This document shows, piece by piece, positions 1-64,000 of a DNA stretch of 64,000 bases. The position numbers and the translations under genes are program-made. The notes under the pieces were generated by a model. The model saw nothing but the letters and a program-made list of their open reading frames with translations, made no database searches and was not told the origin of the DNA. Position 1 is the first letter of the stretch, and each line of letters starts with the position of its first letter. Origin of the DNA: an uncultured delta proteobacterium. Its GTDB lineage: Bacteria > Myxococcota_A > Polyangia > Polyangiales > B10-G4. The stretch is taken from the NCBI GenBank assembly GCA_963727445.1, contig CAVSGI010000002.1:96001-160000 (forward strand). Reading direction: 5' to 3'.

Positions 1-650
1 CCGTCGAGCTCCACGCCATCGCGGGCGCGCCGGTGCGCATCTACGGGGTCGTCCTCGAGCGCTCGGGTCCAGGTGTGGTGGTGGACGACGTCGCGCTCAC
101 GGGCTCACGGGCTCGCTACCACGAGAAGTGGCTCGAGCCGATCTACGGAGAGCACCTGCGCATGCGGGCGCCCGACCTCCTGGTCCTCTGGTACGGCGGC
201 AACGAAGGCAACGACCTGCCGTACCCCGCGGATCAGACCTCGCGCGAGATCCGCCACGCCCTGGGCAAGCTGCTCGCGGCCTCCGGGCCCCGCGAAGCAG
301 GGCTCGACAAGCCCTCCTGTATCCTGCTCGGGGCCGGCGACAAGCCGCTGAACCGCGATGGCGTCTGGGTGCATCGCGAGCGCACCGAAGCCATCAACCG
401 CGCCATGCGCACCATCGCCTTCGCTCATGGCTGCGCCTTCTTCGACACCGTCCACTTCATGGGCGGCCCCCTGTCGATGCTCCGTTGGGTGACGGCCGAT
501 CCCACCCTGGCGCGCGACGACTACATCCACTTCTCGGCGCTCGGATACGAGCTCCTCGCCGACGACCTGCTCTTCGAGCTCCTCGTCGGCTACGAGCTCA
601 GCGCTCCAGACGGCGCTGCAGAAGCCGCGCGTGCCGAACCGCTTCCGTGA
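1..650 (+). CDS. SGNH/GDSL hydrolase family protein (5' end outside window)
   Basis: Frame is open from the window edge; block III-like WYGGNE and block V DYIHFSALGY (DxxH) motifs. Confidence 0.8.
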   Translation, partial: VELHAIAGAPVRIYGVVLERSGPGVVVDDVALTGSRARYHEKWLEPIYGEHLRMRAPDLLVLWYGGNEGNDLPYPADQTSREIRHALGKLLAASGPREAGLDKPSCILLGAGDKPLNRDGVWVHRERTEAINRAMRTIAFAHGCAFFDTVHFMGGPLSMLRWVTADPTLARDDYIHFSALGYELLADDLLFELLVGYELSAPDGAAEAARAEPLP

Positions 651-894
651 GCCCCGAGCCGGCGTCCCTTGGCGAACTCCTGCTCGGCCTCGAGCCGCGC
701 GCGCTTCTCACTCACCGGCGGCGGGATGGAGCGCCCCACCGCCCGAGCGATCTTCATCGCGAGTGCCGACGATCTCCAAGATGCCCGTCACGCGCGTTCG
801 CCACAGCTCGAGGAAGAGCGCAGCGACGTCCCCCACCGTTTCCATCATCGATGAGGATACACGCGACGCAGCCGCCCGCGGACCCCCAGAGCGG

Positions 895-1452
895 CTACTC
901 GTTCGAGACGGACGCGAGCGAGTCGAGCACGGCGATGACCTCCTGCGCGTGCACTGCGGGATCGACCTCGGTGAACGTGCGGCGGATGACACCGCTGCCG
1001 TCGATGATGAATGTCATGCGGGACAGCAAACCGAAGGTCGACGGCACGCCGTAGCTCTCGGCGATCTTCCCGTCGGTGTCCGCGAGCAGCGGAAAGGTGA
1101 GCTCGTGATCTTCGGCGAAGGCGGCGTGGCTCTCGACGTCGTCGGTGGAGACACCGATCACCTGGCCGCCCGCTTCCTCGATGCGATCCCAGGCGTCGCG
1201 GAAGGCGCAGGCCTCGGCGGTGCAACCCGGCGTCGCGTCCCGCGGGTAGAAGTAGAGCACCACCGCTTTTCCTCGAAAGTCGGCGAGGCTGCGCGTCTGC
1301 CCGGTCTGATCCGGGGCCGAGAACTGCGGCGCTCGGACGCCGGCGCTCAGAGGCCCGTCGGGCTCGGCGCTGCGTTCCGGCCCCTCGTCGGCGGCCCCAC
1401 ACGCGGAGATGGGCAGGAGGAGGCCGAGGAGCAAGACGAAGAGACGGATCAT
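895..1452 (-). CDS. bcp: Peroxiredoxin, BCP/PrxQ type, with lipoprotein signal
   Basis: VVLYFYPRDATPGCTAEACAFRD motif (PxxxTxxC plus CxxxxC); N-terminus MIRLFVLLLGLLLPISAC is a lipobox signal. Confidence 0.9.
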   Translation of the reverse strand: MIRLFVLLLGLLLPISACGAADEGPERSAEPDGPLSAGVRAPQFSAPDQTGQTRSLADFRGKAVVLYFYPRDATPGCTAEACAFRDAWDRIEEAGGQVIGVSTDDVESHAAFAEDHELTFPLLADTDGKIAESYGVPSTFGLLSRMTFIIDGSGVIRRTFTEVDPAVHAQEVIAVLDSLASVSNE

Positions 1453-1613
1453 CGTGGAGGGTAGATGGGGACGCCGCCCAGGCGTGTAAAGCCGGAATCG
1501 GAACACCCCATGCGCCAGATCGGCGCAGAGAGTGCTCCGTGGAACACGCAGTGCTCCGCGGAGGCCTCTGAGATTGCACGACTTTTCAGGCATCATCACA
1601 CCCGTGTGGCGGA

Positions 1614-3317
1614 ATGGATCGTGCTCCACCTCTCCACATGGCCCTCGCCCCCACCCGCGGCCTCCTCCCGCTGCTCCCGATCCTCGCCCTGACGGCGGGA
1701 TGCAACGGCGTCATCGGGGACGCCGGTGAGCCACCCGGAGGCGGACCGCACATCACCGACCCCACCGACCCCGCCTACTGCGAACAGGCGACGATCGCCC
1801 CCGGACACGTGACGCTGCGGCGACTGAACCGGGTCGAGTACAACAACACCGTCCGAGACCTCCTCGGCACGACCAGCCAGCCCGCCGACGACTTCCCCGA
1901 GGACGACGAGTCCGGCGACGGCTTCGACAACAATGGAAGCATCCTGAGCATCGGCAGCCTGCTGATGGAGAAGTACGACGCCGCCGCGCAGGCGCTGAGC
2001 GCCGAGGCCTTCACCGCCGGCTCTGCGGCCGAGAGCCGCTATCTCGATTGCGACACCGCGGCGCTCGGCGAGACGGAATGCGCGCGCGACTTCGCACAGC
2101 GCTTCGGCCTCAGGGCCTTTCGCCGGCCGCCGACCACCGAAGAAGTGGATCGAATGGTGGCCGTCTACGAGGGCGCGAAGGCCGAGGGGGAGAGTCACGA
2201 CCAGGCCCTCGCGCTCACCATGCGCGCCATCCTCCTGTCGCCCAGCTTCGTCTTCCGCGTCGAGGTCGGCGGCGAGTCGGCGGAGGTGAACCGCCTGAGC
2301 GACTACGAGCTCGCCTCGCGCCTCAGCTACTTCCTCTGGAGCAGCATGCCGGACGACGAGCTCTTCACCCTGGCCGATCAAGGCCTGTTGCAGGACGAAG
2401 AGGAGATCCGGGTCCAGGTCGACCGCATGCTCTCCGATCCCAAGGCGGACGCCTTCTACGAGAACTTCGCGGGCCAGTGGCTTCAGCTCCGCCGCTTCGA
2501 GTATGCGACGCCGAACGCCGAGCTCTTCCCGGAGTTCGACTCCCAGCTTCGCGACGCGATGCGGCAGGAGACGCTGCTCTTCGTGCGCCACGTGGTGGAG
2601 AGCAACGCGCCCGTCTCGACGCTGCTCCAGGCAGACTTCACCTACCTGAACGAGCGATTGGCGAACCACTACGGCATCGATGGCATCAGCGGCGACGAGT
2701 TCCAGTTCGTGCCCCTCACCACCGAGCAGCGCGGCGGCATCCTGACCCAGGGCGCCATCCTCACCACCACCTCCCACCCCGACCGCACCTCTCCGGTGCG
2801 TCGCGGCGAGTGGGTGCTCGACAACCTGCTCTGCGCGCCGCCCCCCGATCCGCCGGCGGACGTCGACACCTTCATCGAGGCCGACTCGTCCGAGGGCCAG
2901 AGCCTTCGCGACAAGCTCGAGCAACACCGCGCCGATCCGGTCTGCGCCTCCTGCCACGACCTGATGGATCCCATCGGCTTCGGCATGGAGAACTTCGACC
3001 CCATCGGGCGCTTCCGCAGCGAGGACAGCGCCGGCAACCCCATCGACGCGACCGGGACGCTCCCGGACGGCACGGACTTCGACGGCGTCGCCGAGCTCAG
3101 CGGCATCCTCCACGAGGACGAGCGCTACGTGACCTGCGTGACCGAGAAGGTCCTGACCTTCGCCCTCGGCCGCAGCCTCGGGACCGCCGACCGGTGCTTC
3201 GTCGAGCAGATCGTCGAGGCGGCGAACGAGGTCGACACGCCGCTCAGGGAGATCGTCCTACAGGTCGCCATCAACGAAGTCTTCCGCTCGGCCGGCGGAC
3301 GCACGGAGGCGCCATGA
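1614..3317 (+). CDS. DUF1592/DUF1588/DUF1587/DUF1585-domain lipoprotein with one heme c motif
   Basis: LRRLNRVEYNNTVRDLLG, LSDYELASRLSYFLWSSMPD, RTSPVRRGEWVL, CASCH; lipobox TAGC; start may be 1638. Confidence 0.9.
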   Translation: MDRAPPLHMALAPTRGLLPLLPILALTAGCNGVIGDAGEPPGGGPHITDPTDPAYCEQATIAPGHVTLRRLNRVEYNNTVRDLLGTTSQPADDFPEDDESGDGFDNNGSILSIGSLLMEKYDAAAQALSAEAFTAGSAAESRYLDCDTAALGETECARDFAQRFGLRAFRRPPTTEEVDRMVAVYEGAKAEGESHDQALALTMRAILLSPSFVFRVEVGGESAEVNRLSDYELASRLSYFLWSSMPDDELFTLADQGLLQDEEEIRVQVDRMLSDPKADAFYENFAGQWLQLRRFEYATPNAELFPEFDSQLRDAMRQETLLFVRHVVESNAPVSTLLQADFTYLNERLANHYGIDGISGDEFQFVPLTTEQRGGILTQGAILTTTSHPDRTSPVRRGEWVLDNLLCAPPPDPPADVDTFIEADSSEGQSLRDKLEQHRADPVCASCHDLMDPIGFGMENFDPIGRFRSEDSAGNPIDATGTLPDGTDFDGVAELSGILHEDERYVTCVTEKVLTFALGRSLGTADRCFVEQIVEAANEVDTPLREIVLQVAINEVFRSAGGRTEAP

Positions 3318-4732
3318 GCAAGAAGAGCTGGCATCTCTCGCGGCGCATGTTCCTCGGCGGAGCCGGGGCCACCATCGCCCTCCCCTTCTTCGAATCCATG
3401 ATCCCGTGGCGCGAGCGACAGCGGGCCCGGGCCGCGACCGACACCGGCGTGCGCCTGGCGTTCATCTACGTGCCCAACGGCATGATCCGCACGCAGCTCA
3501 AGCCGGCGGAGATCGGTGCGGGCTACACGCTCCCACCCGGGCTGTCGTCTCTGGCCGACCTTCAGAACGACTTCTGCATCCTCTCCGGCCTCTCCAACAA
3601 GGTCGGCGGCGGCTCCTACACCTATCCGGACGGCACCGTCTCGAGCGACGGTCCCGGAGATCACGCGCGCGACACCGGCACCTACCTGACCTGCGCTCGG
3701 CTGAAGAAGACCGACGGCGACGACATCCAGAACGGCATCAGCGTCGACCAGGTCGCGGCGAACGCGCTGCGAGAGTTCACGCCCGAGATCCCGTCCCTGG
3801 AGCTCGCGACGAAGGAAGGGAGCTACGGCGGCGACTCGGGCTACGCGCCGATCTACAAGAGCAACATCTCCTGGGCCAACGAGACCACGCCCATGCCGAA
3901 GGAGACCAGCCCTTCGGCGGTCTTCGACCGCCTCTTCGCCGGGGTCGACCCGGAAGCCAGCGCCGCCGAGATCGAGAGGCGCAAGCGCCTCGATCAGAGC
4001 GTCATCGACTACTGTCTCGACGACGTGAACCGCCTCGAGCGTCTCCTCGGCGCGAACGACCAGCGCAAGCTCGACGAATACCTCACCGGCGTCCGGCAGC
4101 TCGAGGTCCGTATCGACAACGCCGGCGGCGGCCTCGCCTGCACCCCCGGGACCCGCCCCGGTGACCCCGACGACTTCCGCCAGAAGGTCGACCTCTTCTA
4201 CGACCTCATCACCCTCGCCTTCCAGTGCGACCGGACGCGCGTGGTCAGCTTGATCCTTCAGAAGAGCAACAGCGTCTACGACTTCGTGACCGTCGACGGC
4301 ACGCCCATCTCCAACAACCACCACCAGATCTCGCATCTCGACAACGGCATGGCCGACGCCCGCAAGATCATGGCCATCAACGAGTGGCAGATGCAGTCCT
4401 TCGGCAACCTCCTGCGGCGCCTCCAGAGCGTGACCGAAGCCGACGGCGCGACCCTGCTCGACAACTCGCTGATCCTCTTCGGCGGCGGCCTCGACGCCAC
4501 CGGGGACCGTGACGGTGACTTCCAGCCGGACGCCTCCGGCCCGGTCCACCGTCACACCAACCTCCCGCTCTTCCTCGGCGGCAAGGGCGGCGGGATGGTC
4601 GAGTCGGGTCGCCACATCCAGTGGAACGACGACGAGCCCGTCGCCGATCTCTACATCTCGATGTTGGAGGCCGCGGGCGTCACCGTGCCGAGCTTCGGGC
4701 TCGAGGGAACCGGGCCCATCTCGCAGCTCTGA
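3314..4732 (+). CDS. DUF1552-domain protein, Tat-exported
   Basis: SRRMFLGG twin-arginine signal, ALPFFESM, FIYVPNG, SVDQVAA, LAFQCDRTRV; ATGA overlap with the upstream gene and GGAGG RBS. Confidence 0.9.
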   Translation: MSKKSWHLSRRMFLGGAGATIALPFFESMIPWRERQRARAATDTGVRLAFIYVPNGMIRTQLKPAEIGAGYTLPPGLSSLADLQNDFCILSGLSNKVGGGSYTYPDGTVSSDGPGDHARDTGTYLTCARLKKTDGDDIQNGISVDQVAANALREFTPEIPSLELATKEGSYGGDSGYAPIYKSNISWANETTPMPKETSPSAVFDRLFAGVDPEASAAEIERRKRLDQSVIDYCLDDVNRLERLLGANDQRKLDEYLTGVRQLEVRIDNAGGGLACTPGTRPGDPDDFRQKVDLFYDLITLAFQCDRTRVVSLILQKSNSVYDFVTVDGTPISNNHHQISHLDNGMADARKIMAINEWQMQSFGNLLRRLQSVTEADGATLLDNSLILFGGGLDATGDRDGDFQPDASGPVHRHTNLPLFLGGKGGGMVESGRHIQWNDDEPVADLYISMLEAAGVTVPSFGLEGTGPISQL

Positions 4733-4744
4733 GGCGGCCGGGCG

Positions 4745-5380
4745 TCAGCCCTCTTCGCGGGCCAACGCCTCGAAGATGGCGTCCACCAGCCAGTGAAGAT
4801 GCGCCGCACGCTCTTCGAGAGCCTCGTCGCTCATCAGCGAAGGATGCCCCTCGCGCGAAAGCACCCGCGCGTGGCTGAAGTAGTGATTGATGGCGCCCGT
4901 CACCGAGGCGTAGCAGTGGAGCACCGAACGATGTCCCGTCAGGGGCACGACGCTCTTCAGCTCCGCCTCCAGCCACTCGATGAGTGGATTCACGCTCTTC
5001 CGAATGTTCTCCGCGTGTGGCGAGTCGCTCGCGATGACGCTCATCACCAGCGTGAGGTAGCCACGATTCTCGATGAGGGAGCGGTGGTAGACGTCCACTA
5101 CGCGATGCATCCGTTCGCGTGGATCGGCCTCTCCTGCGACCGCCTTGGCGAAGAGCACCCGCTGGCGCTCGTAGTAATTGTCGAGCACCGCGTCGAAGAG
5201 GCGCTCCTTGCTGCCGAAGTGATAGAAGACGGCCGCCTTGGTGACTCCGGCCCTGGCGGCGATGCTCGCTACGCTCGTGCCCTCGAACCCGGTCGTGCAG
5301 AAGAGCGCCTCGGCGGCGTCGAGTATCGCCTGGCGCGGCGGCGGGGGTGCGGGCTCCGAAGGGGGAGTGGTCTCGATCAT
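4745..5380 (-). CDS. TetR/AcrR family transcriptional regulator
   Basis: ILDAAEALF...IAARAGVTKAAVFYHFGSKERLF HTH. Confidence 0.92.
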   Translation of the reverse strand: MIETTPPSEPAPPPPRQAILDAAEALFCTTGFEGTSVASIAARAGVTKAAVFYHFGSKERLFDAVLDNYYERQRVLFAKAVAGEADPRERMHRVVDVYHRSLIENRGYLTLVMSVIASDSPHAENIRKSVNPLIEWLEAELKSVVPLTGHRSVLHCYASVTGAINHYFSHARVLSREGHPSLMSDEALEERAAHLHWLVDAIFEALAREEG

Positions 5381-5393
5381 GACCTCTGAGCCA

Positions 5394-7112
5394 TTATAAC
5401 GCGGCCTCCGCCTGCCGTATCGCCCCTTCCGCAGCTCGGTCGCGCGTGGCGTGCACTTCGGGCTCGTAGGCAGAGTGGAAGAAGCGCCAGCTCCAACTCA
5501 TCGGCACCGGCCCGGTGCGATACACCTCGAGATCCTCGTCGCCGTGGCGATAGTCGACCATGTAGTACTCGTCCCATTGGCGAAACCCGTGGCCCTGCGC
5601 GAGGCGGGCGACGTCCTGGGGCGTCAGCGAATCCAACAGGCCGATGAGCACCGCGCCGTCGTGTCCCGGGGGCGCGTGTGGCTGGCTCATCGCCCGCCAA
5701 TTCGCGGGGATCTGGGTACGATCGAGGGTGGCGTCGAAGCGCGGCTCGGTCTGCCGCGACGCCAGGCTCCGGTCCACGTAGACCGCGGTCGTGCGGTTGG
5801 TCCAGGAGCGGACCTTCTTCGCGAAGCGGATCTCGCCGCGACCGGAGTCGAAAGTCGACGGTCGGTTCTGGCGCACGTCGCTCACGAACCACATCGAGCC
5901 CCCTACCCAGCGTGCCGACGGCGCCATGGTGGCGGTGCGTTCGCCCAGGACGCCCAGGGCGATCACCGCGACCCCCAACGCCAGGGTGCCGACCGCTGAA
6001 GCGCGGAGGCGGGAGCGCTCTCGCACCGCGCGGTGGAAGAGCCCGACGATCACGTCCGCGCAAGCGATGGCGACGAAAGGCAGGGTCGTCCAGAGCCAAT
6101 AGCTGTGAACCACCGCGCTCGAGCGAAAGACCCAGTAGTGGGTGAGCCCGCCGATGCAGAAGACCATCGGGATCAGGTCGCGAGCCAGCGTGCGCCGGCG
6201 CACGAGACGAACGAAGAAGCGGATCAGCCACAGCGCGGTGAGCGCGAGGATGGGCCAGGTGAACATCATCGGCGGAACGTGGGTGACGTTGCGAAGGAAG
6301 CGTCCGGCGTCGGCGCCCTGCCGCTCGGCGAACGTCGCCAGCAGATCGTCGATGCCGCCGGTGGCCCAGACGCAGACCGCGATGAACCACGCGAGCTGGA
6401 AGAGCACCCAGAAGGAGAAGATGGTGAGCTTGCCCAGATCTCGATACCAGGGCAGCCCCGTCGCGGCGCCGTTCTTCAGGGACGTGTACGCCCAGTGGAG
6501 CGCCATCAGGAAGGCGAGGTAATACGCAGGCCAATCCCAGGCGGCGGCCATCGCGAAGGTGCCGAGCACCGCGGCGAATCGCCAGCGTGTGGGCTCCTCT
6601 CTGAGCCGGATGTAGTGGTAGAGGCACAAGAGGCCCCACCCGATGAAGCCGGAAGAGTGGTTCGCCATGTTGAGGTAGATGGCGTTGATCGGTAAGAGCA
6701 CGTAGATCGCCCCGGCGACCACGCCATGCGCTCGCGACCAGAGCCGGCCGACGACGAAGATCAGAGCCGCGGCCGCGAAGAGCGCGTGCACCGCCGCGAC
6801 GCCGCGGATCGAGCCGGGTCGATCGCCGAAGAGCCAAACGAACGCGACGTTGTGCCAGTGCATCGCCAGCGGATGGTGCGTGTAGGCCTCACGGCGAGGC
6901 GGCGGCGTGGGCGCGGTGTGGTACTGGTGCGGCAAGAGCCGGTGGAAGCGGATGGAGTTTCGCGCGGCGAGAAGGTACGCGCCGGAGTTGAACCCGTTGT
7001 GGCCACGGGTCAGGTCGTCCATCGAGCCCGCGCTCCCGAGCAGCGCCTGGAGCATGAGCACGAAGGCGATCCCGACGGCCGCCGCCATGCTCCTCACGTC
7101 GTCGTGGCTCAC
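5394..7112 (-). CDS. GT-C type membrane glycosyltransferase (ArnT/PMT_2-like)
   Basis: Polytopic membrane protein with YTHHPL loop after TM1 and a soluble C-terminal domain. Confidence 0.6.
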   Translation of the reverse strand: MSHDDVRSMAAAVGIAFVLMLQALLGSAGSMDDLTRGHNGFNSGAYLLAARNSIRFHRLLPHQYHTAPTPPPRREAYTHHPLAMHWHNVAFVWLFGDRPGSIRGVAAVHALFAAAALIFVVGRLWSRAHGVVAGAIYVLLPINAIYLNMANHSSGFIGWGLLCLYHYIRLREEPTRWRFAAVLGTFAMAAAWDWPAYYLAFLMALHWAYTSLKNGAATGLPWYRDLGKLTIFSFWVLFQLAWFIAVCVWATGGIDDLLATFAERQGADAGRFLRNVTHVPPMMFTWPILALTALWLIRFFVRLVRRRTLARDLIPMVFCIGGLTHYWVFRSSAVVHSYWLWTTLPFVAIACADVIVGLFHRAVRERSRLRASAVGTLALGVAVIALGVLGERTATMAPSARWVGGSMWFVSDVRQNRPSTFDSGRGEIRFAKKVRSWTNRTTAVYVDRSLASRQTEPRFDATLDRTQIPANWRAMSQPHAPPGHDGAVLIGLLDSLTPQDVARLAQGHGFRQWDEYYMVDYRHGDEDLEVYRTGPVPMSWSWRFFHSAYEPEVHATRDRAAEGAIRQAEAAL

Positions 7113-8043
7113 AGGTCGTCATCCTCGGCGCAGATCGCGCCAACCGAATCGATCGCTGCGCCCGCGTTGCCGCGCAGACCGGAGACGGCCCCGTCCGAGC
7201 ATCGGCTCCGGAAATAGGTCCCGCCGCTGCCGCCGACGCCGCCGAGCTCGAAGGTCTCGCGCTCCGGTTCCTCGTAGGGACCACAGAGCAAGAGAGACGG
7301 TCCACGCGCGCTCCAGCGCGGCCGGCGATGCCCACCACGACCCGGCCCGGGTCACACCGGAGCTCGTGCGCGTTCTGGGAGCGGCGGCCAATCAAGCGAA
7401 TGGGGGTGGGCGTGGCGTCTGCGCTCGCGGAGGGCGGAAGACAGCGCGGGAGGATGCCGCCGATCATGGTTCCGTCGAGATAGACGTCGGCCCCGACCAT
7501 GCGCGAGCCCGCGGGGCAGGTGATGGCGTAGGGACGCCCGCCCGGGCCCCCGAAGGTCCGATCCTCGGGGCGGTCCACGCGCGCCAGGATGGTCATCACG
7601 ATGGCGATGGCGAGACCGACGCCGGTCAGCGCGCCCAGGGCCCACGAGAGGTGGCGGCGCCTCCGCGCGCGCGGGTCGAGGAGCCGAACCCCGAACGCAA
7701 CGCGCCTGAGCGCGCCGAGCGTCGCTCCGAAGACCTTCGGATCCAGGAGCTCCGCACCTTCGTAGGAGGCGCGGAGAACGCCGAGGGTGCGCTCTCGCCG
7801 CCGCTTCGAACGCAGAGCCCGTGACAGACGCTCCGCCGGCCCACCCTCGCCCGGCAGCGTCTCCGCCAGCTCGCGCGCGACGTCCAGCGCCTGCTCGAGC
7901 AGGAGCGCGGCCGCCGTTCGGCGCTCCGCTGCCCAGCAGAGGCCCGCCGAGTCGACGAGCTCCTCGAGGCGACGGCGAACCTCGTCCGGCGCGGACGCGT
8001 CGGCCGGGGGCGAGCCCTCGGCGATACCTGCAGCGGCTTCCAT
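7109..8043 (-). CDS. Membrane-anchored protein with beta-prism/jacalin-like repeats; frameshift near 7290
   Basis: TM helix, then GGPGG..CP, GIAGRAGARVDRL; continues in another frame as GGSGG..C, GLRGNAGAAIDSV. Confidence 0.55.
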
Positions 8044-8074
8044 GAGCAGAAGCGAAGGCGCGCTCGCGGTCTCC

Positions 8075-8395
8075 TCAGCCGGTTCGCTTGATGATGTGGT
8101 AGCCGAAGTCCGTCTCGACGACCGCGCTGACGTCGCCGACGTTCATCCCGAAGGCGGCGGTCTCGAAGGGACCGACCATCTGCCCGCGTCCGAAGGTCCC
8201 GAGGTCGCCCCCCTTCTGCGCGCTCGGGCAATCGGAATGTTCGCGCGCGAGGGCGGCGAAGTCGGCGCCTCCGTCGATCTGTGACTTGAGCTCGGCGATC
8301 TGGGTCTGGGCCTCGCCCTGGCTGCGCGTGGCCGTCGAGCGTGCGGAGCCCGCGTACATGAGGAGGATGTGGCTTGCACGAACCTGTTCGGACAT
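8075..8395 (-). CDS. Parvulin-type peptidyl-prolyl isomerase
   Basis: [38 protein letters not shown]. Confidence 0.95.
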
Positions 8396-8424
8396 TGACG
8401 TTTCCTTCGGTCTTCGAGTTGGAA

Positions 8425-10248
8425 TCAGGTGCCCGAGGGCAACTGCGGCCGCGGCAGATAGAGCACTTCGGCCGTGGTCTGCAGGGTGAGGTTCATGGCG
8501 TCCATGGAGAGATTGATCCCACCCACACTGAGGATGCCGGCGTCGGGAAGTGGCGCGGAGGCGTGCAGGACGCGCGCCGCGCGCATCACGAAGCGCGTCG
8601 GGGAGAGCGTCGCGACGCCTCCGCTCACCTCGCCGGTGAACACCTCGATGCTCGGCTGACGCGTCCAGAGCAGGTTCGCGATGCCGCCGGTGACAGCCAC
8701 GCTTCCGTCGTCGAGGGCTGCGATCCCCGCGAAGCCGTGAGGCGAGTCGGTGTCGAAGCCCACCGTTTCACCCGTGTCGCCGGCGACGGTCTGGCTCCGC
8801 GGGGCGCCGCCCATGGAGGGGCAGAGGTCGGCGCCGCCGAAGAGGGGCATGCGGGCGCCGGACATGCACCGCGGCCCGATCCACCCGACGACCAACGCGT
8901 GGCTCGCTCCATCGCCGACAGCCGCGACCGAAGGCGCCGTCAGCGCGTACTCGGGATGATCGCCAGCGCCCGGATAAGACGTCGCCGCGCTCGCCGGCTC
9001 GATGCCGCCGTTGACGTTGGTGGGATCCGGCGTCCACACCTCGGCCAGATCGGCGTTGGTCGACGCGGCGGAGCCACCGAAGATCCAGACCTGCCCCGAG
9101 CCGAGCTCGACCGCGCTGGCGGCGGCCCGCGGCGCGGAGAGCGCCGCGCTCTCGTTGTCGTAGCAGCCGTATCCGCCGGCCTTGCGGTCGTCGTAGACCT
9201 CGTAGCTTCCGTCGGCGCCGCTCGCGCCGATGCCGCCGACCAGGAGCACGCGATTTTCGTCGGTGACGGTGGTCGCGGCGGCCGTGTGGAGGAAACGCTG
9301 GCGGTTGAGCCGGCCCGGCACGCGCGGATCGTCTGCGGACCCCAAGAACCCGCCGCGGCCCGGATCGCCGTCACCGGCCGTGTCGTCCACCTCGCGATTC
9401 ATGTCGGCGACGAAGATCTCGAAACTCTGATGAGCGCCTTGGTCACCGGCTGCGAGGAGCGGCACGAGCCGCGGCTCGTAGCCCGTGGGGTCCGCGCCTC
9501 CGCCGATGGGGATGAGAGCGAAGACCGCCTTGGGTGCTCCGCCAGCCACCAACACCCGCCCGCCCGGAAGGAGCGTCGCGGTGTGACCTGCGCGCGCCGC
9601 GAGCATCCCCCCGGTCACGGGGTAGAAGCGCGCGCTCGTGGGATCGAAGACCCAGGCGTTCTTGGTGGCGGTGACCGCAAAGCAATGCGCGCCCGCGGGC
9701 AGGCTCGTCGGACACTCGGCCATGTTCTCGACGGTGTCGAAGCCGCCCGCGACAAGGACGCGCCCGTCGGGGAGCGCGGTGGCCGTGGTCATGAAGACCG
9801 AGGGCGTCCCCTCGATGACCGCCGGCGCGCTCGCGCCGAGCTCGTACATCTGGAGGTCCGCGTAGAAGCGCTGGCCGGCGGAGAGCACGACCGGACCCAC
9901 GTGGCCCAGATAGGCGAAGGCATCACCGGCCTTGAGCCCCTCGACCGTGATCTCGATGGGCGTGTCGGTCGGGAGCCCAGTGAGGAGGGGCGGCGCGACG
10001 TAGGGCGTGCCGTCGGGCGCCATCTCGAAGCGGTCGCGGCTCACCACCACGTCCAGGGACTCGCCGTCGATGGTCCGAATGATCCGAATGCGCTCGACGT
10101 CGTCGGGCAAGCTCGCGGAGGGCGTGGCGGTCAGCCACTCGACCCGCATGTGCAGCTCGGGATCCGCGCCTGCCAGCTCGGTGTCCGCTGCGCAGGCAGA
10201 CAGGGCGTAGAGCCCGGCCAGAAGGGAAAGAGAAGCCGATCGAGGCAC
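8425..10248 (-). CDS. Kelch-repeat lipoprotein
   Basis: Lipobox LSAC; repeated [20 protein letters not shown] kelch motifs. Confidence 0.8.
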
Positions 10249-10316
10249 GCCGGAAGGCTACCGAAACCCCGTGGGGCTGGCCAGCCTCGGAGCGAGGGTG
10301 ATGCGGCAAAAAGGCT

Positions 10317-11176
10317 TCATGAGCTGGCCTCGGCCGCGGCCAGGACGAGGGCGTAGGCCTCCTTCTTCGAGAGCGTCGTGAGGGTGGCCAGACGTCGGGA
10401 GGCATCGCGAGGGCTCAGCCCCTCGTCGAGAAGCTCGCGCGCGAGCGCGCTGGCCTCTTCGGGGTCCACCGCGACCGAAGCGCCCGGGGCGAGGCCGGTG
10501 CCTCCGATCACCAACGTCACCTCGCCTTTGAGGCCCTCGGCGGCGCGCGCGCGGAGCGCGCCGAGGGGGCCTCTGAGCACCTCTTCGTGCACCTTCGTGA
10601 GCTCGCGACAGAGGGCCGCCTCGCGGTCCTCCCCCAGCGCCGCCGCGAGGTCCGCGAGGGTGGCGGCGACGCGGTTCGCCGCCTCGAAGAGGATGGTCGC
10701 GCCGTCGCTCCTGCGCGATCTCCTCGATCACCCGGCGGCGCCGGCCGCCGCTCCGCGGCAGAAAGCCCACGAAGCGAAAGGTGTCGGCGCGGATGCCGGC
10801 GACGGCGATGGCGGCGGTCACCGCGCTCGGGCCGGGGATGGTCTCGACGGCGACGCCCGCGTCGCGGGCGGCGGCCACCAGGCGGATGCCGGGATCGCTC
10901 ACCACCGGCGTCCCGGCGTCGGTGACCAGCGCCAGATGCGCCCCCCCTTCGAGCTCGCGCACCAGGGCCTCGACCTCGCCCTCCTTCGAGTGCGCGTGGA
11001 AGCTCTTGAGCTTCGTGCCGACGCCGTGATGCGCGAGCAGGCGCTTGGTCCGCCGCGTGTCCTCGGCGAGAACGAGGTCCGCCTCCCGCAGGGTCGCGAG
11101 GGCGCGCAGCGTCACGTCGTCGAGGTTGCCGATGGGCGTGGCGACGACCGAGAGGCGCCCCAGCTCACCCGCACCC

Positions 11177-11205
<29 letters not shown>
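10317..11205 (-). CDS. rsmI: 16S rRNA C1402 2'-O-methyltransferase RsmI; frameshift near 10710
   Basis: [39 protein letters not shown]-terminal [13 protein letters not shown] in a second frame; start uncertain. Confidence 0.9.
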
Positions 11206-12238
<1,033 letters not shown>

Positions 12239-12342
12239 GGTCCACTAACGCTCGCTGAGAGAAACGTCCAGTGCAAGCTCGTAATTCCGCACGAATTGCG
12301 TGTGCTTGGGAACGGACGAGACCGCCCCGCTATTTCAACGGC

Positions 12343-13752
12343 TCAGAACTGCCCGATCGCGGCCGCGAAGAGGTCGACCTGGAACTGGTCGTCGATGCGG
12401 AAGCGGCGGCCCGGCAGGTCGATGTTGGCGCGGTGGTGCGGGTTGATGATGCCGCCGCGGCAGTTGCCGATGCGCGGATCGCCCGCCGAGGCGCTGAAGT
12501 TCGGATTGCACGCGTCCGAGTAGGTGATCATGTGCGGGGTCTCCCAGCCGAGGCGGGCTCCCACGCGGAAGCGGATGTACTCGGCGGCCTGGAGCTCGAT
12601 CGCCGGCTGGATGGACAGCCGCCCGTGGGGCTCGATGTCGGTCAGTCCCTGGAACATGACCTGGCGGCCGACGGGGTTGCCCATCATGTCGACGCCCTCG
12701 TAGTTGGGCGACGTGAGGTACGCGCTCTGGCTGGTGCCGAGGGCGTCGAAGAGGGGCGAGTAGTAGTGACCTTCAGAGATGTAGCGCCCCATCAGGCGGA
12801 TGTCGATCGTGAGGCGCTGGGCGCGGGGGCGAACCTCCCAGGGCACGATCGCCAGGCCGGCGGTGAGCTCGCCCTGGATGGGCGGCCTCACGTTGGTGAA
12901 GCCGTCGAGGTCGCCGCCGGGCTTGAACTGGTCCGAGGCCTGGGCCGGGAAGCCCGCCATGAAGTGCAGACCCGCGTAGGGCTCGACGTAGCGGAGGCGG
13001 TAGCTCGAGCGGGTCTCGAAGTGGAGCCAGTGAACGCCGTCGGAGATCCCGGGCTGGTTGCTGCCGTTGCATTTGCTGGTGGCGCTGTAGGGGAGGTTGT
13101 TGCCGCTCGCGTCGGCGGCGCAGGGTCGCATGGTGTTGCCGACGGCGAACTGACCAGAGAGCCTGACCACCCAGTTGGGGACCGAGTCGTCGCGGAACTG
13201 GTTGAAGATGCCCCAGGCGATGCCGACCTCGACGTTCGGGATCCCCGAACGGGTCATGGAGTTGAAGGGGACGTTGAAGATGGGGATCGTCGAGCCGTCG
13301 GGCTGCTCTTCCTGCCGGATCTGCTCGGAGAGCCGCTGGTCGGCCACATTGCCCGGCTGATTGATGGTGCGCGTGTCGCTGAGCACGATCGGCAGGTTCA
13401 TGAAGAGCGCGAGGTCGTGGAAGACCCCGAGCTGAAGGCCCACGTCGAGGATGTTCCGCTGGTGCTCGTATCCCCCCACCGGGATGTAGTTCGCGGAGTT
13501 GCGTCCGGTGGCGGTGGCGGGGTTGTTCACCTCGCGCTGAATGTTCCCCGTCGCGTACTCGCGCCGGAAGCCGAGCTGCACGTTGACGTCGAAGGGATCG
13601 TCCCCGTCGAGGGCGTCGATGACGTTGGTATAGCTCGAGGGCTCGCTGTAGAGCTTGAGCTCCTCGTCGGCGTCGCTCTGCGCCAGGGCGCTCGGGACGG
13701 GCGCCGCGATGACGAGCGCTAGTGCCAAGAATATCGGGGGCTTCCGCCTCAC
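12343..13752 (-). CDS. Secreted hypothetical protein, possibly an outer-membrane beta-barrel
   Basis: Signal peptide after a probable GTG start at 13752; alternating beta-strand pattern; C-terminal Phe. Confidence 0.55.
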   Translation of the reverse strand: MRRKPPIFLALALVIAAPVPSALAQSDADEELKLYSEPSSYTNVIDALDGDDPFDVNVQLGFRREYATGNIQREVNNPATATGRNSANYIPVGGYEHQRNILDVGLQLGVFHDLALFMNLPIVLSDTRTINQPGNVADQRLSEQIRQEEQPDGSTIPIFNVPFNSMTRSGIPNVEVGIAWGIFNQFRDDSVPNWVVRLSGQFAVGNTMRPCAADASGNNLPYSATSKCNGSNQPGISDGVHWLHFETRSSYRLRYVEPYAGLHFMAGFPAQASDQFKPGGDLDGFTNVRPPIQGELTAGLAIVPWEVRPRAQRLTIDIRLMGRYISEGHYYSPLFDALGTSQSAYLTSPNYEGVDMMGNPVGRQVMFQGLTDIEPHGRLSIQPAIELQAAEYIRFRVGARLGWETPHMITYSDACNPNFSASAGDPRIGNCRGGIINPHHRANIDLPGRRFRIDDQFQVDLFAAAIGQF

Positions 13753-13810
13753 GCCGCGAGCATACGTACCCCCTCGCGACAACGTCAAGCTTGGGGACAT
13801 CGTCCCCGAA

Positions 13811-14860
13811 TTACTCCCCCAGCAGCTCTTCTGCCCGGCTCTTGCGCTCGGCCGACACCTCGGCCCCTGCGAAGCCCTCCGCCGCCACGAGCTGCTGGAA
13901 TCGCGCGAGGGCGATCTGCCGGAGCCGCGAGCGACGCTGGGAATGCACCACGATCTCGCGTGTCAGCGCGCGCGCCCGCGTCGGATCGCTCTGGGCCACT
14001 TCGCGCTGCTCGTTGGCGAGGGCCTCGCCCCGCGCCAGCTCGGTCGCGAGCCAGTCGGCGGCTTCGTCGAAGTGTGCCCGGGCCGCCTCGGCGAGCGCCT
14101 GGGCCCCGCGCGGCGCGATGGCCGGCGTCGCCTCCACGAGCTGCGCAGCGGCCGCCCAACCCCCTTCGACTCGCGCAGGGGCCCGGGTGGCCTCCGCGAT
14201 GGCGCTGCGCCCGAGGACCCGCGCCTCCCCCTCGAGGAGCGCGAGCTTCGTGAGACGGCGCTCTTCCCCCTCGTCCGTGGCCAGCCCTCGGCTCAGCTCC
14301 GCCGCTCCGGAGAAGGTCACGACCCAGGTGTCCCCGCTCGGCAGCGCCGACACCAGGACGTCGGCGGCTCCACCCAGGTTCACCGTGCCCGCCGGGGTCC
14401 CGATCGTGAGCGGCGGCCGCGCCGAGCCGCCCACCGGGGGCAGCGTCGCGCGCAGGGTGCCGCGGAGGAGGTAGAGCTCGCCTTCGCGGAGCGTGCCTCG
14501 CACGACCTCCGTCCCGGCGCCGATCTCGGCGCGCATCTCCTGCAGCAGGTCCACCACCACTTTGCCGTCCTCGCCGGTGCGGATGACGCGACCCGCGTCG
14601 AACGCGTCCGACTCGCGCATCGGCTCGCCGTCGATCGTCACGGTGCCTGTCACCTCGCGCACGCGTCCCGTCAGACGGGACAGCTCCGCCAGCTCGTGCG
14701 GCGGGATCTGCTCCGCCTGGTGATGGCGGATGGGATCGATGGTCCCGGTCTCCGCTTCGGGCTCGTGGGTCTCGGCCTCGCCGCCGTCGTCGTCTCCGCA
14801 TCCGATGGCGAATGCACCGACGACGCAGAGCAGCGAGACAAAGGCTCGCCCCACCCTCAT
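13811..14860 (-). CDS. Lipoprotein with FecR-like beta domain and helical C-terminus
   Basis: MRVGRAFVSLLCVVGAFAIGC signal; IRTGEDG, LTIGTPAGTV FecR-like motifs; ATGA overlap with the phosphatase stop. Confidence 0.6.
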   Translation of the reverse strand: MRVGRAFVSLLCVVGAFAIGCGDDDGGEAETHEPEAETGTIDPIRHHQAEQIPPHELAELSRLTGRVREVTGTVTIDGEPMRESDAFDAGRVIRTGEDGKVVVDLLQEMRAEIGAGTEVVRGTLREGELYLLRGTLRATLPPVGGSARPPLTIGTPAGTVNLGGAADVLVSALPSGDTWVVTFSGAAELSRGLATDEGEERRLTKLALLEGEARVLGRSAIAEATRAPARVEGGWAAAAQLVEATPAIAPRGAQALAEAARAHFDEAADWLATELARGEALANEQREVAQSDPTRARALTREIVVHSQRRSRLRQIALARFQQLVAAEGFAGAEVSAERKSRAEELLGE

Positions 14861-16300
14861 TCTTCCGGCTTCGGGGACAGCCGCGGGTCCACCCGCGTCA
14901 CCGCGTCCTCGTCGATGTCGCCGAAATCGGCCGGCAGGTCGGACGCGGTCTCCTCCGGATCCGATTCGGGGGACGTGTCCGGATCGGGGCTCTCCGTGAG
15001 CTCCGTGATGTCGCCGGGGCTCAGCAGCTCGTCCGTGAGATCGAGAGAGAGCTGCTCGCGCGCCTCGCCGAGCTCGCGGCTGGTGGAGCGCAGGCGCTCC
15101 GTGAGGACGCCGAGGAAGCTCCACAAGAGCTTCACCGCCACGTCGTGATCCTTGCGGATGATGTCGAAGAAGTCGCGCCGGCGGATGGCGAGGAGCTTGC
15201 TCTCGTCGCTGGCGCTGACGCTCGCGCTGCGCGGGGCCTTGTCGACCAGCGCCATCTCGCCGAAGTGCTCGCCAGCGGCCGAGCTCGGTGAGCGGCGTCT
15301 CCCGCGAGTGCACCCGCACTTGCCGGTCAGGACGATGAAGAGCTCGTCGCCCTCCTCGCCTTCCTGGACCACGCTCTGCCCCGGCGTCGTAGCTGCGCAC
15401 GTCGGTGATGTTCAGCACGCGCACCAGCTCCTGGTAGGTCAGGTGCCGGAACAGCGGCATCCTGTGAAGGATGTCGAGCTTGAGGTTGACCTCGCGGGCG
15501 AGCTTGTCGACGCCGGCCTCGGCGTCGGGGACCCGCACCACGACCGCGGTGATGTTGTCCTTGCCGCCGCGCTCGTTCGCGAGGTCGATGAGGCGCTGCG
15601 TGAGCTGCTCCTCGGGCACGCTCTCGAAGAGCTTCGGGATCTCCGCCTCTTCGAGGTAGCCGCGAGAGCCCGTCGGAGCAGAGCAGGAAGCGGTCGCCCG
15701 CGAGCACGTCGAAGTCGATGGTGTCGACCTCCACGCTCTCGTAGACGCCGACCGCGCGGGTGACGGCGTTCTTGTACTGAACCTTGTCGATCTGCTCGCG
15801 CGCTGAGGCGCCCGCGCTTGAGCAGCTCGTTGATCAGCGAGTGGTCCTCGGTGAGCTGGTGGACCGAGCCCTGCCGATAGAGGTAGATGCGCGAGTCGCC
15901 GACGTGGGCGATGAAGCCGCGCGTTGCCGACGATCACCAGAGCGTCGACCGTCGTTCCCATGCCGCGCTTGGTCTCGTCCTTCTGCCCCTCGGCGTAGAC
16001 GGCGCTGCAGGCCTGCTGAACGCTCGACTCGAGGAGCCGGAGGATGTCCTGGCGCGACGTGCCGCCATGGCCCGTCTCGAACTCCATGCAGCATCTCGCT
16101 TCTCGGCGAGCGAGGGCGTCGCGAACGGTGCGGACGGCGAGGTTCGAGGCGACCTCCCCCGCCGCGTGACCACCCATCCCGTCGGCGACGACGTAGAGGT
16201 GGAGCTTCTTGTCGACGAGGAAAGCGTCCTCGTTGTGATCGCGGACCCGGCCGACGTCGGTGCCGGGCCAGAAGCGGATGGCGCTTTCGGTGGAGCTCAT
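14857..16300 (-). CDS. PP2C (Stp1-type) Ser/Thr phosphatase fused to a cNMP-binding domain; several frameshifts
   Basis: TDVGRVRDHNED, VADGMGGH, MGTT, AHVGDSR, LLCSDGL, GGKDNIT, then GEHFGEMAL..PRSASV, spread over three frames. Confidence 0.85.
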
Positions 16301-16538
16301 CTGGAGGGTCGTAGGAGGGTCGTTCCGCCGGCCGGCGGACGGGGGACCAGGGGGACGCCCCCCCAGAACCGAAGCGAAAAGTGTAGGTACTACGGGTCTC
16401 GACGGGCCGTCAACGGTCCGGGCGGACCCCCCCTGGGGCGCTTTGGGACGCCTTCGACGCCCACCTCCACATACCCCCAACGTTTAGGGAGTATTTTTCC
16501 ACCCTGTCCCCTCCCGAGGGGGAAAGACCACGCTCACC

Positions 16539-18138
16539 ATGTCGCTTCGCTCGTCTGCGGCTGCTCTCTTGCTTCTCACCACTGCCCTCGTCGCGTGCGG
16601 CGAGTCCCACGGTGACGAGGACACCGGTATCTCCTTCGACGCCATGATGCCGGACGGCGGCACCACGGATGGCGGGGGCGACGTGGTGGTGCCCCCCGCT
16701 GGCGACGTGGGCAACGCCTGCGACAGCGCCGCCATGTGCGACGAGCTCTGCATCGAGGCCGACATGGGGTTCCCCGACGGCTACTGCACCGTCGATTGCT
16801 CGCTCAGCGAGACCTGCCCCGACGGCTCGGTGTGCACTCAGGTGGCTGGAGGTGTCTTTCTCTGCCTCGCAGGCTGTGACCCCTCCGGGACGGAGCGCAG
16901 CTGCCGCAGCGGCTACGGATGCGCCTCGAGCCTGATGCTCGACGGTGCGGTCTGCATCCCGGGCTGCTACGACGACACCGATTGCCCGTCGGGCTCGACG
17001 TGCAACCCCGACGGCGGCTTCGCGGGCGAAGGGTCTTGCTACGATGCCTCCGCGAGCCTGGGCGATCCGTGCACCGACGATTCTGATGTGCCCGGCGGAT
17101 GCCTTCTGTCTCGGCGAGCGCTTCTCGGGCTGGCCTGGCGGGGCGTGCATTCGCGGCGGCTGCGATCCGGACTCCGGCTCCGGCTGCGACACGGGTGAGG
17201 TGTGCCTGCCCGCGGGCCGCGACGGCGCGTGCTTCGCCGGTTGCGCCACCGACGCTGACTGTCGCGACGACTACAGCTGCGCCGACTTCGCAGGCGACGG
17301 CACCCGCCGCTTCTGCGCGCCGGGCTGCACCTCCGACTCCGAGTGCAGCGGAGGCCGCGTCTGCAATCCTGCGCTCGGCACCTGCGACGTGCCCTTCACT
17401 GCCGGCGACATCGGCCGGGAGTGCTCCCGCAGCGACGACGTCTGCAACGGCGGCACCTGCCTCACCGAGTTCGAGAGCGGCTTCCCCTACTCGTACTGCG
17501 TGTACGTCGGCTGCGACGCGACGGCGGCCCCGTCGGCGTCGGGCTGTCCCACCGGCAGCGTGTGTGCGCCGACCGAAGGCGGCCTCGGCATCTGCCTCGA
17601 CGCGTGCAGCGGCGGCAGCGACTGCACGCGTGACGGGTACGACTGCCTGCCCAGCGATCGCGCCGATGTGACGAGCCCCACCGCGTGCATGCCTGCCTGC
17701 ACCAGCGACACCTCCTGCGGCAACATGGGCTTTCAGTGCAACGACGGCACCGGCCTGTGCCGCATGGCCTTCGATCCGACGAGCCTCGGCGAGCCCTGCG
17801 CGTCCGCGGACGACTGCGTCGGGGGCGCGTGCATCCGCGAGGCGGACGACGGCTGGCCCGGAGGCACCTGCGGCTATCCCGGCTGTCGTCTGAGCGGTTC
17901 GGGTCCCGCCGAGACCTGCCCCAGTGGCAGCGTCTGCGTCGACGACGAAGACGGCAGCCCGGAGATCGGCATCTGTCTGCCGGCGTGCTCCACGAGCGCC
18001 TCGAGCTGCCGGCCCGGCTACGCCTGCGTCACCGAGGGCAGCGCCACCGACGGCCACTGCGGACCGGCCTGCACCACCGACGTCCAGTGCACGGGCAGCC
18101 GCACCTGCGACACGGCCTCCGGACTCTGCACGCGCTGA
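16539..18138 (+). CDS. Cys-rich repeat lipoprotein; frameshift near 17088
   Basis: Lipobox LVAC; four repeats of G.C...C..G.C....(F/W)P.G.C...GC. Confidence 0.75.
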
Positions 18139-18153
18139 AGCCGCTAGCCATGG

Positions 18154-20016
18154 CTAGAGCAGCGCGTTGCCGCGCTTGAGCTGCTCGTCGATCGTCACCG
18201 CGGCGTTGATCAGGCCGAGGTGACTGAAGGCCTGCGGGAAGTTGCCGAGGCAAGCGAGCGTGCGGGGTTCGACCTCCTCGCCGAGCAGACCGAGGTGGTT
18301 GCTCGCGTCCTCCGCGTGTGCGGAGAAGACCCGCTCCGCTTCCTCCACTCGGCCCGCGAGCGCGAGCGCCTGCGCCAACCAGAATCCGCAGAGGATGAAG
18401 GCCCCCTCTTCGCCTCCGACACCATCGTCCATCTTGTACCGGTAGAGGAAGTCGCCGTCGCCGAGCTCGGCGCGGAGCCAGTCGATGGTCGCGACGGAGC
18501 GGGGGTCGGGCGCCGGCAAGAGCCCGTGAATCGGCGCGAGGAGCAGCGCCGCGTCGGCCTCTTCGATGCCGTAGGCGGTCACGAAGTGACGTCCCTTCGC
18601 GTCGAGCCCATTCGCCAGCACGTCCTGTCGCACGCGCTCGGACTCGACGGCGTAGCGCGCGGCGCGCGCCTTGTCGCCGAAGAGATGCGCGAGCCCCACC
18701 CCGTCCGAGAGCGCGAGCCAGCTCATGAGCTTGCTGTGCACGTTGTGTCGGGTGGGCCCGCGCGGCTCCCAGATGCCGTGATCCGGCGCCTGCCAACGCG
18801 CCTCGACCGCGTCGATGACCCGCCGGAGCGGTCGATACACACGCGCGCTGAGGCTCCCGTCGTAGCGCTCGTACATCGAGGCGCAGTCCACGAGCGCGCC
18901 CACGGTGTCGAGCTGGAGTTGATGCTGCGCGCCGTTGCCGATGCGCACCGGAGAGGAGCCGCCATAACCGGCGAGGTGCGTCAGCTCCACCTCTTCGGGC
19001 ACCGCCTCGCCATCGATGGCGTACATGATCTGCAGCTCGTCGATGCTGGTGAGGGTGTCGTGGACGAAGTGGAAGAAGTCGCGCGCCTCGGCCCGACAGC
19101 CGATGCGGTTCGCGGCGCGGATGGCCATCGCGGTGTCACGCGTCCAGGTGTAGCGATAGTCCCAGTTGCGCACGCCGCCGATCCACTCCGGCAACGACGT
19201 GGTGGGCGCCGCCACCATCGCGCCGCTGGGTGCGTAGATCAGCGCCTTGAGAAGGAGCGCCGATCGCAGCACGTGGTGACGCGCCGGACCATCGTAGCGA
19301 AGTCCCTGCGCCCAGCGCCGCCAGCTGTCGCGTGTGGTCCGAAGCTTGTCCCACGGCCGATGTGAGGCGGGGGACTCGACCGCGGGGATGCCCCAACCGA
19401 GGATCACCCACTGGCGCTGTCCGCGCTTCATGTGCAGGCGACCGACGAGACCACCCGAAGGACGCTCCTGAAGGTCGAGCGGACCGGTGGTGACGGCGAG
19501 ACGCTGGCCCGCACCGCTGACACACATCACGCCTTGTTCGGCTCGCTCGAAGCGGGTGGTGTCGCGGCCGTAGTCGAAACGCGGATCGATCACCAGATCG
19601 AGATCGACCGCGCCTTCGAGACACTCGACGCGCCTCAGCACCTCGTGATCCGCCCCGCGCGGATCGTTGGCGAAGGGCATGAAGTCCACGATGCGCACCA
19701 CGCCCTGCCCTTCGACGCGGAAGAGCGTCTCGAGGACGTTGGTGTCGTCGTCGTAGCGCTGCAGGCTCTCGAAGGGACGGGAGGAGGGCGTGATCGCCAT
19801 CTGGCCGCCGCGGTCGCGATCGAGGATCCCCCCGAAGATGCTCGGGCTGTCGAAGCGCGGCAGGCACAGCCAATCGATGGCGCCGTCGACGCGCACCAGG
19901 GCGGCGGTCCGGCCGTCTCCGATCAGGCCCCGGGCGCCGATGGGGAGCTCCCCCGTGTCTTCGGTTTCGAAGCGGAAGGGCTTCGCGATGCGCCGCGCGG
20001 TGCTGTACAGGTCCAT
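18154..20016 (-). CDS. Glycoside hydrolase family 15 (trehalase/glucoamylase-like)
   Basis: IGDGRTAALV, AAPTTSLPE..GGVRNWDYRYTW, GNFPQAFSHLGL. Confidence 0.93.
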   Translation of the reverse strand: MDLYSTARRIAKPFRFETEDTGELPIGARGLIGDGRTAALVRVDGAIDWLCLPRFDSPSIFGGILDRDRGGQMAITPSSRPFESLQRYDDDTNVLETLFRVEGQGVVRIVDFMPFANDPRGADHEVLRRVECLEGAVDLDLVIDPRFDYGRDTTRFERAEQGVMCVSGAGQRLAVTTGPLDLQERPSGGLVGRLHMKRGQRQWVILGWGIPAVESPASHRPWDKLRTTRDSWRRWAQGLRYDGPARHHVLRSALLLKALIYAPSGAMVAAPTTSLPEWIGGVRNWDYRYTWTRDTAMAIRAANRIGCRAEARDFFHFVHDTLTSIDELQIMYAIDGEAVPEEVELTHLAGYGGSSPVRIGNGAQHQLQLDTVGALVDCASMYERYDGSLSARVYRPLRRVIDAVEARWQAPDHGIWEPRGPTRHNVHSKLMSWLALSDGVGLAHLFGDKARAARYAVESERVRQDVLANGLDAKGRHFVTAYGIEEADAALLLAPIHGLLPAPDPRSVATIDWLRAELGDGDFLYRYKMDDGVGGEEGAFILCGFWLAQALALAGRVEEAERVFSAHAEDASNHLGLLGEEVEPRTLACLGNFPQAFSHLGLINAAVTIDEQLKRGNALL

Positions 20017-20097
20017 GCTCTTGGGATGAAGCCCGCGGTTGGACGGGCGCGAAAAGGTTCGCCCCCAGATGGGGGCTGGCGCAAGGAGGACGTACTT

Positions 20098-20967
20098 TCA
20101 GCGTCGAGGGCGGACGCGCCGGCGGAGCACGAGCGCCAGGAGCGCCAGCGCCCAGACGGGCTGCGGAAGGTCGCCCGTCCGGCCCGGCGACGCGGAGCAG
20201 AGCGGCTCGAAGAAGCTCCCCTGGATCGGATCGTCACAGAGCGGTGTGGCGCTGTCGTCCACGTTGCCCACTCCGTCCACCGCCACCACGCTCACACAGA
20301 CCGGAGACGCGATCTCGGAAGGCTCCGCGATGAAGGCCATGATCTGATTGCCGGCGCTTTGATTACGGAGCCTGGCACGGAGCTGAGGGGCGTCGACCTC
20401 CGGCCCGCGGCTCAGGTAGAGGAGATATTCGATGTCACCCGGGGGGCCGTCGTCCGTCGCTCCTTCGAACGAGACGTCGATGCGATACGAGCCGGCGGTG
20501 GCGTCGCAGGAGTCCTCCTCGATCTTGGTGGCGGTCATCTCGAGGACGCTGCCCGCGACCGGCGGCATGAGATCGAAGCTCGAGCCCGTGCGGAAGTTGA
20601 AGGGGAAGTCCGCGTCGAGGCCGAACGCCGTGCCCACGTAGATCGTGCCGGGAGCGAAAGGCTCGTCGGGGGTGAAGACCAGGATGTCCCCGACGGCGCG
20701 GGAGCGACCGGTGACCATCGGGCCGCTCTCACTGCCCTCGAAGACGACGATGGAGGTCGTGGGATCGGCGCCGATGACCGGATCGTCGAAGTACCCGGGC
20801 GGGTAGCGCACCTCGATGGGCGCGCCGAGGGTCACGTTGGGAGCGCCCACCGCCGGCGTGATCTCGAGGGGCGCGCGCAGGTCGGACCCGACGCACGTTC
20901 CTGCATCCTGCGCAGCGGCCACCGCAGAGACGGCGACGAGGGGAATCGCGAGGACGAGGGCGCGCAC
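20098..20967 (-). CDS. Ig-like domain surface protein with a MYXO-CTERM-like anchor
   Basis: Signal peptide, Big_5-like segment (LVFTPDEPFAPGTIY), C-terminal LCSAS...WALALLALVLRRR. Confidence 0.7.
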   Translation of the reverse strand: MRALVLAIPLVAVSAVAAAQDAGTCVGSDLRAPLEITPAVGAPNVTLGAPIEVRYPPGYFDDPVIGADPTTSIVVFEGSESGPMVTGRSRAVGDILVFTPDEPFAPGTIYVGTAFGLDADFPFNFRTGSSFDLMPPVAGSVLEMTATKIEEDSCDATAGSYRIDVSFEGATDDGPPGDIEYLLYLSRGPEVDAPQLRARLRNQSAGNQIMAFIAEPSEIASPVCVSVVAVDGVGNVDDSATPLCDDPIQGSFFEPLCSASPGRTGDLPQPVWALALLALVLRRRVRPRR

Positions 20968-21027
20968 GCCGAGAGTATAGCGCCGGGGCAGTGGGTGACC
21001 ACCGGCGACTCGTGGTATGAAGCGACG

Positions 21028-21726
21028 ATGAGCTGGCCCGAGGGGATGCGACGCGGCGCGCTCCTGGCCGCGATGCTCGCCGGCGATTCGAGCCTCGAGC
21101 GCGCGGGGCCCGCGCTCGGTGAACGAGGGGATGTGCTCGCGCTCGGGCCGCGCCTCGCGCCCGACGGCGACAAGCGGGCGCTGATCCGAGCGCTGGCCGG
21201 CTCGGTCGAAGCGAAGGTGAGCGCCACCGCGCCCGCCCCGGCGCGCGCGCGCGCGCTCCTCGCGCGCCGCGTCTCGCGCGAGGTGGGTGAGCGGTGGCTC
21301 GAAAGCGCCCCGAAGGTGCGCCGCGGCTTCCGCCCGCCGCGCGGCCTCTTGCGCAGCGTGGCGCACGCCCTCAGCGACGAGCGGGCGCCCGAGATCGATG
21401 ACGGCGCCGCGCTTCGAAGCGGCCGAATGCACCTCGCCGCCGCGATACGGCGCGCCGACGATTCGCGACGTGGGGAGCTACTTCACGGCATCTCCGCAGG
21501 CGAGGCGGCGTCGCTCCTCGCGCTCTCCGCACACGACGAAGGATGCACGCCGCCCACGTCGGCGATGCTCCTCGCGGCGTCTCTCGCGGAGGGAGACGCG
21601 CGGGTCGCCGCCCTCGGGCGCGTGGAGCGTGGAACGAAAGCCACCAAGACGCCGAAGGACGCGATGGCGCGCGCCGGACGGGAGCTCGCCGAGCTCGGGC
21701 TCGCCGGCGCCGAGGGGAGCGGTTGA
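21028..21726 (+). CDS. Hypothetical protein, translationally coupled to the FliH/SctL-like gene
   Basis: ATG at 21028; TGATG overlap with the next gene. Confidence 0.55.
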   Translation: MSWPEGMRRGALLAAMLAGDSSLERAGPALGERGDVLALGPRLAPDGDKRALIRALAGSVEAKVSATAPAPARARALLARRVSREVGERWLESAPKVRRGFRPPRGLLRSVAHALSDERAPEIDDGAALRSGRMHLAAAIRRADDSRRGELLHGISAGEAASLLALSAHDEGCTPPTSAMLLAASLAEGDARVAALGRVERGTKATKTPKDAMARAGRELAELGLAGAEGSG

Positions 21727-22280
21727 TGGCGCGGGTGATCCGCGGCGGCGGCCACGTCGTCCCCGGTGAGGTGGTGGACGCCCACGCCGAAGCCGAAAAG
21801 ATCCTCGCGGAAGCGAAAGCCCAGGCAGCAGCCGTCCTGTCAAAAGCGCGCGCCGAAGCCGAGGCCGTCGAGGCGGAGTCGGCCCGCCTCGGCCGCGAAG
21901 AAGCGGAGTCCGAAGCCGCCGCCCTGTTGGTGAGCGCTGCTGCTCTCCGCGATCGTGCCCTCGCCGAGGCCGAGGGCACGGTGAAGGAGCTGGCCATCGC
22001 GGCGGCGAAGCACATCGTCACCGCGGAGCTCTCGCTGAGCCCCGAGCGCATCGCTGACATCGTTCGCGACGTGCTCGGCCGGGCGCGTCGGGCCCGGCGG
22101 GTGGAGGTCCGAGTACATCCCGACGACGCCGCGCACCTGGGGGAGGCCTTTTCGGGGGCCCAGGTGGTCGAGGACGCCGGCATCGAGCGCGGCGGGTGCA
22201 TCGTGCGCACCGAGCTCGGCCAGCTCGACGCCCGCCTCGAGGTCCGCCTCGACGCCCTGGCGCGCCGCCTTTCGGGGTAG
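21726..22280 (+). CDS. FliH/SctL (YscL/HrpE) family stator protein
   Basis: Ala/Glu-rich helix, VEVRVHPDD, IERGGCIVRTELGQLDARLE. Confidence 0.85.
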   Translation: MARVIRGGGHVVPGEVVDAHAEAEKILAEAKAQAAAVLSKARAEAEAVEAESARLGREEAESEAAALLVSAAALRDRALAEAEGTVKELAIAAAKHIVTAELSLSPERIADIVRDVLGRARRARRVEVRVHPDDAAHLGEAFSGAQVVEDAGIERGGCIVRTELGQLDARLEVRLDALARRLSG

Positions 22281-22331
22281 GGCAAGCGGCGGAAATTTCG
22301 GCGCGATCCGCCCATTTGTTAGCTTCCGAGC

Positions 22332-23960
22332 ATGCGCGCTCTGGGCGCCCTCATCTGTCTTGCCGTCGCGCTCCTCACGCCTGGGTCCGCCCGTGCATGG
22401 ACCGAAGCGAACGTTTCGAGCGTGAGCGCCGACGTCGACGTCGACGCGAGCGGCCACGCGCAGGTGACATTGCTGCTGACGGTGCGCATCGGCGGCGGCT
22501 GGCTCTCGGGTCTCGACCTCGACGGTCTGGATCCCGATCTGGTCCTCGACGAGGCCAAGCCACCGTGGGCGATGTCGGCCGACGATCCGACTCAGACGTG
22601 GACGCCGACCGTTCGCGTTCGCGAAGAGGGCGGCGTGCGACTGGGCTTCGGCGGCCGCGGCTCGCCGCGGCGCGGCACGCTCCTCGTCGGCCTCAGCTAC
22701 GCGACCGAGCTCGCCGGTCGCGGCACGACGCCCATCGACGACGGGCAGGTGCGGGTGAGCTGGACGCTCCCGGGTTGGCGTGCGGGGCTCGACAACGTCG
22801 AGGTGAAGATTGCGACCCCCGAAGGAGCCGAGGTCGCGCCGTCGATGGAAGACGGGAGCGAAGCGGCCGATGACATCTCCGAGGAAGAGCGGCCCGGTCA
22901 CTCCGTGCACGTCTTTCGGCGGATCCATCTGCCGCGCACCATGCCGTGGACGGTCTCCGTCGATCTTCCGGCGGAGGCCCTCGACCCCGCGCTCCGCGGC
23001 CCGACGGTCGCGCTCCCGCACACCCCCGAGGCCCGGAGCGAGCCCGTCGAGGGCCCCGTCGCCGGCCTGGCGATGATCCTCCTGGTCGCCTTCCTCTCCC
23101 TCGCGTCCCGCGCCTCCTTCGCCTCCGCCTGTCGTGCCCGTGACCTTCGGCCGCGACCCCTGGTCGCGGGCCCCTTCTGGCTCATCCTGCCCGCCATCGC
23201 TGCGCTCGTCGCACTCGGCCAGCGTTTCGTCCTCGCCGAGCCCGCCGTCACCGTCGCCACCCTCGTCGCCATCGCGGCCGCCGCCATCCAGCGCGCGCCC
23301 CGAGCTCGGGCGGCCCTGCCCGCCCTTGGCGGCGGCCCGCTCGGACGCGAAGCGCTCGCGATCGCCAAACGTGAACGCTTCGCAGCGCATCTCATCGGCA
23401 CCCCGCTCCTCGATCTCACGACGCTCGGAGGCGCGGCGCTCTTCTTCGCAGCCGTGGCCGCGGCCCTCACCCTCGGCGACGAGCTGGGGCACACCCCCTC
23501 GGCGCTGTCGCTGGCCGCGGTGGGCCTGTCCACGATCCCTTTCCTCACGGCGACGCGCTTTCACCTGACCCGAGGCCGCGCCGAACGTCTCCTCCTGCTT
23601 CGCCGGCTGGCCGAGGAGTGGCGCGAGGCGGGGCCGATCGCGCTCCGCCTCTCGGAAGGACCCACGCTCTCGTTGATCCCCGCGGAAGAGGTCGATGGCC
23701 TGCTCCGCTTCGAGGTGGTGATCACCGAGCGGGCCGTGCTCGGCGGCTTCGACGCGGAGCCGGTGGTCCTGCTCTCGACCGCGGCCGAGAGCGAAGCCGA
23801 AGCGCGCCTGCTGCGAGGACAGATCCCTTCCCCCATTCCCGACGGCGAGGGCCGGCTCGTGCGCATCGTGCCGGCGCACCCCGCGCGCATCGCCGAGCTC
23901 GCGGAGCTCTTGAGCGCGCCCGCGCAAGAGTCCCCCGCGTCGCTACTCGCCGCCGCGTGA
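22332..23960 (+). CDS. Hypothetical membrane protein with N-terminal exported domain
   Basis: Signal peptide, beta-rich domain, several TM segments. Confidence 0.6.
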   Translation: MRALGALICLAVALLTPGSARAWTEANVSSVSADVDVDASGHAQVTLLLTVRIGGGWLSGLDLDGLDPDLVLDEAKPPWAMSADDPTQTWTPTVRVREEGGVRLGFGGRGSPRRGTLLVGLSYATELAGRGTTPIDDGQVRVSWTLPGWRAGLDNVEVKIATPEGAEVAPSMEDGSEAADDISEEERPGHSVHVFRRIHLPRTMPWTVSVDLPAEALDPALRGPTVALPHTPEARSEPVEGPVAGLAMILLVAFLSLASRASFASACRARDLRPRPLVAGPFWLILPAIAALVALGQRFVLAEPAVTVATLVAIAAAAIQRAPRARAALPALGGGPLGREALAIAKRERFAAHLIGTPLLDLTTLGGAALFFAAVAAALTLGDELGHTPSALSLAAVGLSTIPFLTATRFHLTRGRAERLLLLRRLAEEWREAGPIALRLSEGPTLSLIPAEEVDGLLRFEVVITERAVLGGFDAEPVVLLSTAAESEAEARLLRGQIPSPIPDGEGRLVRIVPAHPARIAELAELLSAPAQESPASLLAAA

Positions 23961-25763
23961 GCTCGGAAGCCGACTCCGAAGCTGGGTGAGCATGCCGACC
24001 CGCACCGGATTGCTCTGCTCCGCCATCGCCTCTTCCACCGGGCCGATCGCTTCCGGACCGTAGATGCGCACGATCAAGTCGCCGGCCGCGTCCGCCACCG
24101 CCGGGCTCTGCGCCATGCGGATGAGGTCGGGGAGCATGCGCCTGTCGCCGCGCGCCGACGGGTCGATCTCCATCGCCTGGCCATAGCGCTCGAGCGCGTC
24201 GGTGAAGTAGACGATGTCGACGAAATGGTGCGCGAGCACCAACGACGGCCGCGGGTCGTCGGGGAGCGCCCGCTGGATTTGGTAGATGCTGCGCCGATTG
24301 CGATTGGTGAGCCGCCGGCCTCGCCGCACCTTGCGGTGGTAACGGAGCAACGCGCGGGGCAGCGGGCGCCGGAAGGGGTCACGCGCCCTCGGCCACTCGG
24401 CGCCGAAGTCGAGACCAGAGACCGGCTCCTCCTCTTCCCCTTCGAGGGCGGTCTCCTCGGGATTGACCTCGAGAGCCAGATCCTCGGGCGCGAGCTCGTC
24501 GAGGTCCGACAGGTCCTCTTCCTCGCCCGGAACGATGACCTCTTCCTCCTCTTCCTCCTCGACGTCCTCGCCCTCCGCGGTGGGGGCCTCGGGGGTCTGG
24601 TCCGTGCCGCCGCCGGCATCCTCGTCGCCCTCCGGCGGCCAAAAGACGAGCACCGCGGCGATGAGCAGGAGGACGATCCCGATCCCGATGGCTCCGAAGC
24701 GGATCAGCCGTCGCACGTCGACCTCGTCGTTTGCCACCGTCTCGCTCTGCGAGACCTCCTCGGTCGGCACCATGGTGGGCGCGTCGGAGTTGACGTTCAT
24801 GCGACCCTGGACCTCTCCCGAAGCCGCGAGGGGATTGAAGGTCGCCGGCGGAGAGGGCAGCGCGTCGAGCGCTTCGAGCATCACGCCGGCGTTGTCGAAG
24901 CGATCCTGCCGCTCCTTCTGCATCGACTTTTCGAGGAAGGCGCGGAGCTCGGGCGTGAGGATCAAGCCGGCGCGGGCCGCTTCGGCGTCGGGCATGGGCT
25001 CGAGCAGGTGCGCGCGAAGCATCTCGGCCCGCGTCGGCGCCTCGTAGGGGTAGCGACCGGTGAGGATCTCGTAGAAGAGAACCCCCGCCGAATAGACGTC
25101 GGCGCGTACGTCCACCGACGACCCCGTCGCCTGCTCTGGCGACATGTACGCGGGCGTGCCGAGAATGGTGCCGCTCTTGGTGAGCGTGGGGTCGGCCTCG
25201 CCCTGCTCGGTCGTGAAGATCTTCGCCAGACCGAAGTCGAGGATCTTCACGTGGTGCGGCGCGTCGGGGAGCGCCTGCAGGAACACGTTGGCCGCCTTGA
25301 GGTCGCGGTGGACGATCCCCTTTTCGTGGGCGAAGGCCAGCCCGCGCAGGATCTGCCGCTGGATCTCCATCGCCAACTCGATCTCGGGCGGGCCGTCGTC
25401 GTCGATCAGATCGGCGAGGGTTCGCCCGGTGAGCAGCTCCATCACCAGGTAGGGCATCCCATCGCTGATGCCGTAGTCGTTGACGCTGACCACGTTGGGA
25501 TGACTCAGCGCCGAGAGCGCCTGCCCTTCGCGCTCGAAGCGCCGCCTCAGCTCGTCGATGTTGCCGAGCTTCTCGTGCAGCACCTTGATCGCCACGCGGC
25601 GCTGAAGCTTCAGGTGCTCCGCGCGGTACACCACCCCCACACCGCCAGTCCCCAGCACGTCTTCGATGCGGTATCGACCGTCGATGACCTTGCCGATGAG
25701 GGGATCGGCTGACCAGGAGGGCACCTCCTTTTCGGCGGCCCCCCCGGTGGAGCTGCGCGACAT
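23943..25763 (-). CDS. Membrane Ser/Thr protein kinase (Hanks type)
   Basis: LGTGGVGVVY, VAIK, HRDLKAAN, DFG, GTPAYMSPEQ; TM, acidic linker, TPR-like C-terminus. Confidence 0.95.
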   Translation of the reverse strand: MSRSSTGGAAEKEVPSWSADPLIGKVIDGRYRIEDVLGTGGVGVVYRAEHLKLQRRVAIKVLHEKLGNIDELRRRFEREGQALSALSHPNVVSVNDYGISDGMPYLVMELLTGRTLADLIDDDGPPEIELAMEIQRQILRGLAFAHEKGIVHRDLKAANVFLQALPDAPHHVKILDFGLAKIFTTEQGEADPTLTKSGTILGTPAYMSPEQATGSSVDVRADVYSAGVLFYEILTGRYPYEAPTRAEMLRAHLLEPMPDAEAARAGLILTPELRAFLEKSMQKERQDRFDNAGVMLEALDALPSPPATFNPLAASGEVQGRMNVNSDAPTMVPTEEVSQSETVANDEVDVRRLIRFGAIGIGIVLLLIAAVLVFWPPEGDEDAGGGTDQTPEAPTAEGEDVEEEEEEEVIVPGEEEDLSDLDELAPEDLALEVNPEETALEGEEEEPVSGLDFGAEWPRARDPFRRPLPRALLRYHRKVRRGRRLTNRNRRSIYQIQRALPDDPRPSLVLAHHFVDIVYFTDALERYGQAMEIDPSARGDRRMLPDLIRMAQSPAVADAAGDLIVRIYGPEAIGPVEEAMAEQSNPVRVGMLTQLRSRLPSSRGGE

Positions 25764-25820
25764 GCGCGAATGATACCGTGCCCAGGCCCCAGGCTGAATG
25801 CCTGGTGATAGGTTGCCCCC

Positions 25821-26147
25821 ATGATCGCCTACACCGTGCGCTGCGCCTTCGAGGACCCCGAAGTGGCCCGACAGTGGACCGAATGGCTGGTCTCGGAGCA
25901 TCTGAGCGACGTGATGGCCGCCGGCGCCTCCGCCGCCGAGCTGGTCCGCCTGGACGGCGACCCCGGGGCCGTGGTGCTCGAGGCCCGCTACCGCTTCGAC
26001 AGCCGAGAAGCATTCGAACGCTACGAGCGCGAGGAGGCTCCGCGCCTTCGCGACGAGGGGCTCCGGCTCTTCCCCCTCTCGCTGGGCCTTTCCTACACCC
26101 GCTCGGTGGGGGAGATCCTCAGCCCCGCTCCCCGAGCACGGCCATGA
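25821..26147 (+). CDS. DUF4286-like small protein
   Basis: IAYTV..WTEWL..EHLSDV and YEREEAPRLR pattern. Confidence 0.65.
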   Translation: MIAYTVRCAFEDPEVARQWTEWLVSEHLSDVMAAGASAAELVRLDGDPGAVVLEARYRFDSREAFERYEREEAPRLRDEGLRLFPLSLGLSYTRSVGEILSPAPRARP

Positions 26148-26910
26148 GCAGGTCCGGCCGGTCGCTCATGAGGGCGTCCACGTCGAGCAACAAGAGGCGC
26201 CGCATCTCGCGTTCGTCGTCGATGGTCCAGACGTGTACCTGGACGCCGTGGCGGTGGGCGGCGGAGACGAAACGGCGATCGACGACCTCGAGGCCGGACC
26301 AACGGGGCGGCACCTGAAGCGCCTCGAAGTCCCAGGCCCGCAGACGGTCGAGCCCCGCCCTGCTCGCGAGCCAGAAGTCGAGCACACCGGCGAAGCCCGG
26401 GCTGGTGGGCACCCGGCCGCGCGAGAGCGTGCGGAAGGCGTCTCCCCACTTCTGATTCGCCGCCGCCACCAGCACCCGGTCGTGGATGCCCCGCGCCTCG
26501 ATGAAGTCCCAGAGCTCGAGCGCCATCGGATGCTTCATCTCGAGGTTGAAGAAGAGGTCCTCGAAGCGCTCGAGCGCTTCCGAGAACGTCGGGATCCGCA
26601 CGCCCTTACCGCGAAAGGGATGGCCTCCCTCGATCGCTTCGAAGCGGTAGCCCGCGTCGAGGCGCGAGAGCTCGGTGAGCGTCATGTCGCGGATGGCCCC
26701 GCTCCCGTCGGTGGTTCGATCGACGCGCGCGTCGTGATGGATCACCAGGTGGCCGTCGCGGGTGCGATGGAGATCGGTCTCGATGTGCGTGAACCCCAGC
26801 TCCGCGGCGCCGGCGAAGGCCTCGAGGGTGTTCTCGGGAAAGAGGAGGCTCCCGCCCCGATGGGCGAAGCCGAAGGGTCGTGGCCCCGACAGGTACGGAT
26901 AACGCCCCAC
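26119..26910 (-). CDS. Glycerophosphodiester phosphodiesterase
   Basis: FAHRGG..PENTL, ETDLHRTRDG..HD, HVWTID, SDRPD. Confidence 0.93.
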   Translation of the reverse strand: MGRYPYLSGPRPFGFAHRGGSLLFPENTLEAFAGAAELGFTHIETDLHRTRDGHLVIHHDARVDRTTDGSGAIRDMTLTELSRLDAGYRFEAIEGGHPFRGKGVRIPTFSEALERFEDLFFNLEMKHPMALELWDFIEARGIHDRVLVAAANQKWGDAFRTLSRGRVPTSPGFAGVLDFWLASRAGLDRLRAWDFEALQVPPRWSGLEVVDRRFVSAAHRHGVQVHVWTIDDEREMRRLLLLDVDALMSDRPDLLMAVLGERG

Positions 26911-26925
26911 GATTCTCGATGCCGG

Positions 26926-27393
26926 CTACATGCAGGTGATGTCGGTCGTGTCGATCATCGCGACGTCGAATTCGCCCATGCTGCTCGGCATGGAGGCGTC
27001 GCGATGCTCCCACTGGACCACCACCGTCGCGCTCGCCGCGCTGCACAGGGTCGCGTCGGCGTCGGGGTTGGCCGTGGTGCCGACGAGGACCACGTCCTGG
27101 CTCTCCCCCGGTGAGAGCGTTCCATCGAAGCCGGCTGGTCGGTCGAGGTTCACGCTGGCGGCCGGCGCATCGGCGACGCGGATGTCGGCCCGCGGCACGA
27201 TGAACGTACGTGGGCCGAGCGCGTGAGCGCCCACCCGAAAGCTCACGTCCATCATCACCGACGCCACCGCATCGGCCCCGGTCCCCGTCACCATCACCGA
27301 CGCACTCTGTATCTCCGCCGCCACCCCGAGCTCGGTGTCGACCGAGCAGGAGGACGCGAGGAGCAGAACGGCGAGGACAGTCGCGCCCCGCAT
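26926..27393 (-). CDS. Hypothetical lipoprotein
   Basis: MRGATVLAVLLLASSC signal; TGATG coupling to the upstream gene. Confidence 0.65.
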   Translation of the reverse strand: MRGATVLAVLLLASSCSVDTELGVAAEIQSASVMVTGTGADAVASVMMDVSFRVGAHALGPRTFIVPRADIRVADAPAASVNLDRPAGFDGTLSPGESQDVVLVGTTANPDADATLCSAASATVVVQWEHRDASMPSSMGEFDVAMIDTTDITCM

Positions 27394-27962
27394 CACGCCT
27401 TCATCGCGGCGACGCGGCTTTCCAAATGCGGCAGGATGCGGTCGATGTTCTTCACCTCGCGGTGAACCTCGTCCTCGTCCAGCTCCATGTCGAGCACCGC
27501 TTCCTGGACCGTGTCGTAGAGCCAGTTCGCGCCGTCCTCTTCGAGGCACTCGGGCGCCGAGTGACCCAGATGCGTCAGCTTGGGGCAGCCGTCCACCGCC
27601 TGGTCGAGGACGGTCACGAGCTCGTCGCCGAGAAACTCGCGCGTCGCCCGGAGCTGCTCGTCGAGGGGCTCGAAGAGCTCGGGCATCGCCTCGCGGTGTC
27701 GCGCCATCGCCTCGGCGTTGGTCTTCTCGACGCGCTCGAGCGAGAGGCGCAGGACCAACACGTCGTCGACGTGGGCGAGGATCCCGATCTGCCCCGGGAT
27801 GGCGTTGTGACCCGAGAGGACGTGGATCAACGCCCCCGCGAGCAGGACCCTCCCCTCCTCGGTGATCTCGGGATCCTCCACGATGCGGAGAACCGCCTTC
27901 ATGTCCTGGGGGAGCGAGAGAATCCCCTCGCTCATCACTTCACGGAACCGTGCCTCAGCCAT
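27393..27962 (-). CDS. DUF1232/YkvA-like protein
   Basis: AGALIHVLSGHNAIPGQIGILAHVDDVLVL resembles the DUF1232 motif. Confidence 0.6.
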   Translation of the reverse strand: MAEARFREVMSEGILSLPQDMKAVLRIVEDPEITEEGRVLLAGALIHVLSGHNAIPGQIGILAHVDDVLVLRLSLERVEKTNAEAMARHREAMPELFEPLDEQLRATREFLGDELVTVLDQAVDGCPKLTHLGHSAPECLEEDGANWLYDTVQEAVLDMELDEDEVHREVKNIDRILPHLESRVAAMKA

Positions 27963-27971
27963 CGTTTCTCG

Positions 27972-30029
<2,058 letters not shown>

Positions 30030-30151
30030 GGAAAGTGCGCGGCTTTTCGCTGCCCGCGACGTACCACGGACCCGCTCATGCGGTCAATCTTCGGCGAATT
30101 CGCCGCGCTGGCTGCCCCGGGTCTCGGTGAGGCCCCCCACGGTACGCGTCT

Positions 30152-31843
30152 TCAGTTACAGTTGCGCTGGACGAACTGATTGAAGCGCCGCGCGGCGGGG
30201 CTGGTGGGATAGCGGCTGATCACCTGCCGCATCAGATCGCAGGCGCGGTTCCGCTGCCCGGTCTCCCGATAGGCGTTGATGAGCGCCTCATACTCCCGGG
30301 GGCTGCCCGGATGGCGGAGATTCCGCACGATGCAGGCGTTGTAATTCGCCTCCGAGGTGCAATCGATCAGCGGGTTGCCCATCGTGGTCGGGGCGGTCAT
30401 GGTCGGCGGCGGGTTGGTCTCCTGCTGCTGCGTCATGCGGACCATGCTGTTGGTGTTCATGCGGGGATGGTGCTGCTCGGGCGGGGGCGTGACCGGATCG
30501 CGCACCATGGCCACCTCGGTCCCGCCCGCGTCGGCCCGCTCGATGATCGACTGGGCCTCCTCGAGGCTCGACTCGCTCACACCGACGCGGTTCTGGACCA
30601 TCTCCGCGTGGGTCCTGGCCTCTTCGACGTCGCCGGCGTCGAGCGCCTCCTCGGCCAGGCGGAGCCAGGCGCGCACCACGGCGTTGTTGGCGCGCTCCAC
30701 CTCCGGGTGCTGCCGGTAGCGGCTCTCCGCCGGCAGGTTGTCGAACTCCATCGCCGCATCCTCGAATTCGTTCTGAGCGAGGAAGGCCTGTCCGCGCTCG
30801 AAGGTGGGCTCTTCGGCGCGCATGCGCTCCGCCACGTCCTTGCAGGCGGCCGCTTCGGCGTGTCCGGGAGCCACCTCGAGCGCCGTCTGCGCCGCGGCGA
30901 CCGCCTCGGCCGGGGCCCAGCGATCGAGCGCGGAGCGACACTCGCTGATCAGCCCGTCGACGTTCGCCTCGCCCACGGCGGAGGTCTCGTTGATCGGTGT
31001 CGCGGTCGGACCGTCATCGTCGCCCCCGGTTCCGATGGCGAGGACGCCGGCCACGACCACGGCGACGCCGATGATCGCCACGGCCGCCACGATGGGCGCT
31101 TTGGACATGCCGGTCGAGAGATTGACCGGCTCCATCTGCACGGTGGCGTCGGAGTCGAAGACGTAGCTCTCGCCTTCGCCGACGTAGCGGAAGCGGACCT
31201 GTCCCAGCTCGAGCACGTCGCCCGGCGTGAGCGATGCTTCCTCGATCTCCCGGCCGTTGACGCGGACCCCGTTGGCGCTGCCCAGATCGATCACGCGGAA
31301 GTCACCACCCTCGCGCGCGATCTCGGCGTGCTCGCGCGAGATCGATCGGTGGTTCACCCATATCGGAAGATCTTCGGCGCGCCCGATGCGCTGCCGCTCG
31401 CGGGAGAGCGCGAACTCCGCGCCGGGGGCGGGCGGCGTCAGCATCACCAAACGCGCGGGCGGGCGCGGCTCCGCGGGCGACTCGATCATCGCGGTCGCGG
31501 CGTCGCTCACCTCACCCGCGCCGGCGACGGCGGCGGTGGGCGCGTCGGCGACCGCATCGGATTGCAGCGCGAGCACGTAGTCCCCGATGCCGAGCTGGTC
31601 ACCCGACTTCAGGTTGACGCGACCGTCGATGCGCCGACCGTTGACCTTCACTCCGTTGTACGAGTTCAGATCCTCGACGACGAATGCACCGTTCGCTTTG
31701 AGCAGCTTCGCGTGCTTGCGGGAGACGTTCCGCTCCGTCAGGCGGATCGTGTTCCCCTCTTTCCGGCCGATGGATATCTCATCGCGGACCAGGGGAACTA
31801 CGGTCGTCTTCCCTTCGTCGTCCGATATGACGAGCTTATACAT
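30152..31843 (-). CDS. Tandem FHA-domain membrane protein with TPR-like periplasmic part
   Basis: Two IGR...SR.HA...D..S.NGV.VNG motifs, one TM, helical repeats. Confidence 0.88.
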   Translation of the reverse strand: MYKLVISDDEGKTTVVPLVRDEISIGRKEGNTIRLTERNVSRKHAKLLKANGAFVVEDLNSYNGVKVNGRRIDGRVNLKSGDQLGIGDYVLALQSDAVADAPTAAVAGAGEVSDAATAMIESPAEPRPPARLVMLTPPAPGAEFALSRERQRIGRAEDLPIWVNHRSISREHAEIAREGGDFRVIDLGSANGVRVNGREIEEASLTPGDVLELGQVRFRYVGEGESYVFDSDATVQMEPVNLSTGMSKAPIVAAVAIIGVAVVVAGVLAIGTGGDDDGPTATPINETSAVGEANVDGLISECRSALDRWAPAEAVAAAQTALEVAPGHAEAAACKDVAERMRAEEPTFERGQAFLAQNEFEDAAMEFDNLPAESRYRQHPEVERANNAVVRAWLRLAEEALDAGDVEEARTHAEMVQNRVGVSESSLEEAQSIIERADAGGTEVAMVRDPVTPPPEQHHPRMNTNSMVRMTQQQETNPPPTMTAPTTMGNPLIDCTSEANYNACIVRNLRHPGSPREYEALINAYRETGQRNRACDLMRQVISRYPTSPAARRFNQFVQRNCN

Positions 31844-32012
31844 CCCGTCTATGGCCCCAATTCCGCACGGTTTTCCGCCGCTTGGAGAGCATGTTATCGA
31901 CGCCCCAAGCAGTGTCAACGCCCACGTGATTTCATCGTACCACGCACGCTCCTGATAGACCCACCTACCGGGGCGGGCCTTGGAGTGCCACGCTGGAGAT
32001 GGCCAGGGCGTG

Positions 32013-33461
32013 ATGAATCGTCGGAGTTGGTGGGAGATCTGGGCGCTCGGGGCGCTCGTCGCGGCGGGCGCCTGCGGCGAGGATCGCCCTCCCATGCCGC
32101 CCGTTCCCGATGGTGGGATGCGGCCCGATGGCGGCCTGGACTCCGGATCGGCGGACGCGACGCCGGCCCGGCAGGGGGACGCCGGCCCGGTCCTTCCACG
32201 CGCCGATCTGACGCTCGTGCTTCCTTATGAAGGCCCGGAGCAGGAGGTGAGCCTCGCCGTCATCGCCGACGCCGCCCGCTTCGACGTCCACTTCTCGATC
32301 GACACCACCGGCAGCTTCGGGGAGGAGATCGACACGATGCAGAGTGAGCTCCTGGACCGCGTGCTCCCCGGGATCCGGACCCGGATCGGCGATCTGGCGG
32401 TGGGCGTCAGCCGCTTCGAGGACTTCCCTGTCGCGCCGTACGGGGGCACCGAGGACCATCCCTTCACCCTGCTGACCCCGATCACCAACTCCGAATCCAA
32501 CGTGGGCGCGGCGATCGCCGCCCTCGACGATCCCCTGGGCAATGGAGGCGACGTGCCCGAGGCCACGGCCGAGGCGCTCTATCAGGTCGCCACCGGCGAA
32601 GGCCTGAGCAGCGGGGGCGTTCAATGGGTGCTGCCCTTCGGCCGGCGCGCCGCGCCCGGCGGCGGCGTGCTTGGCGGCGTCGGCTTTCGCGAAGGCTCGC
32701 TCCGCGCGGTGGTGCACGTGACCGACGCGCCGAGCCACGCGCCGGCCGACTACCTGCCGGACATCACGGGCGTGCACTCCCTGAGCGACGCGACCGATCG
32801 CCTGCGCGAGATGAACGTCGCGGTCCTCGGCATCGCGTCGGGCCGCGTCGCCCGCCCCGACCTCGAGAGGGTGGCGATCGACACCGGCGCGGTGGTCGCC
32901 CCCGTGAGCGGCGCCTGCGCCACCGGCGTCGACGGCGCGTCGAACCCCCCGGTCGATGGCGTGTGCCCGCTGGTCTTCGACATCACCCGCGACGGCACGG
33001 GCCTGTCCAACGCGATGGTGGACGCGCTCGTCGCGCTGCTCGACTCCGTGCGCTTCGACGAGGTCTACGGCGAGGCGGTGGACGACGATCTCGGCTTCGT
33101 CTCCGCGATCGAAGCGCGCTCCGCCACGGTGCCGGCAGGGACGACCGAGCCCGGCCGCGAAGATCGGCATCCCGCGGGCGACGACGTCCTCGACACCTTC
33201 GTCGACGTCCGCCCCGGCACCGGTCTCGAGCTGGTGGCGCGATTTCGAAACGACCTGCTCTCGCCCGAGGACTACGATCAGGTCTTCCGCGTCACCGTGC
33301 AGGTGCTTGGCGATGGCCTGGTGCTCGCGGAGCGGGTGGTGCGCGTGGTCGTGCCGCGCCATCGGCTCGACGCGGACGGCGGGATGGACGCCGGCGCTGA
33401 CGCTTCGGCGGATTCGGGCTCCGCGGACGCAGGCGACGGTGGTATGGGCGACTCGGGATGA
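32013..33461 (+). CDS. VWA (integrin beta I-like) domain lipoprotein
   Basis: Lipobox AGAC; MIDAS DTTGS; GGDVPEATAEAL; VTDAPSH. Confidence 0.8.
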   Translation: MNRRSWWEIWALGALVAAGACGEDRPPMPPVPDGGMRPDGGLDSGSADATPARQGDAGPVLPRADLTLVLPYEGPEQEVSLAVIADAARFDVHFSIDTTGSFGEEIDTMQSELLDRVLPGIRTRIGDLAVGVSRFEDFPVAPYGGTEDHPFTLLTPITNSESNVGAAIAALDDPLGNGGDVPEATAEALYQVATGEGLSSGGVQWVLPFGRRAAPGGGVLGGVGFREGSLRAVVHVTDAPSHAPADYLPDITGVHSLSDATDRLREMNVAVLGIASGRVARPDLERVAIDTGAVVAPVSGACATGVDGASNPPVDGVCPLVFDITRDGTGLSNAMVDALVALLDSVRFDEVYGEAVDDDLGFVSAIEARSATVPAGTTEPGREDRHPAGDDVLDTFVDVRPGTGLELVARFRNDLLSPEDYDQVFRVTVQVLGDGLVLAERVVRVVVPRHRLDADGGMDAGADASADSGSADAGDGGMGDSG

Positions 33462-33811
33462 GCGCTCGCGCTACGGCGGCAGCGGCACTGTTGCTCGTTT
33501 GTGTCTGCTGCACCGGCGGTCAGTGGAACGGCGGGATCATCGCCCGGCTGGCCTGGTCGGAGATGGGGGGCCTGCGCGCGGTGGAGGTGCCGGACAATGG
33601 CGCCGCCCATCGTGGGGGGCTCCGCTCGGGGGACCGCATCCTCTCCATCGACGGAGAGCCGGTCGCGGGCAGGACCGAGAAGGAAGTGGTCGAGGCCCTC
33701 CGCGGTGAGGTGGGCACCGAGGTGGTCCTCGAGGTCTCGCGCGATGGGGAGACCCTCGAGCTCCGCGTCGAACGGGCTCCGTACCGCCACCGGGGACCCG
33801 ACGGTGACTGA
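33458..33811 (+). CDS. PDZ-domain protein
   Basis: AAHRGGLRSGDRILSIDG..LRGEVGTEVVLEVSR; ATGA overlap. Confidence 0.85.
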   Translation: MSARATAAAALLLVCVCCTGGQWNGGIIARLAWSEMGGLRAVEVPDNGAAHRGGLRSGDRILSIDGEPVAGRTEKEVVEALRGEVGTEVVLEVSRDGETLELRVERAPYRHRGPDGD

Positions 33812-33914
33812 TCACGGCTCGGCCCCCCTGGTGGCTCGAGCGGCTGGATGGCTGAAGGTACCGACCGGGGGCGTTTCGTAGCGATCTCCTTTGTGCGGTG
33901 GGCGATTAGGCGCT

Positions 33915-35537
33915 ATGGCGCCTGTCGTGATCGACCTTTCGACCGTCAACGACTCGATCTGGCTCTACGTCGCCGCGCCAATCCTGGTCGCCTGCGCTCT
34001 GTGGGTCAGCTTCCTCTTGAAGGTCCCGCAGGTCCTACGCCTGGGATCGGCGTTTCGCGGCCTGAGGGCCACGGACCCCGAGGCCGAGGGCGAGACGCCG
34101 GCGGCGACGCCGTTGGCGCTCTCGATCGCGATCACCGTGGGCGCGGCAGCCGCCGTCGCGAGCGCGACCGCCGTGTCGCTCGGCGGCGCGGGCATCCTCT
34201 TCTGGGTCTGGGTCTTTGCGTTCCTCGTCGCCCCGCTTCGCTACGCCGAGGTCATGCTCGCGCGCACCGACGCCCCGGGCCGGTCGGAGGTGAGTGAGAG
34301 CGGCTCGCTGGTGCGGCGCCTGCTGCGCGAGGAGGGAGCGAAGCGCGCCCTCGGCTGGGTGACGCTCGTCGTTCTCGCCCTCACCGGCTTCGCATTCGTG
34401 GGAGGGGTGCACGGAGGTGCGCTCGTCGATCTGGGCGCCGCGACGCTGCCGGCGAGCGTGCCGATGGCGGGCTACGCCGTCGCCGCTGTCGCGGCGCTGG
34501 TGGTGGTGCTCGGCCTTCGAATGGGCGGCGCCCTCGCGGGATGGCTCTCGGCCGCCGCCGCGCTGACGCTGGTGGTCTCCGCCATCCTCGGCATCACAGA
34601 GAACCCGGGCCGCGCCTTCGGCACGCTGGCCCGCATGTTCGGCGAGGCTTTCTCGGGCGCGCCCCTGGCGACACCGTGGGTGGGCGCGAGCGTCAAGGAG
34701 ATCCTCCTCGCCTCGGTCGTCTTCGTCGTGCCGCCCCTGGCCGCCTCGGGCGGCGCGGTCGGTGCGCTTCACGGCGCCGCGCGGGCCAGGGGGACGCGCC
34801 GGCAGGCGGAGACCGCGCTCCTCGGCCCCCTCGCCTACGCGCTGATCGTCACGCTCCTGGTGATGGTCTTCGTCGGCTCCGGCGCGTTCTTCCGGCGCGT
34901 TCACACCGAGCGCCCCTTCGAGGACATCCTCGTCTACCAATCGACCTTCGAGTCGGCGAGCCAGCGCGACGAGCCCGAGCGACTGCACACCGGCTATCTC
35001 CGCGTCGTCGACGGAGAGGCGCGCGATCCCAGCCTCCACTACGGCACCGAGCGGGCGACCATCGAAGAAGCGCGCTTCGAGTTCCGCGGACGGCCAGCGG
35101 ACTTCGCGCTGCATCTGAAGGACGGGCGCGCCGAGCGCATGCTGCGTCCTCACGACGGAACGCTCACCGAGGTCCCACTGAGCGAGCTCTCGGCGCTCAC
35201 GGTCACCGGCGAGATGATCCCGCGCGGCGGCCCGATGGTGGTGGCCGCGATGGAGCGCGGCAGCGGCGGCGACCTCGCGGGACGCCTCGCCTTCATCGCG
35301 GTGCTCCTCTTGCTCGCGGTCGGCGCAGGCGCTTTCGGGAGCGCGCTCGGGCGCTCGCTGCCGGCGAGCGCGCCGAAGTGGGCGACGATCGCCATCGGCC
35401 TTCTGCCAGCGGCGGGGGTCGCGGTCGCGACCAGCGCGATCGTGCCGGATCTCGGGGCGATCGGGGGCATCGCGGCCGCGCTCAGCGCGACGATCGCAGC
35501 GCTCGCGGTGGCGCTCGGCGCGCGACAAGCGGCCTGA
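33915..35537 (+). CDS. Divergent alanine/glycine:cation symporter (AGCS) family protein
   Basis: ATAVSLGGAGILFWVWV..LRYAEVMLA resembles the AGCS signature; large hydrophilic insert. Confidence 0.7.
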   Translation: MAPVVIDLSTVNDSIWLYVAAPILVACALWVSFLLKVPQVLRLGSAFRGLRATDPEAEGETPAATPLALSIAITVGAAAAVASATAVSLGGAGILFWVWVFAFLVAPLRYAEVMLARTDAPGRSEVSESGSLVRRLLREEGAKRALGWVTLVVLALTGFAFVGGVHGGALVDLGAATLPASVPMAGYAVAAVAALVVVLGLRMGGALAGWLSAAAALTLVVSAILGITENPGRAFGTLARMFGEAFSGAPLATPWVGASVKEILLASVVFVVPPLAASGGAVGALHGAARARGTRRQAETALLGPLAYALIVTLLVMVFVGSGAFFRRVHTERPFEDILVYQSTFESASQRDEPERLHTGYLRVVDGEARDPSLHYGTERATIEEARFEFRGRPADFALHLKDGRAERMLRPHDGTLTEVPLSELSALTVTGEMIPRGGPMVVAAMERGSGGDLAGRLAFIAVLLLLAVGAGAFGSALGRSLPASAPKWATIAIGLLPAAGVAVATSAIVPDLGAIGGIAAALSATIAALAVALGARQAA

Positions 35538-35646
35538 ACGCTCACGAATTCGCGCGGCTAGCAGGTCCGCAGCATCCAAGCTAAGGTGCGCCGCTTCGTG
35601 CGCGCCGAGCCACTCGCGCGCACAGACGACGGGGACCGAATAGGAC

Positions 35647-36510
35647 ATGAGATCGCTAGGGATCATCGGCGGAAGCGGGTTGTACGAGCTCGAGGGCCTC
35701 GAGGACGTGGAGGAGCACGCGGTCTCCACGACTTTCGGCGAGCCTTCGGACGTGGTGCTCAGTGGGCGGCTCGGAGACACCCGCCTGCTCTTCGTTCCAC
35801 GTCACGGACGGGGGCATCGCATCCCGCCTCATCGCATCAACTACCGGGCGAACATCCTCGCGCTGAAGAAGCTCGGCGCCGAGCAGATCGTCAGCGTCTC
35901 GGCGGTCGGCTCGATGAAGGACAACATCCATCCGGGCGACGTGGTGCTGCCGGATCAGTTCTTCGATCGGACGCGAATGCGGCCCAGCACCTTCTTCGAC
36001 GACGACGGCGTGGCCGCCCACGTCGCCCTGGCCGAGCCCATCGACGCCGCGCTGCAGCAGGCGCTCTATCGGGCGGCGGTCGACGCCGACGTGCGCACGC
36101 ACAAGGGCGGCACCTACATCTGCATCGACGGTCCGCAGTTCTCGACGCGCGCCGAGTCGAACATCTACCGGAGCTGGGGCGTCGACGTGATCGGCATGAC
36201 CAACCTGCCGGAGGCGCGCCTGGCCCGCGAGGCGGAGCTCCCCTACGCCACCGTCGCCCTCGTCACCGACTACGACTGCTGGCACGACGACCACGACGCG
36301 GTCACCGTCGAGCAGGTGGTGAGCATCCTCAAGACCAACGTGGTCAACGCGCGCCGCATCCTCACGAACGTCGCCGCGATGCTCCCCGATCCCTCGGAGA
36401 GCCCGGCGGTGAACGCGCTGGAGCACGCGATCATGACCCGCCCCGACCTCATCACCGAAGCCGCCCGAGAGCGCCTGGACCTCTTGATCGGCAAGTACCT
36501 GGACAAGTAA
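35647..36510 (+). CDS. mtnP: S-methyl-5'-thioadenosine phosphorylase
   Basis: GIIGGSG, RHGRGH, NYRANI, GPQFSTRAES, IGMT, VTDYDCW. Confidence 0.95.
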   Translation: MRSLGIIGGSGLYELEGLEDVEEHAVSTTFGEPSDVVLSGRLGDTRLLFVPRHGRGHRIPPHRINYRANILALKKLGAEQIVSVSAVGSMKDNIHPGDVVLPDQFFDRTRMRPSTFFDDDGVAAHVALAEPIDAALQQALYRAAVDADVRTHKGGTYICIDGPQFSTRAESNIYRSWGVDVIGMTNLPEARLAREAELPYATVALVTDYDCWHDDHDAVTVEQVVSILKTNVVNARRILTNVAAMLPDPSESPAVNALEHAIMTRPDLITEAARERLDLLIGKYLDK

Positions 36511-36523
36511 GGACCCCGCCAGA

Positions 36524-37501
36524 ATGCACTCCAGTCACCCCATGCTCGTCGTCGGATCGGTCGCCTTCGATACGATCCACAACAACTCCGGAACGCACGC
36601 CAAGATCCTCGGCGGCTCGGCCACCTTCGCCTCGATCGCCGGCGCGGTCTTCTCCCCCGTCCAGCTCGTGGGCATCGTCGGGCGCGACTTCCCCCAGGCC
36701 ACCATCGATCAGCTCACCAAGAAGGGCATCGACATGGCGGGCCTCGAGCGGAGCGACGGCCTCACCTTCCACTGGGAGGGCAAGTACAGCGAGGACCTCA
36801 CCTCGCGCGAGAGCCTCTGCACCGAGCTCAACGCCTTCGCCGAGTTCCACCCGAAGATCCCCGAGGCCTTCCGCGACACGCCCTACGTGATGCTCGGCAA
36901 CATCGCCCCCGCGCTGCAGCTCGAGGTGCTCGACCAGGTTCAGAATCCCCGCCTCGTCGTCGCCGACACCATGAATTTCTGGATCGAGGGCCAGCGGGAC
37001 GACCTGATGAAGGTGCTGGCCCGCGTCGACGTCCTCGTCATCAACGAGGAAGAAGCGCGGCAGCTCTCCGGCAAGCACCACATCATGCAGGTCTCGAAGG
37101 CGCTCCTCTCGATGGGCCCGCGCATCGTGATCGTCAAGCAGGGCGAGTACGGCGCGCTGCTCTTCCACGACGGCGAGATCTTCGCGGCGCCGGCCTATCC
37201 GATCGACACCGTGGCGGACCCGACCGGCGCCGGCGACACCTTCGCGGGCGCGCTCCTCGGCTACGTGGCGCACCACGACAACATCCGCCACGACACGCTC
37301 CGGCGCGCGGTGATCTACGGCTCGGCCCTGGCCAGCTTCTGCGTCGAAGGGACCGGAACCGAGCGGCTGCTCTCGGTGACCCGCGACGACGCGGACCAGC
37401 GTTTCCGGGCGTTCCGCAAGCTCGCGCACTTCTCCTCGGAGGACGAGGTGAGCGAAGTCGAACGAGAAGATCGCGGCCCCGAGGCGCGTCGGGCAAACTG
37501 A
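36524..37501 (+). CDS. PfkB/ribokinase family kinase
   Basis: GGSATF, NEEEAR, DPTGAGDTFAG. Confidence 0.92.
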   Translation: MHSSHPMLVVGSVAFDTIHNNSGTHAKILGGSATFASIAGAVFSPVQLVGIVGRDFPQATIDQLTKKGIDMAGLERSDGLTFHWEGKYSEDLTSRESLCTELNAFAEFHPKIPEAFRDTPYVMLGNIAPALQLEVLDQVQNPRLVVADTMNFWIEGQRDDLMKVLARVDVLVINEEEARQLSGKHHIMQVSKALLSMGPRIVIVKQGEYGALLFHDGEIFAAPAYPIDTVADPTGAGDTFAGALLGYVAHHDNIRHDTLRRAVIYGSALASFCVEGTGTERLLSVTRDDADQRFRAFRKLAHFSSEDEVSEVEREDRGPEARRAN

Positions 37502-37532
37502 AGACCTACGCCGGCGGCGTAGCTGGAGGATC

Positions 37533-38543
37533 GTGATGAAGAAGCTTTGCTTGATGCCACTCGTGTTGACCCTTTTCATGGGCTGCGGTGACGACAGCTC
37601 GCCGCCGAGCGACGGCGGGACCGACGCGACGGTGGACAGCGCGCCGCCCATGGGCACCTGCCCGGTCCCCGACGAGCAGATGGGACCCTGCTGCTACTAC
37701 GCGTCCAACGCCGAGAGCCTCGACCATCCGGCGCTGCGAGTCGCGGGCGTACAGATCACGACGCCGCCCTCCCTCGCCACGATCATCGTGACCACGCTGC
37801 TCGTCGACTCCCTCGACCGCGAGCTCTTCAACTGGCTCATCGACACCGAGATCAGCGGCACCGACGCCAACATCACCACCGGGTACGGCATCAAGAACGC
37901 CGACGGCACCTTCTCCTTCACCATGGGCACCGCCCCCGGGCCGGGCGACGCCAACCGCTGGGACCCGATCTCCATCTCCGGGTCGATCGCGGGAGAGGTC
38001 GTGAGCGCCCCGGTGGTGAGCGAGACCCTCACGGTGCCCGTGCTCGATCAGGACGGGATGAACGTCACCCTCGAGCTGCCGCTCCGGAACATGACCATCG
38101 AGATGGCGACCCTCTCCGAGGATCGCAGCTGCATCGGGCAGCGCCTCCCCGGCAACCGTTGGACCTCGACCGATGGCCTGCTCACCGCCTTCATCACGGT
38201 CGAGGACGCCGACGCGGGCATCCTCGACGTGCCGGACGCGATGATCCACCAGTCGCTCTGCACCTTCATCGCCAACATGCCGGCCACCGCGGGTGACTGC
38301 ACGATGCCGACGGACTGCCCGATGGGCTACACGTGCAACACCGACTCCAAGTGCGCGCGGCCGGACAACTGCCTCGACACCCCGCAGAACGACGACACCT
38401 GGTCCGCCAAGCCCGACGCCCTCTGCGACACCGCGGGCTGCACCCAGGACCCCGGCGACGGCAGCGTCTGCGACCCCGCGACCACCTGCAACGCCTGGTT
38501 CATCAGCGCCGGATTTGCCGCCCAGGGCGTCACGATCAACTGA
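37533..38543 (+). CDS. Hypothetical Cys-containing lipoprotein
   Basis: GGAGG RBS; lipobox FMGC. Confidence 0.75.
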   Translation: MMKKLCLMPLVLTLFMGCGDDSSPPSDGGTDATVDSAPPMGTCPVPDEQMGPCCYYASNAESLDHPALRVAGVQITTPPSLATIIVTTLLVDSLDRELFNWLIDTEISGTDANITTGYGIKNADGTFSFTMGTAPGPGDANRWDPISISGSIAGEVVSAPVVSETLTVPVLDQDGMNVTLELPLRNMTIEMATLSEDRSCIGQRLPGNRWTSTDGLLTAFITVEDADAGILDVPDAMIHQSLCTFIANMPATAGDCTMPTDCPMGYTCNTDSKCARPDNCLDTPQNDDTWSAKPDALCDTAGCTQDPGDGSVCDPATTCNAWFISAGFAAQGVTIN

Positions 38544-38567
38544 ATTCGACCATAGTCTCGGGACGAT

Positions 38568-38598
38568 GAAGCCCCGCTCGCGTCGCGGGCGGGGCTTT
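38568..38598 (+). terminator. Probable intrinsic terminator hairpin
   Basis: AAGCCCCGCTCGC / GCGGGCGGGGCTT stem 25 nt after the stop codon; short T tract. Confidence 0.6.
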
Positions 38599-38706
38599 CC
38601 CGCATTCGAATCTCGTGTAAAGCTCCTGAGGTTCGGTTGGTTTGGGTGTGCACGAGGCCCCGCCGGGGATTCCGGCGTGAGGACCTACGGGCTCGGGAGC
38701 ACGGGT

Positions 38707-41700
38707 ATGCGCTTCGTTAGGCAGAATCTCTGGTCTTTTCTTCTTCCTCTCCTCGTCTTCGTCGTTCTGGCGTGTGGAGGGGGCAGCTGCGGGGGCTGCG
38801 CCGGCTGCGGGGTCGCGCCGATCCCGGGCGGCTATCCGATCGCCGATCGCGTCAGCAACTCGGCGCAGGTTCGCCTGACCGATGACGGGATCACGTTCAT
38901 CGAAGACAACTTTGATTCGATCGTGATGAATTTCCTGCCGGACGGCCTGGACTTCCCCGTCCCCCGCAGCACGGTGTCGGGTCCGCTGGGAACGAGCGCA
39001 ACCATCTGCGCGGACGACAACTGTATCGCGCACCTGGAGATTCAGAGCGTCGAGCTGACCCCGACAGCCCCGAACACCCTTCACGCGCACCTGCGCCTGA
39101 TCATGGACAGCCGCAACCTCTCCGGCGCGCGCGCTCGGTGGCGCATCGGTCTGCCCATCAGTGACTCCAACCTCGACGTCGACACGCGGCCGGGCTCGCG
39201 TATGTATGTCGGGTTCGCGGCCGATATCCGCTTCCTCGCAGAGACCGAAGCGGCCCGCGCGGGCTACACCTGGGTCAAGGTCGAGAACGCCGATCTCGTG
39301 TCCGGCGAGGGCATCGAAGACGCAGACCTCGATTTCTCCGGCGGCATCTTGTCGTGGGTCCTGAACGCGCTCAAGGGCGTCCTCATCGACCAGCTCGTCG
39401 CCCAGGTGACGGGCCTCTTGGACTCCGCCCTCGGCGACGCCCTCTGCACGCAGCAGGGCGAGTATGGGTGTCCCACCGGCACGGTCGCGGCCGGACCGGA
39501 TCCGACGGACGTCTGCGAGTACACCGCCGGCGGCCGCTGCGTCCCGATACTCCTCGGCACCGACGGCCAGGGCGATCTCGGTGAGGCGTTCCTCGGAAGC
39601 ATCTCTCCCGGCACTCACGCCCCGGGCCAGTTCCTGCTCGCGTCGGGCGGCGACGGCGAGGCGGTCAACGGGGGCATGAGCCTCTTCATGTACGGCGGCT
39701 ATCGCTCCACCGACCTCACCTTCATGACCTCGCCCGCGCACAACCCGTGCGTACCCGTGGTCGATCCGCCGCCCCTTCCGACCATCCCGCGGGTCGACAC
39801 CTTCCGGGGCAACACCATCCCCGGCGGCGGCAGCGCCCACGTGGGCATCGGCCTGTCGGAGTCCTTCCTGAACCACGCGGGCTACGGGATGTTCGACTCG
39901 GGCCTTCTGTGCATCGGCGCGGGGACGCGGCTGAGCCAGCAGCTCTCGACGGGGCTGCTCTCGGCGCTGATCACCTCGCTCCGCGGCGTGACCTTCCCGG
40001 AGACCAACGCTCCGGTGGCGATCGCGCTCCGGCCCCAGACCCCGCCGACCTTCGAGGTGGGCGCGGGCGACGGCACCGAGCCGCTCCTCACCGTCGCGCT
40101 CGATGGTGTGCAGGTCGACTTCTACGTCTGGTCCACCGAGCGATACATCCGCTTCATGACCTACGCGGCGGATCTCTCCATCCCGATCAACCTCACGGTC
40201 ACCGACGGCGAGATCGTGCCGGAGATCGTCGAGGTCGGCGCGTCCAACAGCGTCGTGACCAACTCGGAGCTGTTGAGCGAAGACCCGATGCTCCTCGCCT
40301 CGCTGATCGAGACGGTCATCAGCGAGTTCGCGTCGATGGCCACCGGCGGCCTGAGCCCCTTCGCGCTGCCGGACCTGATGGGCCTGGCGCTCGAGGTGCC
40401 CGACGGCGGCGTGACCGGCGTCGACGACGCGCGGTGAGGAGTTCGTCGGCATCTTCGCCAATCTCGCGCTGGCGTCGGGCTCGGCCTACTCGGCCAGCGT
40501 CGACACCCGCGCCACCCTCGATCCCATCCAGATCGATCCCGACGTCCTCGACCTCGCCACCTTCGGCCAGGGCGAGCACCCCTGGGTGCGCGTCGTCGCG
40601 GACGCGGACGGCCCGAGCGGCGCCGGCTACGAGTACAGCTGGCGCGTCAACGGCAAGCCGTGGAGCCCCTGGACCACCGACCGCATCCTCACGATCCAGG
40701 ACCCGGCCTTCCTGCTCCAGGCACGTCACGAGCTCGAGGTGCGGGCGCGCATGGCGGGTCAGCCCCTCACGGTCGATCCGACGCCGGCGTGGTTCGAGGT
40801 GCTGGTGGACGTCCTTCCGCCCCTGGTCGAGGTGGACCGGAGCGGCCGTGGCGTGAGCATCACGGCCAGTGACGTCCTGACGGAGCGCGAGGACCTCGAG
40901 CTCCGCTACCGCATCGACGGCGAAGGCTGGACCGAGTGGCAGAAGCTGCCGGACGACGCCTTCGTCCCCCTCCCCTACGACGACGCGAGCATGGACGTCG
41001 AAGTGCGCGACGAGGCGGGCAACGTGGGCGGCGCGAGCGCGGCGCTCATCCGCGGCCTTCCCAACCCGGACGCCGCCGCGGGCTGTGGCTGCTCGACCTT
41101 CGACGAGCGCACCTCGCCCTTCTCCGGCCTCGCCTTCCTCATGGCCTTCGCCGCGTTCCTCCTGCGCCGGAGGTCTCAAAGACGACCCTCGAAGCGGCTC
41201 GGCAAGAAGGCGAAGTCGGCCGCCAAGTGGCTCTCGATCCTGATCCTCCTGTCCATCGTCGGCTGTGATTGCGGGGGCGGCGACAACCCCGACGGCGGCA
41301 CGGACGGCATGATGGGCTGCTCCTCGTGCGTCGCAGCGGTCCCCCCGGCCACCGCCGGCGGCATCTGCTGCGAAGCCACGAACATGTGCATCTCCTACGA
41401 CCTGATCGAGCTCTGCGATCCGGGCTTTCAGTGCTCCAGCGGCGACCAGGTGGCGGTGGACGAGTCCTGCAACCTCACCTGCAACGACTGCGTGCGCTCG
41501 CCCGCCCTCAACCCCGGCCTTCTGGCGACACACCTCGACATGCACGTGAACGACGACGGCAGCGCGGTGCTCTCGGGTTACAGCCCGGGCGACGCGCCGG
41601 CCCGCGTCTACGGCGACCTGGTCATCGGCACCGCGCCGGCCGGGCCCGGCGACATGGTGCAGTGGGAGATCGTCGACGGCGCCCCCGACATGCCCATCAC

Positions 41701-42826
41701 CAACGACCCCGACGGCTATCGCGGCGGTGTGTCCGCGCCCGGCCCCGACGTCGGCCGCTGGACCAGCATCGCCGAAGCGGGCGGCACCTATTACGTGAGC
41801 TACTACGATCGCGACAACGGTGACCTCAAGCTCGCCTACGGCACCCCCGGCACCTGGACCGTCATCGTGGTGGACGACACAGGCGACAGCGGGCGCTACT
41901 CGTCGATCGTGATGACGCCGGACGGCGCCCCCGCCATCGCGTACCTGCAGATCACGCCCGGGGACGGCGGCGCCATCGAGAGCCGCGTGAAGGTCGCCGT
42001 CGCGGACAACGGCAGCCCCACGGGCCCGCCCGACTTCTTGAGCACCGAGATCGCCGGTGGTCCCATGGACTGTCGCCCGGCGTTCTGCGACGACACCACG
42101 ACCTGCACCGAGGGCGGGCTCTGCGTCACCGACAGCGGGGACTGCGGCGGCAGCTGCGCGATGGATCAGATCTGCGTCTCCGGGACCTGTGAGACCGCGC
42201 TACCCGACAACTACGTCGAGGACATGCCGCCGGCTCTGGGGATGTACAACTCGCTGGTCGCGACCGACTCCGGCCTCGCCCTCGTCTACTACGACCGGTC
42301 GAACGGCAACCTGTGGGGCGCCGCCTACGACGGCAGCGCCTGGGCTGCGCCCTTCCTGATCGACGGCTACGGCGCGGGCACCCTCGGCGTGGGCGACTCG
42401 GGCCTGGCGGCGAGCCTCTTCGTCGACGCGGCCGGCGTGTGGCACGTGAGCTACGTGGACGGCGCCGAGGAGAACCTCCGCTACGCCCGCATCGAGGGCG
42501 GCATGGTCACCGCCGAGACCGTCGACAACGGCGCGACCGACGGCACCGATCCCAATCCGGACGGCCGGCACATCGTGGGCGACGACAGCTCCATCGTGGT
42601 GACCGAGGGCGGCGAGATCCGCATCGCCTATCAGGACGCCACCTCACGCCGCGCCATGCTGGCCCGCCGGCCGGCGAGCGGAGGCGAGTGGACGATCTCG
42701 ATCTTCGACGAGACCGACAGCACCGGTTTCTGGATCGAGCAGAGTCTGCTCGGAACGACCAGCGTGATCGCGACCTACTACCGCAGCGCATCCGACGGCG
42801 GCACGCGCCTCTTCAACGTGGACTGA
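38707..42826 (+). CDS. Large surface lipoprotein: BPI/LBP-like region, Ig-like domains, internal MYXO-CTERM, second lipoprotein module; frameshift near 40428
   Basis: Lipobox VLAC; AQVRLTDDGITFI and IGLSESFLNHAGY; GCGC..TM..RRR at 41081-41175; second lipobox IVGC at 41264; the two frames join as VDD(GG)EEF. Confidence 0.75.
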
Positions 42827-42845
42827 GACCGGTGCTGCGCGCGCG

Positions 42846-43091
42846 CTACCAGGTGCGCGCGCGGACCGGAACGTCTTCGCTGCTCTTCGCGACGTAGTCG
42901 CGGCGCGTCTCGCTGACGAGCGCCAGGAGCTCGTCCTTGTGGACGATGCCCGCGTCGAGGAGCGCGGCCATGTAGCCGTCGGCGTAGCCGTGGGCTCGGG
43001 AGAGCCGCGCGTACGCGGTGCCGCCGAAGCGCGCCTTCAGAACCTGTTCGAGAAGCTCGGCGACCGTGGCCTTGAGCTGTTCCTTTTCCAT
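42846..43091 (-). CDS. Small hypothetical protein
   Basis: MEKEQLK start after a purine-rich RBS; typical codon usage; RAHGYADGYM. Confidence 0.65.
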   Translation of the reverse strand: MEKEQLKATVAELLEQVLKARFGGTAYARLSRAHGYADGYMAALLDAGIVHKDELLALVSETRRDYVAKSSEDVPVRARTW

Positions 43092-43226
43092 CTCACCCTC
43101 CAGGGTCCGACCATCACGAAGCCGCAGCTTCGGCGTCGGCAAGTCCGCTCGCCCGCGGACCAGGACGGGCATACGCGGAGCACCCGTCGGCGGTCAAAAA
43201 AGCGGACGCAACCGACGACCCGCCGC

Positions 43227-43389
43227 CGCAGGCGATGGGGACGGTCTACACTTTTCAACTTTCGCCTCGGCCGCGCATGCCGATCGCAGGCGATGGGGAC
43301 GGTCTACACTTTTCAACTTTCGCCTCGGCCGCGCATGCCGATCGCACCCGGGCGTGCGTGGCGAAAGTTGAAAAGTGTAGACCGTCCCC
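43227..43389. repeat. REP/MITE-like cluster: two exact 58-bp tandem units plus an inverted core
   Basis: Core GGGGACGGTCTACACTTTTCAACTTT at 43237 and 43295; inverted copy at 43360-43389. Confidence 0.9.
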
Positions 43390-43716
43390 GTTAGGGTGTT
43401 GGGGCGAAGCCGCCGAAGCCCCATCACCAAAAATGATCGGCGCCCGACGAAGGCAGAATTGCACTCATCGGACGCCGACCAAGGGGTTCAGGGATTTGCT
43501 TGGCAGGGAGGTCGCGCGATCTCGACGCCGCGCTCGCTCTTGGTTCTTCATTGAGCATCCTTCGTGCCATCGAACACGGACGAAAAAGCGCAACGATGGC
43601 GTCGCTGCCCCCTCCCCGAGCGGCTTCTACAGCAGCCAATTCGGCAGTAGCCGTGGCTGCTGAAGCCGCCTCCACTGACGGACCGAGCTCGTCGAAGCCA
43701 TGGGGCCTCCGCCCGC

Positions 43717-44979
43717 TCAGCGCAGGCGCGCCTGGCGCAGCACGCGTGACAACCCGGGCCAGGAGCCGCTGAGGAGCAGCCCCACGCGGAAGAGGCGCGC
43801 GCCGAAGCGGATCGACATCCAGGTCGCGAGCCCCAGCGTGGCGAAGGCGCCCGCGATCTCCCACCACGGGAGCCCGCCGGGATCGAGCGCCATCCGCAGG
43901 ATCACCGTGAGCGGCGCGGTGAACGGGATCCAGGTGAAGAGCTCGGCGAGGATGCCGTGCGGTTCCTGCATCAAGACGGTGAGCATCAGCATCGGCAGCA
44001 GGCTGAGCAGCCCCCACACCAGCGTGAACTTCTGGCTCTCCGTGGAGCTGTTGCCGAGCGAGCCGGTGGCGAGCATCAGGCTGCCGACGAAGAGGTAGCC
44101 GACGATGAAGAAGGCCGGGGCCACCGCGATCGCGTCCCACGGCACCTCGACGGCGAGCTCCTCGAGGAGTCCCGCGAGGTAGAGGGCGCCCGCGATGAAG
44201 AGGCTCGACCACACCGCGAACTGCAAGAGCCCCGCAGCGCCCAGGCCGAGGAGCTTGCCCGTGAGGATCTCGTCGGGGTCGGCGCTCGAGAGCAGCACCT
44301 CGACCACCTTGTTCTCCTTTTCGACGGCGATCGCCTGCACCAGGTAGCCGGAGGTCGTCATCAACGCCATCAACAGAAGCGTGGCCAGCACCAGCGGGAC
44401 GAGCAGCCGCGCGATCACCTCGAGGCCGCGGTCGTCGACCTGTCGCTCGGCACCCGTCTGCACGATCTCGTGATGCTCGAGGGTCAGTGGATCCTGGATG
44501 CGCTCGGCGAGGGGGCGCGGCACCTGGCCGCTCTGGAGCAAGCGCTGGACGAGGAGTGTGCGCAAGGCGCGCTCGGAGGTGGCGGCGCCCACGTCGAAGG
44601 GAGGCCCGCCGGCGGGCTCGAAGACGATGACCACCCCGGTCTCCCGGTACTCGGGGGGGATGTCGAAGAAGCCCTCGATGGCCCCCGCGCTGAGCGCCTC
44701 GCGGGCCAGGTCGTGGCTGGGCAGGACGTGCAGCTCGAGGGTGTCGAGGGGGACGGCGCCCAGCTCGAGGTCCAGGACCTCCGCACGATCGACCACGCCC
44801 CAGCGCACGGTGCGGGTGACCTCCCGCGCCACCATCTGGCCCTGGAGCATGGCCGGGATGCCGGAGAGGAGCGCGAAGAAGAGCGGGAGCCCGAAGGTCA
44901 TCACCAGATACGAGATGCGCTTGACGGCGCTCACCAGCTCGAAGCGCGCGATGGCGCGGATTTTCCTCGGGCGGATCAC
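43717..44979 (-). CDS. ABC-2 transporter permease (NatB/YhaP-like)
   Basis: AVEKENKVVEVLLSS..ILTGKLLG, WIPFTAP; GTGA overlap with the ATPase stop. Confidence 0.9.
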   Translation of the reverse strand: MIRPRKIRAIARFELVSAVKRISYLVMTFGLPLFFALLSGIPAMLQGQMVAREVTRTVRWGVVDRAEVLDLELGAVPLDTLELHVLPSHDLAREALSAGAIEGFFDIPPEYRETGVVIVFEPAGGPPFDVGAATSERALRTLLVQRLLQSGQVPRPLAERIQDPLTLEHHEIVQTGAERQVDDRGLEVIARLLVPLVLATLLLMALMTTSGYLVQAIAVEKENKVVEVLLSSADPDEILTGKLLGLGAAGLLQFAVWSSLFIAGALYLAGLLEELAVEVPWDAIAVAPAFFIVGYLFVGSLMLATGSLGNSSTESQKFTLVWGLLSLLPMLMLTVLMQEPHGILAELFTWIPFTAPLTVILRMALDPGGLPWWEIAGAFATLGLATWMSIRFGARLFRVGLLLSGSWPGLSRVLRQARLR

Positions 44980-45878
44980 GCCGCCGCCCTCCCGACCACG
45001 TCCAAGAAGACCTGTTCGATGGGGGCGAGGACCTGCTCGAAGTGCACAACCTTCGCGCCCGCCGCGACGAGCGCCGCGAGGTAGTCCTCCGGCGGGACCT
45101 CGTCTTCGAGTCGGACGAGCCACGACCCGTCCGGTGTGAGCGACGCGCGAGCGGCGCCCGTCACTTCGGGTAGCGTGCCCTCGGCGAGACGGACGCGGGC
45201 CTCGGGATGCGAATGAACGCGTCGCACCTCCTGGGTGTCGCCGTAGACCACCAGCTCGCCCCGGTCGATCATCGCCACCCGATCACAGAGCGCCTCCACC
45301 TGGTTCATCAGGTGCGTCGACAAGATGGTGGCGAGACCGGCCTCGCGACGCTCCACCATGAGGTCCTTCACCAACTGCACGTTCACCGGATCGAGACCGG
45401 AGAAGGGCTCGTCCAGGACGCAGAGCTCGGGCTCGGTCATCAGCGTCGCCGCGATCTGCACCTTCTGGCTCATCCCCTTCGAGAGCCGGTCGACGCGCTC
45501 GCGGGCGTGGCTGGCGAGGCCGACCTTGTCGAGCCACCGCATGGCGCGTCCCTTCGCGTCGCGTCGCGACAGGCCCTTGAGCTCGGCAAAGTACGTGAGG
45601 ACCTCGATGACGCGCTGGCGGCGGTAGAGCCCACGCTCCTCCGGAAGATAGGAGACACGGTCCAGATCCTCGCGCTCCAGCGGGCGGCCGAAGAGGGTGA
45701 CGGTGCCGCTGTCGGCGCGGATGATGTCGAGGGCGATGCGAATCAGGGTGGTCTTGCCCGCGCCGTTCGGCCCGAGAAGCCCGAAGACCTCGCCGGAGCG
45801 GACCTCGAGGGTCACCCCCTTGAGCGCCTGGAACGACCCATACGATTTCTTCACGTCGTCGAAGGCGAGCTCGGCCAC
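44976..45878 (-). CDS. ABC transporter ATP-binding protein
   Basis: GPNGAGKTT, LSKGM, LDEPFSGLDP, STH. Confidence 0.95.
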   Translation of the reverse strand: MAELAFDDVKKSYGSFQALKGVTLEVRSGEVFGLLGPNGAGKTTLIRIALDIIRADSGTVTLFGRPLEREDLDRVSYLPEERGLYRRQRVIEVLTYFAELKGLSRRDAKGRAMRWLDKVGLASHARERVDRLSKGMSQKVQIAATLMTEPELCVLDEPFSGLDPVNVQLVKDLMVERREAGLATILSTHLMNQVEALCDRVAMIDRGELVVYGDTQEVRRVHSHPEARVRLAEGTLPEVTGAARASLTPDGSWLVRLEDEVPPEDYLAALVAAGAKVVHFEQVLAPIEQVFLDVVGRAAA

Positions 45879-45977
45879 GAAAACCGCCTGATTCTAGTCG
45901 GCCCGGCCCGAGAATACGACGTCCGCACGACCTTTGTCGTATCCTCGCCGACGCCCCCGGGGCATCTCACGGACCAG

Positions 45978-47184
45978 ATGCGCTATCTCTTCGCGGATTC
46001 GGAGCCGTTCCCGCTCGAATACGATTTCCTGGCCACGCTCAGGGGATTTCTCGAGTGCGGGGCCACCTGCCTGGGTGCGGTGGCGGCCATCGACGCCCAG
46101 GAGACGCGCGTTCGGGTCGAGAGGGCCAAAGCCGAGAAGTATCAGGCCGCCCTCGACCGCTTCGAGACCGATGCGATGAGCGGCCTGGCGGCGGCGCGCT
46201 CGGCGAGCACCCTCAGCGAGGCGATCACCAGCGCCGCCGATCAGTCGGTGGCGTCGGTGCGGGGGATCGTCGCGAGCGCCAAGCAATCGGTGGAGGACGA
46301 GCTCCGGGGGGTCGAGCGGACGGCGCGGAGCCGCATCGACGGCCAGGGCGAGACGATTCGCCACGCCCTGCAGCGCTTCCTCCTGAAGGAGCGGCTGGAG
46401 GTGGAGGACACCTTCTTCGAGCTGGTCCTCGAAAACGAGGGGTACCTGGTCTCCGCCACCTGCCGGATGCCGGAGGGGCTGACGGTCCAGTATCACCTCG
46501 ACGCGCGTCGTCGCTCCGAATGGCGGAAGGCGCGCAAGATCAGCGAGATCGTCGGCGAGCTCGAGCTGCAGATCGGAATGAAGAAGAAGCTCTTCGGCAA
46601 GCAGCTCACCCCCGACATCGTGAAGGTGGGCGACTGGTCGGTGGTGGCGGCCACGCTGGGGACGACCCGCGCATCGATCACGCTGCGCAAACGGCCGGAC
46701 AGCGACAAGGACACGACCATCCTCTCGCTGCGGCGCACCGCGCAAGGCGTCGCGGGGGACGTGCGCAAGGGCGTCGAGCGGGGACAGGAGCGCGAGTCGT
46801 CCATTCCCACCGCCGTCGAGGACGCCGGCAAGCTGGCCGAGCTCTGGGACGCCCTCGACCGCGAGTGCCTCGGCACCCTCGCCCACCGCGAGTCGGTCGG
46901 CGACATCCGTCTCGACGGAGAGGACGTGCTCGAGGGCCGCCAGGTGGTCGAGTTCCTCAAGCGTTACGTCGACATGTACAAGCCGATCGTCACGGAGATC
47001 GCGCAGCGCAGCCCCAGCGCGAAGGAGCTCTCGCTGAAGATCGAGCACGACGACGGTCACCGCGAGGAGATTCTATCTGCGCCGCGAGGAGCTCGCCGAC
47101 GTGGTCGCCCCCCTCGGCGACGAAGAGATGAAGGTCTTCGCCCCGCTGGACTTCTTTCCCGAGATCGACATCGAGCTGCTCTAG
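45978..47184 (+). CDS. Hypothetical protein with coiled-coil N-terminus; frameshift near 47072
   Basis: ATG at 45978, typical codon usage; removing one T gives EEIYLRREEL...IELL* ending at 47184. Confidence 0.7.
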
Positions 47185-47230
47185 GCGGGCACGGGAGCAA
47201 CTGCTCGGCGCGGGGGTCGATAAGGGCCCC

Positions 47231-47671
47231 ATGAAGACCCATCCCCACACCCTCCCTCTGCCCTTCCCCACACCGGAAGAGCGTCGCCGCGGGCGCATCG
47301 CAGGCAAGATCGCGCGCGACTTCGTCGCCTCCGGTCACGCGCGCGGGGTCGATCCCCACGTCGCGAGCCTCGCCGCCCATGCCTTCGTCGAACGCCACCT
47401 CGAAGCCGGCGGCGACGAGCGCTCCTTCGCCTGCTTCGACGTCCCGGGGTTCGCCGCGTGGCTCCCCGAGGAAGCCCTCCTTCATCCGGAGCTCCTGCCC
47501 GCGCTTGTCGAAGCCTGGCTCGGCCTCACCCATTTCCTCGTCGAAGACGAACGCCTCGACGAGATCAGCGGCGCACGCCTGCGTCGCGAGCTGCACCTGG
47601 CGGAGCCGGGGCTGGTCGCAGCCCTGGCCGATCGCTACGCGTTTCTCGTGAGCACCCTCGAAGGCGCCTGA
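47231..47671 (+). CDS. Hypothetical protein
   Basis: 146-aa ORF with plausible codon usage. Confidence 0.55.
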   Translation: MKTHPHTLPLPFPTPEERRRGRIAGKIARDFVASGHARGVDPHVASLAAHAFVERHLEAGGDERSFACFDVPGFAAWLPEEALLHPELLPALVEAWLGLTHFLVEDERLDEISGARLRRELHLAEPGLVAALADRYAFLVSTLEGA

Positions 47672-47749
47672 AGCGAAGACGGCGAAGACGGCCGCACCCA
47701 CGACAGACGACCGGCCCGGGCGCGAACGCGCCCGGACCGGCTCTCTCAC

Positions 47750-48275
47750 TCAACGCGCGGGCGCGAGCCGCGCTTCGATGGCCGCCGCAGTGAGACGACG
47801 CCACGCCTCGCGATCTGCCGGCGCGATCCAATCCCGACCGATGCGCGACCAGTCGGGATCCTCCGGGTCGAGCCCCAGATGCTCGATGTACGGCGGCTCG
47901 ACGATCAGAAACTGTCGCCGGTACCCGAGGAGGTACCCGCCGTGCTCACGCCGGATGTCGCGCGCCTCCTCGTAGGACGCGCTCCAGACGTTCCAGTACG
48001 CCCCGCCGTGCTCGCGGTGCATGAGCTCACCGCGGTCCGGCTCGTCCTCGCCCGCGAGGACGGCCCGCGCATGCGGCCATCCCCGAAAGCCGGCCGCGCG
48101 CGCGAGCGCCGCGAGACAATGACGTCTCTTCACCGACGACGCGACGGCCGCTTCGTCGAGCCCCGCGAGCTCCTCGAGCCCGCGCAAGCGTCCGAATCGC
48201 CGCCGCGTCCCCGCTACGCGCGCGCTTGTGCATGAGGCGCGCGCGCGCCTTCATATCTTTGACGAGATCCACCAT
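47750..48275 (-). CDS. Hypothetical protein with an A..GF.GW helical motif; frameshift near 48195
   Basis: GGAG RBS before MVDLVKDMKARAR; continues as LRGLEEL..LARAAGFRGWPH..WNVWSASYEEA in the adjacent frame. Confidence 0.65.
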
Positions 48276-48642
48276 GGCTGCTCCAATCCCGGCCGGCTCC
48301 CGCTCCCTGAGGCCGAGGGGCAAACGCATGTGGCGAAGTCCCCATCGAATCGATTCGTCTCAGGCCCTGGAAGACCGTCGCGGGGTGAGGTGTCTTTCGG
48401 CGGAGAGGCGCCCCCGAGCACCTCGAAGGCGCACCATGAGCATCCTGGAAGCGGAGGCAAGGGCGAAAAGTCGTATGTCGATACGGCAGATAGGTCGATC
48501 GAATATTGATCGAGGGAACGACTAGCTGCGCGTCACTCCGTTACTAAGAGAGTCTCGTTGCGCGCTCCCACTCGTGTAGTAATGACTTCACATCCCAAAA
48601 TACGGTGCGGTCCCGGGGGGCCCCCAACAAGCACTCATCTCC

Positions 48643-49773
48643 ATGAAATTCCGAACGTTTCGAACCCTGCTGCTCGTGTGGCTCTCCCTCCTTCTCTTCG
48701 CTTGTCAGACGCTGCAGGCCGAAGATGAGGAGGAGGCCCATCACCCGATCGTGCTCACCAGCCCGGCGGTGCAGGACGTCCCCACGAGCAAGGGCTACGT
48801 CTGCCTGGTCCACTCGCGCCGGCACATCGAGCTCCGTGCCCTGGACGCTGGGTACCTGTTGGAGATCCCGGTTCAGGAGGGTCAAACCGTGCAGGAGGGC
48901 CAGCGGCTCTTCAAGCTCCTGCCCGTCGTCTACCGAGCTCGGCTGGACGCTGACAGGGCCGAGCTCCACCTCGCCGAGATCCGCCTCCGGAACACCCAGC
49001 AGCTCTTCGAGCAGAACGTGGTCTCCGATCAGGAGGTCGCGCTGGCGCGGGCCGAGCGAGACCGGGCGAAGGCGAAGGTGGATCTCGCTGCGGCCGAGTT
49101 CGGTTTCACGAACATCATCGCCCCCTTCGACGGGATCATCGACCGCCAGTACGTGCAGCAGGGGAGCCTCGTCGAAGAAGGGGACATGCTCACGACGATC
49201 TCCGACAACAGCGTGATGTGGGTCTACTTCAACGTTCCCGAGGCCGACTACCTCCATTTCAAGTCGATCCCGAACGCGCACGATCCGGAGAACCCCCAGC
49301 AGCTCCACCTCCCTGGTGCGACCATCCAGCTCCGACTGGCGAACGGCGAGATCTTCGACCACGACGCCGGCGACACCCTCACGATCGAGTCCGACTTCGA
49401 CAACGAGACGGGCAACATCAAGTTCCGCGCGGACTTCCCGAATCCCGAGCTCCTGCTGCGTTACGGTCAGACTGGCACGCTACTGATCAACGAAACGCTG
49501 CACGACGCGCTGGTCATCCCACAGCGGGCGACCTTCGAGATTCTCGACAGGCAGTACGTCTACGTCGTCGGTGACGACGGCGTAGCGCACCAGCGCGAGA
49601 TTACCGTCGCGCACGAGTTGGACGATGTCTTCGTCATCGGCGAAGGGTTGGATGCCGACGACAAGTTCGTCCTCGAGGGAGTCCGTCAGGTGCGCGAGGG
49701 GGAGCACCTGGAGAACGCCGAGCTCCGCACTCCGGAGGAAGCTCTGAGCGACCTGAAATACCACGCCGAATAG
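48643..49773 (+). CDS. RND efflux periplasmic adaptor (MFP) lipoprotein
   Basis: Lipobox LFAC; EGQTVQEGQRLF, IIAPFDGII, ALVIPQRAT. Confidence 0.93.
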   Translation: MKFRTFRTLLLVWLSLLLFACQTLQAEDEEEAHHPIVLTSPAVQDVPTSKGYVCLVHSRRHIELRALDAGYLLEIPVQEGQTVQEGQRLFKLLPVVYRARLDADRAELHLAEIRLRNTQQLFEQNVVSDQEVALARAERDRAKAKVDLAAAEFGFTNIIAPFDGIIDRQYVQQGSLVEEGDMLTTISDNSVMWVYFNVPEADYLHFKSIPNAHDPENPQQLHLPGATIQLRLANGEIFDHDAGDTLTIESDFDNETGNIKFRADFPNPELLLRYGQTGTLLINETLHDALVIPQRATFEILDRQYVYVVGDDGVAHQREITVAHELDDVFVIGEGLDADDKFVLEGVRQVREGEHLENAELRTPEEALSDLKYHAE

Positions 49774-49823
49774 TTGAATAAGCGACACGGCGTGTTGTTT
49801 GGGGCCCGCTCCATCGGTCCACC

Positions 49824-52800
49824 ATGTTCACGAAGATCCTTCACCGGCCAGCTCTCGCCCTAGTCCTCTCGATCATCGTCGTATTCCTCGGTGGCCTGGG
49901 GATCACGACCCTTCCGATCGCCCAGTTCCCCAGCGTCGCGCCGCCGACCGTGTACGTGTCCATCGCGTATCCGGGCGCCAGCGCCAAGGTCCTGGTCAAC
50001 TCCGTCCTGATCCCGCTCGAGCAGTCGATCAACGGCGTCCAGAACATGCGCTACATGGTCTCCTCTGCCACGAGCGCAGGTGAGGCGACGATCATCATCT
50101 ACTTCGAGCCGGGCACGGACCCGAGCATCAACGTCGTCAACGTGCAGAACCGCGTGAACATCATGCGGAGCCGCTTGCCTCCACTGGTGGTGCGTGAAGG
50201 CATCCTGGTCAGCAAGGTCGTGCCGAGCATGTTGATGTACTTGAACCTGTACAGCACGGACCCGAACACCGACCAGAAGGACTTATTCAACTACGCCAAC
50301 GTCTACGTCATGCCCGTGATCAAACGTATCCAGGGCATGGGGATCCCGCGAAATCTCGGCAACCGAAATTTCGCGATGCGCATCTGGTTGAATCCCGACC
50401 GCATGCGGGCCTACGACGTCTCCGTCGACGACGTCATGGAGGCCGTGGCGGAACAGAGCATCATCGGCTCGCCCGGCCGCCTCGGTCAGGCCACGGGCAT
50501 GACCTCGCAGTCGAAGGAGTACGTGCTCACCTACATCGGCCGCTACAACGAGCCGGAGCAGTACGCGAACATCATCCTGAAGGCCAAGCCGAACGGGGAG
50601 ATCCTGCGCCTCCGAGACGTCTGCGTGCCTCCCCCGAGGCCCGAGGGCGCGGGCGAGATGCACGAGCAGCACGAGGGCGTCGAGCTCGGCTCGGAGTTCT
50701 TCGACCTCTACTCCGACGTCAACGGCTATCCCGCGGCCTCCATGGTCCTCAAGCAGGCGCCCGGTTCCAACGCGGCCGAGATCATCGACCAGGTCAAGGA
50801 GACGCTCGAGGAGCTGAAGCAGTCGTTCCCCCCGGGGATGGACTACGAGATCGCCTACGACGTCTCCCGCTTCGTCGACGCCTCCATCGAGCAGGTGCTG
50901 CACACCCTGCTCGAGGCGTTCATCCTGGTGTCGCTCGTCGTCTACATGTTCCTGGGCGACCTGCGCTCCACGCTCATCCCGACGCTCGCGGTGCCGGTGT
51001 CCCTCATCGGCAGCTTCTTCATCCTGCAGTTGATGGGCTTCTCCATCAACCTGATCACCCTCTTCGCGATGGTCCTGGCCATCGGCGTCGTCGTCGACGA
51101 CGCGATCGTCGTCGTCGAAGCCGTCCACGCCAAGATGGCGGAGACGCACTTATCTCCCTATCGCGCGACCATGGAGGTCCTTCACGAGATCAGCGGCGCG
51201 ATCATCGCGATCACGCTGGTGATGACCTCGGTGTTCGTCCCCATCACCTTCGTCCCCGGCCCGGTCGGCGTCTTCTACCGCCAGTTCGGCGTCACCATGG
51301 CCTCGACGATCATCCTCTCCGGCATCGTCGCCCTCACGCTCACGCCGGTGCTCTGCGCGATGATCCTCAAGCCGCACAGCGCGAGCCACGGGCACGAAGA
51401 GAAGAAGAGCATTCGCGACCGGCTCACGGGGCTGGGCGCCAAGACCCTCGTCATCTACGCCCTCGTGGGGCTGCCGGTCCTGGCCGGACTCGTCTACATC
51501 GCCTACGAGCTCTGGGGGCCCATCGGCTTCTTGCTGATCCTCGTGCCCTTCGTGCAGGGGCCCTTCAGCCGCGGCGTCGACAAGGTCACCAACTGGTACG
51601 CGGGCGGGATCCTGCAGGCCCATCGTCACCCGCCGGCTCCTGACCATCGGTGTGATCGCGGCTTTCGCGGTCGGCATCGTCGCCACGAACTCGATCCTGC
51701 CGAGCGGTTTCATCCCCGGCGAGGACCAGGGCATCATCTACGCCGTTCTACAGACGCCTCCCGGCTCGACCCTCGAGTACACGAACGCCAAGTCTCAGGA
51801 GCTCGAGCGGATCGCCAAGGAGATCGACGGCGTCACCAGCGTCACCTCGGTGGCGGGATACGAGGTTCTGACCGAGGGGCGCGGCTCGAACGCGGGCACC
51901 GCCATCATCAACCTGGAAGACTGGTCCGAGCGCGACGTCACTGCGAAGGAGATCATCGAGGAGCTCGAAGAGCGAACGCGAGAGATGACCAACATCAAGC
52001 TCGAGTTCTTCGAACCGCCGGCGATCCCCGGGTTCGGCGCGGCGGGCGGTCTCTCCTTGCGCGTGCTCGACCAGACCCAGTCGAGCACGGCCGACTACCA
52101 GCGGCTCGGAGAGATCACCGAGGAGTTCATGGCCGAGCTGCGCGAGCGCGAAGAGGTGGGCAGCCTGTTCACCTTCTACGCCGCCGACTACCCGCAGTAC
52201 GAGCTGATCATCAACAACGATGTGGCCATGCAGAAGGGTGTGTCGATCGAGCGGGCCCTGAACAATCTCAACATCCTCATCGGCAGCACGTACGAGCAGG
52301 GCTTCATCCGCTTCAACAAGTTCTACAAGGTCTACGTCCAGGCGTGGCCTGAGTTCCGGCGAATGCCCGAGGACCTCGACAACCTGTTCATCCCCAACGA
52401 GGCCGGGGAGATGGTGCCCTACTCGTCCTTCATGGAGATCCACAAGACGCAGGGCCTGAACGAGATCACCCGCTACAATCTCTACCCCTCTGCCGCCATC
52501 CAGCTCGTTCCGGCTGCCGGCTTCTCGACCGGTCAGGCCATCGATGCGGTGCGCGAGGTTGCCGAGGCGACGCTGCCTCGCGGATACGCGCTCGGCTGGG
52601 AGGGTCTGTCCTGGGACGAGTCGAGGAAGGGCAACGCCGCCCTCTACATCTTCCTGGTCGTCGTCGTGTTCGTGTACCTGGTGCTCGTCGCCCAGTACGA
52701 GAGCTTCCTGATCCCGCTGGCCGTCGTCCTGTCGCTGCCGGTCGGGATCTTCGGCTCGTTCTTCTTCCTACAAATGGTGGGATTGGCCAACGACGTCTGG

Positions 52801-53265
52801 GCCCAGTTAGGTCTGATCATGTTGGTCGGCCTCTTGGGGAAGAACGCGATCCTGATCGTGGAATTCGCGGTCCAGCGGCGAAACGAAGGCGCCTCCCTCA
52901 AGGACGCGGCCATCGAGGGCGGCAGACTCCGCTTCCGGCCCATCCAGATGACCTCCTTCGCCTTCGTCGCCGGTCTGATCCCGCTCGTCATCGCCCACGG
53001 CGCAGGCGCCATCGGCAACCGCACCATCGGCGTCACCGGCGTCGGCGGCATGCTCCTCGGCACCGTGATCGGCGTCATCGCCATCCCCGGCCTCTACTAC
53101 CTCTTCGCTCGCATCTCCGACGGGCGCGAGCTGCTGCGCGACGAAACGGAAGTGCCGCTCAGCGAGCAACCCGAAGAGCATTCCGAGATCCACGCGGTCG
53201 AGGACGGCGAACACGCGTCGCTTCACGAGCCACCGCTGGATTCCGAGCCACCCGAAGACACGTAG
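49824..53265 (+). CDS. RND efflux permease (HAE1-like), copy 1; frameshift at ~51614
   Basis: LPIAQFPSVAPP, VVDDAIVVVE, KNAILIVEF, RFRPIQMTS; one extra G relative to copy 2 (ATCCTGCAGG vs ATCCTCAGG). Confidence 0.93.
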
Positions 53266-53308
53266 CGCCACGGCCGAGGCGCAGGCTCAGCGACGCCCCT
53301 CGCCTCCG

Positions 53309-53458
53309 TGCGCATACTCACGCGCTCCACTCATGGGCGGCGTGGCGGAATTGGCAGATGTGCGCGACTCGGGGTCGCCCGCCGGACTCTTCCACGCCCC
53401 GCAAGCACGCCGACCTCCACCGGGTCGCTTTGTAGGCGAGCGTCCTTCGTGGTAGCGC
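53309..53458 (+). pseudogene. Degenerate copy of the tRNA-Leu locus with flanks (pseudo-tRNA, T-arm lost)
   Basis: TGCGCATACTC, GTGGCGGAATTGGCAGA, GCGACT....TCGCCCG and a 27/29 match downstream, all colinear with 58960-59133. Confidence 0.8.
53430..53458 (+). promoter_or_regulatory. Putative sigma70-type promoter for RND permease copy 2
   Basis: TTGTAG-17 nt-TAGCGC with extended TG; 27/29 identical to 59105-59133. Confidence 0.5.
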
Positions 53459-53500
53459 CTCGAACGCACGACGTGATTGTATCGATCGAGCGATCGACCC

Positions 53501-56500
53501 ATGTTTACGAAAATTCTCCACCGACCAGCCCTCGCGCTGGTCCTGTCGATCGTCACCGTGTTTCTCGGGGGGCTCGGGATCGCGACCCTCCCGATCGCGC
53601 AGTTCCCCAGCGTCGCGCCGCCGACCGTGTACGTGTCCATCGCGTATCCCGGCGCCAGCGCCAACGTCCTGGTCGACTCGGTCTTGATCCCGCTCGAGCA
53701 GTCGATCAACGGCGTCCAGAACATGCGTTACATGGTCTCCGACGCCACGAGCGCCGGGGAGGCGACGATCCGGATCTACTTCGAGCCGGGTACGGATCCG
53801 AGCATCAACGTCGTCAACGTCCAGAACCGCGTGAACATCATGCTGAGCCGCCTTCCTCCGCTGGTGGTGCGCGAAGGCATCCTGGTCAGCAAGGTCGTGC
53901 CGAGCATGTTGATGTACCTCAACATCTTCAGCACCGACCCCGATACCGACCAGAAGGACCTGTTCAACTACGCCAACGTCTACGTCATGCCCGTGATCAA
54001 ACGTATCCAGGGCATGGGGATCCCGCGAAATCTCGGCAACCGAAATTTCGCGATGCGCATCTGGTTGAACCCCGAGCGCATGCGGGCCTACGACATCTCC
54101 GTCGAAGACGTGATGGACGCGGTGGCGGAGCAGAGCATCATCGGCTCACCCGGCCGCCTCGGTCAGGCCACGGGCATGACCTCGCAGTCGAAGGAGTACG
54201 TGCTCACCTACATCGGCCGCTACAACGAGCCGGAGCAGTACGCGAACATCATCCTGAAGGCGACGCCGAGCGGCGAGATCCTTCGGCTCAGAGACGTCTG
54301 CGTGCCTCCGCCCGCGCCCGAAGGGCAGGAAGACGACCCCGCCAATCAGCACGAAGGCGTCGAGCTCGGCTCGGAGTTCTTCGACATCTACTCCGACGTC
54401 GACGGCTACCCCGCGGCATCAATCGTCCTCAAGCAGGCGCCCGGTTCCAACGCGGCCGAGATCATCGACCAGGTCAAGGAGACGCTCGAGGAGCTGAAGC
54501 AGTCGTTCCCCCCGGGGATGGACTACGAGATCGCCTACGACGTCTCCCGCTTCGTCGACGCCTCCATCGAGCAGGTGCTCCACACCCTGCTCGAGGCGTT
54601 CATCCTGGTGTCGCTCGTCGTCTACATGTTCTTGGGCGACTTGCGCTCCACGCTCATCCCGACGCTCGCGGTCCCGGTGTCGTTGATCGGCAGCTTCTTC
54701 ATCCTGCAGTTGATGGGCTTCTCCATCAACCTGATCACCCTCTTCGCGATGGTCCTGGCCATCGGCGTCGTCGTCGACGACGCGATCGTCGTCGTGGAAG
54801 CCGTCCACGCCAAGATGGCGGAGACGCACTTATCTCCCTATCGCGCGACCATGGAGGTCCTTCACGAGATCAGCGGCGCGATCATCGCGATCACGCTGGT
54901 GATGACCTCGGTGTTCGTCCCCATCACCTTCGTCCCCGGCCCGGTCGGCGTCTTCTACCGCCAGTTCGGCGTCACCATGGCCTCGACGATCATCCTCTCC
55001 GGCATCGTCGCCCTCACGCTCACGCCGGTGCTCTGCGCGATGATCCTCAAGCCGCACAGCGCGAGCCACGAGCACGACAAGGCCGGCAAGAAGAGCATTC
55101 GCGACCGGATTCGGGCCATGGATACCAGGACCCGCGTGGTGTACGTCCTGTTGGGGGCACCGGTTCTCGCGGGGCTCACCTACATCGCCTACGAGCTCTG
55201 GGGACCGATCGGCTTTTTGCTGATCCTCGTGCCGTTCGTGCAGGGGCCCTTCAGCCGGAGCGTCGACAAGGTCACCAACTGGTATGCGGGCGGGATCCTC
55301 AGGCCCATCGTCACCCGCCGGGTCCTGACCGTCGCGGTGATCGCGGCGTTCGCCTTCGGCATCGTCGCCACGAACACCATCCTGCCGAGCGGTTTCATCC
55401 CCGGTGAGGACCAGGGCATCATCTACGCCGTTCTACAGACGCCTCCCGGCTCGACCCTCGAGTACACGAACGCCAAGTCCCAGGAGCTCGAGCGGATCGC
55501 CAAGGAGATCCAGGGGGTCACCAGCGTCACCTCGGTGGCGGGATACGAGGTTCTGACCGAGGGGCGCGGTTCGAACGCGGGTACGGCGATCATCAATCTC
55601 AGGGATTGGTCCGAGCGCGAGCACACCGCCAAGGAGATCATCGAAGAGCTCGAAGAACGAACGAGCGTGATGACCAACATCAAGCTCGAATTCTTCGAAC
55701 CGCCGGCGATCCCCGGTTTCGGCGCCGCGGGCGGTCTCTCCTTGCGCGTGCTCGACCAGACCCAGTCGAGCACGGCGGACTACCAACGGCTCGGAGAGAT
55801 CACCGAGGAGTTCATGGAGGCGCTCGGCGAGCGCGAAGAGGTGGGCAGCCAGTTCACCTTCTACGCCGCGGACTACCCGCAGTACGAGCTACTCATCAAC
55901 CCGGACATGGCCTACCAGAAGGGGGTGTCGGTCGAGAAGGCCCTCGAAAACCTCAACATCCTCATCGGCAGCACCTACGAGCAGGGCTTCATCCGCTTCA
56001 ACAAGTTCTACAAGGTCTACGTCCAGGCGTGGCCGCAGTTCCGGCGAATGCCCGACGACCTGAACAACCTGTTCATCCCCAACGAGGCCGGACAGATGGT
56101 CCCCTACTCGGCCTTCATGGATATCCAGAAGACGCAGGGCCTGAACGAGATCACCCGCTACAACCTCTACCCCTCTGCCGCCATCCAGCTCGTTCCGGCT
56201 GCCGGCTTCTCGACCGGTCAGGCGATTCAAGCGGTGGAAGAGGTCGCCCGGGCGACGCTGCCCCGCGGATACGCGCTCGGCTGGGAGGGTCTGTCCTGGG
56301 ACGAGTCGAGGAAGGGCAACGCAGCCCTCTACATCTTCCTGATCGTCGTCATCTTCGTCTATCTGGTGCTCGTCGCGCAGTACGAGAGCTTCCTGATCCC
56401 GCTGGCCGTCATCCTGTCGCTGCCCGTCGGCATCTTCGGCTCGTTCTTCTTCTTGCAACTGGCGGGACTGGCCAACGACGTCTGGGCCCAGTTGGGTCTG

Positions 56501-56947
56501 ATCATGTTGGTCGGCCTCTTGGGGAAGAACGCGATCCTGATCGTGGAATTCGCGGTCCAGCGGCGAAACGAGGGCGCCTCCCTCAAGGACGCGGCCATCG
56601 AGGGCGGCAGACTCCGCTTCCGGCCCATCCAGATGACCTCCTTCGCCTTCGTCGCCGGTCTGATCCCGCTCGTCATCGCCCACGGCGCGGGCGCCATCGG
56701 CAACCGCACCATCGGCGTCACGGGTGTCGGTGGCATGCTCCTCGGCACCGTGATCGGCGTCGTCGCCATCCCCGGCCTCTACTACCTCTTCGCTCGGCTC
56801 TCCGACGGGCGCGAGCTGCTCCGCGACGAAACGGACACGCCTCTGAGCGAGGTGCCGGAAGAGCATCACCCGCTCGCCGCCCGGGCCGACCCCGAACATG
56901 CGACGCACTCCGAGCCGCCTCCGGATTCCGAGCCGCCTGAAGTGTGA
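53501..56947 (+). CDS. RND efflux permease (HAE1-like), copy 2, intact
   Basis: Same motifs as copy 1; uninterrupted 1148-aa frame from ATG 53501. Confidence 0.95.
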   Translation: MFTKILHRPALALVLSIVTVFLGGLGIATLPIAQFPSVAPPTVYVSIAYPGASANVLVDSVLIPLEQSINGVQNMRYMVSDATSAGEATIRIYFEPGTDPSINVVNVQNRVNIMLSRLPPLVVREGILVSKVVPSMLMYLNIFSTDPDTDQKDLFNYANVYVMPVIKRIQGMGIPRNLGNRNFAMRIWLNPERMRAYDISVEDVMDAVAEQSIIGSPGRLGQATGMTSQSKEYVLTYIGRYNEPEQYANIILKATPSGEILRLRDVCVPPPAPEGQEDDPANQHEGVELGSEFFDIYSDVDGYPAASIVLKQAPGSNAAEIIDQVKETLEELKQSFPPGMDYEIAYDVSRFVDASIEQVLHTLLEAFILVSLVVYMFLGDLRSTLIPTLAVPVSLIGSFFILQLMGFSINLITLFAMVLAIGVVVDDAIVVVEAVHAKMAETHLSPYRATMEVLHEISGAIIAITLVMTSVFVPITFVPGPVGVFYRQFGVTMASTIILSGIVALTLTPVLCAMILKPHSASHEHDKAGKKSIRDRIRAMDTRTRVVYVLLGAPVLAGLTYIAYELWGPIGFLLILVPFVQGPFSRSVDKVTNWYAGGILRPIVTRRVLTVAVIAAFAFGIVATNTILPSGFIPGEDQGIIYAVLQTPPGSTLEYTNAKSQELERIAKEIQGVTSVTSVAGYEVLTEGRGSNAGTAIINLRDWSEREHTAKEIIEELEERTSVMTNIKLEFFEPPAIPGFGAAGGLSLRVLDQTQSSTADYQRLGEITEEFMEALGEREEVGSQFTFYAADYPQYELLINPDMAYQKGVSVEKALENLNILIGSTYEQGFIRFNKFYKVYVQAWPQFRRMPDDLNNLFIPNEAGQMVPYSAFMDIQKTQGLNEITRYNLYPSAAIQLVPAAGFSTGQAIQAVEEVARATLPRGYALGWEGLSWDESRKGNAALYIFLIVVIFVYLVLVAQYESFLIPLAVILSLPVGIFGSFFFLQLAGLANDVWAQLGLIMLVGLLGKNAILIVEFAVQRRNEGASLKDAAIEGGRLRFRPIQMTSFAFVAGLIPLVIAHGAGAIGNRTIGVTGVGGMLLGTVIGVVAIPGLYYLFARLSDGRELLRDETDTPLSEVPEEHHPLAARADPEHATHSEPPPDSEPPEV

Positions 56948-57043
56948 GGCCCACGGGCAGAGCCCTCAGTCGCGAACCTGGCCAGCGTCGCCGACTTTGG
57001 ATGCGCTCAGGGCGTGATCTCGAACCAACAATGCAGCGGGCGA

Positions 57044-57613
57044 TCAGCGCCCCTCGCCTCGAATCGACGCGAGCTCGTGCTCGGTGTGGGCGCGGATCGC
57101 CGCGGCGAGGGTGGGTCGATAGCCAGCGGCGAGGAACAGCTCGACGAGGTGGTAGTAGAAGACGAGCAGAATGGGGATCGGGTTCTTGGTGCGGGCGAGC
57201 TCGGCGAGGTTCTTGTCGGTGTCGTCACGACCTTCGATCCGGTGACCGATGCCGACCTGCGCGCCGAACGTGACGGCGAACACGGCGACCGCGACTCCCG
57301 CGCCCCAGAGCGCGTGGTCCGGCAACACGAAGGGAGTCGTCCACCAACACGACGCGAGGAACGCAATCATGATGGCGCCCATCAACATGTCGGTGAGCAG
57401 ATAGACGGGCGCGACCAGCACGATGACGAGCATCGCGAGGTCGACCGACGCGAACAACGGAACCAGCGAGAGGAGCTTCACGACCGCCCAGAGCTCGAAG
57501 GGGATGCACACCCAGTGCAGCACGCGATTCTCCCAACGCTGGTGGTACGCCTCGTGGACGCCCATCCGACGCTTCCATCCCGCGAATCCGTCGTTCGTGC
57601 CGCTGGCCACCAT
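57044..57613 (-). CDS. Mpo1/DUF962-like membrane protein
   Basis: YHQRWENRVLHWVCIP and QVGIGHRIEGR His motifs. Confidence 0.75.
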   Translation of the reverse strand: MVASGTNDGFAGWKRRMGVHEAYHQRWENRVLHWVCIPFELWAVVKLLSLVPLFASVDLAMLVIVLVAPVYLLTDMLMGAIMIAFLASCWWTTPFVLPDHALWGAGVAVAVFAVTFGAQVGIGHRIEGRDDTDKNLAELARTKNPIPILLVFYYHLVELFLAAGYRPTLAAAIRAHTEHELASIRGEGR

Positions 57614-57805
57614 CCCTTGCCGCCCATGGTCGGCTCGGACCTGGCAGCGGATCAAGGAGCGGCCAGCGCGTGAGGGACGCGATTCGCGCGCGCCGATCGA
57701 GCAATCTTTGCCCGCGTGGCCTTGCGAGCCGCCAGCGAGCGGCCCGAATTCGGTCGTCTTTCTCGGGGTGCGTCCCGGCATGGGATTCGCGACGATAGAA
57801 GACGC

Positions 57806-58714
57806 ATGACGACTCACACGCTGCTCCTGCTCTTCCTCTCGTTCCTGGCCTGCGGGGGCTCGTCGCGACCGGCGAGCGAGCCGCCACGCGCTCGCCGGAC
57901 CGCATCGAACCGACCCAAGCCTCCGAACGCGCTCGAAACCAATGCGTCGGGGGAGGCCGCGCCAGCATCGGCGACGAAGCCATCCGAGCCGGAGGCGGCG
58001 CCCCAAATCGAGCTCCCCCCAATCGTGCGCCACTGCGCGGAGGAGCTCGTCGAGCCCGGGGACCCCGAGCGACGAACCCTCGAGGAGTGGGCCTGGGACG
58101 CCACGGGGACGTTGCGGCGCCACTTCACCCTGCGCGACACGGAGGAGTCCGAGCAGCTGTTCACGGGCGACGCGCGGACGAGGGGAGGAGCAACGATGCA
58201 CCTCCGGGGACCTCTTGGACCCCCGAGCGCGCACCGCTATCGAGAGGTCGTGACCGGCCGGCGCGTTCTGAAGCTCGACGAGGTGTGGGAGGGAATGCCT
58301 CCGCCCAATCCCGAAGATGGCATCCTCTTCACGTACGGTAGGGACGGTCGGGTCGCTTCCATCAGCCAATACGGCGAAGAGCCCAGTCACTGCCGCTACG
58401 ATCACGCGGGCCGAATCGTGGCGTTGGAAGCGCCCATGGCCCTCTTCACTTACGAGTACGATGCACGTGGCCAGCTCGTGCGCGTCGAGCACGAGGAGGA
58501 ATCGGGGGCCTACATCACACGGATCACGCGAGACGGAACCGGTCTCGTGCTCCGCTTCGCCACACAGACGCGTCCGAATCAGGTCGACCCGTCCCCCATG
58601 ACCGGTCGCTTGGACGCAGGCTGTGAAGACGTGTTCTTCCACAAATGCGCTCCTTCCCTCGCCCCGGCCCCTCCTCACGGCGCCCGCTACCAACTGCCCG
58701 CCGCGCGTCCGTGA
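57806..58714 (+). CDS. Lipoprotein with a few YD/RHS-like repeats
   Basis: Lipobox FLAC; YGRDGRV, YDHAGRI, YEYDARGQL. Confidence 0.7.
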   Translation: MTTHTLLLLFLSFLACGGSSRPASEPPRARRTASNRPKPPNALETNASGEAAPASATKPSEPEAAPQIELPPIVRHCAEELVEPGDPERRTLEEWAWDATGTLRRHFTLRDTEESEQLFTGDARTRGGATMHLRGPLGPPSAHRYREVVTGRRVLKLDEVWEGMPPPNPEDGILFTYGRDGRVASISQYGEEPSHCRYDHAGRIVALEAPMALFTYEYDARGQLVRVEHEEESGAYITRITRDGTGLVLRFATQTRPNQVDPSPMTGRLDAGCEDVFFHKCAPSLAPAPPHGARYQLPAARP

Positions 58715-58987
58715 TGAGGAACAGCCCATCGAGGTCGTCGTCACCGACGAGAACGTCTACGCCCGGCTTTGAGTCGATCTCGAGGGGGCGGCACAGCTCG
58801 ATGTCGAGAAGCTGAGCATCCCGTGGGAGGGAATCTGCAACAGAAGCACGGCCCGAAGTAGACACGGTGGTACTGATTGAACGCGTCGGGAGTCAGCGGT
58901 CGATACTCGGCGCAACGGGCGCGAAACGGGCCAGCCCCCATCGACTCCCCTGCCGATGATGCGCATACTCCCGCGATCAGACGCATC

Positions 58988-59077
58988 GCCGGGGTGGCGG
59001 AATTGGCAGACGCAGGCGACTTAAAATCGCCCGTGGGACTTTCCCACGTGTGGGTTCGAAACCCGCCCCCGGCACCA
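58988..59077 (+). tRNA. tRNA-Leu(UAA)
   Basis: Acceptor GCCGGGG/CCCCGGC, anticodon arm GGCGA-CTTAAAA-TCGCC, long variable arm, TTCGAAA loop, encoded ACCA. Confidence 0.97.
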
Positions 59078-59104
59078 CAAAAGGCCCGGCGCCAGCGGCG
59101 CGCG

Positions 59105-59133
59105 TTGTAGGCGGGCGCCCTTCGTGGTAGCGC
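59105..59133 (+). promoter_or_regulatory. Putative sigma70-type promoter of the UPF0182 gene (transcript may be leaderless)
   Basis: TTGTAG-17 nt-TAGCGC ending 6 nt before GTG 59140; motif conserved in the 53430 copy. Confidence 0.5.
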
Positions 59134-59139
59134 GCTGTC

Positions 59140-62065
59140 GTGGCTGAGCGACACGACGGCGAAGCGCGCACGCGCTTCCTCAAGCGGATCCTGCCGGGAG
59201 TGGTCCTGTTGTTCATGCTGCTCGCGCTGCCGGCGGTCGCGTCGCTCTACGTCGACCTTCGCTGGTTCCGCTCGCTCGGTTACGAGGAGCTCTTCACCAC
59301 CATCCTCTGGACGCGCATCGGGCTCGGGGTGGCCGTCGGGCTCGTCTACGGCGGGGTGCTGGCGGCGAACCTCTGGCTCGTCACCAAGCTCACCAAGGGG
59401 CTCAAGGGCGTGGTCCTCGCCGACCCCTCGGGACAGACCCGGATCGAGGTCGGGCGCATCGTCACCCGCTTCATCTGGCCCGTCGTCGCGGTGGTGGCGC
59501 TCCTCTCCGGGCTGAGCGGCTCGGCGCACTGGGACACGTGGCTGCGCTGGGTGCACGCCTCCTCCTTCGGCATCGCCGATCCCATCCTCGGCAAGGACAT
59601 CTCCTTCTACGTCTTCTCCCTGCCGGCGCTCGAGACGCTCTCCTCGTCGCTGTCGACGCTCATCGGCATGAGCCTCTTCTTCACCGCGATGCTCTACGGC
59701 GCTCGGGGCGGCCTCGCCTTCGGGCCGGGGGGCCTCGAGGCGGACCGCCGGGCGCGCGCGCACCTCCTCGGCCTCGGCGCCGCGATGCTCGCGCTCTTCG
59801 CCTTCGACGCCTGGCTCGCGCGCTACCAGCTCCTCTTCAGCACCCTCGGCCCGGTGCAGGGCGCCTCCTACGCCGACGTGAACGCGCGCCTGCCGATGCT
59901 CAACGGGCTCATCGTCCTCTCCCTCGTCTCCGCGGGACTCGTCGCCTTCGCCGCCACGCGCAAGCGCCTGGTGCTCGCCATCGGCGGCGTCGGCCTCTAC
60001 GCCGCCGCGCAGATCCTCGGCGTCAACCTCTACCCCGCCATGGTCCATCGCTTCAGCGTCCTGCCGAACGAAGCGGTCAAAGAGGCGCCTTACATCACCC
60101 ACAACATCGAGGCCACGCGCAACGCCTTCGGCCTCGCGAACGTCACCGAGCGCGAGCTCTCCGGCGAGCTCGAGCTCAGCCACCAGGACATCCTCGACAA
60201 CCGGACCACCATCGAGAACGTCCGGCTCTGGGACCACCAGCCGCTCCTCGACACCTTCGCGCAGATCCAGGAGATCCGGACCTATTACGAGTTCGCCAGC
60301 GTCGACAACGACCGCTACCGGGTCGAGAACAACATCCGGCAGACCATGCTCTCACCCCGCGAGCTCGACGCCGACAGCCTGCCGAACCGCACGTGGATCA
60401 ACGAGCACTTCACCTTCACCCACGGCTACGGGATCACCCTCGGCCCGGTGAACGTCGCCACCAACGAGGGCCTCCCCGAGCTGCTCCTCTACGACATCCC
60501 GCCGCAGACGGAGGTCCCCTCCCTCGAGGTGACGCGCCCCGAGATCTACTTCGGCGAGCGGAGCAACGACTACGTCTTCGTCCGCACCGACAACCGCGAG
60601 TTCGACTACCCCTCCGGCGAAGAGAACGTCTACGCCGAGTATCAGGGCTCGGCCGGGGTCCACCTCGACTCGTCGATGACGCGCGCCGCGGTCGCCATGG
60701 CCCTCGGCTCCTTCAAGGTCCTGCTCTCCGACGACCTGCGCGACGACAGCCGCGTGCTCCTGCATCGCAGGATCACCGACCGCGTCCAGGCGCTGGTCCC
60801 TTTCCTCCGCTTCGACGAGGATCCGTACATGGTGCTCAGGCGAGGACGGCTCCCTCGCGTGGATCCAGGACGCCTACACCACGAGCTCGCGCTACCCCTA
60901 CTCCCAGACCCACCCGTCCTATGGGGGCATCAACTACATCCGCAACTCGGTGAAGGTCGTCATCGACGCCTACAACGGCGCGGTCGACCTCTACGTGGCG
61001 GACGCGGACGATCCCATCCTCCGCACCTGGCGCCGCATCTTCCCGGACACCTTCAAGCCCCTGTCGGCGATGCCCGCCGACCTGAAGAGCCACCTGCGCT
61101 ACCCGGAGGACATCTTCAGCATTCAGACCGAGACGTTCACCGCCTATCACATGCGGTCACCGGAGCTGATCTACAACCGCGAGGACCAGTGGGAGATCCC
61201 CACCATCCGCGTCCACGATCAGCGCTCGCAGATGGTGCCCTACTACACGATCATGCGTCTGCCCGGAGAGGACGACGCCGAGTTCATCCAGATGCTGCCC
61301 TTCACGCCGGCGAGCAAGGAGAACCTGGCGGCGTGGATGGTGGCGCGCTCGGACGGATCACATCGCGGCGAGCTGGTGGTCTACGCCTTCCCGAAGGATC
61401 GGCTGATCTTCGGCCCCGCACAGGTGATGAACCGCATCAATCAGGACGCGGACATCTCGCGTCAGCTCTCGCTCTGGGATCAACGCGGCTCGGAGGTGAA
61501 CCTGGGCACGCTCCTCGTCATCCCCATCGAGGAGTCGCTGATCTACGTCTGTCCGCTCTATCTGCGCAGCAGCGGCGGGCGCATCCCGGAGCTCAAGCGG
61601 GTCATCGTCGCCTACGAGAGCTCCATCGCGATGGAGCCGACCCTCGACGAAGCCCTCGCCAGCCTCTTCGGCGAGCGGGTGGCGGAGGTCGTGGAGGCCG
61701 ACCAGGCCCAGCAGGGTGAGGTGAACATCGCCGACGCGCAGGCCGCGCAGGCCGAGACCGCGACCGCGGACCTGGAGGAGACGCCGCCCCGCAGTCTCGG
61801 CGAGCGCGCGCGCCGCGAGTACGATCGCGCGGTCGCGGCACAGCGCGCGGGCGACTGGGCGGCCTACGGCGAGGCGCTGCAAGCGCTCGAGGCGACGCTG
61901 CGCGAGATCGCCCCGAGGCCCAGCGAGGGCGGTGGCGCGGGCGCCGGCACACGCCCCGATGGCGCGCGCACCAGTATGGGGGGCACGCGCGGCAGTGGCG
62001 CCGGAACCAACACGGCGGGCGCAGGCGGCGCCCCGACCGATGCCCCGATCGACGGTGCGGAGTGA
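59140..62065 (+). CDS. UPF0182 family membrane protein; frameshift near 60839
   Basis: WFRSLGY, DPILGKDISFYVFSLP, NVRLWD, FTHGYG, NYIRNSVKVVIDAYNG, HLRYPED. Confidence 0.93.
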
Positions 62066-62069
62066 CTCG

Positions 62070-63425
62070 ATGGCACGCTTCGCCCTCGCCGCGAGCCTGA
62101 TCGCGATCTTCGCCCTCATCCCGCGATCGGCGGCGGCTCACCTCCTGATCACCGAAGGCGACGTGGCCGTCGTCGCCATCTACACCGGGCCCGGCGACGC
62201 CGAGGTCTCCTTTCACTTCGTGACGCTTCGCGATTTCTATCCGGGTCAGGGCATCAACTTCACGGACCGCGGCTGGCACGCGACGGGCAGCATCTTTCGC
62301 GACGACGCCCGCGAAGGGATCCAGCGCTGGGAGCCTGCGGCCGCCGCTCTCGGCGGTTCGGTCATCTTCCTGCCCGCGCACGCCGACATGGACCTCGAGC
62401 GCGGCGCCGATCAGATCTTCGCCTATGACGGGACCATCGCCGACGACGGAGCCTTCTCCGGCGTGCTGGTGCACGGGCTGAACCTGGGCGGCGACTGGGC
62501 CGCCGACGCCACCAGCTCGACCACCTCGGCGCTTCCACGCGACCTCGTGGACGGCAGCGTCGTGCTCGGCGCCTTCGCGAACTGCGCCTACGCCGGCCCC
62601 ACCAGCGGCACCAAGAGTGAGCTGCTCGCGCTCATCGACGACAACCGCAACTGGGTCTGCAGCGACACCATGCAGCCGCCACCACCCATGACCTTCGAGG
62701 TGCTGGCGGCCCTCGGCGACTACTGCGCCGAGGACGCCGACTGCGCCGACGGATTCTGCGTGCACGGCGCTTGCTGCAACTCCGAGTGTCGCCGCGATGA
62801 GGCGGGCCACTGCCAGGAGTGCAACTTCGGTCCCACCGACGTGCGCAGCGGCTTCTGCCAGGCGGCGCCCACCACTTATCTCTGCCGCGTGAGCACGGGT
62901 CCCTGCGACCCCGCCGAGTACTGCGACGGCGAGCTCGAGGCGTGTCCGGCGGACGAGCTCCACACGGCCTCGGCGGTGTGCCGCGCATCGGCGGGCGCCT
63001 GCGATCCGCCGGAGCTCTGCACCGGCTTTTCGGCGGAGTGCCCGGTGGACGTGCGGATCGACCCGGGCTCCTGTGACGACGGGGATGCATGCACGGCGGA
63101 CGGGTGCACGGCGGAAGGCACGTGCATCCACGCCCCAATCGACAACTGCTGCGGCACCGACGCCGACTGCGACGACGGCGACCCCTGCACCATGGACAGC
63201 TGCGCCGACGCCCGCTGCGCTAGGGAGGCCATCCCCATGTGCAACCCCGACGCGTCGACTCCCGTGATCCCGCCAGTCGGCACCATCGGGGGCGGCGGCT
63301 GCAGCGCCACCGGCCGCCCTCACTCCGGCTGGCTCCTCCTCCTCCTCCTCGGGGGACGGTCTACACTTTTCAACTTTTGGCGTCGGACGCGTCCGCGAAA
63401 TCGCTCGGATAATTACAAAAGTTGA
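62070..63425 (+). CDS. Cys-rich MYXO-CTERM surface protein with disintegrin-like and CDDGDPCT repeats
   Basis: Signal peptide; CR.S.G.CDP.E.C.G repeats; GGGGCS..LLLLLL anchor. Confidence 0.8.
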   Translation: MARFALAASLIAIFALIPRSAAAHLLITEGDVAVVAIYTGPGDAEVSFHFVTLRDFYPGQGINFTDRGWHATGSIFRDDAREGIQRWEPAAAALGGSVIFLPAHADMDLERGADQIFAYDGTIADDGAFSGVLVHGLNLGGDWAADATSSTTSALPRDLVDGSVVLGAFANCAYAGPTSGTKSELLALIDDNRNWVCSDTMQPPPPMTFEVLAALGDYCAEDADCADGFCVHGACCNSECRRDEAGHCQECNFGPTDVRSGFCQAAPTTYLCRVSTGPCDPAEYCDGELEACPADELHTASAVCRASAGACDPPELCTGFSAECPVDVRIDPGSCDDGDACTADGCTAEGTCIHAPIDNCCGTDADCDDGDPCTMDSCADARCAREAIPMCNPDASTPVIPPVGTIGGGGCSATGRPHSGWLLLLLLGGRSTLFNFWRRTRPRNRSDNYKS

Positions 63426-63443
63426 AAAGTGTAGACCGTCCCC
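63352..63443. repeat. REP/MITE-like element with 28-bp perfect inverted repeats, same family as 43227-43389
   Basis: GGGGACGGTCTACACTTTTCAACTTTTG at 63352-63379 and its reverse complement at 63416-63443. Confidence 0.9.
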
Positions 63444-63466
63444 GAGGGCGGGGCGTCTGAGGGGGG

Positions 63467-63736
63467 ATGTCGAAGCGACTCTTCCGGGTGCTGGCTGCCG
63501 GTGGTGCGGCCACGATCATGTCGTTGGCCGTGGGCGCGTCCGCGCAGGACCGAACCCAGCCACGCGATACTCAGCAGACCAATTACACGTTCGATGACGC
63601 GGACGAGGTGGTCGGCGATACGGCCAGCAGCCAGGGGCTGCGGGTTCGTATCCGACTCCCGAACGAGACCCGCAGCCTCATCCGCTACCGGACCCACTTC
63701 CGCGACTCTCTGCTGAAGAGCGTCGAGATCCTCTAA
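63467..63736 (+). CDS. CglF/GltF-like gliding-motility family protein
   Basis: Signal peptide, TNYTFDDADEVVG, SLIRYRTHF..LLKSVEIL pattern typical of the family. Confidence 0.7.
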   Translation: MSKRLFRVLAAGGAATIMSLAVGASAQDRTQPRDTQQTNYTFDDADEVVGDTASSQGLRVRIRLPNETRSLIRYRTHFRDSLLKSVEIL

Positions 63737-63802
63737 AAGTCCCGGCCGTCACGGCCTGGTCACCGGCGGCCGGGGCCGCTTCCTGCTAGGCTCCCGGTCC
63801 CC

Positions 63803-64000
63803 ATGCGGCACTTCCTTTTCCTGGTCGTGGCCGGGCTCCTCGCGAGCGCCGGCTGCGGAGATGACAACCGTCCACCCGGCGACGCCGGCGACAGCGGCCC
63901 GGGCGATGCCAGCGACGCTGGCGATGCGGGCGACAGCAGCGTCCCGGGGGCCTGCACCCCGCCCGCGCACGATCCGGTGACAATCACCGAGTGCGCCACC
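63803..64000 (+). CDS. Lipoprotein (3' end outside window)
   Basis: MRHFLFLVVAGLLASAGC, then a DAG-rich linker open to the window edge. Confidence 0.65.
   Translation, partial: MRHFLFLVVAGLLASAGCGDDNRPPGDAGDSGPGDASDAGDAGDSSVPGACTPPAHDPVTITECAT

Follow-up and report, generated by a model that had tools for sequence, protein, structure and literature searches.

MYXO-CTERM is normally a C-terminal sorting signal, and lipoprotein signals are normally N-terminal. The Bradyrhizobium cytochrome b/c1 precursor FbcH reportedly carries an internal signal peptide, at which one cut by signal peptidase yields two membrane proteins. FbcH is like the gene studied here in having an internal signal within a precursor that is cut (by prediction in our case), but it is said to belong to a respiratory complex and to have neither a sorting tag nor lipidation. 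In Myxococcus xanthus, MXAN_5598 has a MYXO-CTERM in its interior and is probably two genes fused into one, with an N-terminal part that is proposed to be processed and anchored (Guo, Haft and Wall, mBio 2025, PMC11980579). Our gene likewise has an internal MYXO-CTERM in a fusion. However, MXAN_5598 has as its partner a beta-barrel of the outer membrane that includes an OmpA domain, whereas the partner here is a lipoprotein; the account of MXAN_5598 in that paper mentions no second export or lipoprotein signal and presents the cut as a proposal only (PMC11980579). Also unlike MXAN_5598, the family described here has an N-terminal lipobox on its first half, occurs in several classes and includes natural splits. 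In Haloferax volcanii, HVO_0405 is a two-gene fusion with a central sorting tag, for which cleavage by the sorting enzyme has been demonstrated experimentally (PMC7157517). That is an archaeosortase system with a strain-specific fusion, and the description of HVO_0405 there does not include a second lipoprotein signal.

The N-terminal half of our gene (protein A) has described counterparts of its own. BPI, LBP and CETP contain two tandem TULIP domains, and DUF4403 is a bacterial BPI-like lipoprotein, according to the relevant sections of PMC6791001. Unlike BPI/LBP/CETP (PF01273 and PF02886) and DUF4403, protein A has a stalk and bears another anchor signal at its C-terminus; it is also longer and Cys-rich. 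A Pfam scan of 37 family members returned no DUF4403 match, and the text of PMC6791001 does not contain “myxo”. TipA of Bdellovibrio bacteriovorus is described as a BPI-like double TULIP that holds lipids and binds membranes (bioRxiv 10.1101/2025.09.09.675085). As described there, TipA and TipB resemble proteins A and B in that a predatory bacterium encodes a double TULIP beside a partner protein; the partner of TipA is a beta-sandwich. The text of that paper contains neither “myxo” nor “propeller”, and no TipA chain was among the matches of our 37-member N-half profile. A literature search, with subscription journals, bioRxiv supplements and Table S1 of PMC11980579 outside its scope, turned up no publication that describes this family or a lipoprotein signal placed after a tag. 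The principle of the joint is a variant of known sorting. What distinguishes the family is its age, its spread, its fission controls, and a lipid tube with anchor signals at both ends.

The gene lies in a stretch of 64,000 nucleotides (the window) from an uncultured delta proteobacterium. Its features, in window coordinates, are as follows.

37533 to 38543, plus strand: upstream lipoprotein of unassigned family, a frequent neighbour of the gene

38707 to 38775, plus strand: first lipoprotein signal peptide, from ATG 38707 to Cys23 at 38773-38775, lipobox VLA-C (sequence)

38845 to 40460, plus strand: core of protein A, a BPI/LBP-like double TULIP (tubular lipid-binding) domain, the last strand of which lies beyond the frame break (profile)

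40428 to 40437, plus strand: frame break through a single additional base at about 40430, with TGA 40435-40437 after it (GC3, orthologue and run X4 contig)

40480 to 41060, plus strand: stalk, probably consisting of one Ig-like domain or two, with approximate boundaries, suggested by conserved beta-rich blocks

41078 to 41173, plus strand: internal MYXO-CTERM tag, comprising GCGC, a spacer, a hydrophobic helix and RRR (sequence and HMM scan)

41165 to 41227, plus strand: basic linker, predicted to be cytoplasmic, serving as the tail of the tag and the n-region of the second signal (sequence)

41228 to 41266, plus strand: second lipoprotein signal, with a hydrophobic helix at 41228-41263, lipobox IVG-C and its Cys at 41264-41266 (sequence)

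41264 to 42826, plus strand: protein B, which has a Cys-rich module at its N-terminus, before a predicted beta-propeller of seven blades that contains a Cys-rich insert (AlphaFold2)

The stop-free frame 40586-42826 holds the tag, the basic linker, the second helix and the lipobox in that order, with some 520 residues to follow, exactly as the initial annotation had read it. Counted from the Cys at 41264, the product is 520 aa long (519 residues beyond the Cys). Within the tag, GCGC begins at 41081 and the invariant Cys occupies 41090-41092; Cys motif, hydrophobic helix and Arg cluster together form the MYXO-CTERM signature. An HMM check proposed in the annotation came out partly in favour of the tag. 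It passes TIGR03382 (GC_trans_RRR; 17.5 bits against a cut-off of 15.85), and a 52-aa piece reaches 20.1 bits with TIGR03901, but the scores of 18.2 for the whole open reading frame and 18.9 in the genome scan fall below the cut-off of 20 for that model. The tag is followed by 550 residues here and lies at the C-terminus in the split relatives described below. The linker (RRRSQ...AAK) has 21 aa, 11 of which are Lys or Arg and none Asp or Glu. By pattern tests, half B has the makeup of a lipoprotein: a basic n-region, a hydrophobic helix and a lipobox ending in Gly/Ala-Cys. The signal is internal in our gene and N-terminal in eight split loci and six stand-alone copies. The annotation had further claimed that no ATG, GTG or TTG lies between the RRR and the second hydrophobic stretch, and this is correct: the sole such codon from the first helix to the second lipobox Cys is ATG 41141, inside the first helix.

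The VLAC lipobox at the start of the gene is indeed present at 38707-38775, but the annotation had assigned it to the same protein as the junction without noticing that it lies in another frame, which stops at TGA 40435-40437. Codon usage (GC3) changes frame near 40430. The orthologue from the same genus is a single frame of 1400 aa with one base fewer at this site. A near-identical contig from run X4 (3 differences in 227 bases) also lacks one base at 40430; at a depth of 4.1 it is weak evidence alone. Single-base frame breaks also occur in two other genes of the window, showing that the assembly carries single-base indels: a minus-strand gene at 27600-30029 with Asp-rich repeats, the product of which is labelled OmpA-like from its motifs, has two breaks, and a plus-strand RND-like transporter gene at 49824-53265 has one near 51600. 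The break at about 40430 is thus probably an assembly error, and only if it is one does the VLAC lipobox belong to the gene. On this assumption, we read the intact gene as 38707-42826, encoding about 1,370 aa. The N-terminal signal peptide usual for MYXO-CTERM proteins is then of the lipoprotein type; it lies across the frame break here and is intact in the orthologue. A lipobox-like N-terminus is found in 111 of 120 full-length homologues and, with a looser pattern, in 142 of 150 cluster representatives. Overall, the annotation was right about the junction, and overlooked both the frameshift and the identities of the two halves, a BPI/LBP-like double TULIP and a beta-propeller.

These breaks, one of them in the same gene, would also fit a fusion created by the assembly itself through a lost stop or an indel. 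Reads across the linker had been suggested as a check, and a contig from run X1, which may be the source sample, spans 40947-41244 with one difference and no gap. Furthermore, 29 of the 30 loci returned from related genomes, complete genomes among them, are in frame across the joint (the other is split), and 173 full-length homologues longer than 1,300 aa were found. The in-frame loci and full-length proteins refute a family-wide assembly artefact, and an artefact in our gene is extremely improbable.

We find that the gene family is old and widespread in myxobacteria, as judged from its distribution. Matches occur in 39 of 61 related genomes. The N-half profile finds members in several classes of the phylum (82 of 251 genomes) and none in several well-sampled families among those 251, while the C-half is found in 166 of 301 genomes of the order, a tally that takes in one unpublished genome (G334), which no other result here depends on. 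Homologues come from sources that include Sandaracinaceae, Polyangiaceae and Sandaracinus amylolyticus, in which the protein is annotated “hypothetical protein” (WP_053232857.1). Judging by these names, the window probably comes from the Polyangiales. At E ≤1e-30, 701 clusters (50%-identity representatives) match the N-half. Among the best 150 of these representatives, 117 have half B, with the tag, helix and lipobox recognized by pattern in 106 and by eye in 10, and with Asn before the Cys in one. The remainder comprises 16 that end at the tag and 17 that are truncated, frameshifted or unclassified. The annotation had asked whether the fusion is conserved or divided in other Myxococcota; it is conserved in frame in the 29 loci above and split into two genes in some relatives.

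We aligned the best 120 of the 173 full-length homologues with our protein. All 121 aligned proteins have both the tag Cys and the second lipobox Cys; they were picked as long homologues (and so are fused by selection) and include kin that are not independent. The layout of the junction is therefore not due to chance. Arg occupies the first two basic positions of the tag in 116 and 119 of the 121 proteins, respectively. Immediately ahead of the second Cys, 117 proteins have Gly and 4 have Ala; other C-half cysteines are preceded by Gly or Ala in a background of 24%. By contrast, the linker sequence is unconserved, with 16 to 64 aa between the basic cluster and the second Cys, and the helices conserve hydrophobicity only. 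In distant family members, both signals share one short Arg cluster. This pattern of conservation indicates that both junction signals are under selection.

A product that is never cut would sit in the inner membrane by its two-helix hairpin and expose two large parts to the periplasm. It would need neither the tag Cys nor a Gly/Ala-Cys ending the second helix, and the motifs would have to be relics or lipidation sites without cleavage. The N-terminal position usual for lipoprotein signals is in keeping with such a protein, as is the fused state being common and probably ancestral, which suggests that the covalent link is beneficial. The invariance of these residues well above background, together with repeated clean fission at the joint, which shows that the link is dispensable, makes an uncut protein rather improbable.

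A related alternative is a single cut. Either LspA would free B and leave A with a hairpin anchor, or myxosortase would free A while the helices hold B in the inner membrane. The borderline score of the tag is consistent with this, and A is already lipid-anchored at its N-terminus by its predicted first signal. Asp follows the second Cys in 61 of the 121 aligned proteins; Asp at position +2 is an inner-membrane retention signal in Escherichia coli, although the rules in M. xanthus differ, according to the relevant part of PMC3222651. On the other hand, the two cysteines are equally invariant, and the split genes retain both signals intact, so we consider a single cut unlikely.

Natural splits of the gene were found at eight loci in eight genomes (G033, G263, G366, G339, G351, G336, G383 and G387). 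The last six are among 20 loci picked for their short open frames, the other 14 of which comprise six stand-alone B genes, four fused genes, three contig ends and one unclear case. Each split falls precisely where the basic tail meets the second helix, and the two genes overlap in a TGATG or GTGA. Half A stops a few residues past the Arg cluster, half B has its own start codon, and the second lipobox Cys comes after a signal peptide that begins with Met. In addition, in 32 of 59 shorter homologues examined, the chain itself starts with Met or Val and a lipoprotein signal that runs up to this Cys. In a quick maximum-likelihood tree of 65 C-halves, which left out five loci and in which one locus (L076) is labelled fused without a verified joint, three separate changes to the split state are each nested among fused genes. 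The gene thus appears to have split in at least three lineages, and one genus contains both states. Two kinds of stand-alone gene were also observed. A paralogue of A that ends at its MYXO-CTERM (L036, G044:C1:7586121-7588733) coexists with the fused gene in one genome. One genus (loci L067-L072, from genomes G421, G384, G435 and G471) carries two or more stand-alone B genes that form one clade; no A gene was present beside these within the 7-kb stretches taken.

Independent initiation would be another source of a separate B, with translation starting at ATG 41141 or at a non-standard codon and the fusion as minor read-through. ATG 41141 is in frame, and some ATG, GTG or TTG lies in the linker window of 26 of 48 fused loci. 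However, only 9 of the 48 have an ATG there, and the positions are unconserved. A start with a ribosome-binding-like motif 18-24 codons ahead of the Cys is found in 7 of 8 split genes but in 1 of 48 fused genes (three fused rows were unparsed and one was parsed to an earlier Cys). Moreover, a start at 41141 would leave half a helix ahead of the signal, the two helices share one short Arg cluster in many homologues, and internal starts do not account for the missing stop after A across classes. Internal initiation as the source of B is therefore very unlikely. From the splits, the tree and the contrast in start codons, it follows that the fused state looks ancestral, that hidden internal starts in fused genes are unlikely, and that, as far as gene structures can tell, the second helix acts as a lipoprotein signal whenever it heads a chain.

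Protein A is a BPI/LBP-like double TULIP, by homology that extends over both halves in order. This assignment rests on the following evidence. A profile of 37 diverse N-halves matches human BPI (1bp1) with E 5.3e-8 in two collinear stretches, in the N-half (i-E 1.6e-4) and, weakly, in the C-half (i-E 3.5); the same profile matches LBP with E 0.94. PF01273 matches 3 of the 37 members (best 7e-6) and PF02886 matches 1, while single sequences, including that of the window, gave no Pfam family match. Another protein of the same genome, which passes the PF02886 cut-off, gives a profile match to the C-terminal tube (89.7%, E 1.9e-6). Finally, an Atlas lead for half A also names PF02886 (0.88). The second BPI-like protein of the genome is a predicted lipoprotein of 638 aa with Ig-like repeats (G000:C10:630266-632182, plus strand; L087, 187-2103). 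For the stalk of A, a weak Pfam Big_13 match was obtained in one homologue only (E 0.027). The stalk is missing in one genome (G006) and shorter in other homologues, and is thus not essential to the layout. Protein A probably binds or moves lipids, as judged from this homology.

The AlphaFold2 model of protein B has a pLDDT of 95.2 and a pTM of 0.91, and seven blades were counted by hand from the strand list. No Pfam family matches B at cut-off. Foldseek ranks propeller lectins (PHL/PLL, E 4e-11, about 10% identity) highest, along with sialidase-like propellers. TM-scores to the target for the propeller matches are 0.6-0.7, consistent with a beta-propeller fold. We name the predicted fold, and not the function, by these nearest structures, and do not place B in the PHL/PLL or BNR sialidase families. 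B probably binds glycan or serves as the partner of A.

The genome encodes the enzymes that would process such a precursor. MrtC myxosortase is encoded at G000:C14:459381 (NF040594, 245.3 bits against a cut-off of 195), in a search that scanned 7 of the 12 PF02517 matches, and both LspA (two matches) and Lgt are present. Elsewhere in the genome, a plus-strand MYXO-CTERM match lies less than 200 bases from a minus-strand PF02517 protease match (G000:C15:71172-71733). In M. xanthus, myxosortase cuts TraA at its tag and needs the tag cysteines, and lipidation there is proposed, as set out in the TraA part of PMC11980579.

We propose that Sec would export A behind the first signal, that the tag helix would stop transfer and leave the basic linker inside, and that the second helix would restart export, this time of B. 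Cys23 and the second lipobox Cys would be acylated by Lgt and serve as the cleavage sites of LspA. At the tag Cys, an acylase would add the modification and MrtC would make the cut. The two junction cuts would discard a hairpin of about 57 residues, so that both ends of A, and the N-terminus of B, would be anchored.

The membrane hairpin and polyprotein put forward by the initial annotation are well supported by comparison, through the invariant cysteines, the few usable internal starts, the splits at the joint and the three encoded enzymes, with cleavage itself a prediction. The two-component system at fixed 1:1 stoichiometry that the annotation added is a conjecture: stand-alone copies of each half exist, and the two products could go to different membranes. 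Since some relatives carry the halves as separate, overlapping genes, our chain is probably processed to two proteins, each with a lipid anchor. Such splits show that either half can function without being joined to the other, and not that fused products are cut. Weighing these observations, we think it very probable that at least one junction cut occurs. That a single precursor is cut on both sides of the junction hairpin, giving two separately lipid-anchored proteins, is the reading we favor, with somewhat less assurance. By analogy, the tag points to the surface via type II secretion. The layout, conservation, splits, enzymes and folds are results of the analysis, whereas the topology, every cut, the location and the function are predictions from them.

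The tag-plus-signal joint is also a reusable device, because the genome contains two further internal tags. Among its 73 MYXO-CTERM matches, 69 end within 25 residues of the C-terminus, one within 28, and three are internal. In the first of the further cases (G000:C8:80506-85596, plus strand, tag at 83080), a signal of the lipoprotein type (…LSNGG-C) comes after the internal MYXO-CTERM, and the chain continues for another 806 residues. This joint has Cys-rich repeats to either side, and the end of the gene looks frameshifted. In the second (G000:C4:235437-237959, minus strand, tag at 237078-237164), the tag directly precedes a signal-like helix that is not of the lipoprotein type, and the 547 residues after it end in a second GCGC-helix-RRR tag. 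This gene is possibly a precursor of two tagged proteins.

In the window, a phosphorylase-family gene, a PfkB kinase gene and the upstream lipoprotein gene precede our gene (35647-38543, plus strand), an order that recurs in many loci of the order. A homologue of the lipoprotein adjoins the gene in 9 of 16 loci and a PfkB-family kinase gene is present in 11 of 16; the lipoprotein homologue was not found in 20 narrower loci.

The products may move lipids at the cell envelope, if homology is a guide. A bolder proposal, by analogy, is an ancient polyprotein with three lipid anchors, cut by two different maturation pathways. Its BPI/CETP-like tube, held at both ends, and its glycan-reading propeller would together take up lipid from the membranes of prey or neighbours, or carry it from one side of the envelope to the other, a role similar to that put forward for Bdellovibrio TipA. 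We offer this role tentatively, as a possibility with the odds against it.

The BPI-like lipid tubes described here form an extensive family that lacks annotation (701 clusters at E ≤1e-30) in predatory bacteria, and they could bear on how these bacteria take up lipid. Its fused and split alleles are natural controls, and the cultured Sandaracinus amylolyticus has the fused gene. The large size shift expected makes the precursor a good reporter for the myxosortase cut site and for the lipid-adding enzyme. If it is cut as predicted, Lgt and LspA would be able to process a signal that lies 800 residues into a chain, and the family would represent a conserved bacterial polyprotein in which two different lipid-anchoring pathways mature one hairpin.
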